Assembly: GCA_051439505.1 (NCBI GenBank)
Contig: JBFRWI010000167.1
Span: 1-49,682, forward strand
Length of the DNA stretch: 49,682 nucleotides
Direction: 5' to 3'
Source of the DNA: Hormoscilla sp.
GTDB taxonomy: Bacteria > Cyanobacteriota > Cyanobacteriia > Cyanobacteriales > Desertifilaceae
In this document: positions 1 through 49,682 of the stretch, piece by piece
How the letters are laid out: each line of letters starts with the position of its first letter
How positions within the stretch are numbered: the stretch's first letter is position 1
Notes under the pieces: model-generated
Told to the model about the DNA's origin: nothing
Database searches by the model: none
What the model saw: the letters and a program-made list of their open reading frames with translations, nothing else
Translations under genes and position numbers: made by a program

Positions 1-1949
1 CTGTCCGAGAAAATTACTCCCCGCGATCGGGCTTTACCATTATCCCATTCTGGATAGATGCCATAACCATAGGCACCGCTATAGCGCCGAATGCGAGTGA
101 AGGCCCAATCTTTGTTTTCCCGGGCAATTACCAGTAATTCCGGCGGTGACAAGAAGCGATCGCCTTTCATGCATTGGCGCAAAGAAACAGAATTCAGCAG
201 CAAAGTTCCCGTGGCATCGGTTGTCCCCCGGGCACAAGCTTGAGGTTGCCGGCGAGACTTGGCATTCAATTGGGATTGATAAATTTCTACGGGTGAATTT
301 GCTACCGGGGAACCATCCGAGAGATGATTTACTCTTATTAACCCCGACTCCGGAAAGAATTGGGCAAAGACTCCCAAATTCGTCAACTGCACCATACCAT
401 AGTAACTAGCGTAGCGCCACTGTTGCCGACCTTCTCTCTCATAGGGATTGGTTTTTGCTTGCACTCCATAAGCTAGCATACCGGTGTCACCACCCAGCTT
501 ATCCCGTAAAGGGACGATCGCCTCAGTAGTTTGATTTTTCCGATCCGATACCGGGAAACTCTGCCAAGCATTGGGACTGGGTAACAGATCGTTACCGTCT
601 CCCCTGGGATAAGCAGAATCAGCATACACCAAATCCGTCGGTTTCACCACCCGATAAGCTGCTTGGTACTGCTTGTCTGGCAGATTGACTGTGGAAAAAT
701 TCAACTGCAAGTTGGTCCCAGCAGGGAATATATTCAGACCCGAAGGGGCCCACAAATCCGGTGCCACATCTCCCGTTTCATACTTGATGGTGACGGGTTT
801 GTCCAAAGTTTGTCCGTAGCGGTCCTGGAGGTTTTTCACCAGGGTAATTGTATAGCTAGTTGCCGGTTCTAAGGCCCAAGGATTCAGATTGACAAACCGG
901 GAGTTTTCATAGGCCCGGACGAGTTGGGGTGATGCTTTAGGCCCTGGAGTAACGGTGATATTTTCGATCGCAGAGTCGGCGACTAAACCATTATTAAATT
1001 TCAACTGGCCCCTACCCTTGACAAAGCGTCCGGAAGTTCCCCCCGCATTGGGTTTGCCCACAAACTCAATGCCCTCAAACTTCAGGGGCCTATAGGTTTC
1101 CAACTGACTGCTAAAGGGCATCTCACTCGGCATATTACCCCGCGCTGGCAATATCCCAGGGGTGAATTCCAAGCGGTAAGTCGTTGCTTTCGCCAGAGTT
1201 GTTCGGGGCGCGATCGTATATATCCAGTTGCGAGTTGAAGGATCGAACTCTGACTGAGATTCTCTATACTCAGATGACTTATCTTCTGCTAGGGCCACTT
1301 GCAGTTGAACTTGCTTATCGCTTCCCTGGGGAGTCAGTTGGATGCTGTCCTTAAGAGAATCCAGATTTAATTCTACATTAGAGGTGAATTCCAGAGTTGG
1401 TTTGAGATCGATGGGTTCATCCCTATCCCGGTACCGCCTTTGGGATGTTAAAGTTAAAGTCTTTCCCGGCAAATTTGTTAACTGGATCTCTTCCGTGTGG
1501 AAGGTCCATGCTAGATCCCGATCGAGACTATTATTTTCCAGATCCGCCAACCCCGCTTTCAGGGTAACTCTGATGCGGGTAGCTTTGGGCCAAGCTTTAT
1601 CTGCTTGAAATCCTACCATGCGGGGAGTCAAAAAGCGAAAGCGACCGGGTAAGGGCGGCATCATCTCAAACTTTTGCAATAGCGATCGCGCTTCGTCGCT
1701 GCCCAGACTTTCCACGGGAATGAGAGGATGTTTGAACCTAATTCTAACTTGATTGAGAGGTTCTGCTTCCCCCGTAGGACTAATTTCTTCGATCCAGTCC
1801 GGTAGTTCGGGCAGGGGTAAAGGGGAAACCGCCGGTAATGGTTCCGGTCCCCTGGCGATGTTTAAAATTCCACAGCCTGCCATCCCTACCATCAGGGTAA
1901 GGACAAGCAGGCAGTTCCAGGCAATTCTGAGGATTTTGTTTGCTTGCAT
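1..1949 (-). CDS. Alpha-2-macroglobulin family lipoprotein, N-terminal part (runs off the left edge; absent from ORF track)
   Basis: ATG at 1949 after an AGGAGG RBS. Manual translation gives MQANKILRIAWNCLLVLTLMVGMAGC (lipobox) then PELPDWIEEISPTGEAEPLNQVRIRFKHPLIPVESL. The same frame at the window edge reads SRGVIFSDR, the start of the MG2-domain motif. Confidence 0.85.
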   Translation of the reverse strand, partial: MQANKILRIAWNCLLVLTLMVGMAGCGILNIARGPEPLPAVSPLPLPELPDWIEEISPTGEAEPLNQVRIRFKHPLIPVESLGSDEARSLLQKFEMMPPLPGRFRFLTPRMVGFQADKAWPKATRIRVTLKAGLADLENNSLDRDLAWTFHTEEIQLTNLPGKTLTLTSQRRYRDRDEPIDLKPTLEFTSNVELNLDSLKDSIQLTPQGSDKQVQLQVALAEDKSSEYRESQSEFDPSTRNWIYTIAPRTTLAKATTYRLEFTPGILPARGNMPSEMPFSSQLETYRPLKFEGIEFVGKPNAGGTSGRFVKGRGQLKFNNGLVADSAIENITVTPGPKASPQLVRAYENSRFVNLNPWALEPATSYTITLVKNLQDRYGQTLDKPVTIKYETGDVAPDLWAPSGLNIFPAGTNLQLNFSTVNLPDKQYQAAYRVVKPTDLVYADSAYPRGDGNDLLPSPNAWQSFPVSDRKNQTTEAIVPLRDKLGGDTGMLAYGVQAKTNPYEREGRQQWRYASYYGMVQLTNLGVFAQFFPESGLIRVNHLSDGSPVANSPVEIYQSQLNAKSRRQPQACARGTTDATGTLLLNSVSLRQCMKGDRFLSPPELLVIARENKDWAFTRIRRYSGAYGYGIYPEWDNGKARSRGVIFSD

Positions 1950-2089
1950 ACTTCCTCCTGTGACAATAATTATTTTCTAACATATCTAGGGTGTGGTAAT
2001 GTTATATTGTCACAATTCTTAATATTATCGCCAAGTCCGAAGAGTAAATTATGTTATCATTACCGATGGCATAATATGAACAAAAACAC

Positions 2090-2674
2090 ATGAACGATCG
2101 CCATATAATTATAGCAGGTGTAGATGAGGTGGGCAGAGGAGCTTTATTTGGTCCTGTAGTCGCAGCGGCGGTGATTCTTCCAGATGATGCCCAGCAGATT
2201 ACCGCCCAATGGGGTGTCACGGATAGCAAACAACTTAGTGGCAAGAAAAGAAAGTCCCTGGTTACTCAGATCCGCGCGATCGCCTTAGAATGTCATATAG
2301 GCACGGCCTCGGTTGCCGAAATTGCAAAGATTAATATTTTGCAAGCTTCTCTGCTGGCCATGAAGCGGGCGATCGGCCAACTAAATGTAGAACCGGATCT
2401 TTGTCTAATTGATGGCAATCAACCTATTCCCGATTTACCATTCCCGCAAGAAACTATAATAAAGGGAGACAAACTAAATCAGGCGATCGCCTGTGCGAGT
2501 ATCATCGCCAAGGTATGGCGAGACAACCTGATCGTCGAGGAGTCGGAGAAATATCCAGAATACGATCTAGCAGCAAACAAAGGTTACCCTACACCTCGTC
2601 ACAAGGCAGCTTTGCAAAAATACGGTCCCACCCCTCTGCACAGGATATCCTGGAAATCTGTGGGTAATGGATAA
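2090..2674 (+). CDS. rnhB: Ribonuclease HII
   Basis: AGVDEVGRGALFGPVVAAAV, DSKQLS, LIDGN, KGD and NKGYPT motifs. Confidence 0.97.
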   Translation: MNDRHIIIAGVDEVGRGALFGPVVAAAVILPDDAQQITAQWGVTDSKQLSGKKRKSLVTQIRAIALECHIGTASVAEIAKINILQASLLAMKRAIGQLNVEPDLCLIDGNQPIPDLPFPQETIIKGDKLNQAIACASIIAKVWRDNLIVEESEKYPEYDLAANKGYPTPRHKAALQKYGPTPLHRISWKSVGNG

Positions 2675-2694
2675 TGGATAATTATGGGATGTAT

Positions 2695-3020
2695 CGGGCG
2701 ATCGCATTTGTGTAGGGGCACGGCATCAGTAACATTTGCATCCTCACCGAAATATATCTATTGCCGTGCCCCGGGGAGGCATTGGCGATCGCATTATCGG
2801 AGTGAATATTTTATTGGCGATGGCGTTAGGCCGGGGCACGGCAGGATATAATTGACATCCTTATCCGACAATTTTCGCCCCTACGATAAATGGTTAAAAA
2901 TGGGTGTTCGCATTATGTAAATAATATGTTTTCTTGGCGATCGCGTTGAACCGGGCGCGGAAATAACATTGGCATCATCACCAAAATAAATTTAATCCCA
3001 TGCCTCTGGAACCCCCGGCG
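2695..3020. repeat. Cluster of degenerate GTAG-type REP-like palindromes (GTAGGGGCACGGC...GCCGTGCCCC), about 3 diverged units
   Basis: GGGGCACGGC at ~2715 and ~2833, GCCGTGCCCC at ~2763, CGCCCCTAC at ~2876; another half-copy at ~14763. Confidence 0.6.
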
Positions 3021-3285
3021 GTTAATGATAACAGAAGCTTTGACTTATGTCCACATGCGATCGCCCGAACATCCCCGATCGCCCCAATGCCCGATCGCCC
3101 CAATACCTCGTATGTTTTGCATATAGCTTGTCATTGCGAGGGAATGTTCGTTAACCTTTCCCCGAAGCAATCCCCTCGCCGTCTGGGCTATTTACACTCT
3201 TGTGCCAAGCTGAAATTATAATTGGTAAATCAATGAGCAATTGACAATTAACAATTGACAATTTCCCATTGACAATTTCCCATTC

Positions 3286-5304
3286 TCAAAGAGTTGATTC
3301 CAGGATATGTTGGAAATGGACTACATCTTGGCGGGGGTCGGCGTAAGTTACCTTCAATTCGATCCGATCGCCCGGTTCGACGTAATTAGTAAAACGCATG
3401 CCCAACTCCAAACCCAGTTCTTCCAATAATACTAGAGCCAGATTATCATCCTCTCGCAGCCAGCGCAGCACCAACCCTTGCCACACCCGATCGGGATTGC
3501 GTCGCAAATATTCCAAACCCCAATAGCGATTTGTCTGGCGTTCTACCCAGACCGCTTCCGAGGCGATCGGGCCAATAGAGACCATCACTTCTCGCAGTTG
3601 ATCTTCGGAAAAAGGCAAGGGTTCTCCGCGCAAATGGGCCTTCAATTGAAAATGAGTCAACAGGTCAGTATAGCGGCGGATAGGAGAAGTTACCTGAGTG
3701 TAGCAATTCAAGCCTAAACTGGCATGACGACTTGGCGTGATACTCATTTCACTTTTCGGCATGCAGCGGCGAATGGCCGAGGCCCGGACCGGTCCCGCTG
3801 GTAATAGTAGCAGTTCTTCTGCTGGCGGCAACTCCGGTTGCGGTTGACCCCGAAAGGGTAAAGGGAGATTGTGGGTTTGACCGTAGTGGGCCGCTACTTC
3901 GCCCCCTAGAATCATCATTTCGGCCACGGTGCGCCGGGACACCGAGTCCTCTAAGACCTCGATGGTGATTTCATCGTCCTTGACTTTAATTGACGCCTCT
4001 GGCATCGAGATACTGATCGCCCCTTGAGAGTCACGCCATTGCTTGCGCAGCTGTGCCGCCGAGGCGATCGCCTCTATTTCCGGTTCCGCCTTTACCCCCA
4101 GTTGCAGCATTTCATCGACATCATCGTAGGTGAGGCGATAGGTCGGCTTAATCAAGCTAGTGTGGATGCTATAATCTTGCACAGCCCCTGTCTCATCCAA
4201 GACCACGCCAAAGCTGAGAGCACAGCAAATTTTCCCCTGAACCAGACTCATCGGGCCCGTCGCCATCTCTGCGGGAAACATCGGTATCATGCCCGTCGGC
4301 ATATACATCGTCGTTCCCCGGCGTCTCGCCTCCAGGTCCAACTCATCCCCTGGGGACATCCATCGGGTCGGGTCAGCAATATGGATCCACAGTCGCTGCC
4401 GACCGTCGGACAACTCCTCCCAACTCAAACCGTCATCTATTTCCTTCGTACTCTCATCATCAATGGTGTACACCTTGAGATGGGTGAGGTCTAAGCGATT
4501 AGTGTCTAGATCCGCAGGCGTTGCATTCAGATAGCATTGAACCACTTCCAGTACCTTTGTAGAGAACTCTGTTGGGATTTGACTCCGCCGCAGAAACAAA
4601 TTTTCATGATAACTCCAGAGACCTAATTCTACCAAGAGGTCGAAAGCTGCTGGGGGGTTTGGCGGTCGTTCTAGAATTTTCAGAGTTTCCGTCGCTGCTG
4701 GGGCCGGTTTGAAACCCTCCGTTACCCCGCCCTTGGCCGCCAACTGTTCTAAGGCTTCTAAACGGGGGCGATCGCTACTTTGCCACTCTACCACCTCACC
4801 CGTTAATGCCTGCTGGAGACGAGTCAAAAATTCCTGGGACTCCTGCTGGCGCTGCTTTTCCACCTCCTGCTGGTGCTTTAGTTCCGCCACCATCCCTGCC
4901 GGACGGGGTTCGTAGCGATCGCCCTTTTGCTTGAAATACAATTTATCCGTACAGAGCATACAATAGGCTGCATAGCATTGAGCCGGACTTTGCTCTGAAA
5001 ACAGCAACTGTGCCATTCCCTCGGGGTCGATCGCTTCGGCATCTTCCACCAATAATTCCCAAGCTACTTCTATACTTGAGGGGTCGATGTAACCTTCCAC
5101 TTCCCCCATGAATCCCGGTATTTCTTCCGGTTGATATGTCTCCCCCTCTACCTCATAGCTTACCTGCTGCGGTTTGATCGAATGGGCCTGACCTCGTTCA
5201 TCTACCACGATCCAGTTTTTTTTGCCCTCTGGACGGTCTGCTACTGCCAGACGCCGGTCTCCTTGCAGCCTAAATTCTATCAGCCTTCCCTTTTCCAGAG
5301 CCAT
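3286..5304 (-). CDS. RNB-domain exoribonuclease (RNase II/R family)
   Basis: TIDDESTKEIDDGLS catalytic motif, IHIADP, YTQVTSPIRRYTDL. Confidence 0.95.
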   Translation of the reverse strand: MALEKGRLIEFRLQGDRRLAVADRPEGKKNWIVVDERGQAHSIKPQQVSYEVEGETYQPEEIPGFMGEVEGYIDPSSIEVAWELLVEDAEAIDPEGMAQLLFSEQSPAQCYAAYCMLCTDKLYFKQKGDRYEPRPAGMVAELKHQQEVEKQRQQESQEFLTRLQQALTGEVVEWQSSDRPRLEALEQLAAKGGVTEGFKPAPAATETLKILERPPNPPAAFDLLVELGLWSYHENLFLRRSQIPTEFSTKVLEVVQCYLNATPADLDTNRLDLTHLKVYTIDDESTKEIDDGLSWEELSDGRQRLWIHIADPTRWMSPGDELDLEARRRGTTMYMPTGMIPMFPAEMATGPMSLVQGKICCALSFGVVLDETGAVQDYSIHTSLIKPTYRLTYDDVDEMLQLGVKAEPEIEAIASAAQLRKQWRDSQGAISISMPEASIKVKDDEITIEVLEDSVSRRTVAEMMILGGEVAAHYGQTHNLPLPFRGQPQPELPPAEELLLLPAGPVRASAIRRCMPKSEMSITPSRHASLGLNCYTQVTSPIRRYTDLLTHFQLKAHLRGEPLPFSEDQLREVMVSIGPIASEAVWVERQTNRYWGLEYLRRNPDRVWQGLVLRWLREDDNLALVLLEELGLELGMRFTNYVEPGDRIELKVTYADPRQDVVHFQHILESTL

Positions 5305-5383
5305 TTTCTAGTTAGCCATAGCGTTTGCCACTAGCTTAGCCCAATAGGTGTCCCTTGTCAGTTGTCTGTTGTCTGTTGGGTTC

Positions 5384-5485
5384 GGTGGGCCGTGCCCACC
5401 GTGGTCAAAACCGGTTGGTTGTTGTTGGCCTCTTATGGTGGGCGGTTTATGGTGGGCGGTTTATGGTGGGCGGTGCCCACCCTAC
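5384..5485. repeat. REP-like palindrome family GGTGGGC(NN)TGCCCACC(CTAC) with 14-bp tandem TTATGGTGGGCGGT x3
   Basis: Copies at 5384, 5465, ~8842, ~8882, ~12764, ~26089, ~44025, ~46339, ~49386, all intergenic or at gene ends. Confidence 0.85.
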
Positions 5486-5510
5486 TAATACACCCGTACA
5501 CCCGACATGA

Positions 5511-5729
5511 TTACGCTTCTTTATTCACGAATGGCAACAAAGCCAATATTCTGGCACGCTTGATTGCTTGGGTCAAGTCTCTTTGTTGCTTGCAAGTCAG
5601 GCCCGTTATCCGGCGCGGCAAGATTTTTCCGCGTTCGGTGATATATTTGCGCAGCAGATCGACATCTTTATAGTCGATCGGCTCTTTTGGCGAAATCGGA
5701 GAAACTCTACGACGATAGAAACCTGCCAT
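5511..5729 (-). CDS. rpsR: 30S ribosomal protein S18
   Basis: [26 protein letters not shown]...[13 protein letters not shown]. Confidence 0.99.
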
Positions 5730-5796
5730 AAATCTGTTGTCCTTTATCAGTTGTCAATTGCCAATTTGCAGTCGCAGCACCGCAGGCGGTACTATT

Positions 5797-5994
5797 CTAC
5801 TTGATTTCCTTGTGAACCGTATGCTTGTTACAGTGGGTACAGAACTTTTTCAGTTCCAACCGGGCTGTAGTGTTGCGGCGATTCTTGGTGGTGGTGTACC
5901 GGGATACACCTTTCGAGCGCTTATCGGTGTTAGTGCGACACTCAGTGCATTCGAGAGTGATCACCAGACGGACATCCTTACCCTTCTTTGCCAT
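5797..5994 (-). CDS. rpmG: 50S ribosomal protein L33 (CxxC/CxxC form)
   Basis: ITLECTEC...[33 protein letters not shown]; adjacent to rpsR. Confidence 0.99.
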
Positions 5995-6028
5995 TTTCCC
6001 TTTGTGGTCTAGAATTTAACGCAATTTC

Positions 6029-6610
6029 TCATCTTCGCACATCCCGGTTAAAATTGGCAAATAATCTTTTCAGTCTCAGGTCGAGGGAGTAACCCCGGCG
6101 GGTGCCGACTACAATAGTATCGGCGATCTGGTCGTGGAAAGCTTGCCTGAGTTCCCGATCGACATAGGCAAAACCACAGTCGATCGGTAAAGGAATCATC
6201 AGCAGGACCGCCCAGGCATTTACGGGAGAAAGGTAGTAAATGCCCATCAGAGCTAACATGGCCCCAGTACCGAGGATGCCCTCCCGCTGGCATAACTCCA
6301 TAATCCCGGGAACTCTACCGTATTGGGGGTCTACCACCTTCAGATCCAGAGCATAGCGTCCCAGACTCTGGCTCTTATTTTTTGCCGCGACGATTACCCG
6401 CAGGCTGAACCAGGCGACGATAAATGTGGGGATTAGCAGATTGGCCAAAAATAAGCTTACTAGGCCTGCGAGGAAAAAGTCAATGGCAAAGGCGGCACTC
6501 CGACGCCACAGCGGTACTCTGGGAAGGCGAGTATAAGCCGGTTCTTTGAGCATACTGGAGTCTGATGGTCTTGGCTTCACCAATATACTACTTTTGGCAA
6601 TGGTCGGCAA
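6029..6610 (-). CDS. RDD family membrane protein
   Basis: WRRSAAFAIDF (R, D), QSLGRYALDLKVV, RQAFHDQIADTIVV (D). Confidence 0.9.
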   Translation of the reverse strand: MPTIAKSSILVKPRPSDSSMLKEPAYTRLPRVPLWRRSAAFAIDFFLAGLVSLFLANLLIPTFIVAWFSLRVIVAAKNKSQSLGRYALDLKVVDPQYGRVPGIMELCQREGILGTGAMLALMGIYYLSPVNAWAVLLMIPLPIDCGFAYVDRELRQAFHDQIADTIVVGTRRGYSLDLRLKRLFANFNRDVRR

Positions 6611-6962
6611 CCGCAGGTGGATATCGCCCCAGGCGATCGCCCAGTTAGCCCATATACGTGAGGGAAGTAGTTCGTAGTTATTATCCGCCCGTCACGTAAT
6701 CATGCGGGTTTGAGGCAAATCTATCTCTCAGAGAGTTCGGAATTTGAGTAGCTGTCGCACTGACGTCCTACTCCCTTCTACAGCGACCAATCTCTCGGGG
6801 TTGCGGGTGGGATCGCTGCCTTCGGTAATTTTGGTAGCATCGATCGCTTTTATCTGTGCAATGCAGGTGATTTTAGATTCCCTGGGGAAGTAGTAACATG
6901 GAGGATAGCCTCGCCCCCCCCGATCGGAACAAGCATACATCCTGTAAACTTGGAGTTCAGTC

Positions 6963-7373
6963 ATGACCTCGACGTGGAATGAATCTCTGAAAATTGGTAT
7001 TCCTCTAATCGATCTACAGCATCAACAGTTGCTAGAGCAAATGGATCGCCTCACGGAAGCGATGGAAAATCAAAAATCTCTCCAAGAGATTCGGAGGATA
7101 TTAATTTTTTTGGACCAGTATGTGGATACTCATTTTAACTATGAAGAACAATGCATGCACATTAATAAATGTCCGGTGGCTGCTAAAAATAAAAATGCCC
7201 ACGCTCATTTTCTGAAAACATTGAAGTCCATTCACGATCGGATAGAACAGCAAAAATATAGCAGCAATGGACTGATTGCTCAGATCGATATAGAATTAAA
7301 AAATTGGTTTGTCAATCATATTAAAGGGATTGATACGCAACTTACTCCCTATGTGAATAGGGGAAAGAAGTAG
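6963..7373 (+). CDS. Bacteriohemerythrin-like single-domain protein
   Basis: W...IGIPLIDLQHQQL, HFNYEE, NAH, WFVNHIKGID. Confidence 0.92.
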   Translation: MTSTWNESLKIGIPLIDLQHQQLLEQMDRLTEAMENQKSLQEIRRILIFLDQYVDTHFNYEEQCMHINKCPVAAKNKNAHAHFLKTLKSIHDRIEQQKYSSNGLIAQIDIELKNWFVNHIKGIDTQLTPYVNRGKK

Positions 7374-7606
7374 AATTGATTAATTTCCTTATCGGCCTGC
7401 TAATAATAAGTTAGCAGGTATATTTAATTGTAAAAATAGGCGATCAGGTTAGGTTAGGGAAGAAAGAGTTTCCGCGATCGAGTAAACAAGTAAAAAATTT
7501 GGCTTGCACCAGATATTGATTATCTGTACCCCGCTCCTCACATTTTTAGCTATCCCAAACTGGCTAATGCTATAATATCTACATCAGTTGTGAGAAAATA
7601 TCGCCA

Positions 7607-8842
7607 ATGCTACCAGGATCTCAAGCAGAAACTATCATTTTAGACTTGGTGCAACCCCTGTCCGGACAGGAAAATGTGGAAGTATTAAACTTGCTAGACC
7701 TGCCCGATCGCATTTTAGCGGCCCCGGTAAGCAGTAACCTGGACTTTCCCCACTGGGATAACTCGGCGATGGACGGGTATGCGGTGCGGTTTGCGGATGT
7801 CAGCAGTTGTAATGCCGAAGAACCAGCGGTATTAGAAGTTATCGAAGAAATTCCCGCAGGATATCAGCCTCAATGTACCATTGGTCGGGGACAAGCGGCC
7901 CGAATTTTGACTGGTTCCATGATGCCCGATGGTGCGGATACGGTGGTCATGCAGGAAGAAACGAAACTAGAGGGTACGCGCCTGTTAATTTTCTCTCCTC
8001 CAGAGTCCCGGGAAGCATTTGTACGACATCGAGGTGCTTTTTATCAGGCGGGAAACCCCTTGTTAATGCCAGGAATATGTTTGAATGCCCCGGAAATTGC
8101 GGTGCTAGCAGCGGCCCAATGTACGCAAGTAACGGTTTACAGGCGTCCCCGGGTGGGAATTTTATCTACGGGTAGCGAGTTGGTGACGCCGGAACAACCT
8201 TTACAAACGGGTCAAATTGTAGATTCTAATCAATATGCTTTGGCCAGTTTAGTCCGGCAGGCGGGTGCTATTCCCCAGATGTTAGGTATTGTCCCCGACG
8301 ATCGCCAGGCAATTCAAGAGGCGATCGGGTCTGTCTTGCCCAATGTAGATATGGTACTATCATCTGGGGGAGTTTCCGTGGGAGATTACGACTATGTCGA
8401 ACAAATTCTGTCAAACTTGGGGGCGGAAATTAAAATTAAATCTGTTGCTGTAAAACCCGGGAAACCTCTGACAGTAGCAACATTCCAGCAACCTCAATTC
8501 GTGTTATACTTTGGTTTGCCAGGAAATCCAGTTTCTGCTTTGGTAAGTTTTTGGCGGTTTGTCCGACCGGCAATTAAAAAAATGTCCGGACTGGGCCGAG
8601 GATATTTACCAGAGTTCGTCCAGGGGGTGACGCGGAATGAATTGCGTGGGGGTGGCAAGCGAGAAACATATCTCTGGGGGACATTGCATTTTTCAGAGAA
8701 TGAATGTGCATTTGAGTTGGCAAAGGGCAGTCATAGTTCTGGTAATTTAATTAATCTAGCGGGAACGAATGCTTTGGCAGCTGTGCCCCTGGGAGAAAAG
8801 GCGATCGCCCCAGGTTCTGTAGTGCGAGTGTTAAGGATGTAG
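7607..8842 (+). CDS. moeA: Molybdopterin molybdenumtransferase (gephyrin-like)
   Basis: NSAMDGYAV, STGSEL, DSN, SSGGVSVGDYD, VKPGKP, GLPGNPVS. Confidence 0.97.
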   Translation: MLPGSQAETIILDLVQPLSGQENVEVLNLLDLPDRILAAPVSSNLDFPHWDNSAMDGYAVRFADVSSCNAEEPAVLEVIEEIPAGYQPQCTIGRGQAARILTGSMMPDGADTVVMQEETKLEGTRLLIFSPPESREAFVRHRGAFYQAGNPLLMPGICLNAPEIAVLAAAQCTQVTVYRRPRVGILSTGSELVTPEQPLQTGQIVDSNQYALASLVRQAGAIPQMLGIVPDDRQAIQEAIGSVLPNVDMVLSSGGVSVGDYDYVEQILSNLGAEIKIKSVAVKPGKPLTVATFQQPQFVLYFGLPGNPVSALVSFWRFVRPAIKKMSGLGRGYLPEFVQGVTRNELRGGGKRETYLWGTLHFSENECAFELAKGSHSSGNLINLAGTNALAAVPLGEKAIAPGSVVRVLRM

Positions 8843-8959
8843 GGTGGGCGGTGCCCACCATCTCTGTAGTGAAGGATGTATGGTGGGCGGTGCCCACCAT
8901 CTCTGTCCACCATCTCTGTAGAGATCGGAAAAAGTAAGTGTCACCAGGAGGCAAATCAC

Positions 8960-10849
8960 ATGTATACTGCTATAAATAAGGAATCGATACCACCGTTAAT
9001 CCCCCGCAAGATCCTGTTTGGGAACCCAGAACGGATAAATCCTCAAATATCCCCAGATGGGCTATATCTGGCATATATGGCCCCGGACGAGAAAAATGTT
9101 TTGCAGGTGTGGTTGCAGACTCTGGGACAAACGGACGATCGCCAGTTAACAAAGGAACCAAAGCGAGGGATAAAATCTTATAGTTGGACCTATAGGGCGA
9201 ACCAGCTAATTTATAGACAAGACGCGGATGGAGATGAAAATTTTCACCTGTACTTGGTGGATTTAGAGTCGGGGTTGGTCCGGGACTTGACCCCATTTCA
9301 GGGGGTGAAAGCGGAAGAATTGGAAATGGTGGAGGCATTTCCAGATGAAATATTAGTAGGATTGAATCTCAAAAATCCCAGCTTGTTCGATGTATACCGC
9401 ATTAACCTGAAGAATGGGGCAGTGGAGTGGGATACAGAAAATCCGGGGAATGGGATCTCCTGGAAGGCGGATGCGAATTTGCAGGTCAGGGCGGCGATCG
9501 CCACGACGGCGGAGGGCGGTTACGACCTATTATACAGAGAAACGATGGACAAACCCTGGGAAATTCTGGACCATTGGGGACCGGATGAGGAGGGGGAAAT
9601 AGTCGGTTTTGCTGCTGATGGCAAAACCCTGTATTTTGTGGGCAATCATGATGCCAATGCCTACCGTTTGATGGCGATCGATCCTCAGACCGGGGCGGAA
9701 ACAGTAATGGCAGCAGATGACCAATATGATGCGAAGAATGTGCTAAAACACCCAACAAAGGGGACGATGGAGGCGGTTTCTTTCTACAAGCAAAGAGAAG
9801 AATGGCAAGTTCTGGACTCATCGGTGGCGGCAGATTTTGAGGCAATTGCGAAAGTCCGCCGAGGTGACTATAGCATTATTAGCAGAAATTTAGCGGACAG
9901 TTGCTGGCTAGTAGCTTACCAGACAGATGATGGTCCCGTTTATTACTATAGCTACGATCGGGCCTCTAAAACCAGTACGTTGCTGTTTAGCGATCGACCG
10001 CAACTGGAAGATTTACCCTTGGCGCCGATGCAATCAATTTCCTATCAGGCGCGGGACGGGTTAACCATAGAGGGATACTTAACCCTACCGATGGGAGATC
10101 CAGGCCCTTGGCCAGCAGTAATGCTAGTGCATGGCGGTCCGTGGGGGCGGGATGTTTGGGGTTACAATCCCCAGGTACAATGGTTAGCTAATCGGGGTTA
10201 TGCAGTATTGCAAGTCAATTATCGAGGTTCTGGGGGCTACGGTAAAGATTTCCTGAATGCTAGCAACCGGGAGTGGGGAGGGGCGATGCAGGATGATTTA
10301 ATCGATGGGGTAAATTGGTTGGTAGACCGAGGCATTGCTGACAAAAGCAGGATAGGGATTATGGGTACTTCCTATGGCGGTTATGCCACCTTGGTAGGAT
10401 TAACTTTTACTCCCGAGGTATTTGCTTGTGGAGTGGATATCGTCGGACCGAGTAATTTAGTGACGATGATAGAAAGTTTCCCCCCCTACTGGAAGTCCCT
10501 CCAGGCCATGCTTGTCCATCGGGTGGGAGATTGGCAGACGGAACCGGAGTTCCTAAAGTCCCGATCGCCTTTATTTTTCGCGGACCGAATTACCAAACCG
10601 CTGTTAATTGGCCACGGTGCCAAGGATCCCCGCGTGAAACAGGCAGAAAGCGAACAAATTGTCGAGGCCATGCGCCAGGCAGGGAAAGAAGTGAAATATA
10701 TCCTCTATACTGATGAAGGACATGGTTTTGCCAGACCGGAAAATCGACTGCATTTTTACGCGATCGCGGAGGAGTTTATGGCGGAACAGCTGGAAGGTCG
10801 CTTTGAACCGACAGGAAAAATCCCGGGTCATGCTGGTGTAATTAAATAA
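8960..10849 (+). CDS. S9 family peptidase (prolyl oligopeptidase/acylaminoacyl peptidase)
   Basis: VHGGPW, GTSYGG nucleophile, DPRV, DEGHGF. Start set to ATG 8960 after AGGAGG; the ORF-track extension from 8876 is translated REP repeat. Confidence 0.95.
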   Translation: MYTAINKESIPPLIPRKILFGNPERINPQISPDGLYLAYMAPDEKNVLQVWLQTLGQTDDRQLTKEPKRGIKSYSWTYRANQLIYRQDADGDENFHLYLVDLESGLVRDLTPFQGVKAEELEMVEAFPDEILVGLNLKNPSLFDVYRINLKNGAVEWDTENPGNGISWKADANLQVRAAIATTAEGGYDLLYRETMDKPWEILDHWGPDEEGEIVGFAADGKTLYFVGNHDANAYRLMAIDPQTGAETVMAADDQYDAKNVLKHPTKGTMEAVSFYKQREEWQVLDSSVAADFEAIAKVRRGDYSIISRNLADSCWLVAYQTDDGPVYYYSYDRASKTSTLLFSDRPQLEDLPLAPMQSISYQARDGLTIEGYLTLPMGDPGPWPAVMLVHGGPWGRDVWGYNPQVQWLANRGYAVLQVNYRGSGGYGKDFLNASNREWGGAMQDDLIDGVNWLVDRGIADKSRIGIMGTSYGGYATLVGLTFTPEVFACGVDIVGPSNLVTMIESFPPYWKSLQAMLVHRVGDWQTEPEFLKSRSPLFFADRITKPLLIGHGAKDPRVKQAESEQIVEAMRQAGKEVKYILYTDEGHGFARPENRLHFYAIAEEFMAEQLEGRFEPTGKIPGHAGVIK

Positions 10850-10912
10850 TGTCTGGTTGCCGAATTATCTGTGAGGAGTACGATCGCCAAAGAACGGGAG
10901 GAAGGGAAAGGA

Positions 10913-11683
10913 ATGAAAAAGATAATATACTGGAGTAAGCCTGTGGTTTGCTGGACAATAGTGGCGATCGCCTCCATGCCGGGGACTGCGTTCGGTCAAG
11001 TTCAGAGGGTAGCACAGGCATTTCCGGGAAAATGCGCGATGGCGATCGCCGATAGCTTTGTGTACAATGAACCCGCTACCTCGGGACGGAGAATTAGAAG
11101 TCTGGGTCCGGAAGAACGGGTCGCGTTGGCAGATGAGGGGATGAATGGATGGATAGCGATCGATTCTCCGATCAAGGGGTTCGTACAGATAAAAGATCTG
11201 AAACCATGTAGCCCGATCGGGGAATGCCGGGTGGCCAAACAGAGTATATTTGTGTACGACAAACCTGACAGTTCGGGAAGAAAAATTAGAAGCTTACTGA
11301 CTAATGAAGAAGTTACCGTTGCCAGCAATAATGAGAATGGTTGGATAGCAATTAGTTCTCCGGCGAACGGGTTTGTCCAGGCAGCAAACCTGAAAATTTG
11401 CCCAGGGGGCGATCGGCCCCCTGGAGAGAATACCGGAAAATGTCGCCGAGTGACAGACCTGGTGGGTCAGGGACTGAATATCCGGGCACAACCAAACACT
11501 GAATCTGATATTATCGGATCCTTGTTTGCAGGAGATCTAGTCATCCTCACAACCACGGAAAACAGGGTAGATGAAGCAGGGCGGAACTGGGTGGAAATCT
11601 CCTTCCCGGAGAGGGGATGGATATCTGAGGGGTTTGGCGAATCAAACCCAGGCAACTTGGAAGCGGCTGCTTGTCCGCGTTAA
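10913..11683 (+). CDS. Secreted protein with three SH3b-like repeats
   Basis: Signal-peptide-like N-terminus; repeats VYxxP...I..L...E.V...NGWIAI.SP..GFV x2 and GLNIRAQP...WVEISFPERGWI. Confidence 0.75.
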   Translation: MKKIIYWSKPVVCWTIVAIASMPGTAFGQVQRVAQAFPGKCAMAIADSFVYNEPATSGRRIRSLGPEERVALADEGMNGWIAIDSPIKGFVQIKDLKPCSPIGECRVAKQSIFVYDKPDSSGRKIRSLLTNEEVTVASNNENGWIAISSPANGFVQAANLKICPGGDRPPGENTGKCRRVTDLVGQGLNIRAQPNTESDIIGSLFAGDLVILTTTENRVDEAGRNWVEISFPERGWISEGFGESNPGNLEAAACPR

Positions 11684-11746
11684 TTCCAGTATGTTACATT
11701 AGAGATACTCTGTAAAGTTCGGGAAAAGGAAAGGAGATCCCAGAAG

Positions 11747-11899
11747 ATGAGCGCAACAGTTTCAGAGATAGCAGTCAAAACGATCGACAACGAGGAAAAG
11801 CAGTTAGGAGAATACGCCGGGAAGGTTCTCTCGATCGTGAATGTGGCCTCCTACTGCGGTTACACTCCTCAATACAAAGGACTAGAAGCTTTGAACTGA
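11747..11899 (+). pseudogene. Truncated glutathione peroxidase (N-terminal 50 aa)
   Basis: Manual translation [50 protein letters not shown], containing the GPx NVASxCG motif; AGGAG RBS; stop abuts an AATTCAC-type repeat tract. Confidence 0.88.
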
Positions 11900-11937
11900 C
11901 AATCTTCAATTCACAATTTTCAATTCACAATTCACAA

Positions 11938-12753
11938 ATGAAGAACATTGCAATAATTGGGTGCGGTTACGTAGGAACAGCAGTGGCCCGCTATTGGCAG
12001 CAGTTAGGATATCAGATGACTGTAACGACAACGACACCCGATCGGGTAACAGAATTAGAAGCTGTAGCCCAACAAGTGGTAGTTGTCAAAGGAAATGACG
12101 CGATCGGGCTGCGATCGGTGTTAGAAAAGCAGGATACAGTGGTGGTGACGGTGGGTGCCAGGGGTCAAATGTATGTAGAAGCGTACCTAAAAACTGCCCA
12201 AACTCTCGTCTCGGTGCTGAAGGAAATTCCTACGGTCAGACAAGTTATTTATACGGGAAGTTATGGAGTTTACGGGAACAAAGATGGGGCCTGGGTAGAT
12301 GAATCATCACCTGTAGCACCTGCTAATGAAAATGTACAGATTCTCTGCGATACGGAGGAGGTGTTACTGTCAGCAGCAGGGGAAAACCTGGGGGTTTGTA
12401 TTCTGCGCCTGGGGGGAATTTACGGTCCCGGACGGGAACTGGTGAAGATATTTAGTCGCGCGGCGGGGAAGACTCGTCCTGGTGATGGCACGGAGGCAAC
12501 AAATTGGATTCATTTGGATGATATTGTGGGGGCGATCGCATTTGCAGATGAACGGCAATTGCAAGGGATATATAACTTAGTGGATGACGAACATTTGACC
12601 AATCGAGAATTGCTGGACAAGGTATTTAAAAAGCATAAATTACCGAATGTGACCTGGGATCCGGAGAGTAAGCGATCGAATAATGCCTGGGTATCGAATC
12701 AGAAGATAAAAGCAGCGGGTTATCAGCTAATTTACCCCCAAAGGATAATTTAA
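11938..12753 (+). CDS. NAD-dependent epimerase/dehydratase (atypical SDR)
   Basis: IIGCGYVG Rossmann motif, VYG...WVDE, LRLGGIYGPGR, NWIHLDD. Confidence 0.9.
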   Translation: MKNIAIIGCGYVGTAVARYWQQLGYQMTVTTTTPDRVTELEAVAQQVVVVKGNDAIGLRSVLEKQDTVVVTVGARGQMYVEAYLKTAQTLVSVLKEIPTVRQVIYTGSYGVYGNKDGAWVDESSPVAPANENVQILCDTEEVLLSAAGENLGVCILRLGGIYGPGRELVKIFSRAAGKTRPGDGTEATNWIHLDDIVGAIAFADERQLQGIYNLVDDEHLTNRELLDKVFKKHKLPNVTWDPESKRSNNAWVSNQKIKAAGYQLIYPQRII

Positions 12754-12836
12754 TCTGGTAGTAGGGTGGGCATCGCCCACCATCTACTGCCAGGCAATAT
12801 TTTTCGCAATCATCAATTACAAAAAAGGAGCAAAAG

Positions 12837-13520
12837 ATGACAAAGCTGATTGTAATCACAGGTGTAAGTAAAGGACTGGGTCTAGGAATGACCGAAAAAT
12901 TTATTGAGTTGGGACATAGGGTGCTGGGTTGCGCCCGATCGGCCTCTGAGGTGGAGAAACTAAATCAGAAATTTGCAGCGCCCCATAATTTTACAGCGGT
13001 GGACGTAGCGGATGAAAGGCAAGTGAAAGCTTGGGCGGCAAAACTGTTAGCCAATTACTCGGCCCCGGATCTGCTGATTAATAATGCTGCTGCAATGAAT
13101 CACCCGGCACCTCTGTGGCAGGTCGATCGGGCGGAATTTGACCAACTAATTGATGTTAATATTAAAGGTGTGGCGAATGTGATTCGTCATTTTGTCCCAG
13201 GGATGATCTCCAGGCAAAATGGGATTATCGTAAACTTCAGTTCCACATGGGGGCGATCGACTTCCCCCCAAGTCGCGCCCTATTGTGCTAGTAAATGGGC
13301 AATTGAGGGCTTAACCAGGGCCTTAGCTCAAGAATTGCCTGCTGGCATGGCGGCCATTCCTCTGAACCCGGGTATTATTCATACAGACATGCTGGAGACT
13401 TGCTTCGGAGATCATGCTGCTGCTTACATGCCTGTAAAAGACTGGGCGGAAAAAGCAGTTCCGTTCTTACTGGGTTTGTCCCCAAAAGATAATGGCTCAC
13501 CGCTGACAGTTCCTGCATAG
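12837..13520 (+). CDS. Short-chain dehydrogenase/reductase
   Basis: TGVSKGLG, LINNAA, SS, YCASK (YxxxK). Confidence 0.93.
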   Translation: MTKLIVITGVSKGLGLGMTEKFIELGHRVLGCARSASEVEKLNQKFAAPHNFTAVDVADERQVKAWAAKLLANYSAPDLLINNAAAMNHPAPLWQVDRAEFDQLIDVNIKGVANVIRHFVPGMISRQNGIIVNFSSTWGRSTSPQVAPYCASKWAIEGLTRALAQELPAGMAAIPLNPGIIHTDMLETCFGDHAAAYMPVKDWAEKAVPFLLGLSPKDNGSPLTVPA

Positions 13521-13531
13521 GGTAATGGTAA

Positions 13532-14740
13532 ATGGGTAAGATGTGGAAAAACTTTTGGCAGTGGTTGCAGGGGTTGCTGCGCAGGTTGTTGGGCCGATCG
13601 CCTCAAAGAAAAGTACCCCATAAACAGCAGGAAAATGTGCAGCCCCTTTTCTATCAGAATTATGAATTTCTGTTCCTGCGGTTGCTGGACGGGGTTGCAG
13701 GGGGTTGGCAAGAACAACAGGCGTTACAGTTTCTGGCAGCATGGGAAAATCGTACCACGGAAGCTGATTGGATAGCTTGGTTGCATAGCTTCGGAGAACG
13801 GACCCTGTCTTCAACATACCCTAATGTAGAATTAGGACGGCGAATGCTGCTGCTAAGTAAAGTTGGTTGTGGAGAGTTGGGAAGAGTTGCTGGGGAATTT
13901 GGAGAAGAGTTGCTGAGGCGATCTTCTCAAATACAGGATCTAAAAGTATCCAATACTCGGGAGGCGATCGCCCTTCCTACCGTCATTGAAAATACTCCGG
14001 AACCAGAGGATAACGTCCCGGAACTCGTACCGGAAACTCCTCCAGAGGCTATTTATCCTCCAGATATAAGGGAATTAAAAGCAGAGGCGATCGCCGCAAC
14101 TCGTCCCCCCGTACAGAAAAGTAATGCACCGGTTAAGGGTCAAGGGCAACCAGACAGTTTGGAGGGCGTATTGGCCATGTTGCAAAATAATTCTGGGATG
14201 GTCAAGCAACTGGCTCGGCAGATGGGTATGCAAACAAGAAACCCCCAGGTTATTCTCACGGAATTGGAAGCTAGAGCTTGGATTAAAGAAGGATTAAAAT
14301 ATCAAAATGTTGGAGATTTGTCAAGGGCGATCGCATGCTGCGATCGGGCATTATCCCTGAAACCAGATTACCATATATGTTGGGCAATGCGAGGGGATGC
14401 GCTGTTTAAGTTAAAAAGATATAAATTGGCAGTGACCTCTTATAAAAAAGCTACCGAACTGAAACCAGATGACTGGGAAGCTTGGTATAATCAAGCTATG
14501 GCATTGTTTAAGTTATCACGACATGCAGAAGCAGTGGCTAGTTTCCAGCAGTCTCTGAAACTAAAACCGAATTTTGCCCCCGCTTGGAAAAATTTGGCCA
14601 TTGCTTTGTTTAACCTGAAACTATATTCAGAGGCGATCGCATCTTGCGAACGGGCCCTGAAAATACAGCCCCAGGACCAAGTAGCGATAAATTGTATGGA
14701 GAATTATCGGGCAGCTCTTAGGCAGCAGGATGATGTATAA
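13532..14740 (+). CDS. Tetratricopeptide repeat protein
   Basis: Four C-terminal TPR units (AIACCDRALSLKPD, AVTSYKKATELKPD, etc.). Confidence 0.88.
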   Translation: MGKMWKNFWQWLQGLLRRLLGRSPQRKVPHKQQENVQPLFYQNYEFLFLRLLDGVAGGWQEQQALQFLAAWENRTTEADWIAWLHSFGERTLSSTYPNVELGRRMLLLSKVGCGELGRVAGEFGEELLRRSSQIQDLKVSNTREAIALPTVIENTPEPEDNVPELVPETPPEAIYPPDIRELKAEAIAATRPPVQKSNAPVKGQGQPDSLEGVLAMLQNNSGMVKQLARQMGMQTRNPQVILTELEARAWIKEGLKYQNVGDLSRAIACCDRALSLKPDYHICWAMRGDALFKLKRYKLAVTSYKKATELKPDDWEAWYNQAMALFKLSRHAEAVASFQQSLKLKPNFAPAWKNLAIALFNLKLYSEAIASCERALKIQPQDQVAINCMENYRAALRQQDDV

Positions 14741-14797
14741 TGGCAACTAGATTACAATTAGGGTAGGGGCACGGCATTTAGCAAGAGGAGGGATTAA

Positions 14798-15158
14798 ATG
14801 CATATAGCCAAAATGACCAGTGACGGACAAGTGACAATTCCTGAAGAACTTCGCAGCAAGCTGGGGCTAGAAGAAGGAGATGAATTGATGTTTTTTGTGG
14901 AAAGTGAGAAAATAATGCGGCTCAGAGTGCTTAAACCCAGGCGACTGAGGGAATTTGCAGGTGCTTTGCCAGCTACCCTGTCGCGCATTATAATTGCATG
15001 GATCCAAATGCTGAAACCCAAGAATCAATTGCTTTCCCCATTTTGAATTTTGAATTTTGAATTTTGAATTGCTTACCCGTCCTTACCCAGGTAAGGAAGC
15101 TGTCCGTCAGGAAGTTGGGGAAGCTCTTGCTAAAAAGATGTTACGTGAGAGAAGATGA
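14798..15158 (+). pseudogene. AbrB/MazE/SpoVT-family antitoxin interrupted by a 100-bp insertion
   Basis: AKMTSDGQVTIPEELRSKLGLEEGDEL motif. Deleting 14976-15075 restores ...GALPATRPYPGKEAVRQEVGEALAKKMLRERR* (86 aa). Confidence 0.85.
14976..15073. mobile_element. 98-bp non-autonomous mini-element, TA-flanked (copy 1)
   Basis: TA|CCCTGTCGCGCATTATAATTGC...GCTGAAAC...(TTTTGAA)n TTGCT|TA; homologous to 33777-33875. Confidence 0.8.
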
Positions 15159-15209
15159 GTTATCATGGATAATAGAGATGTTAAATGAGCAATTAATTAA
15201 CCGAAAATC

Positions 15210-16028
15210 ATGCACAAAAGATATATTTCTGCTTCCCTAGCAGTAATTTTTTTTATTTTGCTCGCCAGCGCCTGCGGTATATTTGACTCAGAATCTCATA
15301 GCAAAGCAGAAAACTTACAACAAACTCAGGCCCCCATGTACAGCTACCGCATTGTTAAGCGTTACCCCCACGACCCTGAAGCATTCACACAAGGTTTGTT
15401 CTACCACAATGGCCAACTTTACGAGGGCACTGGTTGGTGGGGCAAGTCTTCTCTACGCCGAGTTGAACTGGACACTGGCAAGGTTTTGCAAATCTCTAAC
15501 CTGGATAAGCGCTACTTCGGAGAGGGTATAGTTCTCTGGCAAGACCGCATTATTCAATTGACTTGGAGGTCGAAGACCGGTTTTGTCTACGATCGGGATA
15601 CCTTTGAAAAAATCAGGGAGTTTACCTATCCTACAGAAGGTTGGGGAATTACTCACGATGGCCAGCGTCTAATTATGAGCGATGGCACGGATACTTTGTA
15701 CTTTTGGGATCCCAAGACCTTACGGGCGATCGGGAAGCTGCAAGTCCGGGACGGTGATACCCCTGTTCCCCTCCTCAATGAGTTGGAGTATATTAAAGGG
15801 GAAATTTGGGCTAATGTTTTTGGGACCGATATGATCGCTCGCATTTCCCCCCAGACGGGTGAAGTTTTGAGCTGGATAGACTTGACAGGGTTGCTCGATC
15901 CCGCACTGCGAAAGGATCCCAATGCGGTGCTGAATGGGATCGCCTATGATGAAAAGGGCGATCGCCTGTTCGTGACCGGAAAGCTGTGGCCGACATTATT
16001 TGAAATCGAATTAGTTCCCAAACCCTAG
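15210..16028 (+). CDS. Glutaminyl-peptide cyclotransferase (lipoprotein)
   Basis: LASAC lipobox; YPHDPEAFTQGL, YEGTG, YFGEG, QLTW, EGWG, LNELE, VLNGIA. Confidence 0.95.
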   Translation: MHKRYISASLAVIFFILLASACGIFDSESHSKAENLQQTQAPMYSYRIVKRYPHDPEAFTQGLFYHNGQLYEGTGWWGKSSLRRVELDTGKVLQISNLDKRYFGEGIVLWQDRIIQLTWRSKTGFVYDRDTFEKIREFTYPTEGWGITHDGQRLIMSDGTDTLYFWDPKTLRAIGKLQVRDGDTPVPLLNELEYIKGEIWANVFGTDMIARISPQTGEVLSWIDLTGLLDPALRKDPNAVLNGIAYDEKGDRLFVTGKLWPTLFEIELVPKP

Positions 16029-16286
16029 ACAGATTAAACCTACGGGAAAATAAACCGGGTTTCTGTGACAATGAAGTTTCCGAGCGATCGGGCAATAAAA
16101 TCAACAAGGTTTCTGCTACAAATTATGTCATTATGCTATTCACCAAAGCAAATATTTCTCACCTCTTGTAGCACGCTATTATTCGCCCGAGATTACTTTC
16201 GCTCTTCTGCATCAGCAACGAAATTCAACCTACAGATGTAGCGTAATAAAGAGACCATATAATCAAACCCTACCCTGGATAATGCC

Positions 16287-16571
16287 ATGACAGACTCATA
16301 CCTGCCTGAAGAACCCATAACTGCCGATGATAGCCTGCCCCGGGAAACCAGAGTCATCCAGCTGCGCCACCTGATAGAAACCTTGCAAATAGCCGATGAA
16401 ATAGCCAGCAAAGCCTACCTGATAACCAGTTCCGAACTCGCCGACCTCATGGATATCAACGCCAGCGCCGTCACCTCGAGGGGCGAGCACTGGGTGTGGC
16501 GTAACTGGGTAGTCTCCCGAGTCCGACGGGAAGGCAATCAAATCCTCTGGCAACTAGAACGAGTCGATTGA
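16287..16571 (+). CDS. Conserved cyanobacterial hypothetical protein (94 aa)
   Basis: Plausible ORF resembling a cyanobacterial family (LITSSELADLMD...WVWRNW..SRVRREGNQILWQ), recognised from memory. Confidence 0.75.
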   Translation: MTDSYLPEEPITADDSLPRETRVIQLRHLIETLQIADEIASKAYLITSSELADLMDINASAVTSRGEHWVWRNWVVSRVRREGNQILWQLERVD

Positions 16572-16574
16572 TGG

Positions 16575-16730
16575 GAGAATTGAGAATTGAGAATTGAGAA
16601 TTGAGAATTGAGAATTGAGAATTGAGAATTGAGAATTACCCCATTCGCCATTCGCCATTCGCCATTCGCCATTCGCCATTCGCCATTCGCCATTCACCAT
16701 TCACCATTTTCCATTCGCCATTCGCCATTC
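16575..16730. repeat. STRR heptamer tracts (GAGAATT)n and (CCATTCG)n between convergent genes
   Basis: Directly visible tandem heptamers. Related tracts at ~3240-3285, 11900-11937, 22866-22965, 26033-26087, 31990-32096, 33700-33772, 34550-34650. Confidence 0.95.
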
Positions 16731-17910
16731 ACAATTGACTATATTCCCGCCCGCGCCACTGGATCGACTTCTGGAAAGAGGATAGCCAAATTCTGGTGAA
16801 AGCTAAAGGGTCTGCCAGAGGAGAAAGCCAGAAGATCCAGGCTAGCTTTGCCTGTTGCAAATCATAGGTAGGCGCGATCGCCCAACACAAAGCCCAGCGA
16901 ATAGCCACCAAAAACAAATTAAACCCAGTAGCAACCTCCAGAAAAACACCCCCATATCCCAGTCCCATGGAAGTGAATAAAAAGATGAGAGCAAGTATAG
17001 GCAAACCCTGGACAGATCCTAGCAGCGACAAATCACCCCACAGCATACTTTGACTAGAAGCATCTTTCAAATCGAGACTGCGCCCCCAGAACTGCCAAGT
17101 TTCTTTCGCCCCCTCATACATCCGTACCTTCAGCACCCGAGAACCATCCAGAAATCCCACCTTAAACCCTCGCACTGCCGCAGATCGTGCCAGAGTCACA
17201 TCATCGCAAAAGGACGATCGGGCAATAGTATAGCCATCCAGCAGTTCCAAAACCCTCCGACGGCAGAGGAAACACTGACCATTTGCCATCACCCGTTCGG
17301 GAGCATCATCCGATCCCGCCGCACCAAACCTGTAAACCAAAGTCATCAACAGTGCCGGTTGCAGCCATAGCTCTCCGGGATACTTCAGGATAAACTGAGG
17401 CGACAGAGATATTAAATCGTAACCTTCCGCCTCTGCGACGTTCAGCAAACCCGCCACCAAACCAGGACTCGGTTGAGTATCGGCATCAATACCTAAAATC
17501 CAATCACTTTTAGGGGAACTGTGTAAAAAACCCCCATGCAAAGCCCAGGGACGCCCCACCCAACCAGTGGGCAGGGGGTCATCTGTAATCAAACGAAATC
17601 TCGGATCCCGCTGTCCCGCCGCCTCCACCAACTCCCGAGTACCATCTGTCGAGTTGCTATCGACAACAATAACTTCTCTCACTTCATAGCTTTGCCGAGT
17701 CAAAAGGGCCAGGCAAGGTGAAATGCGATCGGCCTCATTCAGAGTCGGCACCACCACCGTCACCGCACCCAACTGTTCTAGCACCGGGGATAGAGGTTCC
17801 ACGGGGGGACGACGCCCCGGTGCTTTCAGCAAACGCGAAAGTAAAATAGCAGTAGCGGGTGCCTGGACCAGCAGCATCAGCAGTGCGATCGCGCCCACGA
17901 TTGTTACCAT
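16729..17910 (-). CDS. cruG: Carotenoid 2'-O-glycosyltransferase (GT2), myxoxanthophyll synthesis
   Basis: VVVPTLNE, VVDSNSTDGT, GWVGRPWAL, IDADT, ANGQC, FCDD; directly downstream of cruF. Confidence 0.9.
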   Translation of the reverse strand: MVTIVGAIALLMLLVQAPATAILLSRLLKAPGRRPPVEPLSPVLEQLGAVTVVVPTLNEADRISPCLALLTRQSYEVREVIVVDSNSTDGTRELVEAAGQRDPRFRLITDDPLPTGWVGRPWALHGGFLHSSPKSDWILGIDADTQPSPGLVAGLLNVAEAEGYDLISLSPQFILKYPGELWLQPALLMTLVYRFGAAGSDDAPERVMANGQCFLCRRRVLELLDGYTIARSSFCDDVTLARSAAVRGFKVGFLDGSRVLKVRMYEGAKETWQFWGRSLDLKDASSQSMLWGDLSLLGSVQGLPILALIFLFTSMGLGYGGVFLEVATGFNLFLVAIRWALCWAIAPTYDLQQAKLAWIFWLSPLADPLAFTRIWLSSFQKSIQWRGREYSQL

Positions 17911-17913
17911 AAG

Positions 17914-18819
17914 TTACTTAGCCACCATTTCCATCGGCTCTTTTGGCCTTTCCGTCTCGGGGTAGTCTCCTGGGTCTGTAGCTGGTTGTGCCATCCACCA
18001 CAGTAATATAACAGGTGCAGCCCCCACCAACAAACCCAATACTACAGGCACCCATAACCCTGCTGCCAAACTCAAGACCGAAGCAAAGGCCAGGTTACTC
18101 AAATAGACTACCAGGGGCAGAACCAACTGGGTGCGGTGCAATCGAGTGGGTTGCTTTGGCCACAAAACCGTCGCCACCGTCATAAACAATGCCCCAGTTG
18201 CCATCCAGCCCGCAAAATTCTGCAAAGGCATGCCAAAAAAAGCCCCCGGTTGCAGCCACTCCCAGAAGGGAACCGCTGTCTGACTCATCGCCGGGTCCAG
18301 GACAAAGTCCCAAGCCGTCAGAAACAGGGCCCCAAGGGCGATCGCGCCGACATAATTTCGCCATCCATTATCCTTGAGAACCGCTTCCAGGCCAGCACGA
18401 GCAATCAAATAGCAAACCAAACCCAAGTAAAACCAGGAAAGGGGGATTGTCAATGGCACCAGACCAGCAATTTTATAGCCCAAACCATCCAAGTACTGGT
18501 AGTGACCAAAAGGAAAACCCGTACTGGTTCCCAACAGTTCGCTTCCCAAGGACAGAAACACGGAGGGCAGCATAAACGCCAGCCATTGCCGCAGTCCCAG
18601 ACGACGGTAGGCATAAATAGCCACAGCTGCTGTCCCCAAGAGCATGTAAACCACTCCACCCCCTGCCATACTCCATTGGAATGCAGTTATCCCAAAGGGT
18701 GGTAAGCTGATAATAAATTCTGGATTAGGCAAGACTAGCAACAGTCCCGCCAACCCAAAGACCATTGATACCACGTGACCGATCGAGCAGAAGCGCTCTA
18801 GGATAACAAGTTGCTTCAT
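17914..18819 (-). CDS. cruF: Gamma-carotene 1'-hydroxylase (CruF family)
   Basis: SELLGTSTGFPFGHY, WDFVLDPAM, FFGMPLQNFAGW; polytopic membrane protein; cruF-cruG pair. Confidence 0.92.
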   Translation of the reverse strand: MKQLVILERFCSIGHVVSMVFGLAGLLLVLPNPEFIISLPPFGITAFQWSMAGGGVVYMLLGTAAVAIYAYRRLGLRQWLAFMLPSVFLSLGSELLGTSTGFPFGHYQYLDGLGYKIAGLVPLTIPLSWFYLGLVCYLIARAGLEAVLKDNGWRNYVGAIALGALFLTAWDFVLDPAMSQTAVPFWEWLQPGAFFGMPLQNFAGWMATGALFMTVATVLWPKQPTRLHRTQLVLPLVVYLSNLAFASVLSLAAGLWVPVVLGLLVGAAPVILLWWMAQPATDPGDYPETERPKEPMEMVAK

Positions 18820-19065
18820 GGCTTTCCTGAATAGCCCCTAACTTTCAGTTAACAAATCTTTACTTTCTTAAGTTAGCTTACTTTTGTTAATTTATGTTAA
18901 AGTTGACGTAGATAGATATATCTGATATAATGCATCAGCGCTCAAGCCGTGAGCGGAATGGGGCAATGGCGAAGTCAAACGTAAATCTCAAATCTCAAAA
19001 GCTATTCGGGGCTGCCCATGGCACAATAGAGTCGAATTTCACCATACAAATAGTTCAAGTCTATA

Positions 19066-20265
19066 GTGAACATAGAAATTATTCTCATTGCGGTAGGAGC
19101 GGCGGCGACTTTACTTTTACTCTTACTCGCCCTCGCGCTAGAATTACAATATCGGCGTCGTCCGGGAAATAACCTGGAGTTGACTGCGGGAAACTGGAAA
19201 CTAGACATGCCGTCACCGCAGCATTATCAACTAACAGGTACGCTCGAATTCATCAACCGGACTAAGGCACTAGAGATTATGTTGCCAGAAGTCTGGGCAG
19301 AAGTAAAACTGTTGTCGGCATCCTCTCTCGAAGGCATCAGCTGCACGACTAAGGTGATCCCTTTGCACTCCGATGTCCCCGCTAGAGAGGACGGTTACTG
19401 GGATGCTTACATCGTCAAGATTGGCAAGAAAACCAAGATTCAAGTCAGAGTAGAGATTACAGGTGACAATCTCACTCAGATGCAAACCGCCTGGATGCAA
19501 ATTCACTATGTCACCTATGGCCCGGAAGGCAGAATTGACAACGTCCGCCAGATCATCTATCCCTTGCAATATCCCGATAGCAGTATAGCACCCAAAAAGA
19601 TAAAAGTCAAGGGAGCAGAAGTGATGCCGATCCGGACTCACCTGCTGACGGAACTGGATAATCCCGTAGAGGTAGTCAAGCGTTATGTTCTGCCTCACGC
19701 CAAAGCAGGGGATATAGTAGCGATCGGGGAAACTCCGGTAGCGCTGATGCAGGGAAGATATCGTCATCCCAGTAGGATCGAGCCCGGTTGGGCAGCAAAA
19801 CGGGTATGCTATTACTTTATGCCGACATCAAGCTTGGCTACAGCTTGCGGCATGCAAACTTTGGTGGATATAGTGGGACCAATACGGGTAGTGCTAGCCT
19901 TTGTCATCGGGGCGATCGCCAAAGCAGTATTGCGCAAGCCAGGGGTATTCTACCAGCTAGCGGGAGAGCAAGCCAGACTGATCGATGACGTAACTGGCAC
20001 CCTGCCCCCCTACGATCAATTTATCGTCCTGGGACCAGAAGATCCTCAGCAGGTAGTGACCGAAATCAAACAAGAGACAGGATTATCAGCCGCGATCGTA
20101 GATGTGAACGACTTAAAAGCAGTTAAGATATTGGCAGCAACTCCTGGTATCGATACCTCCACCTTAGAGCAAGCTTTGATCGGCAACCCAGCTGGGAATG
20201 CAGACGAGCAGACACCGGTAGTGCTGATTGCGGGGGGTCGCGCAGCCAATAACTCGCGCACTTAG
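19066..20265 (+). CDS. F420-0:gamma-glutamyl ligase-like protein with N-terminal membrane anchor
   Basis: PIRTHLL, GDIVAIGETPVA, LIDDVTGTLPPYD, IVDVNDL, NPAGNADEQTPVVLI. Confidence 0.8.
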   Translation: MNIEIILIAVGAAATLLLLLLALALELQYRRRPGNNLELTAGNWKLDMPSPQHYQLTGTLEFINRTKALEIMLPEVWAEVKLLSASSLEGISCTTKVIPLHSDVPAREDGYWDAYIVKIGKKTKIQVRVEITGDNLTQMQTAWMQIHYVTYGPEGRIDNVRQIIYPLQYPDSSIAPKKIKVKGAEVMPIRTHLLTELDNPVEVVKRYVLPHAKAGDIVAIGETPVALMQGRYRHPSRIEPGWAAKRVCYYFMPTSSLATACGMQTLVDIVGPIRVVLAFVIGAIAKAVLRKPGVFYQLAGEQARLIDDVTGTLPPYDQFIVLGPEDPQQVVTEIKQETGLSAAIVDVNDLKAVKILAATPGIDTSTLEQALIGNPAGNADEQTPVVLIAGGRAANNSRT

Positions 20266-20330
20266 TATTAGCCTCCTGTCTAAGGATGGCCCATTAGCTG
20301 TTACCAGAAACTCACTCCCGTGGTCTCACC

Positions 20331-21533
20331 ATGACTTTCCCCAAAACCACCGCTCAAATTCGCAGCCTTACGTTTGCTCACCGCGATCTAGAGGCTATTT
20401 CCCGGCTATTAGCATCGCCGACAGCGAAGAGCGATCGCAACGATACCTTAATCCAACAGATGCTCCGTTGGTACGGTCTGTTAAAATTTTTGAGCCTGTT
20501 TCCCAATCCCTGGCAGTACAAATTTTGCGCTTATGTCGCACAGCTAGATAGCCAAGTCCTGGGCATGATTAAGATCTCCCCATTTAACCGCACGCGCAGC
20601 ACTTGGCGGGTAGAACAGGTGGTGGTGGACGCTGCGGCTTCCAGGCATGTCATCGGTTCTCAACTCCTGCGTCATTGCTTGCAAGCAGTAAAAGAAGCAC
20701 GCACCTGGTTACTGGAAGTAGATGTTACTCATAAAGATGCGATCGCCCTCTATCGGCAAAATGGGTTTCAACCCCTGGCACAGATGACCTACTGGGAACT
20801 GCCACCAGCAATACTCGCTGCCTTAGCTTCTCGGGAACCAGCTTTGCCGAATCTCCTACCAGTCAGTAACGCCGATGCCCAAGCCCTTTACCAGCTGGAT
20901 ACAGTGGCCATGCCGCCCCTAGTGCGTCAAGTATTCGATCGCCACATTGATGACTTCAAAACTAGCCTTTTGGCCTCTTTGATGCAAGCATTGCAGCAGT
21001 GGTTCAGCCACACAGAAGCAGTCAGCGGTTATGTATTTGAAACCCAGCGCCAAGCGGCGATCGGCTATTTTCAGCTGCAGCTAGCGGCTGCTGGTGAGGG
21101 CCCTCACGTCGCCGACCTGACCGTACACCCAGCCTACACCTGGCTGTACCCAGAACTAATGTCCCAGATGGCACGCATTACCCAGGATTTGCCAGACCAT
21201 ACCTTGCAGCTGACATCCGTTGACTATCAACCAGAACGGGAAGAATATCTCGCAAGCCTGGGTGCTAGCCGGATTAAACATACCCTGCTGATGTCTCGCT
21301 CAGTCTGGCACAAACTCCGAGAGTCAAAGCCAGCCGTATCCTTAGAAAGTCTCCAGCTATCTGAGGTGCTGCCAGGACTACAGCCGGCGAAACCAGTCTC
21401 CCTAGGCCAGCGGTCCTGGTCCTCTGTTAATCATCTGTCAGCTGATGCTCCGCGAGATGCATCTAGCGAGGAGTCATCTAATAATGGCAAGTATCGGTCA
21501 GCAGATTTCTCTGAGTTACCAGAAGAACAGTAA
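20331..21533 (+). CDS. GNAT family N-acetyltransferase
   Basis: IGSQLLRHC...WLLEVD...AIALYRQNGF acetyl-CoA motifs. Confidence 0.88.
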   Translation: MTFPKTTAQIRSLTFAHRDLEAISRLLASPTAKSDRNDTLIQQMLRWYGLLKFLSLFPNPWQYKFCAYVAQLDSQVLGMIKISPFNRTRSTWRVEQVVVDAAASRHVIGSQLLRHCLQAVKEARTWLLEVDVTHKDAIALYRQNGFQPLAQMTYWELPPAILAALASREPALPNLLPVSNADAQALYQLDTVAMPPLVRQVFDRHIDDFKTSLLASLMQALQQWFSHTEAVSGYVFETQRQAAIGYFQLQLAAAGEGPHVADLTVHPAYTWLYPELMSQMARITQDLPDHTLQLTSVDYQPEREEYLASLGASRIKHTLLMSRSVWHKLRESKPAVSLESLQLSEVLPGLQPAKPVSLGQRSWSSVNHLSADAPRDASSEESSNNGKYRSADFSELPEEQ

Positions 21534-21538
21534 AATTT

Positions 21539-21982
21539 GTGAAAGCTATGACAAGGATTTCAGCATTAGGTTTGGATATCGGACAAAAGCGAATTGGAGT
21601 GGCCGGGTGTGATGGCACTGGTTTGATCGCCACTGGACTGACAACTATCTCGCGCACCTCCCGCGCGCAAGTTGTGGCCCGGCTGCTTGAACTGGTGCAG
21701 CAGCGGCAAGTACATATTCTGGTGGTGGGGCTACCCTATACGATGAAGGGCGATTTGGGCTATCAAGCGCGACTGGTGCAAAAAGAAGCCCAAGCCCTAA
21801 GCGCAGCCCTCCAGTTGCCAGTAGAATATGTCGATGAACGATTGACTTCGGTAGAAGCAGAACAGCTATTGATTGACCAAAGGCTTTCCCCTTCTCGCCA
21901 CAAGGAATTGATCGATCGCAAAGCAGCTTGCTTGATTTTGCAGCAATGGTTGGACGATCGCCGCAGGACTCTTGAATCGTGA
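21539..21982 (+). CDS. ruvX: YqgF/RuvX family nuclease (pre-16S rRNA processing)
   Basis: LGLDIGQKRIGVA, VVGLP, VDERLTS, IDRKAA..ILQQWL. Confidence 0.95.
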   Translation: MKAMTRISALGLDIGQKRIGVAGCDGTGLIATGLTTISRTSRAQVVARLLELVQQRQVHILVVGLPYTMKGDLGYQARLVQKEAQALSAALQLPVEYVDERLTSVEAEQLLIDQRLSPSRHKELIDRKAACLILQQWLDDRRRTLES

Positions 21983-22079
21983 AAATAAAAAAATAGCGGT
22001 CAGGGGTCAGTTGTGAATTGAGAAGAAAGAATTAAGAGGAAAGAATTGGGAGCAAGTGTGAATCAGGAGAGTTAACTGG

Positions 22080-22634
22080 ATGGACGCAGAAAACATCGAT
22101 ATAGAGACTCCAACTGTTACTTTAACAGATGAGGCAGGACGCAAGCTAACTTGTTACCTGGAGCATTCCTTCGAGGTGAATGACACTCAATACGTTGTCC
22201 TCCTACCTGTTGACTCGCCCGTGGAGATTTTTGTTTGGCCATTAGATGAAGATGTTGACGAACCTATCCCCTTAGACTCGTCGGTGGAAATTGCCTCCGA
22301 AATGTTTGACCTGGCTAAAGCAGTCCTGGCAGAGAAAAACCTCACCCTCCAGCGGACGGCAGAGATGTTGACCGTTGCCGGGGAACTGCCAGAGTGGATA
22401 GAGGTGGAAGAGGAACTAGACCCAGATACCGAGGCACTTATTCTCTTGGCTAGCTTCTGCTATGAACAACAGGAATACGATGTATATGCGCTCCTCGACC
22501 CCCTATTGATCATAGCGCGGATGAATGATGCTGGGGATCCTCAATTGCTATCACCAGAAGAGTTGGAGCGAATTGAACCCCTGAAGCCAGAAATAGAAGC
22601 AGGTCTGTTGGAGGCTCTTGAGAAGACCCAATAG
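22080..22634 (+). CDS. DUF3727-like acidic protein
   Basis: TLTDEAGRKLTC...YVVLLPVD..VEIF...LDPLLIIAR; lies between ruvX and mltG as I recall for cyanobacteria. Confidence 0.8.
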   Translation: MDAENIDIETPTVTLTDEAGRKLTCYLEHSFEVNDTQYVVLLPVDSPVEIFVWPLDEDVDEPIPLDSSVEIASEMFDLAKAVLAEKNLTLQRTAEMLTVAGELPEWIEVEEELDPDTEALILLASFCYEQQEYDVYALLDPLLIIARMNDAGDPQLLSPEELERIEPLKPEIEAGLLEALEKTQ

Positions 22635-23008
22635 CAATGATAATGGATAAAGATTAGCGCTAGTGGCGCGCGGCAGAAATAATCCACCAGCAGGATTGTG
22701 GCTTCTTCGCCTTGCTCCCAAAGCCAGAATTAATTTGGTTGCACAACTCCGGGATGATACGGGATGAAAATGGCAAATTGCGTATACGCAGTGCGCGACG
22801 CAGGAGCGCTATCGTCAATTGAAATAGTCATAAATGTCCATAAATAGACCAATAACTATTATTAAATTGGCAATTGGCAATTGGCAATTGCCAACCCTTG
22901 ACTGCTATCATCCTTTAAATGTGCAACGCCTAATTTTGAATTTTGAATTTTGAATTTTGAATTTATTAGGTACCTCCTTTGTAATAGTTGACAAGATTAA
23001 GGATAAAC

Positions 23009-24079
23009 ATGAAAGTTGTCTCACGCATCTCCAAATGGTCGTTCTATCTGCTGCTGTTCCCAGTGGTGCTGGGAATCTGTGGCTGGCAGGGTTGGGCTTG
23101 GTGGAGTTGGGCGACGGCTCCAGTCTCCTCCGTTAAGTCTGAAACTGCTGCGGTAGGGGTGCAAGTGGAAATTCCTCTGGGAACTACCAGTCAGGAGATT
23201 GGCGAAAATTTAGAAGCCTCTGGATTAATTCGTTCGGCTAAAGCCTGGGACTTGTGGTCCCGTTGGTTGAGGATGCAAACGGATGAGGGTGATTTTCAAG
23301 CAGGGGTCTATCAAATTTCGCCGACTCAGTCCATGGCAGAAATCGCGGAGCAAATTTGGCTGGGAAAGGTGGTCCAGACGAGCTACACGATCCCAGAAGG
23401 ATGGAGTATTTCCCAGATGGCTTCCTACTTTGAAGCCCAGGGCTTTTTTAGCGCGGCGGCCTTTGTAGAAGCGACTCGCAAGCTCTGGAACCGTGAATAT
23501 CCTTGGCTTCCCCCTGACTTGCCCCACATCGAAGGCTTTCTCTATCCCGACAGTTACCAGATGCCCAAAGATGCCATTAGTCCGGACTCGGTCGTCCGAC
23601 AGATGCTGGGGGAGTTTGAACGTGTGGCCTTGCCAGTTTACCAACAAGCTAAACAAAATACTTCCATGAGTCTGCGGGAATGGGCGACTTTAGCGAGTAT
23701 CGTGGAAAAAGAGGCCGTAGTCAGTTCGGAACGCGCTATAATTGCTGGGGTGTTTACTAAGCGACTGCAACTGGGCATGAGACTGGAAGCAGATCCGACA
23801 GTAGAATATGGGTTGGGCATTAAGCAGACTCGCGATCGACCTTTAACTTACCAGCAGGTTCGCACGGATTCGCCTTACAATACTTATCTCAATCGCGGCT
23901 TGCCCCCGACCCCGATCGCGAGTCCGGGAGTGGCTAGCTTAAAGGCTACTCTATATCCCGAAGAGACGGATTATCTGTTTTTTGTCGCCCGCTATGATGG
24001 TACCCATATCTTCAGCCGCACCCTGGCAGAACATAATGCGGCGATCGCGGCGGTAGAGAACTCACTATTTTCTCGCTAA
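23009..24079 (+). CDS. mltG: Endolytic transglycosylase MltG (YceG)
   Basis: TIPEG, EGFLYPDSY, LASIVEKE, SPYNTY..GLPPTPIASPG. Alternative TTG start at 22988. Confidence 0.96.
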   Translation: MKVVSRISKWSFYLLLFPVVLGICGWQGWAWWSWATAPVSSVKSETAAVGVQVEIPLGTTSQEIGENLEASGLIRSAKAWDLWSRWLRMQTDEGDFQAGVYQISPTQSMAEIAEQIWLGKVVQTSYTIPEGWSISQMASYFEAQGFFSAAAFVEATRKLWNREYPWLPPDLPHIEGFLYPDSYQMPKDAISPDSVVRQMLGEFERVALPVYQQAKQNTSMSLREWATLASIVEKEAVVSSERAIIAGVFTKRLQLGMRLEADPTVEYGLGIKQTRDRPLTYQQVRTDSPYNTYLNRGLPPTPIASPGVASLKATLYPEETDYLFFVARYDGTHIFSRTLAEHNAAIAAVENSLFSR

Positions 24080-24116
24080 TTTTTCACCACACCACGTCAA
24101 CAGTCGCAAACAGATA

Positions 24117-24689
24117 ATGGCTGCCATGTCCTGGAATCAACTCTTACAGCCAGACCTAGTTCTGGGCCAACCGATTGTCAATCTGACACCAGAGATTCTA
24201 CAACGAAACCACATCAAAGGGTTGGTATTGGATGTAGATGAAACCCTTGTGCCCCTTCAGAACCCTCAAGCTTCGGCGGAACTGCGTCAGTGGGTAGAAA
24301 AGATCAAACAGGTAGCACCCCTGTGGATGGTAAGCAATAATCTCAATCCATACCGGATTGGTAGAATTGCTGCGGACCTAAATTTGCCTTACCTGATGGG
24401 GGCTGGCAAACCCTCCCGGCGAAAGTTAAGACGTGCTGTCACGGCGATGGAATTGCCGGTCAGTCAAGTGGCCATGGTGGGCGATCGCCTGTTTACTGAC
24501 GTTCTGGCTGGCAACCGCCTGGGCATGTTTACTATTCTGGTAGAGCCGATGCTTGACCCCGGTGAAGCGGCACGAATTTACCCCCTCCGCACTGTTGAAA
24601 CCTGGCTAGGCCAGGTTTTGGGGGCTAGCTTGACACCGGCAACAGAAACAAACACAAATATTGAGCGCTCGTCAAAAACTGAAATATAA
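24117..24689 (+). CDS. yqeG: YqeG-family HAD IIIA phosphatase
   Basis: LDVDETL, VSNN, AGKP, VGDRLFTDVLAGNRLG. Confidence 0.92.
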   Translation: MAAMSWNQLLQPDLVLGQPIVNLTPEILQRNHIKGLVLDVDETLVPLQNPQASAELRQWVEKIKQVAPLWMVSNNLNPYRIGRIAADLNLPYLMGAGKPSRRKLRRAVTAMELPVSQVAMVGDRLFTDVLAGNRLGMFTILVEPMLDPGEAARIYPLRTVETWLGQVLGASLTPATETNTNIERSSKTEI

Positions 24690-24921
24690 AGAAAAGATTA
24701 AGAAAAAAGGTAATTGGGTGGATGGCTAGCAAAATGGAGATAGTTTGAATGGGGTCAGCCGAATAAAGACCCTAAATATAATAGCCTGTAAATATTTATG
24801 CAGGGCGTCAGCCTTCAATATCAGAAGCGCTGGCGCTTTGCAGTTAGCAGTTTCAGGTGATATAACTTGAGATGAAGTGATAGAATGCTATCTCAAGTCT
24901 ATCACTTGAAATTGGTTAGTC

Positions 24922-26025
24922 ATGTCCGAAACGATCGTTGTCAAAATTGGCACTTCCAGCATTACCGATCCGCAAAGAGGTTCCTTGGCGCTGTCCACTA
25001 TTGCAACTCTGGTGGAGGTACTGACTGATTTACGCCAGCGAGAAAATAGGGTAATTCTAGTAACATCAGGTGCGATAGGAGTGGGCTGTGCCCAACTGGG
25101 ATTAACCACTAGACCCCGTACTATAGCACAAAAACAAGCAATTGCTGCTTTGGGTCAAGGACGCCTGATGCGAGTGTACGATGACTGGTTTGGTCAACTG
25201 CAACAGCCCATAGCTCAAGTGTTGCTGACGCGAGGAGATCTAGACGATCGCGAACGCTACCTGAATGCCTACAATACATTTGGCGAACTGCTGGATCTAG
25301 GGGTTATCCCGATAGTGAATGAAAATGACACGGTGGCGACAGATGAACTGAGGTTTGGCGACAATGATCGCCTCAGTGCTTTGGTAGCTAGCTTAGTAGA
25401 AGCTTCCTGGCTGTTTATACTCACAGACGTTGACCGGCTTTATTCCGCCGACCCCCGCCTGGTACCAGACGCCGAACCTATTACTCTGGTAGAGGATCTA
25501 GATCAACTAGCAGAGGTGGAAACTCAGACAAAAGGTTCCCAATGGGGTACCGGAGGAATGAAGACTAAAATTACAGCTGCTCGCATGGCCACAATGGCAG
25601 GCGTGCGCACGGTAATTACCCAAGGGCGAAACCCACGCAACATCGCAAAAATATTGCAAGGAGTACCCCTGGGCACCCAGTTTGCTCCCCACCCAGAACC
25701 AATCAGTGCCCGCAAGCGATGGATTGCTCACGGTTTAATTACCGCTGGAACGCTTTACTTGGATAATGGGGCAGTAGCAGCGATTTGTGAACGGGGTAAG
25801 TCCCTGCTGCCTGCTGGTATTACTCAGGTGTCCGGAGAATTCAACAGCTTAAATGCTGTATTACTGTGTGATGCCGAAGGAAAGGAAATTGCTAGAGGAA
25901 TTGTTAACTACAGCAGCTCCGAATTGGAGCAGATTAAAGGCCGAAAATCAGATGAAATCACGACGATCTTGGGCTATATGGATGCTGAAACTGTCGTTCA
26001 CAGGGATAACTTGGTTTTGATATAA
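24922..26025 (+). CDS. proB: Glutamate 5-kinase
   Basis: [34 protein letters not shown]-terminal PUA domain. Confidence 0.98.
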
Positions 26026-26123
26026 TTGAGATTGGTTAGTGGTTAGTGGTTAGTGGTTAGTGGACAACCCACAACTGACAACTGACTTGGTGGGCGGTGC
26101 CCACCCTACTAACTGACAAATAA

Positions 26124-27167
26124 CTAAAATGTAGATAGGGATTCGGGAGGTGCGAGATCTCGACCAGCTACGACACCGTTCTGACTTGATTTTAAGCCTG
26201 GGATGCTACTGCGATCGCCCTCCTTTTCAGATGCATTTAACTGAGAGGGAAGAAAGGAGGAGGGTTCGTAGATAACCTCTTTTGGTGATTGCTGGGATAT
26301 CCAGGCAAGTCCGCCTACAGCGCCAGCGACAAGAGCTGTATAGCTGAGGTATAAGTGGGTAGGGGTGAGGTAAAATCGAGATGCTTTGTATTCAGGTTGA
26401 TAGGCCGATGGTAACAATACAGATTTGAGCGGTTCTGGTGCTGGCAAGGCGGCGACGAGGGCCGCACCATCCAACCCTAAGACATCTCCCAGGCGGCGAA
26501 TAAAACCTCGGACGTAGACAGCTTCTGGCAATTCTTCGACCCGACCAGCTTCAAGTGCTTCTATGTGGTGTAGTGGTATATGTGTCTGAGATTGTAGTTG
26601 CGTCAGATTGAGCGATCGGGCTATGCGTGCAAGTCGCAGTTGTTCGCCTATCTGACGCAGACATTCTGATCGTTGTTGAACTGTTGGGGCTGTTAACTCA
26701 CTCTGATTAGACTTTTGGCTGGGCCCAGTTGTTGCTTGATGCTGGCCTTTGACAGCTGTAGGTTTAACAGGGTAATCTGTTGACTTAACTGCTGGGTTGG
26801 GTATGGCTCTATGTATTCCCTGTCTCCCAGGGAGGGGTACCTCCGAAGCGCTAGTCGCACCACAAGGAGGCGACAACTGCCATGCTTTTGTCTGACTGGC
26901 TGTTACAGCCCCTGCTGCTTGATATTGGCTGACAAATTGCTGCAACGCTAACCAGATCGCTTCTCGGGCCACGGCTTTTAACAGCATCTGACTGCTGTCC
27001 GCTGGGACTCCTTGGATTGTCTGTAAGTTAGCTAAGGTTCTGCGATATACTTGAGAGTGATAGAGATCTGCCTCGATCTGACTCATAAGTCTGCGCAATT
27101 CTTCTGAAGATATCTCCAGAGTAGCGCTGGCAGTAGCAGTTAAAGAGGATGCTGAGTTCAGTTTCAC
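26124..27167 (-). CDS. RodZ-like HTH (HTH_25) membrane-anchored protein with long N-terminal extension
   Basis: IGEQLRLAR...LEAG..EELPEAVYVRGFIRR, followed by a hydrophobic helix (LYLSYTALVAGAVGGLAW). Confidence 0.8.
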   Translation of the reverse strand: MKLNSASSLTATASATLEISSEELRRLMSQIEADLYHSQVYRRTLANLQTIQGVPADSSQMLLKAVAREAIWLALQQFVSQYQAAGAVTASQTKAWQLSPPCGATSASEVPLPGRQGIHRAIPNPAVKSTDYPVKPTAVKGQHQATTGPSQKSNQSELTAPTVQQRSECLRQIGEQLRLARIARSLNLTQLQSQTHIPLHHIEALEAGRVEELPEAVYVRGFIRRLGDVLGLDGAALVAALPAPEPLKSVLLPSAYQPEYKASRFYLTPTHLYLSYTALVAGAVGGLAWISQQSPKEVIYEPSSFLPSQLNASEKEGDRSSIPGLKSSQNGVVAGRDLAPPESLSTF

Positions 27168-27434
27168 GATCTTATTGTTTGGCGAATGGAATAAAACAGT
27201 AACCGCAAGGACTCTCCTGGGTCTGACTTCTACCCCAGTCGATCTCCGGACTGTTTAAATACTTTATTCTGGTGAATTATCGTGAGTTCCGGATCTCTCT
27301 GTCAGTTATGCTGGCGGTCATGAATACTCTTTTCCCCAGCAGGCGTAGCCGTGTTTTAGCAGCTCAATTGAGTAGATGTGCCAGAATCTCCGGAGAGTTC
27401 GGCTAACTGAGTCGGAGCAGATGCGCGGCATAAT

Positions 27435-29939
27435 TTACAGAATTAAATTTTCTGGGGCAGCGACCTTTACCTGGGCCGGACGTAATACCCGATCGCCCAA
27501 TTTGTAACCCGGTCTAATTTCGGCAATTATTGTTCCTTGTGGATATTCATCCGTTGATTGGGTCATCACCACCTCGTGGAGATTGGCATCGAATATTTGA
27601 CCCTTAGTCTTGATCGCCTCCACGCCTATTTCTTGTAAAACACCCAATAAACGATGATAAATTAATTGATAGCTATTTTGGATAGCCGCTTCTCCCTTAG
27701 TCTGGATAGGAATTTGGGCCTTGGCTAATTCAAACAGCTCTAACTCTGCCAGCAGCTTCAACACGATTTCGACTTTAACTCGTTGTTCGCCCTCCTTTTC
27801 CTGATGTTTTAACCGCTTAATTAGTTCGTTCTTTTCCCATTCTCCTAAATGACTGTAGGTTTCAGTATTATCATCTCTAGATAGGAATCGATCTTGTGCT
27901 ACCTGAGTCCTAACTACAACTTGCTTTGTCTGTAGACTCTTAACATGTTGTTCCAGTTCTGCGTGAGACTGTTGTAGTCGCTCAATCTGTTGTTCCAGTT
28001 CCGCTTTGGACTGTTGCAGTACCTTAACCTGTTGTTCTAGTTCTGCGTGAGACTGTTGAAGAGCATCGTCCGATCGCCTCCGGGACTGTCGGATTTTAAT
28101 GAGACGGAGTCCTGCTAATAGGGTATCATTGCCGAGAACTCGCTTGACTTCTTCGAGAGTTGTCTGCCCTTGACGCACTAAGTCAAGGCTATAATCTAAG
28201 AGTGTTTTCATCCCCGCATCTGCGGCAACTTGGTTAATTTCTGATGCTGTGGCACCTTGACTGATTAAAGCGGAGATCTGCCGATCTACAGGCAGCACTT
28301 GATAAATGCTCGCCATTGTGGTATAACCGCTTCCCTGACAAACTCGACATAGCTCGCCTCTGCCTTTAGCTGCGGAAATTTCAGCTCTCGGCAGGCTTTT
28401 GGCCCGATAAAAGGTTAAGTCGCTACTGGCAGATAAGCCAAAACGATTAATCTGTTGTTTGCTGGGAGTATAAGGAATACGACAGGCCGGACAAACCCGG
28501 CGCACCAAACCGTGATGGATGCCGCCAAGTAGTGAGTCAAGCGTAAAAATTATTTCTCGGTCAATGCCCTGGGCGACTAAATGAGCAATAGCACTGGCGG
28601 TATCGGCAGTAGCTAAAGAGATCAGGACTAAGCGATTTGCCGATGCTGCGATCGCAGTTTGGGCAGCATCTCGATCTGGAATTCGATCGACAAAGATGAT
28701 GTCTGGTTCTTCCCGGACAACCTGCTGCCAGATGCTGGCAAAGTTAATCCCCAGTTCGGGCCGCATTTCTATTTGCTGAACTCCTGGTATCACGCATGCG
28801 ATCGCCTCTTCTATGGTAAATATCTTCAATCCCTGCTGCTGCTTTTCTCGCAGGAGATTATAGATGAAGGCGGATTTACTCGAACCGGTTGTACTGGTCA
28901 GCAAAATTAACCCCGCAGAATGGCTGGCAAGCGATCGCACAGAGGAGCAGCTGTCCGGATCGGTGAGGGAATGTTCCAGACTCAGGTGGCAGGTAGAACA
29001 GTCGAAAATTCGTAGCAGTACCCTTTCCCCGTAGTCGCTGGGCATAATGTTAACGTGAAAGTCAAATTTCTTTCTCCGGAAGCTGCGGCGAATGCGACCT
29101 GTTTGGGGTATGCTTTGTTGGCTGATATCGAGCTGGGCGCTGAGTTTGAACTGAGCGATCAGATCTGGTATAATCTGCTTCGGTAAGGCGCTCATGGCCG
29201 ATCGCATCGCCCCCTGCTTGCCCAAGCGAATTCGCAAACCGTCTGATTGAGGTAAGATGTGAATCTCAGAAGCTTTCTCTGTCAGGGATAACAGTAAAAT
29301 CCGATTGACAGCTTTGTCAACTTGGGGCCGATCGGATTGTTTGATCGCCCGCTCGATGTCTAGGTATTCATCGGTGACTGTTTGGGAACTGCTGGGGAGT
29401 AATATTTCCGTTCCCTTGTCAACTTCGGGTTCGGCGTAATGGCAAATGAGTTGCTCGTAGTCTTCTGGGGTAATGGCGATTCTCTCCATACCCAAGCGGA
29501 GGGGTTGCAAGATGCGGTGCAGGTCCCCTAGGGCTTCGGAATTATTTGGATCTACCATTGCTATGAGGATCGAGGGGGGAGAATCCCTTTTCTCCAGGGG
29601 GATCAATCCTTCGCGACGGCAGATATCTATGGGGACGATGGAGTCAATCAGTTCTTTGACTCGTGAGATATTAATTTTTGCTACCTGTGCTGCTTCCAGG
29701 ACCTCAACGCCGGAGAGTTGCTTGAGTTCCTGCTGCAGCTGTTGTTGGTACTCCTGCAACAGCTGCGTTGGCACTGCATTCATCAACTCCAGTATTTCTC
29801 GAAGAGTCCGACCAGATCTGCGACTTTCCATCAGGGCCTGTTGCATCTGGTCGGCGCTGACGTGGCCGGACTGAATTAGCTTGTTGGCGAAGGGCGAAAA
29901 ATTATTGTCAGATCGATCTGGTGCGTAATTTGCCATCAC
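27435..29939 (-). CDS. PilB/GspE-like degenerate ATPase fused to coiled coil and C-terminal GrpE domain
   Basis: PilB-like N-terminus SPFANKLIQSGHV; ASEIHILP, LDISQQSIPQTGRI, YGERVLLRI; Zn motif RRVCPAC...CRVCQGSGY; GrpE head FDANLHEVV...GTIIAEIRPGYKLGDRVLRPAQVKVA. Confidence 0.88.
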   Translation of the reverse strand: MMANYAPDRSDNNFSPFANKLIQSGHVSADQMQQALMESRRSGRTLREILELMNAVPTQLLQEYQQQLQQELKQLSGVEVLEAAQVAKINISRVKELIDSIVPIDICRREGLIPLEKRDSPPSILIAMVDPNNSEALGDLHRILQPLRLGMERIAITPEDYEQLICHYAEPEVDKGTEILLPSSSQTVTDEYLDIERAIKQSDRPQVDKAVNRILLLSLTEKASEIHILPQSDGLRIRLGKQGAMRSAMSALPKQIIPDLIAQFKLSAQLDISQQSIPQTGRIRRSFRRKKFDFHVNIMPSDYGERVLLRIFDCSTCHLSLEHSLTDPDSCSSVRSLASHSAGLILLTSTTGSSKSAFIYNLLREKQQQGLKIFTIEEAIACVIPGVQQIEMRPELGINFASIWQQVVREEPDIIFVDRIPDRDAAQTAIAASANRLVLISLATADTASAIAHLVAQGIDREIIFTLDSLLGGIHHGLVRRVCPACRIPYTPSKQQINRFGLSASSDLTFYRAKSLPRAEISAAKGRGELCRVCQGSGYTTMASIYQVLPVDRQISALISQGATASEINQVAADAGMKTLLDYSLDLVRQGQTTLEEVKRVLGNDTLLAGLRLIKIRQSRRRSDDALQQSHAELEQQVKVLQQSKAELEQQIERLQQSHAELEQHVKSLQTKQVVVRTQVAQDRFLSRDDNTETYSHLGEWEKNELIKRLKHQEKEGEQRVKVEIVLKLLAELELFELAKAQIPIQTKGEAAIQNSYQLIYHRLLGVLQEIGVEAIKTKGQIFDANLHEVVMTQSTDEYPQGTIIAEIRPGYKLGDRVLRPAQVKVAAPENLIL

Positions 29940-29945
29940 TGCCGT

Positions 29946-30270
29946 CTAGGAAGCTGTTATTAGGTCAATCTCCACATCCCCGCTCACCGGCAAGACCTAC
30001 CACTCCAATGGTGGTGCGGCAAGGAAGGCATTCGTTGCTGAAGTAAGAGGCGTAGATTTCGTTCATTATATCAAAATAGCAGATGTCGGTGATGAACACC
30101 CTCGCCATGACCGCGCGATCGCGTAGCGAGAAATCGCAGCTAGTGCCTGCCTGTCCTAAGATTAACTGAAGGTTATCCATACGCGATCGCACTTGCTGGT
30201 CGATCGGGGAGGCCACCACATCTCCTGTTTTGGGGTCTGACGCCAGATGGCCCGTGACGAACAGTTCTCC
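29946..30270 (-). pseudogene. RidA/YjgF family pseudogene (5' end replaced by repeats, frameshift near 3' end)
   Basis: GELFVTGHLASDPKTG...QQVR..MDNL..IL...RVFITD...MNEIYASYF...PCRTTIGVVGLAG; a shifted frame gives DVEIDLITAS*. The upstream part of the ORF-track call is translated 21-bp repeat. Confidence 0.82.
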
Positions 30271-30910
30271 GTTCGTAATTCTCAGTTCTCCATTCGTAAT
30301 TCTCCGTTCTCCGTTCGAGGGAAAGTAAATCTCCCTTATTTGGGAATCCTCAAAAGACAATAAAAGCAGAAGAGGAGAGAGCAGAGCAAACTCAAACTCA
30401 AACATAAGAGTTCCTATCTCAATTGACAACAATACCAGATCCCAACTTATCCTAGATATCGCCACCCTGGCCGAAGCTGAAGTTTGCTATAGGGGGCTTT
30501 CCCAATAGAGAATTGCGCTCATGAGAGAATTTTGAATTGTTTATGGGGTGGCCGCTCAAATGAGGCGATCGGGAATAGTCAAGCAATCAAATCAGAACGA
30601 GCCATATTGTCTGATGCGATCGCCTTCGACGCCAACACCTAGTGATTGCAGGCAACTCACATCCCCGGGCAGTTCCGCTCCCCCGAAGAGTACAACATAT
30701 GGCCAAGACGAGCAGCTATGAGGTAAGGCGAGGCGATCGCCGCAGCCAGAATCGCTGTATCCTTTACCCTGCAAGCGTTTTAGCGAATACTCAGGCTCCT
30801 CAAAAATCTCCTCAAACGCTTTACAGGAGGGCATGCATAAGGTAAGATCAAATATGTCGGCCTTGCTTGAAGTTCATTTATCGGTTGCCACTAAAGTAGA
30901 TAACACCATA

Positions 30911-31993
30911 ATGTCTATCACGCTTGATACTAACTCCGTCTTAGAAGTGTTACGACCGGTGCAAGACCCGGAACTCCGCCAGAGTTTGGTGGAGCTGAAT
31001 ATGATTCGCAATGTCAAAATATCCTCCGAGGGTAAGGTCAGCTTCACCTTAGTGCTGACGACCCCTGCTTGTCCGTTGCGGGAATTCATCGTCGAAGACT
31101 GTACCAAAGCTGTGAACCAACTGCCCGGCGTACAGGATGTCACGGTAGAGGTGACGGCGGAGACGCCCCAACAGAAAAATACTTTGCCCGATCGCCAAGG
31201 AATTGACGGGGTAAAAAATATTCTAGCGATTTCCAGCGGTAAGGGCGGCGTGGGCAAGAGTACCGTTGCTGTCAATGTTGCGGTGGCCCTGGCCCAAGTG
31301 GGTGCCAAAGTCGGTCTGATTGATGCAGATATCTATGGACCGAATGCTCCGACCATGCTAGGACTAGAATCGGCTCAGGTCATGGTCCGGGATGGGTCTC
31401 AAGGAGAAGTGCTAGAACCGGCATTTAATCACGGCGTCAAGCTGGTATCCATGGGATTTTTGATTGACAAGGACCAACCGGTAATTTGGCGTGGGCCAAT
31501 GCTGAATGGGGTGATCCGTCAGTTTCTCTACCAGGCCCAGTGGGGTGAGTTGGACTATTTGATTGTGGATATGCCGCCGGGAACGGGGGATGCCCAGCTG
31601 ACTCTGACTCAAGCGGTGCCGATGGCGGGGGCGGTAATTGTGACTACGCCTCAGAATGTGGCCCTGCTGGACTCCCGCAAGGGATTAAAGATGTTTCAGC
31701 AATTGGGAGTGCCGGTGCTGGGAATTGTGGAGAACATGAGCTATTTTATTCCACCGGATATGCCAGATAAGCAGTATGATATTTTTGGTTCTGGTGGCGG
31801 TGCCAAAACTTCCCAGGAATTGCAGGTGCCTCTTTTGGGCTGCGTGCCTCTGGAAATTGGCCTCAGAGAAGGAGGCGATCGGGGCTCTCCTATTGTCGTG
31901 GCCAATCCGGATTCGGCCTCAGCGAAAGCTCTAGTGGCGATCGCCCAACAGATTGCGGCCAAAGTATCTATCGCTGCCCTGAGTAGCAGTTAG
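30911..31993 (+). CDS. mrp: Mrp/NBP35 (ApbC) Fe-S cluster carrier ATPase
   Basis: VQDPEL...LTTPACP, SGKGGVGKST, DADIYGP, VIWRGPM, DMPPGTGD, VENMS. Confidence 0.96.
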   Translation: MSITLDTNSVLEVLRPVQDPELRQSLVELNMIRNVKISSEGKVSFTLVLTTPACPLREFIVEDCTKAVNQLPGVQDVTVEVTAETPQQKNTLPDRQGIDGVKNILAISSGKGGVGKSTVAVNVAVALAQVGAKVGLIDADIYGPNAPTMLGLESAQVMVRDGSQGEVLEPAFNHGVKLVSMGFLIDKDQPVIWRGPMLNGVIRQFLYQAQWGELDYLIVDMPPGTGDAQLTLTQAVPMAGAVIVTTPQNVALLDSRKGLKMFQQLGVPVLGIVENMSYFIPPDMPDKQYDIFGSGGGAKTSQELQVPLLGCVPLEIGLREGGDRGSPIVVANPDSASAKALVAIAQQIAAKVSIAALSSS

Positions 31994-32096
31994 TGGTTAG
32001 TAGTTGGTAGTTAGTGGTTAGTGGTTAGTGGTTAGCGGACAACTAACAACTAACAACTGACAACTAACAACTGACAACCAACAACCGACAACTGAC

Positions 32097-33377
32097 ATGT
32101 TGCAAAAATCACCAATCAGAAATTACTGGAGATCCTTTCTAGAACCCTGGCAGCAGATAGACTGGTTACTGTTTCTGTTGCCAGTGGGTCTCACCGTGTT
32201 TGGAGGCATAATGATCCGCAGCACGGAATTAAATCTGGGACGGAACGACTGGTGGCAACACTGGTTTGTGGGTGGGATTGGGTTAGCACTGGCGGTATTG
32301 TTAGCTCGCTGGCGTTATCAAATCCTGATGCGGTGGCAGTGGGCGATCTACGCTCTCACCAATCTCATTTTGCTGGCGGTGATCTTTATCGGCACCACCG
32401 GAGGGGGAGCACAGCGGTGGATTACTGTTGGTGGCTTCAATATTCAACCCTCGGAATTTGCCAAGTTAGGGTTAATTATCACCCTGGCGGGTATCCTACA
32501 AGCCAAAACGGCTGATACCATTGGTACGATCTTCAAAACCCTGGGGGTCGCGGCTCTTCCCTGGGCCTTGGTGTTTTTGCAACCGGACTTAGGAACTTCA
32601 CTGGTGTTTGGGGCGATCGCCCTGGGAATGCTCTACTGGAGCAATACTAATCCCGGTTGGTTGGTGCTGCTGATTTCCCCGATCGTCTCAATAGTTTTGT
32701 TCAACCTGTATCTGACAGGATGGTTTATCTGGGCCGCAATCATCATATTGATTGCCTGGTTTACCTTACCCTGGCCACAATGGGGAGCATTAGGTGCCCT
32801 CTCTCTCAACGTGATGGCTGGCGAATTCGGACAGCTTCTCTGGGAGAGCTTATTGAAAGATTATCAAAAAGACCGGCTAATACTGTTCCTGAACCCGGAA
32901 CAAGACCCCTTGGGAGGTGGATACCACCTGATCCAATCTCGGATCGCCATTGGTGCTGGTCAACTTTGGGGACAGGGACTCCACCAGGGAACTCAAACCC
33001 AGCTGAACTTTATTCCCGAACAGCATACTGATTTTATCTTCTCCGCCGTTGGTGAAGAGTTTGGCTTTGTGGGCTGCATTGTCCTGCTGTTCGTCTTCTG
33101 GTCGATCTGCCTCCGAATGGCTTTCGTCGCGCACAATGCGTCAGACAACTTTGGTTCCTTACTGGCAATTGGCGTCTTGACGATGATAGTTTTTCAGCTG
33201 CTCGTTAACATTGGTATGACCATTGGTCTGGCCCCCGTTACTGGCATCCCACTGCCTTGGATGAGTTACGGTCGTTCAGCCTTACTGACAAACTTTATCG
33301 CCATTGGGCTTGTAGAATCGGTAGCAAACCACCGGCAGCGAACCAGTTTGTTTGCCAGAAATAAAAGGAAACAGTAG
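32097..33377 (+). CDS. rodA: Rod shape-determining SEDS protein RodA
   Basis: GAQRWI, QPSEFAK, LQPDLGT, GGYH..QSRIAIGAG, IPEQHTDFIFS..GEE, TGIPLPWMSYG. Confidence 0.95.
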   Translation: MLQKSPIRNYWRSFLEPWQQIDWLLFLLPVGLTVFGGIMIRSTELNLGRNDWWQHWFVGGIGLALAVLLARWRYQILMRWQWAIYALTNLILLAVIFIGTTGGGAQRWITVGGFNIQPSEFAKLGLIITLAGILQAKTADTIGTIFKTLGVAALPWALVFLQPDLGTSLVFGAIALGMLYWSNTNPGWLVLLISPIVSIVLFNLYLTGWFIWAAIIILIAWFTLPWPQWGALGALSLNVMAGEFGQLLWESLLKDYQKDRLILFLNPEQDPLGGGYHLIQSRIAIGAGQLWGQGLHQGTQTQLNFIPEQHTDFIFSAVGEEFGFVGCIVLLFVFWSICLRMAFVAHNASDNFGSLLAIGVLTMIVFQLLVNIGMTIGLAPVTGIPLPWMSYGRSALLTNFIAIGLVESVANHRQRTSLFARNKRKQ

Positions 33378-33426
33378 CCCTGATTCCTGGTAAAATATTG
33401 AATGTAAACCTAGTTGGTAAGGAATT

Positions 33427-33621
33427 ATGATTCTGCCGGGAACGGAAGTGCGCGTCAAGAACACAGGCGATACTTACTATGGCTTTCAAGGACTTGTCCA
33501 ACGAGTCAGTGATGGCAAAGCGGCTGTGCTGTTTGAAGGTGGCAACTGGGATAAGTTAGTTACTTTCCGCTTGTCAGAACTAGAACGGGTGGAGGTCAAG
33601 GCAAAAGGGAAAGGTAAGTAG
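33427..33621 (+). CDS. ndhS: NDH-1 subunit NdhS (ferredoxin-binding)
   Basis: [42 protein letters not shown]. Confidence 0.95.
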
Positions 33622-33776
33622 GGCGTTCCCAGGCGGGAGCCAGGGAACGAGGAAATGGAAAATTGAGCAATGGTTAATTGAGAATGGAAAATTGTTGATA
33701 ATTTCATTCGTAATTGACAATTAACCATTACCAATTAGCAATTTTCCATTAGCAATTAGCAATTAGCAATTAACTA

Positions 33777-33875
33777 AGCTGTCGCGCATTTAAATTGCTA
33801 TGGCCCAAGAGCTGAAACACTTGCTATAATATGATTTGCAAATTTTGAATTCTGAATTTTGAATTGTGAATTGCT
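33777..33875. mobile_element. 99-bp non-autonomous mini-element, TA-flanked (copy 2), containing an extended -10 TGCTATAAT
   Basis: TA|AGCTGTCGCGCATTTAAATTGC...GCTGAAAC...(TTTTGAA-like)n TTGCT|TA; the right TA overlaps the ATG at 33877. Confidence 0.75.
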
Positions 33876-33876
33876 T

Positions 33877-34545
33877 ATGCGTCTTCCACTACCACAATTT
33901 GCTCTTAGTTCTCGTCAAGAAAACCACATCGCTGAGGTGATTGAAACCTCGACGACGGAATTTCTGGCTCAATGTCTGGAACCGGAAGACCTTAACTTTC
34001 CTGTTATGCCTCCTTTTGGCAGTCTCGTCCGCTCTGTGGATGAAGAGTCGGATAATTATATCTATGCTGTAGTTTACTATGCTACTACTAGCCCGATCGA
34101 CTCCGTTCACCGAGCGAGAGCTTTGGGGTTGTCTCTCCAGGAATTGCGCGAGCAGCAACCCCAAATATTTGCTATGCTGAAAACTGAGTTCAAAGCCGCG
34201 ATCGTCGGTTTTTCTCCTCCTCCCCCTGGGGAGAATGGTTCGATCCGACTGAACAGTCCGGTTTATCAACACCTGCCTCCTCGTCCGCCCCAAATTCATC
34301 AAGCTGTCTATCAATGTACAGCTGACGAAGTGATTCATTTCAGCGAAAATCTGGATTTCTTGAGGATATTAATCCAATTATCAGGTACACCAGTAGATGC
34401 TCTCGCAGCAGCTGCTATCCGCGAGATTTATCAACTCCGCAAGGCCGATCGCGCTTGGTTGGTCCAAGCAGGGCGCATTCTCAGCCTGTTACTAAAAGAT
34501 GATTACGATCGCCTCCGCTACATTTTGAGCCAAATTCATCCCTAA
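33877..34545 (+). CDS. HAS-barrel-like conserved cyanobacterial protein
   Basis: MRLPLPQF...HIAEVIETSTTEFLAQC...PPFGSLV...LPPRPPQIHQAVY; family recognised from memory. Confidence 0.7.
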   Translation: MRLPLPQFALSSRQENHIAEVIETSTTEFLAQCLEPEDLNFPVMPPFGSLVRSVDEESDNYIYAVVYYATTSPIDSVHRARALGLSLQELREQQPQIFAMLKTEFKAAIVGFSPPPPGENGSIRLNSPVYQHLPPRPPQIHQAVYQCTADEVIHFSENLDFLRILIQLSGTPVDALAAAAIREIYQLRKADRAWLVQAGRILSLLLKDDYDRLRYILSQIHP

Positions 34546-34637
34546 AATTGAAAATTGAGAAGGTCGAATTGAGAAGGTCGAATTGAGAATAGCAATTAGC
34601 CATTAGCAATTAGCCATTAGCAATTAGCCATTAGCAA

Positions 34638-35570
34638 TTAGCCATTAGCAGTCAAGCAACTTGCAATTGTTGCCATTACTGACTTAGACAAACTCTCGAA
34701 GTCATAGCCGCCTTCGAGTCCAAACAGGATGCGACGAGTCAGGCCCAGGCAATAATCTGTAAAAACTCCATAATCTTCAGGCTGTAAACAAATTCCGGCC
34801 AAGGGGTCATCATAATTTGCGTCATAACCGGCACTGACAATTAAGATGTCTGGACCAAAATCACTCAAGAAGGGCATCACTTTCTGTTCAAACATGGGCT
34901 GATATTCAGCGATGGTACTACCCCGTGCCATCGGAATATTGAGCACATTGTTGTGTAAACCACGCTCCCTGGCAGCACCAGTACCGGGATAAAAAGGAAA
35001 TTGATGCAGGGAACAATAAGCAATTTGCGGGTTGCTTTCCACGATCGCCTGGGTGCCGTTACCGTGATGTACGTCCCAGTCGAGAATGGCAACGCGGTTG
35101 ATTCCCTGTTGTTCGAGGGCGTAATGTGCCGCGATCGCGGCATTGGAAAAGAGACAAAACCCCATGCCCCGATCCGATAAAGCGTGATGTCCCGGTGGAC
35201 GGGCTAGCACAAAGGCTGGGTTCCCAGTAGCCAGGAGGCGATCGACCCCATCTCGCCAGGCACTTACTGCCAGCAGCGCCACCTCATAACTGCGGGGAGA
35301 AACTGGCGTATCGCCGTCTATTTGTCCGCCTCCCCGGTTGGCTAAATCTCTGACAGCATTGATATATGCGTCTGGATGAACCTGTTGCATCAGGGATAAC
35401 ACCGAACGTTCCTCTGGAGTCGTCGGCAGTTGCCACTCAATTCGATCGGCCCAAGGTGCCGCTTTTAAGTGGTTGACAATTGCTGTCAGGCGTTCTGGCT
35501 TCTCCGGGTGTAGCCAACCATTGTCGTGCAGTAGAAATTCATCGGAGTAGATAACAGGAAGCATAGTCAT
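34638..35570 (-). CDS. Histone deacetylase family protein
   Basis: HPEKPERL, RPPGHHA, GMGFCLFSNAA, DWDVHHGNGTQ, SAGYDA..DP, LEGGY. Confidence 0.96.
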   Translation of the reverse strand: MTMLPVIYSDEFLLHDNGWLHPEKPERLTAIVNHLKAAPWADRIEWQLPTTPEERSVLSLMQQVHPDAYINAVRDLANRGGGQIDGDTPVSPRSYEVALLAVSAWRDGVDRLLATGNPAFVLARPPGHHALSDRGMGFCLFSNAAIAAHYALEQQGINRVAILDWDVHHGNGTQAIVESNPQIAYCSLHQFPFYPGTGAARERGLHNNVLNIPMARGSTIAEYQPMFEQKVMPFLSDFGPDILIVSAGYDANYDDPLAGICLQPEDYGVFTDYCLGLTRRILFGLEGGYDFESLSKSVMATIASCLTANG

Positions 35571-35816
35571 TGTTCTTAACAGTTGGGTTACAGACCAAAA
35601 TTGAGCAAAAGTATGTTATTATATTAGAAATAACCAAGGCGATGTGACAAGGAACTCATGTCCAAACAAATCGGGCGAAAAAACTGTAATTGCTAGCCAC
35701 TGATAACTGGTTGGGCGTGGTACGCGAGCACCGATCTTTAGGTAGACCTAAAGTTTACTTTGGAAAGAGCGTCCGATCGACTTGGGAATTATTGTTCTGA
35801 TGGAGTTTTTTGCTGT

Positions 35817-38462
35817 ATGAGCATCGAGCAGGAGCGGATTGTCCCGACAGATTTACGCAACGAGATGTCCCGGTCTTATCTAGAATACGCCATGAGCGTC
35901 ATTGTTGGGAGGGCGCTCCCAGACGCTCGCGATGGATTGAAACCGGTACATCGGCGCATTCTCTACGCGATGCATGAGTTGGGACTCAGCCCAGACCGCC
36001 CTTTTAGAAAATGCGCTCGTGTGGTGGGGGAAGTTTTGGGTAAATACCATCCTCACGGCGATACGGCGGTTTATGATGCTTTGGTGCGCATGGCCCAAGA
36101 TTTCTCCATGCGATCGCCCCTGATTAACGGTCACGGGAACTTTGGTTCGGTTGACAATGACCCGCCAGCGGCAATGCGCTACACGGAATGCCGGTTGCAA
36201 GCCCTGACTGCCGATGCCATGCTCCGAGATATTGAGTCGGAAACGGTGGATTTTATCGATAATTTCGATGGCTCCCAGCAAGAACCGATCGTATTACCGG
36301 TGCGCATTCCCCAGCTGCTGCTGAATGGTTCCGCTGGAATTGCTGTGGGGATGGCGACTAATATCCCTCCTCATAACTTGGGAGAGTTGGTAGATGGCCT
36401 GGTGGCTTTGATCCATAATCCAGAGATTACTGACACCCAACTGATGCGCTATATCCCCGGTCCGGATTTTCCTACCGGCGGGAGCATTCTGGGAACCGGC
36501 GGCATCAAAGATGCCTACACCGGCGGACGGGGGTCGATCGCCATGCGGGGTGTCGCAACAATTGAAACGATCGAACAGCGGGGACGCCAGGATCGGGAGG
36601 CAATTATTGTCACGGAACTGCCTTATCAAACTAATAAGGCGGCCCTGATTGAGAAGATTGCTGAAATGGTCAATGATAAGCGCTTAGAGGGAATCTCTGA
36701 TATCCGGGATGAAAGCGATCGGGACGGCATGCGGATCGTGGTGGAACTCAGGCGCGATGCTTATCCCCGAGTTGTCCTCAATAATCTCTACAAACAAACG
36801 CCCCTACAAACTAATTTTGGGGCAAATATGCTGGCGTTGGTGAATTCCCACCCGGAACTCCTATCCCTGAAGCAATTTCTAAATGTGTTTCTGGAATTCA
36901 GGGTGGAAGCGATTAGCAGAAGGACGCAATTTCAACTGCGGAAAGCTAGAGAACGGGATCATCTGTTGCAGGGTTTACTGATTGCCTTGGCGAACTTAGA
37001 TGCAGTCATCCAGTTGATTAGAACCGCCGCTGATACGGGGACAGCGCGTCAGCAATTGATAGATACTTACGAACTTTCGGAAGCGCAAGCGGATGGCATT
37101 CTCCAGATGCAACTGCGACGCCTGACAGCTTTGGAAGCGGACAAGATCGAGCAAGAACATAAAGAGTTACAAGCCAGAATTGCTGATTTTGAGGATATTT
37201 TAGCGCGGCGAGAACGGATTCTGGAAATTATCGAAACGGAAGTAACTGAACTGAAACAGAAGTTCGCTACCCCCCGACGGACGCAAATAGACAGTGCCGA
37301 TGGGGAACTGGTGGATATTGACTTGATTGCTAACGAACAGGCTTTGATTTTGCTGACTGAGCAGGGTTATATCAAGCGCATGCCAGTGAATACCTTTGAG
37401 GCCCAAAATCGTGCGACTCGTGGCAAATCTGGCACGCGGATGAAGGAGGATGATGGGGTAGAACATTTCCTGACTTGCTGCGACCATGATAGCGTTTTGT
37501 TCTTTAGTCAAAGGGGCGTGGTTTACAGCCTGAACGCTTACCAAATTCCGGCGGCTTCTCGCACGGCCCGGGGGATGCCTATTGTGCAAATGCTGCCGAT
37601 CCCGATGGATGAAAAAATAACTTCTCTGGTGGCAGTGAGCGAGTTTCGGGATGATGAATATCTGGTGATGCTGACGAAAGGGGGCTACATTAAAAAGACG
37701 GCCCTGGCAGCTTTTAGCAATATTCGCGCTAATGGATTGATTGCTATTTCTCTGCAAGAGGGAGATGAGTTGCGCTGGGTAAGACGGGCGACGGAAGAAG
37801 ACAGCGTGATTATTGGGTCTTCCCAGGCAAAGGCTATTCACTTTAGAACAAATGCAGTGCAATTGCGGGCTAGTGGTCGCACCTCCAGAGGGGTGAGGTC
37901 CATGAAATTGGTGGATGGAGATGAGTTGATCGGCATGGATATATTGCCCAGGAACATTCTGGCTAGTTTAGAGAATGATGCCACGGAGTCGGACTCGGAG
38001 GCGGAAGACAATCTTGCGGAAAATTTGGACACAGAGGCGGAAGACATAGATGCGGAAAAAGCGGAAACAGAAGCAGAAGAACTTGCTGTGGATAACTCGA
38101 CTGGACCTTGGGTGCTGATTGTCACTAATAATGGCTATGGTAAACGTACTCCTGTTTCTCAGTTCCGCTTGCAAAGGCGAGCCGGAAAGGGTTTGATTGC
38201 TGCTAAGTTCAAGTCTCGCAAGTCTAAGTCTCGCAAGTCTAAGGATGAATTGGCAGCGCTGCGAATTGTAAATGTTGATGATGAACTGATGATGATTACA
38301 AGTCGGGGGATTATTATTCGTCAGGCGGTGAATGCTATTTCTATTCAATCCCGTGGTGCAACTGGCGTGCGGGTGCAGCGCTTGGATGAAGATGATGAGA
38401 TCGCAGCCGTTGCCCTGGTTCCCCCATTAGCTGAAGAAGCAGGCGATCTGGAAGAAGAGTAA
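35817..38462 (+). CDS. gyrA: DNA gyrase subunit A
   Basis: [35 protein letters not shown] (catalytic Tyr), GyrA-box-like QNRATRGK, beta-pinwheel repeats. Confidence 0.98.
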
Positions 38463-38472
38463 GTTTGAAGAA

Positions 38473-40287
38473 ATGGGTCATCTGCTGAAAACATTCTCTC
38501 CCAGCCCGACAATTATTGTTCGGCTGGGCATTGCCTTAACTGGCGGGATCTTAATGGGACTAACTACTGCTCCCGTTAATGCTTGGTTTCTCGCTTGGGT
38601 GGCTTTGGTTCCCCTCTGGATCCTGATTATTCATCCATCCCCGCACCGGCACGGGCTGGATGATAAGATTGCCATGGGATCCTGGAAACATTCCCTTTTG
38701 TTTGGCTTGGCTTGGGGTATTGGCTATCACGGTATTGCTTTATTCTGGATTACCGGTATCCATCCCATGACTTGGTTGGGCGTTCCCTGGTTGGCAAGTC
38801 TGGCGATCGCCCTTTTCTGCTGGATTTTTATCACTCTCTGGGGCGCTAGTTTAGTTGTAGTGTGGTCCCTGGGTATGAAAATGGCGATATCATCTGGGGG
38901 CATGTCCCAAGGGTGTGGTCAAAACCAGTTGTTCGTTCATGGGCCTTCCCAGTCGTGGGATCCCCCCAAACCCCCCTTAAAAAGGGGGGCTTCCGGAAGC
39001 CCCCCCTTTGGCAAGGGGGGGTTTGGGGGGGATCCGCCGCAACTACTTTTGACCGCACCCATGTCCCAACCCCTTTTCCCGATCGCCTTATTGCGGGTTC
39101 TGATGGGAGTTGCTTTCTGGTGCGTTCTGGAGGGCTTGTGGAGTACGGGTTCCTTGTGGTGGACTTCCCTTTCCTTTACCCAAAGTCCTGATAATCTCGC
39201 TATTTTGCAGTTGGGAAAAATTTCTGGTCCCAATACAATAACAGCCGCGATCGTGGCTGTGAATGGATTAATTGCTGAAACATTCGCCCCCACCCTAAAG
39301 GGTGAGGCTACAGGAACGAAGCCCACCTACGCGGGATTTAAGGCATCTAGCTATTGGACATATTTAAGTTTAGCAGTGGGGTTGCTGCTGACTCTGCATC
39401 TGGCCGGATTTTTGATGTATAGTCGTCCCCTTCACGATCGGCCAGCAGCAGCATTAAAAGTGGGAATTATTCAAGGGAATATTCCTAATGAAATTAAGCT
39501 TTATACCGCTGGAGGACGGCGGGCATTGTCGGGTTATACTAGAGGATATAAGGCATTAGCAGCCCAAGGTGTTGATGCCGTGCTGATTCCGGAAACTGCT
39601 TTGCCTTTTGTTTGGACGGCACAAAACAATAGTCCTTTCGATCGAGCAATTAGAGAAAAAGGGGCGATCGCCTGGGTGGGGGCTTTCGGTCAGCAAGGCA
39701 ATAGTCTTACTAATAGCTTGTTTACCGTTACTGGCACGGGTGATATTTTCAGTCGCTACGATAAAATAAAACTGGTGCCTTTGGGAGAGTTTATTCCCTT
39801 TGAACAATTTATGGGCAAGTTGATCGATCGCCTTTCGCCTCTGGATGCTCATCTAGTTGCAGGAAAGGCAGAACAACTGTTTGATACTCCCTTTGGTCGC
39901 GCGATCGCGGCCATCTGCTATGACTCTGCTTTTGCCGAAGTTTTCCGCCTGCAAGCGGCAGATGGGGGGCAGTTTATCCTCACCGCTGCTAATAATGCTC
40001 ACTATAGCGCCACCATGTCAGCGCAACATCACGCTCAAGATGTAATGCGGGCCATTGAAACCGATCGATGGGCAGTCAGGGCCACAAATACAGGCTATTC
40101 TGCTATTCTAGACCCCCACGGTAGAACTGTATGGATTTCTGGGATTAATACCTATGAGATTCATGCTGCGACAATTTACCGTAGACAGAGGAAGACTTTG
40201 TTTGTGCGTTGGGGTGATTGGTTAACGCCAGTGTTGGTAGGTTTTGCGGCCCTGGGGTGCATAGCTTTCTGGCAAAATTTAAAGTAG
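38473..40287 (+). CDS. lnt: Apolipoprotein N-acyltransferase with in-frame repeat insertions
   Basis: IIQGNI, PETA (Glu), YDKIKLVPLGEFIP (Lys), ICYDSAF (Cys), RAIE..R...RATNTGYS. Confidence 0.95.
   Translation: MGHLLKTFSPSPTIIVRLGIALTGGILMGLTTAPVNAWFLAWVALVPLWILIIHPSPHRHGLDDKIAMGSWKHSLLFGLAWGIGYHGIALFWITGIHPMTWLGVPWLASLAIALFCWIFITLWGASLVVVWSLGMKMAISSGGMSQGCGQNQLFVHGPSQSWDPPKPPLKRGASGSPPFGKGGFGGDPPQLLLTAPMSQPLFPIALLRVLMGVAFWCVLEGLWSTGSLWWTSLSFTQSPDNLAILQLGKISGPNTITAAIVAVNGLIAETFAPTLKGEATGTKPTYAGFKASSYWTYLSLAVGLLLTLHLAGFLMYSRPLHDRPAAALKVGIIQGNIPNEIKLYTAGGRRALSGYTRGYKALAAQGVDAVLIPETALPFVWTAQNNSPFDRAIREKGAIAWVGAFGQQGNSLTNSLFTVTGTGDIFSRYDKIKLVPLGEFIPFEQFMGKLIDRLSPLDAHLVAGKAEQLFDTPFGRAIAAICYDSAFAEVFRLQAADGGQFILTAANNAHYSATMSAQHHAQDVMRAIETDRWAVRATNTGYSAILDPHGRTVWISGINTYEIHAATIYRRQRKTLFVRWGDWLTPVLVGFAALGCIAFWQNLK
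38911..39060. mobile_element. 150-bp MITE inserted in frame in lnt
   Basis: TIR GGGTGTGGTCAAAA ... TTTTGACCGCACCC (13/14 match); 9-bp TSD ATGTCCCAA at 38902-38910 and 39061-39069; internal GC-rich hairpins; sister copy starts at 49556. Confidence 0.93.
39281..39339. repeat. 59-bp dispersed two-hairpin repeat translated inside lnt
   Basis: 53 of 59 nt identical (manual count) to the intergenic copy at 47534-47592. Confidence 0.88.
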
Positions 40288-40346
40288 CTTGGATCCTAGG
40301 GCAAATATCCACTATAATAGAGAGAATCCCATAATATTTTGATGAG

Positions 40347-40694
40347 GTGAAAGCGATGGATGATGATTTAGAAAAACGCAAGGTTTTATCAGCTCTATGT
40401 CATGGAGCGATATTTTTTAGCTCGACGATCGTCTCTGTCGGTATCCCGATCGCGATCTTGTTTGTCACTGAAGACTCAATTGTGAAAGAGAATGCTAAAG
40501 AATCCCTCAATTTACATATCAACCTTTATGTTTATGGGATAATATTTGCATTGCTGATTGCCGTGATAATTGGCATTCCACTGCTGATCGGATTGGCTGT
40601 GCTCAGTTGGATAATGCCCATTATTGCCATTGTCAAGGTGCTCGGCGATCCTGACAAACCTTACCGCTATCCTTTAATTTTTCGCTTGCTGTAG
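40347..40694 (+). CDS. DUF4870-family small membrane protein
   Basis: LSALCHGAIFF...VKENAKESLN...YRYPLIFRLL. Confidence 0.85.
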   Translation: MKAMDDDLEKRKVLSALCHGAIFFSSTIVSVGIPIAILFVTEDSIVKENAKESLNLHINLYVYGIIFALLIAVIIGIPLLIGLAVLSWIMPIIAIVKVLGDPDKPYRYPLIFRLL

Positions 40695-40708
40695 CCGACC
40701 GGCGCGTC

Positions 40709-40804
40709 ATGCTCAAAAGTTACAACCCATTCCATTGCTTACCTTCATCTGAAGAACTCCCTGACTCGGACGAGACACCTTTAGTTTTTGGGATGGAGAA
40801 TTGA
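40709..40804 (+). pseudogene. N-terminal relic of a Uma2-family endonuclease gene
   Basis: MLKSYNPFHCLPSSEELPDSDETP matches the cyanobacterial Uma2 N-terminus (LPS.EELPDSDDTP), then runs into a GAGAATT-type repeat and stops. Confidence 0.75.
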
Positions 40805-40945
40805 GAAGGTCGAATTGAGAATTACTCTATTTTTCCTTCTTCATTCGCAATTATTACTCTTTATTGCTCAAAGGCAAAAGTGAGATGCTCCCGGCACGAT
40901 AAGGCTTCCTCTTCCGAGATATTCCTTTGACATCTTTTAATCATC

Positions 40946-41590
40946 ATGTGGCCAACCTGCATCAATAACCTAACTCCCTTTGAATGTACGTTAAGTCCGG
41001 AGTTACCCAAATTTATCCGCGAAGCATTTCAGAACAACGGCATTGCTAATCTACAAGAAATGTTTATCCCCTTCCAGATTATTGCTATCCTCGGAAAATG
41101 CGGTACCGAGACATACCTGGACTGTCCGAATCTTCCGGAATGGCACGTTGAAAATTCTCATGATTGGGACGGTCCGGTAAAATATTTTGCGGATATCGGA
41201 AACTATTACTGGTTTGATTTCGACCTTGTGGATCTAAATAATAAATTAATGCAATTCCGCGTGGTTTTTAATGAGGGAGATGCTGACTGTAATGATGGAA
41301 CCTGGGGGGCGGTTTGGGATCGCAATAGGTCAGTATTGGTAGCAAACTTGTTAAGTACGGGGGATTGTGAGGCAACCATAGAAGCCGTTTCCAAAGAATA
41401 CATTGATAATTATCAACCCCACGAAGTGTGGTTGCCGATAAAATTTGAAAATCCGCAGGAAGACCCACTCCCCTTTACAACCTATTACGCAAAAGATTTA
41501 GAACTGGAAAAGGCGATCGGACTGGCTATGAGATGGTGTATCGCTTATTCCTATGAATCGAGGTTTAATCAGTATGTTACAAATGAGTGA
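40946..41590 (+). CDS. Hypothetical acidic, aromatic-rich protein (214 aa)
   Basis: Uninterrupted ORF; no motif recognised. Confidence 0.75.
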   Translation: MWPTCINNLTPFECTLSPELPKFIREAFQNNGIANLQEMFIPFQIIAILGKCGTETYLDCPNLPEWHVENSHDWDGPVKYFADIGNYYWFDFDLVDLNNKLMQFRVVFNEGDADCNDGTWGAVWDRNRSVLVANLLSTGDCEATIEAVSKEYIDNYQPHEVWLPIKFENPQEDPLPFTTYYAKDLELEKAIGLAMRWCIAYSYESRFNQYVTNE

Positions 41591-41889
41591 GTGGCAGTTT
41601 TCTAGGTTTTGATTTGATTTACTACGGGAAGTAGTATTGCCTCAGTGCTTGCACGTAGTTAGGCGAATTGTCGAGCCAGATTAGATAATTTATTAGCGGG
41701 AGAACAGATAAATGGAACCTGCGGTAGCCAGTTAGAAAAATGTCTCCTGGGGGTAGTGGGGAAAACCTGGTTGTATCATGACGGCTGAGGGTCAGAAGAT
41801 GGACGATCGGGAAATTGGCTCAAAATAAAGGACAGATGCGTCTGGTAACCAGCTTTACTAGCATGTAGAAGTACAACATATAGAAGATC

Positions 41890-43902
41890 ATGCAGCGATC
41901 GCTCATTTCCCTGGCCCTCAGCCTGATTTCTCTGACATCTCTAACCCCATCAGGGTGGGGGGTGACAGCACCCAGAAACCCAGACAAGACCGTAGAATGC
42001 GAAATCTTAGTTGTGGGTGGGGGTTTATCCGGTGCCGCCACCGCCTATGAAGGCTTACTAGCAGGAAAAACAGTTTGTCTCACGGAAATTACCGACTGGG
42101 TAGGGGGACAAATTTCATCTCAAGGAACCTCCGCCCTGGACGAACGACCGACCCAACGACAGCAGTTATTCTACTCCCGTGGTTATTTGGAATTGCGCCA
42201 GCGCATTGAACGGAAATATCGTCAACTCAACCCTGGAGATTGCTGGGTGAGTGAATCCTGTTTTCTGCCCCGTGACGGTCATAAAATCCTCTTTTCTCTG
42301 CTGAAAGATGCTGCGAAACGGGGCAAAGGTACCCTGGAATGGTATCCTTCCACTGTGGTTAAGGATTTGCACTTTAACTCTTCTGGTAATCTGATCGAAA
42401 GCGCGATCGCCATTCAACATCAACCCGCTGCGGGTGCGCCCCCCCTGAATACCGAACCATTATCCCAGACGATCGCAGATTGGTACAGCTACGAGAACTC
42501 GCCTCGGTTTGACAAGCAGATTATCCGCTTTGTCCCCAAAACACCTCAAACTAATATTCCCAGTTGGTATGTAGTGGAGGCGACGGAAACAGGGGAACTG
42601 ATCGGACTTGCCGATGTCCCTTATCGTTTGGGCATCGATCCCCGTTCCCACTGGGAACCTTCTTCCTCCAGCGAAACTGGCGATCCTTACTGCACCCAAG
42701 GCTTTACCTATACCTTTGCTATGGAGGCGACGAAGAAACCCCAAACCCAGGAAATGCCAGAGTTTTATCCCCGATATGCTCCTTACTATAGCTATGAATT
42801 AGAACGACTGGCAGATTTTGGTCTCGTCTTCACCTATCGGCGGATTTGGAGCCCCAAAACGGGCGATCGCACCCGTTTCCGAGGGCTGAGTTATACAGCC
42901 CCCACACCCGGAGATATCTCGATGCAAAACTGGACTTGGGGGAATGACTACCGTCCGGGCACGTCCGAGGATAATTTAATTTACACTCGGGACCAGTTGC
43001 AAGCGGAGGGCCAACTGCAACCGCACGGTTGGATGGGGGGCCTGCGGATCGAGAGTTTACAGGCCGCTGAAGAACATGCCCAAGGTTATTATTACTGGTT
43101 GGTGGCCGGGACAACTGACTCCCAACTGGGGGATGGAGTCAAGCAGCCCCATCCCAACCACCGCTATCTCTCCGGGTTAGATTCCCCCATGGGCACCGTG
43201 CATGGGCTGTCCAAATATCCCTATATGCGGGAAGCACGCCGGATTATTGGACGGCCTAGCTGGGCTCATCCAGATGGTTTTGCCATTTCCGAAATTGATA
43301 TCTCCCGTCGGGATTACCAGGATGACTATTACCGCCAGACCTTGCCACCCCCGATGTATCGGAACTTGAGGGCGGCGATCGCGGGTTTGGAAGCATTGAC
43401 GGTCATTAGCAGCGACCAACTGCCGTCCGAAGTGACGCGCCGCAGTCGTTCTACCATCTATCCTGATAGCATCGGCATCGGTCACTACGCGATCGACTTC
43501 CATCCCTGCATGGATCAGAGTCCGCCGGAAACCCCTGGTAACACCGAACGTAAGGCAGAAAGGCGAGGGGCGGGACTTGCTTATCCCTTCCAAATTCCCC
43601 TGCGGGCCATGATTCCCCAAAAAATTGATAATATGCTAGTCGCCGGTAAGAGTATTGCCGCTAGCCACATCGCTGCCGCTGCTTATCGAGTACATTCCTT
43701 TGAATGGTCCGCTGGGGCCGCCGCTGGCATTACTGCCGCTTTTGCCCTGGAAACTGAGATAATGCCCTATCAGATCGTGCAGGACCTGCCGGCACCGTCA
43801 CCCCTGCTGGAACTGTTGCAACTGCGCTTGCAGCAAAATGGTAACCCGATCGCCTTCCCCGATACCTCTATCTTTAACGAAGATTGGGACGATTGGCGTT
43901 AA
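41890..43902 (+). CDS. Secreted FAD-dependent oxidoreductase
   Basis: Signal peptide; ILVVGGGLSG dinucleotide fold, EITDWVGGQ, VEATETGEL, PYMREARRI, PFQIPLRAMIP. Confidence 0.88.
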   Translation: MQRSLISLALSLISLTSLTPSGWGVTAPRNPDKTVECEILVVGGGLSGAATAYEGLLAGKTVCLTEITDWVGGQISSQGTSALDERPTQRQQLFYSRGYLELRQRIERKYRQLNPGDCWVSESCFLPRDGHKILFSLLKDAAKRGKGTLEWYPSTVVKDLHFNSSGNLIESAIAIQHQPAAGAPPLNTEPLSQTIADWYSYENSPRFDKQIIRFVPKTPQTNIPSWYVVEATETGELIGLADVPYRLGIDPRSHWEPSSSSETGDPYCTQGFTYTFAMEATKKPQTQEMPEFYPRYAPYYSYELERLADFGLVFTYRRIWSPKTGDRTRFRGLSYTAPTPGDISMQNWTWGNDYRPGTSEDNLIYTRDQLQAEGQLQPHGWMGGLRIESLQAAEEHAQGYYYWLVAGTTDSQLGDGVKQPHPNHRYLSGLDSPMGTVHGLSKYPYMREARRIIGRPSWAHPDGFAISEIDISRRDYQDDYYRQTLPPPMYRNLRAAIAGLEALTVISSDQLPSEVTRRSRSTIYPDSIGIGHYAIDFHPCMDQSPPETPGNTERKAERRGAGLAYPFQIPLRAMIPQKIDNMLVAGKSIAASHIAAAAYRVHSFEWSAGAAAGITAAFALETEIMPYQIVQDLPAPSPLLELLQLRLQQNGNPIAFPDTSIFNEDWDDWR

Positions 43903-44127
43903 CTCTTACCAGTTCCCTCTGGGGTTAAAAGTGACTAAGAAACCCGGTTTTTCCAAAAAACCGGGTTTCTGGGCTACTGGTGCATAGGTCCGCAGCGAGA
44001 ATCTCTAGGTCCCATATGCATTGTGGTGGGCGGTGCCCACCCTACTTAGGTTAACATTATCAAAGTAGAATTTTAATCATTTTGGGAAATGCCTATGGCT
44101 ATGGTTCTTTCTGAAGCGGTTTATGGG

Positions 44128-44421
44128 ATGGCTACTGCGCCGACTATGGCACCGGAACGGTCAAGTCAAGTTATCCGTAAACCCTATCCTAACTACAAGG
44201 TCATCGTTCTCAATGATGATTTCAATACATTTCAGCATGTTCACGACTGCTTGGTAAAATATATTCCCGGAATGTCGAGCGATCGGGCCTGGGAACTGAC
44301 CAACCAGGTGCATTTTGAAGGTCTGGCGATCGTCTGGGTTGGCCCCCAGGAACCTGCTGAACTCTATCACCAGCAGTTGACTCGCGCCGGTTTAACTATG
44401 GCCCCCCTAGAAAAGGCTTAA
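44128..44421 (+). CDS. clpS: ATP-dependent Clp protease adaptor ClpS
   Basis: YKVIVLNDDFNTFQHV...VHFEGLAIVWVGPQEPAELYH. Upstream starts at 44089-44101 are possible. Confidence 0.95.
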   Translation: MATAPTMAPERSSQVIRKPYPNYKVIVLNDDFNTFQHVHDCLVKYIPGMSSDRAWELTNQVHFEGLAIVWVGPQEPAELYHQQLTRAGLTMAPLEKA

Positions 44422-44425
44422 ACTC

Positions 44426-44716
44426 ATGGGCAAACGCAATAAAGGGAGAGTAGTTTGGAATCATTCTACCCACATTGATGGCTTAATCCCCGTTTTACAG
44501 CGGCTGACTGATTGTGAGGAGATTACCACTGTAACACCGGGTGTAATCAGTCGCTCTAAAAGTCATTCTCCGCATATGAAGTTGAAGGTTTCTGTGCCCA
44601 TTCGGGGAGGGTTCAAGGCGATCGCGCGACAGGGGAAAAGCGTCCAAGAGGTGTTCGTGCTTACCACCCTGTCTCAAGCTGATTTAGAGGATGCGATCGG
44701 TAATGCCTTAAAATAG
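44426..44716 (+). CDS. DUF2103-family protein
   Basis: GRVVWNHSTHIDGLIPVL...TVTPGVI...VPIRGGFK.IARQGKSVQEVF. Confidence 0.85.
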   Translation: MGKRNKGRVVWNHSTHIDGLIPVLQRLTDCEEITTVTPGVISRSKSHSPHMKLKVSVPIRGGFKAIARQGKSVQEVFVLTTLSQADLEDAIGNALK

Positions 44717-44919
44717 ATCGCGTGATTATATCACAAATTCTCATATTGTCAAGGAAAAAACCAGTTCCAGGCAAGATGGTGCCGGCACCCATCCCCTCCC
44801 AGGGCCCGCCACCGAGAGTTTGGATACTCAGGCGATCGCCGTCAAACCCAGTCCCACAAAGGCTTTCAGCCCGGGGCGGCGGCCAAGTGGCCCCCGGGAA
44901 AATTTTTTCGGCTAAAGAC

Positions 44920-44973
44920 TTGACGTTTTAATCAACATTGGTTAGACTGAGGAAAGTTGATGCAAAAATCAAC
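44920..44973 (+). promoter_or_regulatory. Sigma70-type promoter with overlapping operator-like repeats
   Basis: TTGACG (44920) - 17 nt - TAGACT (44943) with extended TG; ATCAAC at 44931 and palindrome GTTGAT-N6-ATCAAC at 44956-44973. Confidence 0.7.
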
Positions 44974-44980
44974 AAGCAAG

Positions 44981-45051
44981 GCTGGGTCGGGCTCTGGCCT
45001 CCATGCAGTGGGCGACCTTAGGGGCGCCGTGCATCGAAGGTTCGACTCAGC
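44981..45051 (+). ncRNA. Candidate structured 5' leader RNA (long hairpin)
   Basis: GCTGGGTCGGGCT pairs with GGTTCGACTCAGC (13 bp including G-U pairs); inner ATGCA/TGCAT and GGCG/CGCC stems; lies between the promoter and the RBS. Confidence 0.45.
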
Positions 45052-45082
45052 AATATTACCTAGTCAAGGAGAGGAAGCCGCC

Positions 45083-46060
45083 GTGAACCAACCAGCAGTC
45101 AAAGACAGTAAAGCCAAAATCCTGCAAGCCTTTGAGCAGATCCGAGCCCAGAAAAAAATCGACTCCAAAGTCGCTACCAAAGAGGAGGAAGCGGAAAAGG
45201 AAAAAAATCAAGAAATTCTGGCAGCGGTCTCTAACTATACTAGCGATAGTATTGTCAAAGGTTTGGCGGATCTGCAACTGGATTTTGGCAACATTATCAA
45301 CGGTCTTTCTGACAAACTCTCTACTGAAACTGCCAAGTTAGACGAACTCAAACGTGCTATTGAAATTGAAAATAAACACTTGCAAGAACTTCAGCATGTC
45401 CGGGTTGTCGCCGACGCCCTCCATATCTTGACTCAGGAACATCAAGAAAAGTTACGGATCCTCGAACAAAACGCTGCTACGAACCAGGAAGCCCTCGAAC
45501 AAGAAATCGCTCAGCATCACAAGATTTGGGCGCGATCGCAGCAGGAGTTTGAGGCCCAAACCCAGGAACAAGGGGAATTGGTAGAGCGCGATCGCCAGCG
45601 GGAAGCAGGGGACTACAACTACGAACAAGAACGCCTGCGGAAGATGGAAACCGATGAGTACGAAGAGAATAAGCGCCTTCAAGAAAGGGAGTTGCGGGAT
45701 CGCAATCAAGAGTTGGAGAAGCAATGGTCGGAACGGGAGGAAATTTTGGCAGATAATCAAGCTTTGCTTGAGGAAAACAGCCAGAAAGTCGAGGGCTTTG
45801 AAGAGGAACTGAAACAGGCGTACATTAAAGCTAAGGAAGAGGCTATTCAAGAAATTAACCGGGAAGCGAAAGTCAAATCAGATTTGTTTGAGAAGGAGTG
45901 GGAAGGTACTAAACAGGGTTATGAATTGAAAATCAAATCTCTAGAGGAGACAATTCAACGGCAAACTGAACAAATTGCTGACATTTCCGCTCAACTGCAA
46001 GCTGCTATGAAGCAAGCACAAGATTTGGCGATGAAAGCTTTTGCTAGTTCTGGCAATTAA
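45083..46060 (+). CDS. Coiled-coil-rich protein (325 aa), paralogue 1; possibly ZicK-like
   Basis: GTG start after an AAGGAGAGGA RBS; E/Q/K-rich heptads; shares GL..LQL.FG...LS.KL..E..KL and QLxxAxKQxQDLAxKA with the next gene. Confidence 0.85.
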   Translation: MNQPAVKDSKAKILQAFEQIRAQKKIDSKVATKEEEAEKEKNQEILAAVSNYTSDSIVKGLADLQLDFGNIINGLSDKLSTETAKLDELKRAIEIENKHLQELQHVRVVADALHILTQEHQEKLRILEQNAATNQEALEQEIAQHHKIWARSQQEFEAQTQEQGELVERDRQREAGDYNYEQERLRKMETDEYEENKRLQERELRDRNQELEKQWSEREEILADNQALLEENSQKVEGFEEELKQAYIKAKEEAIQEINREAKVKSDLFEKEWEGTKQGYELKIKSLEETIQRQTEQIADISAQLQAAMKQAQDLAMKAFASSGN

Positions 46061-46061
46061 T

Positions 46062-46357
46062 GTAGGGTGGGCACCAAGACTTCTCGGTTAAGGATATAGG
46101 TTGTCATTGCGAGGGGGGGGTACTCCGCGATTAACTTCTGCACCAATTGAGTCGCGCAGCGTTGCGAGGCACGAAGCAATCCCCCCCCGAAGCAATCCCC
46201 CCCGCCTAGTATGATATGAAGAACACATCGCGCGTCATCGGTGAGATTGCTTCGGGGGGATTGATCGCAACGATCCCTACATTATCAGTTTGGCATCCCC
46301 CCCCTCGCAATGACAGGTTGTTAACCGAGAGGTATTGGGGTGGGCACTGCCCACCAC
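46062..46357. repeat. Nested palindromic repeat element
   Basis: Outer CTTCTCGGTTAA/TTAACCGAGAGG with GTGGGCA REP arms; inner TGTCATTGCGAGGGGGGG/CCCCCCCTCGCAATGACA (46102-46315); innermost CGAAGCAATC/GATTGCTTCG. Partial copy at 3129-3180. Confidence 0.85.
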
Positions 46358-46433
46358 GGAAGCCGTAAAGTGTGTCTTACTACGAACCTTGTCTGATGAA
46401 TTGAATCAACTTTATTCACCAAAGAGATTAATC

Positions 46434-47522
46434 ATGGCTAAAAAAATAAACTCAAAAAGTACCAAGGCAGAAATCTTGGAAGCCTATGAAGAATTGATGC
46501 AGGAGAAAAACGAGCTGGAGTCTCAAGTTTCTCAATTGCCCCAGGATAAACCACAGGAAAAACTCCCGGAAAAACCGCCCCAGGTTAAAGCCTCAGATGT
46601 TGAATTGAGGAGGAATAATCCTCAAGTTAATCAAGATAAGATGGAAATGATTATTGATGGTCTCGATCGGCTTCAGTTAGGTTTTGGTGGTGCGGTGAGT
46701 GAGTTGTCCGAAAAACTTACCACTGAAGCTACTAAATTGGCTGATGTTCAGTCTACTGTGGCAGCAGAAACTGAAGAACTTAAAGCTTTGCACGATCTGG
46801 AGATCGCTGAGGATACTTTGGATACTTTAATCCAACAGTATGAAGACAGTTCTAAGGCTTTTGAACAGGAATTTAACGATCGCCGGGAAACTTTAGAGCA
46901 AGAAACCCAGGACCTTAAAAATGCTTGGTCCAAAGAGCAAGGGGAACACGATCGCTTGGTCCGGGAACGGATTGATGACGTGCAAAAAACTCGCCAGCGC
47001 GATGCTGATTCCTATCAGTATGACTTGGAACAGCAACGCAATCTCAGTATTGATGAATACGAACATCAGCAGCAACTTTTAGACCAGGAACTGGCTGAGT
47101 CCCGCCAGCAACAGGAAAAACTATGGGAGGAACGCGAAAAGGCGATCGCCGATCGGGAGAAGGAATTTGCCGAATGCAAAACCAAGGTGGAGGAATTTCC
47201 CCAGAAGTTGGAAGAGAATATGGAACGTGGCAAAGATAACGGTCGCAACATCGGTCGCTATCAAGCCAAGGTGAAGGCTGATTTGCGGGAAAAAGAAGTG
47301 GAAGGACAGAAGCATTTTTATGAGTTGAGGCTGCAATCTCTTTCCCAGACTATTAATAATCAGGAAGCCCGCATTCAAAGTCTCTCCCAACAACTTGATT
47401 CCGCCCTCAAGCAAGTTCAAGATTTGGCTGTTAAGGCCATCGAAGGTGCCTCCAATGCTAAGTCCTCCGAGGCCATTAAAGAAATTGCCCTGGAACAGGC
47501 GAAGCAACTGAAAGGGAAGTAG
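46434..47522 (+). CDS. Coiled-coil-rich protein (362 aa), paralogue 2; possibly ZacK-like
   Basis: MAKKINSKSTKAEILEAYEEL...QLDSALKQVQDLAVKAIEGAS. The ORF-track extension from 46335 is translated repeat. Confidence 0.85.
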   Translation: MAKKINSKSTKAEILEAYEELMQEKNELESQVSQLPQDKPQEKLPEKPPQVKASDVELRRNNPQVNQDKMEMIIDGLDRLQLGFGGAVSELSEKLTTEATKLADVQSTVAAETEELKALHDLEIAEDTLDTLIQQYEDSSKAFEQEFNDRRETLEQETQDLKNAWSKEQGEHDRLVRERIDDVQKTRQRDADSYQYDLEQQRNLSIDEYEHQQQLLDQELAESRQQQEKLWEEREKAIADREKEFAECKTKVEEFPQKLEENMERGKDNGRNIGRYQAKVKADLREKEVEGQKHFYELRLQSLSQTINNQEARIQSLSQQLDSALKQVQDLAVKAIEGASNAKSSEAIKEIALEQAKQLKGK

Positions 47523-47571
47523 ATAATTACCATCATTCTCCCCCACCCTCAAGGGTGGGGCTACAGGAACG

Positions 47572-47600
47572 AAGCCCGCCTGCGCGGGCTTTTTTATTTA
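47572..47600 (+). terminator. Intrinsic terminator formed by the dispersed repeat
   Basis: AAGCCCGC-CTGC-GCGGGCTT followed by TTTTATTT, about 50 nt after the stop codon. Confidence 0.65.
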
Positions 47601-47617
47601 TACCAAAGCAGCAATTC

Positions 47618-48078
47618 GTAGGTTGGGTTGAGGCACGAAACCCAACCCGTCCATCTGGTACAAATGGGTTTTTGCCCGTCCCTATCCATCCAGACTATGG
47701 CATACTTGGGGGCGCTCTCGCGGTCGTAGAGAAACCGGGTTTCTTTTACTAATTGTCGGTTGATAGCGAGTATTGTTATAGAAACCCGGTTTCTAGGAAG
47801 AGGGCGAGGGGGGACGTACTCGTGGGGGTTGAGAAACCGGGTTTCTTTTACTAATTGTCGGTTGATACTCATATTTTGCACCAGTTTAAACTAGAGGCAG
47901 AGCCTCTAGAACCCGTTCCCAGGCGGAGCCTAGGAACGAGGGTGACAGAGAGGTAAAATACCTTTTATATAAGGCTTTCAGTGGGTTTTAACCCACTTGA
48001 GCTGTTAGCCTTAGGGTTTTAACCCACGGCGGGCCATGAAGCCCATCGAACCGACGGCGGGCCATGAAGCCCATCGAA
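47618..48078. repeat. Mosaic of several small dispersed repeat families
   Basis: GTAGGTTGGGTT...AACCCAAC; GAGAAACCGGGTTTCTTTTACTAATTGTCGGTTGATA x2; CGTTCCCAGGCGGAGCCTAGGAACGAG (similar at ~33624); GTGGGTTTTAACCCAC; 25-bp direct repeat at 48026 and 48054. Confidence 0.8.
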
Positions 48079-48323
48079 AGCACCTCTGTCCCCCCAATGG
48101 ACTGTGGCGCCCTTCCTATCTTGAGAGACAAAACAAAAAGGCCATTTTGCGTCAACACCCGATCTTTACGATCTCATATACCTACCCCTGTGGCGTCGAA
48201 CCAAAGTGGCCCTGAAGGGAAGATGGCCTGGTGACCCACACAATTTCGGCACCACATCCACACGCAAGCTATAATATTTCACGATGCTAGGCTTTTAGCC
48301 CACAAGCTCCCAAAAGAGATCTT

Positions 48324-49019
48324 ATGCCGATTCAATATTCCTTACGCAGTAACCCTTTAACCGCTGCCGATGACTATGTGGCTAACGTGACTTCCTCTCG
48401 GACTGTCGATCTGGATGCTGTCATAGACCGGATGGTCAGCCAAGGTTCCAGCATTACCCGCGCCGATATTCTCAGCGTTTTCGAGAACTTTGAAGCTGCT
48501 TTAGAGAGCTTATTGTTGGAAGGCGCTAATGTTACTCTCCCCTTTGCTAACTTCTCCAGCAGCATTAAAGGTATATTTGATGGTCCAGCCGATGGCTTCG
48601 ATCCTACACGCCATCAAGTGGTTCCCAACTTACAAGCAGGGGTGAAGTTGCGCCATGCCTATCGCCAAAATTTGACGGTGCAGAAGCAAGAAGCGACGGT
48701 CGTGCTCCCCAGTCTGCTGGAGTACCTGGATATTAACACCGGAGAGCGGAACACGGTGATTACTAAAGGCGGTATGGCCCAGGTTACTGGCCATCGGTTG
48801 AAGTTCGATCCTACCGATGCACTGCAAGGCATTTTTCTGATTGACGAACAAAATAACCCCATTGCTATAACCATAATTGGGGAAAACAAACCTTCTCGTC
48901 TGATGTTCATGATCCCACCAGATCTCCCTAGTGGTGAGTATACCCTGGAGGTGCGAACCAAGATTAACTCGGATCGACTCCGTAGCGGTCGCTTGGAGAA
49001 ACAGTTGACTGTGGCTTGA
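48324..49019 (+). CDS. HU-like DNA-binding domain plus C-terminal Ig-like DUF4469 protein
   Basis: YSLRSNPLT..DDYVA.V....VDLDAVIDRM...T.ADI....LL.G..V....FSSSIKGIF, then G.RLKFD....QGIFL...NKPS.L.F.IP.L.SGEY.LEVRT; recognised from memory. Confidence 0.8.
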   Translation: MPIQYSLRSNPLTAADDYVANVTSSRTVDLDAVIDRMVSQGSSITRADILSVFENFEAALESLLLEGANVTLPFANFSSSIKGIFDGPADGFDPTRHQVVPNLQAGVKLRHAYRQNLTVQKQEATVVLPSLLEYLDINTGERNTVITKGGMAQVTGHRLKFDPTDALQGIFLIDEQNNPIAITIIGENKPSRLMFMIPPDLPSGEYTLEVRTKINSDRLRSGRLEKQLTVA

Positions 49020-49107
49020 TGGAGGCATATCCAGGGGCCAAGCCGGTGTTGCTCAAGGGGCCCATCGGCCAAAGGGTTTCCCCAAATGCAGCGGGAGGTA
49101 AAACGAC

Positions 49108-49211
49108 TGACAGCACTAGGGTTTGGGGAATGACAGCACTAGGGTTTGCGGAATGACAGCACTAGGTTTTTTGGAATGACAGCACTAGGTTTTTCCGAAA
49201 AGCAGCCCTAG
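49108..49211. repeat. 23-bp-period tandem array, 4 full units plus a partial
   Basis: TGACAGCACTAGG(G/T)TTTnnnGAA at 49108, 49131, 49154, 49177; degenerate AAGCAGCCCTAG at 49200. Confidence 0.95.
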
Positions 49212-49339
49212 TATAGCTTGGCGCTAATTTTTGACTACTCTGCCGCAGGCGCGATGTTCTATCTTGAGCTGATTTCAAGCACTGGTAACCGATCGCAGAT
49301 CGCTAACACCAGGTTTGGCCAAAAATTCCCCCCCCTACT

Positions 49340-49433
49340 GGGTGTGGTCAAAACCAGTTGGGAAAAAAATACCACACCCGCTTCTGGTGGGCGGTGCCCA
49401 CCCTACTAATGCAACGAATGCGTGACCACGCCC
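49340..49433. mobile_element. Short relic with the lnt-MITE terminal repeat
   Basis: GGGTGTGGTCAAAACCAGTTG at 49340; ACCACACCC at 49371 and TGACCACGCCC at 49423 are candidate right ends. Confidence 0.55.
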
Positions 49434-49555
49434 CCCTACCCCTCACAGGGTAGGTTTTTTTGTACTAGCCCTGGATCGGGCAAGGATGTGAGCAATATGA
49501 TTAAAAAGGTACAAACCCTGGCAATTGACGGATAGGGGTTCGGCCCGTGGGGAGC

Positions 49556-49682
49556 GGGTGTGGTCAAAACCCGTTGATAGTTCTAGGGCCCTCCCAGTTG
49601 CCCCGATCCCCCCAAACCCCCCTTAAAAAGGGGGGCTTCCGGAGCCCCCCCTTTTGGAAGGGGGGGTTTGGGGGGGATCGGG
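49556..49682. mobile_element. Second copy of the 150-bp MITE (runs off the right edge)
   Basis: GGGTGTGGTCAAAACC...GATCCCCCCAAACCCCCCTTAAAAAGGGGGGCTTCCGGA...GGGGGGTTTGGGGGGGATC, collinear with 38911-39060. Confidence 0.9.

Follow-up and report, generated by a model that had tools for sequence, protein, structure and literature searches.

Organization of the locus

The window, that is, the whole stretch of DNA analysed, comprises 49,682 nucleotides from Hormoscilla sp. On its minus strand, positions 27435..29939 hold one reading frame that joins a PilB1-like pseudo-ATPase, a coiled coil and a GrpE head (834 aa with the GTG start, 833 aa if the following ATG is used; ORF list and Pfam), and the plus strand across these positions has stops throughout. 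Pfam matches to MshEN (aa 94-170, E 6.5e-7), T2SSE (aa 202-600, E 6.2e-58) and GrpE (aa 643-827, E 4.2e-26) each lie above the curated cut-off. A preliminary description had read this region as a single PilB-like and GrpE frame and had proposed a profile search; that search places the N1, T2SSE and GrpE domains in one minus-strand frame, and all the motifs it quoted are found in the translated ORF.

From the N terminus, all on the minus strand, the protein begins with a PilB1-type helical clip (~aa 10-70, 29730..29912, converted from residue numbers), which is the portion retained by relatives lacking the ATPase, followed by the MshEN/GSPII N1 domain (29430..29660, Pfam) and the T2SSE motor core with N2D and CTD (28140..29336, Pfam and Foldseek). 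A long helix or coiled coil is predicted at 27912..28130, where PilB1 has its Hfq-binding zinc-finger tail, and contains a 42-bp repeat in 2.8 copies (27942-28058). The GrpE head (27459..27842) comprises a short upper helix, a four-helix bundle and a beta-domain with RPAQVKVA at the end. Only secondary structure was taken from the AlphaFold model, whose confidence is modest (pLDDT 61.7, pTM 0.38, N1 domain <50).

The gene lies outside the pilB-pilT-pilC operon. Its neighbours, given for context, are a Rid/L-PSP-like ORF upstream (29965..30465, minus strand) and an HTH_25 (RodZ-like) gene downstream (26124..27167, minus strand), the latter 5'-truncated in three same-genus genomes without the fusion. 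GC content is the same as that of the genome (0.485 and 0.482). A promoter and terminator scan gave 6 matches against 5.7 expected, which is chance level, and no RNA dataset appears among those listed as containing the fusion gene.

A misjoin or misassembly was rejected given full-length fusions in other assemblies and Logan contigs: three further full-length fusions, 76-85% identical, come from other assemblies, which argues against an artefact. A Logan contig from run X3 covers 27885-28289 with 0 differences to the window; runs X1-X3 possibly represent the source study. Run X5, from a different study, contains a relative ~93-94% identical, split between two contigs (26097-28055 and 28018-29960); its neighbour genes are those of the window, and about one linker repeat is lost in frame. 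Among the Logan pieces listed, none covers the entire gene.

The ATPase half has lost its catalytic residues

The motor core is most similar to PilF/PilB in Foldseek (E 2.8e-32), and the fusion scores 276.3 bits against TIGR02538, below the cut-off of 675.65. None of 48 fusions retains the full catalytic set. The glutamate after Walker B (E395 position), reported as the catalytic residue of PilB (PMC5424180), is present in 4/48 fusions compared with 169/169 canonical proteins, and it is Arg in all four members of the window's clade, including the window's Walker B EPDIIFVDRIPD (28674..28709, minus strand, as are the other motifs). Both histidines of the His box (28611..28640) are replaced, by Arg and Ala; across the family, H413 persists in 1/48 and H420 in 0/48, against 169/169 canonical proteins for each. 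The arginine finger corresponding to G. metallireducens PilB R271 is absent from all 48 fusions and reads His within FDFHVN (29049..29066), and a second, R286, is retained in the window's clade and in 6/48 fusions overall.

Other features persist. The zinc tetracysteine CPAC...CRVC (28338..28493) occurs in 48/48 fusion cores, and the earlier observation of an intact zinc site beside a His box without histidines holds on both counts. Walker A (TSTTGSSKS, 28872..28898) had been listed among the altered motifs, and two glycines are indeed Ser, but the Lys is kept in all four members of the clade and in 39/48 fusions. Similarly, the Asp box (TIEEAIAC, 28794..28817) lacks its second, Mg-binding Glu (E357; 9/48 fusions, 169/169 canonical) in the window's copy, yet this loss is unique within the clade, where 3/4 keep it. 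The inter-chain Arg R455 is found in 4/4 of the clade, but in only 10/48 fusion cores (Lys in 18).

Alignment and fold comparison thus identify the front half as a PilB1 paralogue, and a predicted pseudo-ATPase as originally proposed, that keeps the fold, the zinc site and the Walker A Lys but has lost one arginine finger, the His box and the catalytic Glu. The accompanying claim that catalytic residues alone were lost does not survive comparison with the genome's own PilB1, to which the fusion is 42% identical, implying divergence throughout. In addition, the Hfq-binding Cys4 tail found in 159/159 canonical PilB1 proteins is present in 0/48 fusions, the GrpE head occupying its place.

The GrpE half lacks most of the DnaK-binding patch

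The fused head shows the four-helix bundle and the beta-domain with conserved HE, GY and VxV. Over 124 aa it shares 50% identity with the canonical GrpE of the genome; its NF010741 score of 106 is below the cut-off of 184. The beta-domain core is nearly invariant among 29 fused heads (His and Glu in 29, Leu-Arg-x-Ala in 28, both Val of VxV in 27), and the VxV valines are reported to be necessary for GrpE activity (PMC6987454). The long-helix patch is strongly depleted. With positions mapped by alignment to M. tuberculosis GrpE, basic residues occur at R64 in 4/29 fused heads (55/57 canonical), at R73 in 0/29 (56/57), and at K74, R75 and R78 in 7/29, 20/29 and 4/29 (57/57 each), while Asn is found at N71 in 5/29 (57/57). 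The window's head keeps two of these six positions, K74 and R75, and one fusion lineage (P0170, P0178, P0192, P0200, P0209) has no recognisable helix at the patch. In M. tuberculosis, the single species from which the importance of the patch is carried over, its mutation nearly abolished exchange and DnaK binding (PMC10803776). The back half can thus be described, by homology, as a GrpE dimer bundle and beta-domain in which most of the basic helix patch for DnaK binding is missing.

These data bear on whether the protein could be a self-sufficient exchange factor tethered to the motor, its heads homodimerising and releasing ADP from DnaK1 at the pilus base. The preserved beta-domain core, both VxV valines included, and the K74 and R75 positions of the window's copy would suit such an activity, as would the exchange activity that a preprint abstract reports for an atypical Anabaena HTH-GrpE (10.1101/2025.04.14.648684). 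Against this, the patch is mostly missing from all 29 heads compared, entirely so at R73, the corresponding M. tuberculosis mutant is nearly inactive, and one lineage lacks the patch helix itself; the case for a working exchange factor, as first supposed, is thereby weakened, and we regard it as unlikely.

Distribution, selection and domain rearrangement

The fusion family forms 12 clusters at 50% identity scattered across cyanobacteria, including several orders. A phylum search of 401 genomes with a whole-fusion profile, in which no more than 3 candidates per genome were scored, returned G000 and G045 only and is a weak survey. In Chamaesiphon, the fusion was found in 16/27 genomes, among them the cultured C. 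minutus PCC 6605 (WP_015159935.1), and not in 11/27, some of which are incomplete; it was likewise not found in 4/4 same-genus genomes of the window's organism, and is broken in G985. These absences and the broken copy indicate that the gene is dispensable. Canonical pilB1 and grpE were present in 10/10 carriers checked, and both are confirmed elsewhere in the window's genome.

Across 12 Chamaesiphon loci, median dN/dS was 0.074 for the GrpE head (48/66 pairs) and 0.197 for the ATPase (63/66), and a single pair from a second lineage gave 0.11 and 0.16. Selection rather than decay, as the preliminary description had argued, is therefore supported (0.16-0.20 for the ATPase, 0.07-0.11 for GrpE) in two lineages other than the window's own; metagenome scans did not find orthologue DNA for the window's clade. 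Within that clade, the head is the most conserved part (84-92% identical, compared with 62-74% for the linker). The window's copy could nevertheless be a decaying relic of a once-functional gene, since some of its losses (first Asp-box changes, RxRxG) are not seen in the three closest relatives, same-genus genomes lack the fusion, and the dN/dS values come from elsewhere. The clade's four full-length frames, all intact and 76-85% identical with the GrpE head most conserved, argue the opposite, as does the X5 relative, whose only change among the in-gene indels listed is in frame, and decay appears very improbable.

Among relatives, it is the front part that varies. G930 and G1003, nested in the fusion clade (99/98), consist only of the PilB1 N-terminal clip and the head; the clip of such ATPase-less relatives matches their own PilB1 at E 1.1e-5 and the window ORF at E ~4e-4. 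G704 and G737 have gained a J region that lacks HPD and has homology (E 1e-17) to a J+TPR protein of the window's genome, which has the architecture published for DnaJ3/Sll1384. The ATPase-less relatives speak against a motor brake, the dominant-negative regulator suggested earlier, in which dead subunits would occupy PilC or join hexamers of PilB1, with the GrpE head serving merely as a dimerisation handle. A brake would accord with a retained fold, zinc site and Walker A Lys in the face of lost catalysis, with purifying selection on the ATPase half, and with a sister-like family of DPW-tailed dead PilB paralogues that has no GrpE (catalytic set in 0/23). However, derived members dropped the whole ATPase and still carry the head, the head is under the stronger constraint, and a coiled coil already sits before it, making this function improbable as well.

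Patch-poor heads similar to the fused ones also occur on TPR-CHAT (G615) and FHA (G732) proteins, with more distant forms attached to HTH domains, suggesting that the head may serve as a module of general use. A comparison of 14 fusion loci found no pilus or chaperone gene as a conserved neighbour, and none is shared with the window; a weak STN (secretin-N-like) match under the cut-off lies beside the gene in the G476/G568 pair only. Such heads, together with the non-pilus neighbours, would fit a chaperone-side regulator unrelated to pili, in which a patch-less head binds DnaK or canonical GrpE and damps it, the PilB part being a scaffold retained by inheritance or a nucleotide or zinc sensor. 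Yet the fronts that have been retained are PilB1- and DnaJ3-like, and the ATPase-less form keeps the PilB1 clip; we consider this role quite unlikely.

Origin of the fusion

The genome's own pilB1 and grpE are adjacent, as had been stated for several cyanobacteria, but lie head-to-head, so simple deletion cannot create the fusion. A recent fusion of these two genes is disfavoured by this orientation and by trees that place each half apart from its canonical counterpart in the genome. The GrpE head falls outside the canonical cyanobacterial GrpE group; an AU test of the own fused head with own-genus GrpE was borderline (p 0.047) for a group chosen after the tree had been seen, and long branches may draw fusions away from canonical genes. 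In the ATPase trees, fusions formed one group in only 41% of bootstrap trees, and they joined the DPW family with SH 94, unstarred. In the head tree, four lineages grouped together with good support (97/96), but all fused heads only at 81/69, with the CHAT-fused head inside. A Gln in RxAQV marks 27/29 fused heads and 1/57 canonical ones, although its value as proof of a single origin is weakened because the CHAT fusion shares it.

A putative adaptor at the pilus motor

We favour, with about even confidence, a model in which the fusion, instead of exchanging nucleotide on its own, is an enzymatically dead adaptor that would place the GrpE/DnaK1 cycle at the type IV pilus motor. The link of DnaK to the motor, anticipated in the preliminary description, agrees with two reports on a DnaK1/DnaJ3/GrpE system there: in N. 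punctiforme two-hybrid assays DnaK1 binds PilB, Hfq, DnaJ3 and GrpE (PMC9239167), and in S. elongatus UTEX 3055 DnaK1 binds PilB, while grpE encodes the only exchange factor and is apparently essential (PMC13710413). The front half would act as an address, docking on the motor via the N1 clip and/or the N2D-CTD packing surface and perhaps binding ATP without hydrolysis. The fused head would dimerise, most likely with the essential canonical GrpE (GrpE paralogues can heterodimerise, as in Arabidopsis CGE1/2; PMC6987454), and this partner could supply the missing DnaK contacts in an asymmetric 2:1 GrpE-DnaK complex. Nucleotide exchange on motor-bound DnaK1 might then be set locally, tuning motility or slime secretion.

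The adaptor model is favoured because the GrpE head is both constant and the most constrained part, because the variable fronts all derive from the same hub (PilB1 clip, DnaJ3-like J region), because the head replaces the Hfq-binding tail in 48/48 fusions, and because carriers uniformly keep canonical pilB1 and grpE. R455 counts on both sides, being complete in the window's clade but sparse across the family; the absence of a conserved pilus or chaperone neighbour, patch-poor heads on non-pilus proteins and the dispensability of the gene count against. More tentatively, and with considerable doubt, the fusions could constitute a double pseudo-enzyme family, apparently old enough to span several orders, in which a dead GrpE half and dead PilB1/DnaJ3 address modules pin DnaK1 exchange to the motor through heterodimers with the single essential GrpE. 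If so, the head would be a portable tag giving one shared exchange factor a local role, and its presence on CHAT and FHA proteins as well would point to a general targeting device for the bacterial Hsp70 cycle.

Comparison with known systems

No description of a PilB-GrpE fusion was found in the literature searched. The protein resembles cyanobacterial PilB1 (slr0063-type; TIGR02538/PF00437) in the clip, MshEN, N2D-CTD fold and internal zinc site, and differs in its catalytic losses and in carrying a coiled coil and GrpE head instead of the Hfq-binding tail. With GrpE (PF01025; NF010741) it shares the bundle and beta-domain; most of the RxxADFxNxRKR helix patch is missing, as is a free tail at the N terminus. 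The partners of the published DnaK1/DnaJ3/GrpE motor system (PMC9239167, PMC13710413, review PMC12288463) are here united in one chain, whereas the accessible text of those papers describes separate active proteins and mentions no fusion or dead adaptor. Two of these papers (PMC9239167, PMC13710413) name as gaps the way in which DnaK1 is retained and cycles at the motor and the means by which a single essential GrpE can serve three DnaKs with different tasks, and full grpE deletion, which would allow their study, was not achieved; a single dispensable gene in a cultured strain that joins these partners therefore offers a handle on the GrpE/DnaK1 question. All4144, an HTH-GrpE of Anabaena PCC 7120 (10.1101/2025.04.14.648684), likewise fuses a cyanobacterial GrpE domain to another domain, but the partner is HTH and the available text reports activity on DnaK and no pilus link. 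'PilB2' (slr0079) is also a divergent extra PilB that lacks the C-terminal zinc finger; it is not required for motility, is of unknown function (PMC4390875, PMC7690421) and has no GrpE domain described. P0321, a dead paralogue with a DPW tail found in a Synechocystis strain, may be a candidate of this kind. The fusion family also represents a case of two dead enzymes maintained by selection, and since databases name its members plainly GrpE or PilB, counts of both are inflated.

Identity of the fusion gene and its genomic setting

The fusion is a single minus-strand ORF (27435-29939) whose 834-aa translation carries MshEN, T2SSE and GrpE domains, each above the Pfam cut-off, which bears out the PilB-type front and GrpE end of the preliminary description; among the NCBIfam models listed, none of those for PilB, GspE or GrpE reaches its own cut-off. 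In the AlphaFold model (pLDDT 61.7, pTM 0.38) the motor core is followed by a helix at 603-675, which a loop connects to the GrpE head; PilF/PilB are the best Foldseek matches (E 2.8e-32). The fusion is real, because three other full-length copies exist (76-85% identity), so that it is not unique to this assembly, because a contig of sequencing run X3 crosses the ATPase-linker junction with 0 differences, and because run X5, from a separate study, holds a relative ~93-94% identical with the same neighbours as in the window; no single piece among the X-run contigs listed spans the whole gene. A 42-bp (14-aa) repeat (2.8 copies, 27942-28058) forms the coiled coil and varies in copy number among relatives.

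Canonical pilB1 and grpE, whose presence elsewhere in the genome the preliminary description had proposed to confirm, both lie on contig C130, where a pilB-pilT-pilC operon, its 667-aa PilB1 with intact motifs, stands head-to-head with grpE-dnaK-dnaJ. The fusion is 42% identical to this PilB1 and 50% to this GrpE over 124 aa. The genome also encodes HTH-GrpE-like proteins of 218 aa (L167:1991-2647, contig C125), which may resemble All4144, and of 575 aa (L163:2811-4538, contig C173), with a repeat coiled coil.

The fusion was not found in any of four same-genus genomes (94-97% complete). Three of these join sequence matching window ~26590 directly to ~29955 (window against loci L158, L159, L160 and L161), a deletion that leaves the downstream HTH gene, intact in the window and in genome G005, without its 5' half; the lost piece may or may not have held the fusion. 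In genome G002 the match ends already at 26217, and large unrelated ORFs lie beyond. Nearby are a Rid/L-PSP-like ORF (29965-30465, minus strand) that scores below the NCBIfam cut-off and has a tandem repeat of 21 bp (30262-30317) within its 5' part, and, at the HTH gene end, a TGGTTAG heptamer repeat (4.4 copies, 26033-26063), which is dispersed and associated with many loose contig ends.

Distribution and architectures

Searching proteins 458-1460 aa long with the GrpE part yielded 15 matches, every one with T2SSE and GrpE, and the top 150 matches of a profile search against 1.84 billion representatives include at least 12 fusion clusters. Within the Chamaesiphon genus 16 of 27 genomes carry the fusion, as does 1 of 12 in the sister genus. 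A second GrpE-like match was found in 12 of a further 400 genomes from the order, a lower bound, since at least one known carrier (G444) was missed: nine of the Chamaesiphon family, two further fusions (G476, G568) and one TPR-CHAT-GrpE. The class survey found 14 in 400 other genomes, all searched again, and the nine of these that were followed further hold four intact fusions (G704, G708, G720, G737), one broken fusion (G985), two clip-GrpE and two FHA-GrpE proteins. All ten carriers checked retain canonical pilB1 and grpE, and source annotation calls the fusion proteins plain GrpE or PilB. The G985 gene (L249:1840-3127) is split over frames of 180 and 251 aa and lacks most of the ATPase core, either through decay or through misassembly. 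STN-like (secretin N-terminal) genes below cut-off lie near the fusion in G568 (L195:6441-7724) and G476 (L183:3507-4712).

Chamaesiphon-type fusions have the core without the N1 (MshEN) domain. G930 (L247:67-1578) and G1003 (L248:847-2418) encode a PilB1 clip (N-terminal helical part), spacer, coiled coil and GrpE head; the clip matches their own PilB1 (E 1.1e-5), and the missing ATPase was lost, since their heads nest within the fusion clade (99/98). In G704 (L250:3763-6900) and G737 (L252:3413-6541), proteins of ~1000 aa combine an HPD-less DnaJ3-like region, a PilB1-like N1, a dead ATPase and a GrpE head. The HPD-less region of G704 is homologous (E 1e-17) to a J+TPR protein of the window's genome; J+TPR is the Sll1384/DnaJ3 architecture (PMC9948308, PMC12288463), and by architecture only that protein would be a DnaJ3 orthologue. 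These front parts point to the pilus motor hub.

Both halves are cyanobacterial against outgroups (tree support 100/100 and 100/99), and neither joins its canonical group (99/97 and 99/96), a placement on which long-branch pull is possible; the heads of four lineages, the window's among them, group at 97/96, and the fusions as a whole may have more than one origin.

Degeneration of both halves

PilB residue roles (PMC5424180) were mapped by alignment with an inferred 20-residue tag offset, and 48 non-identical fusion cores, not independent because mostly Chamaesiphon-type and excluding tandem ATPases and cores <300 or >520 aa, were compared with 169 canonical PilB1. Each residue scored occurs in 169/169 canonical proteins; among fusion cores the catalytic Glu is kept in 4/48, H413 in 1/48, H420 in 0/48, R271 in 0/48, E357 in 9/48 and the Walker A Lys in 39/48, and Lys, E357, catalytic Glu and H420 never occur together (0/48). 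Judged from its residues, the ATPase half is dead, as the preliminary description held; its claim of an intact zinc tetracysteine also stands, all four Cys being present in 48/48. The Hfq-binding Cys4 tail (PMC4390875) occurs in 159/159 canonical PilB1 and 0/48 fusions. The window's clade retains the Walker A Lys, R286 and the inter-chain R455, and therefore nucleotide binding and packing by its ATPase half are possible. That such a protein acts as a brake on the motor we consider improbable.

The fused heads retain the GrpE bundle and beta-domain core. M. tuberculosis GrpE depends on a basic long-helix patch for DnaK binding and exchange, and a mutant in its beta-sheet patch had little effect (PMC10803776). 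With patch positions transferred by alignment from one species (M. tuberculosis), basic residues occur in 29 fused heads versus 57 canonical GrpE at R64 in 4/29 versus 55/57, at R73 in 0/29 versus 56/57, at K74 in 7/29 versus 57/57, at R75 in 20/29 versus 57/57 and at R78 in 4/29 versus 57/57; the window's copy is basic at K74 and R75 only. The head, treated as intact in the preliminary description, keeps its bundle and beta-domain core but has lost most of its patch, and by these residues the GrpE half is degenerate too. Because the patch role comes from one species and a preprint reports activity for an atypical HTH-GrpE (10.1101/2025.04.14.648684), weak exchange activity may exist; a stand-alone nucleotide exchange factor is, like the brake, an unlikely reading.

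Selection

Nei-Gojobori dN/dS was computed by script for 12 of 13 named fusion loci (L083 excluded as too distant), using non-independent pairs with dS up to 2: the median is 0.197 (maximum 0.328, 63/66 pairs) for the ATPase part and 0.074 (maximum 0.128, 48/66 pairs) for the head. One pair from a second lineage gives dN/dS of 0.085/0.522 (ATPase) and 0.109/0.978 (head). Selection rather than decay, as first proposed, is thus seen in these two lineages; the window's clade was compared as proteins only (head 84-92% identical, linker 62-74%), and that its copy is a relic is very unlikely.

Possible role

The fusion is a new assembly of known parts, real and under selection, with a putative mechanism. 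No description of a PilB-GrpE fusion was found in the full-text literature covered, which excludes supplements and most subscription journals; the supplements of PMC9239167, which list DnaK/DnaJ/GrpE homologues across cyanobacteria, may bear on its novelty. DnaK1, DnaJ3 and GrpE function at active T4P motors (PMC9239167, PMC13710413), and GrpE paralogue heterodimers occur in plants (PMC6987454). We give about an even chance to a dead adaptor for GrpE/DnaK1 at the pilus motor. PilB1- or DnaJ3-like front parts would supply the address; the head would dimerise, most likely with canonical GrpE, which would contribute the missing contacts in an asymmetric 2:1 complex, and nucleotide exchange on motor-bound DnaK1 would be set locally.

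Against this motor-hub reading, the chromosomal neighbours of the fusion are not conserved, and similar heads occur on CHAT and FHA proteins: a 1175-aa TPR-CHAT (caspase-like) protein (G615, L196:1052-4579) carries a coiled coil and an RPAQV-type GrpE head at its end, and FHA-GrpE fusions occur in G732 (L245:984-2099), where an insert parts the helix motif from the head, and G881 (L246:696-1739), where the motif is kept. A chaperone regulator unrelated to pili is unlikely, slightly less probable than the brake.

Other PilB paralogues

Near the fusions sits a family of dead PilB paralogues without GrpE, which contain a coiled coil and whose acidic tail has DPW as its last residues (L032:4535-6811, L033:4653-6350, L034:4929-6503, L037:4058-6022, L038:4328-6187 and about 18 further proteins). 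The full catalytic set occurs in 0/23 of its proteins, and it is possibly the 'PilB2' of unknown function. Tandem double T2SSE proteins of ~1000 aa were also seen (P0155-P0165, P0169, P0173, P0175, P0177), one with T2SSF domains in front.
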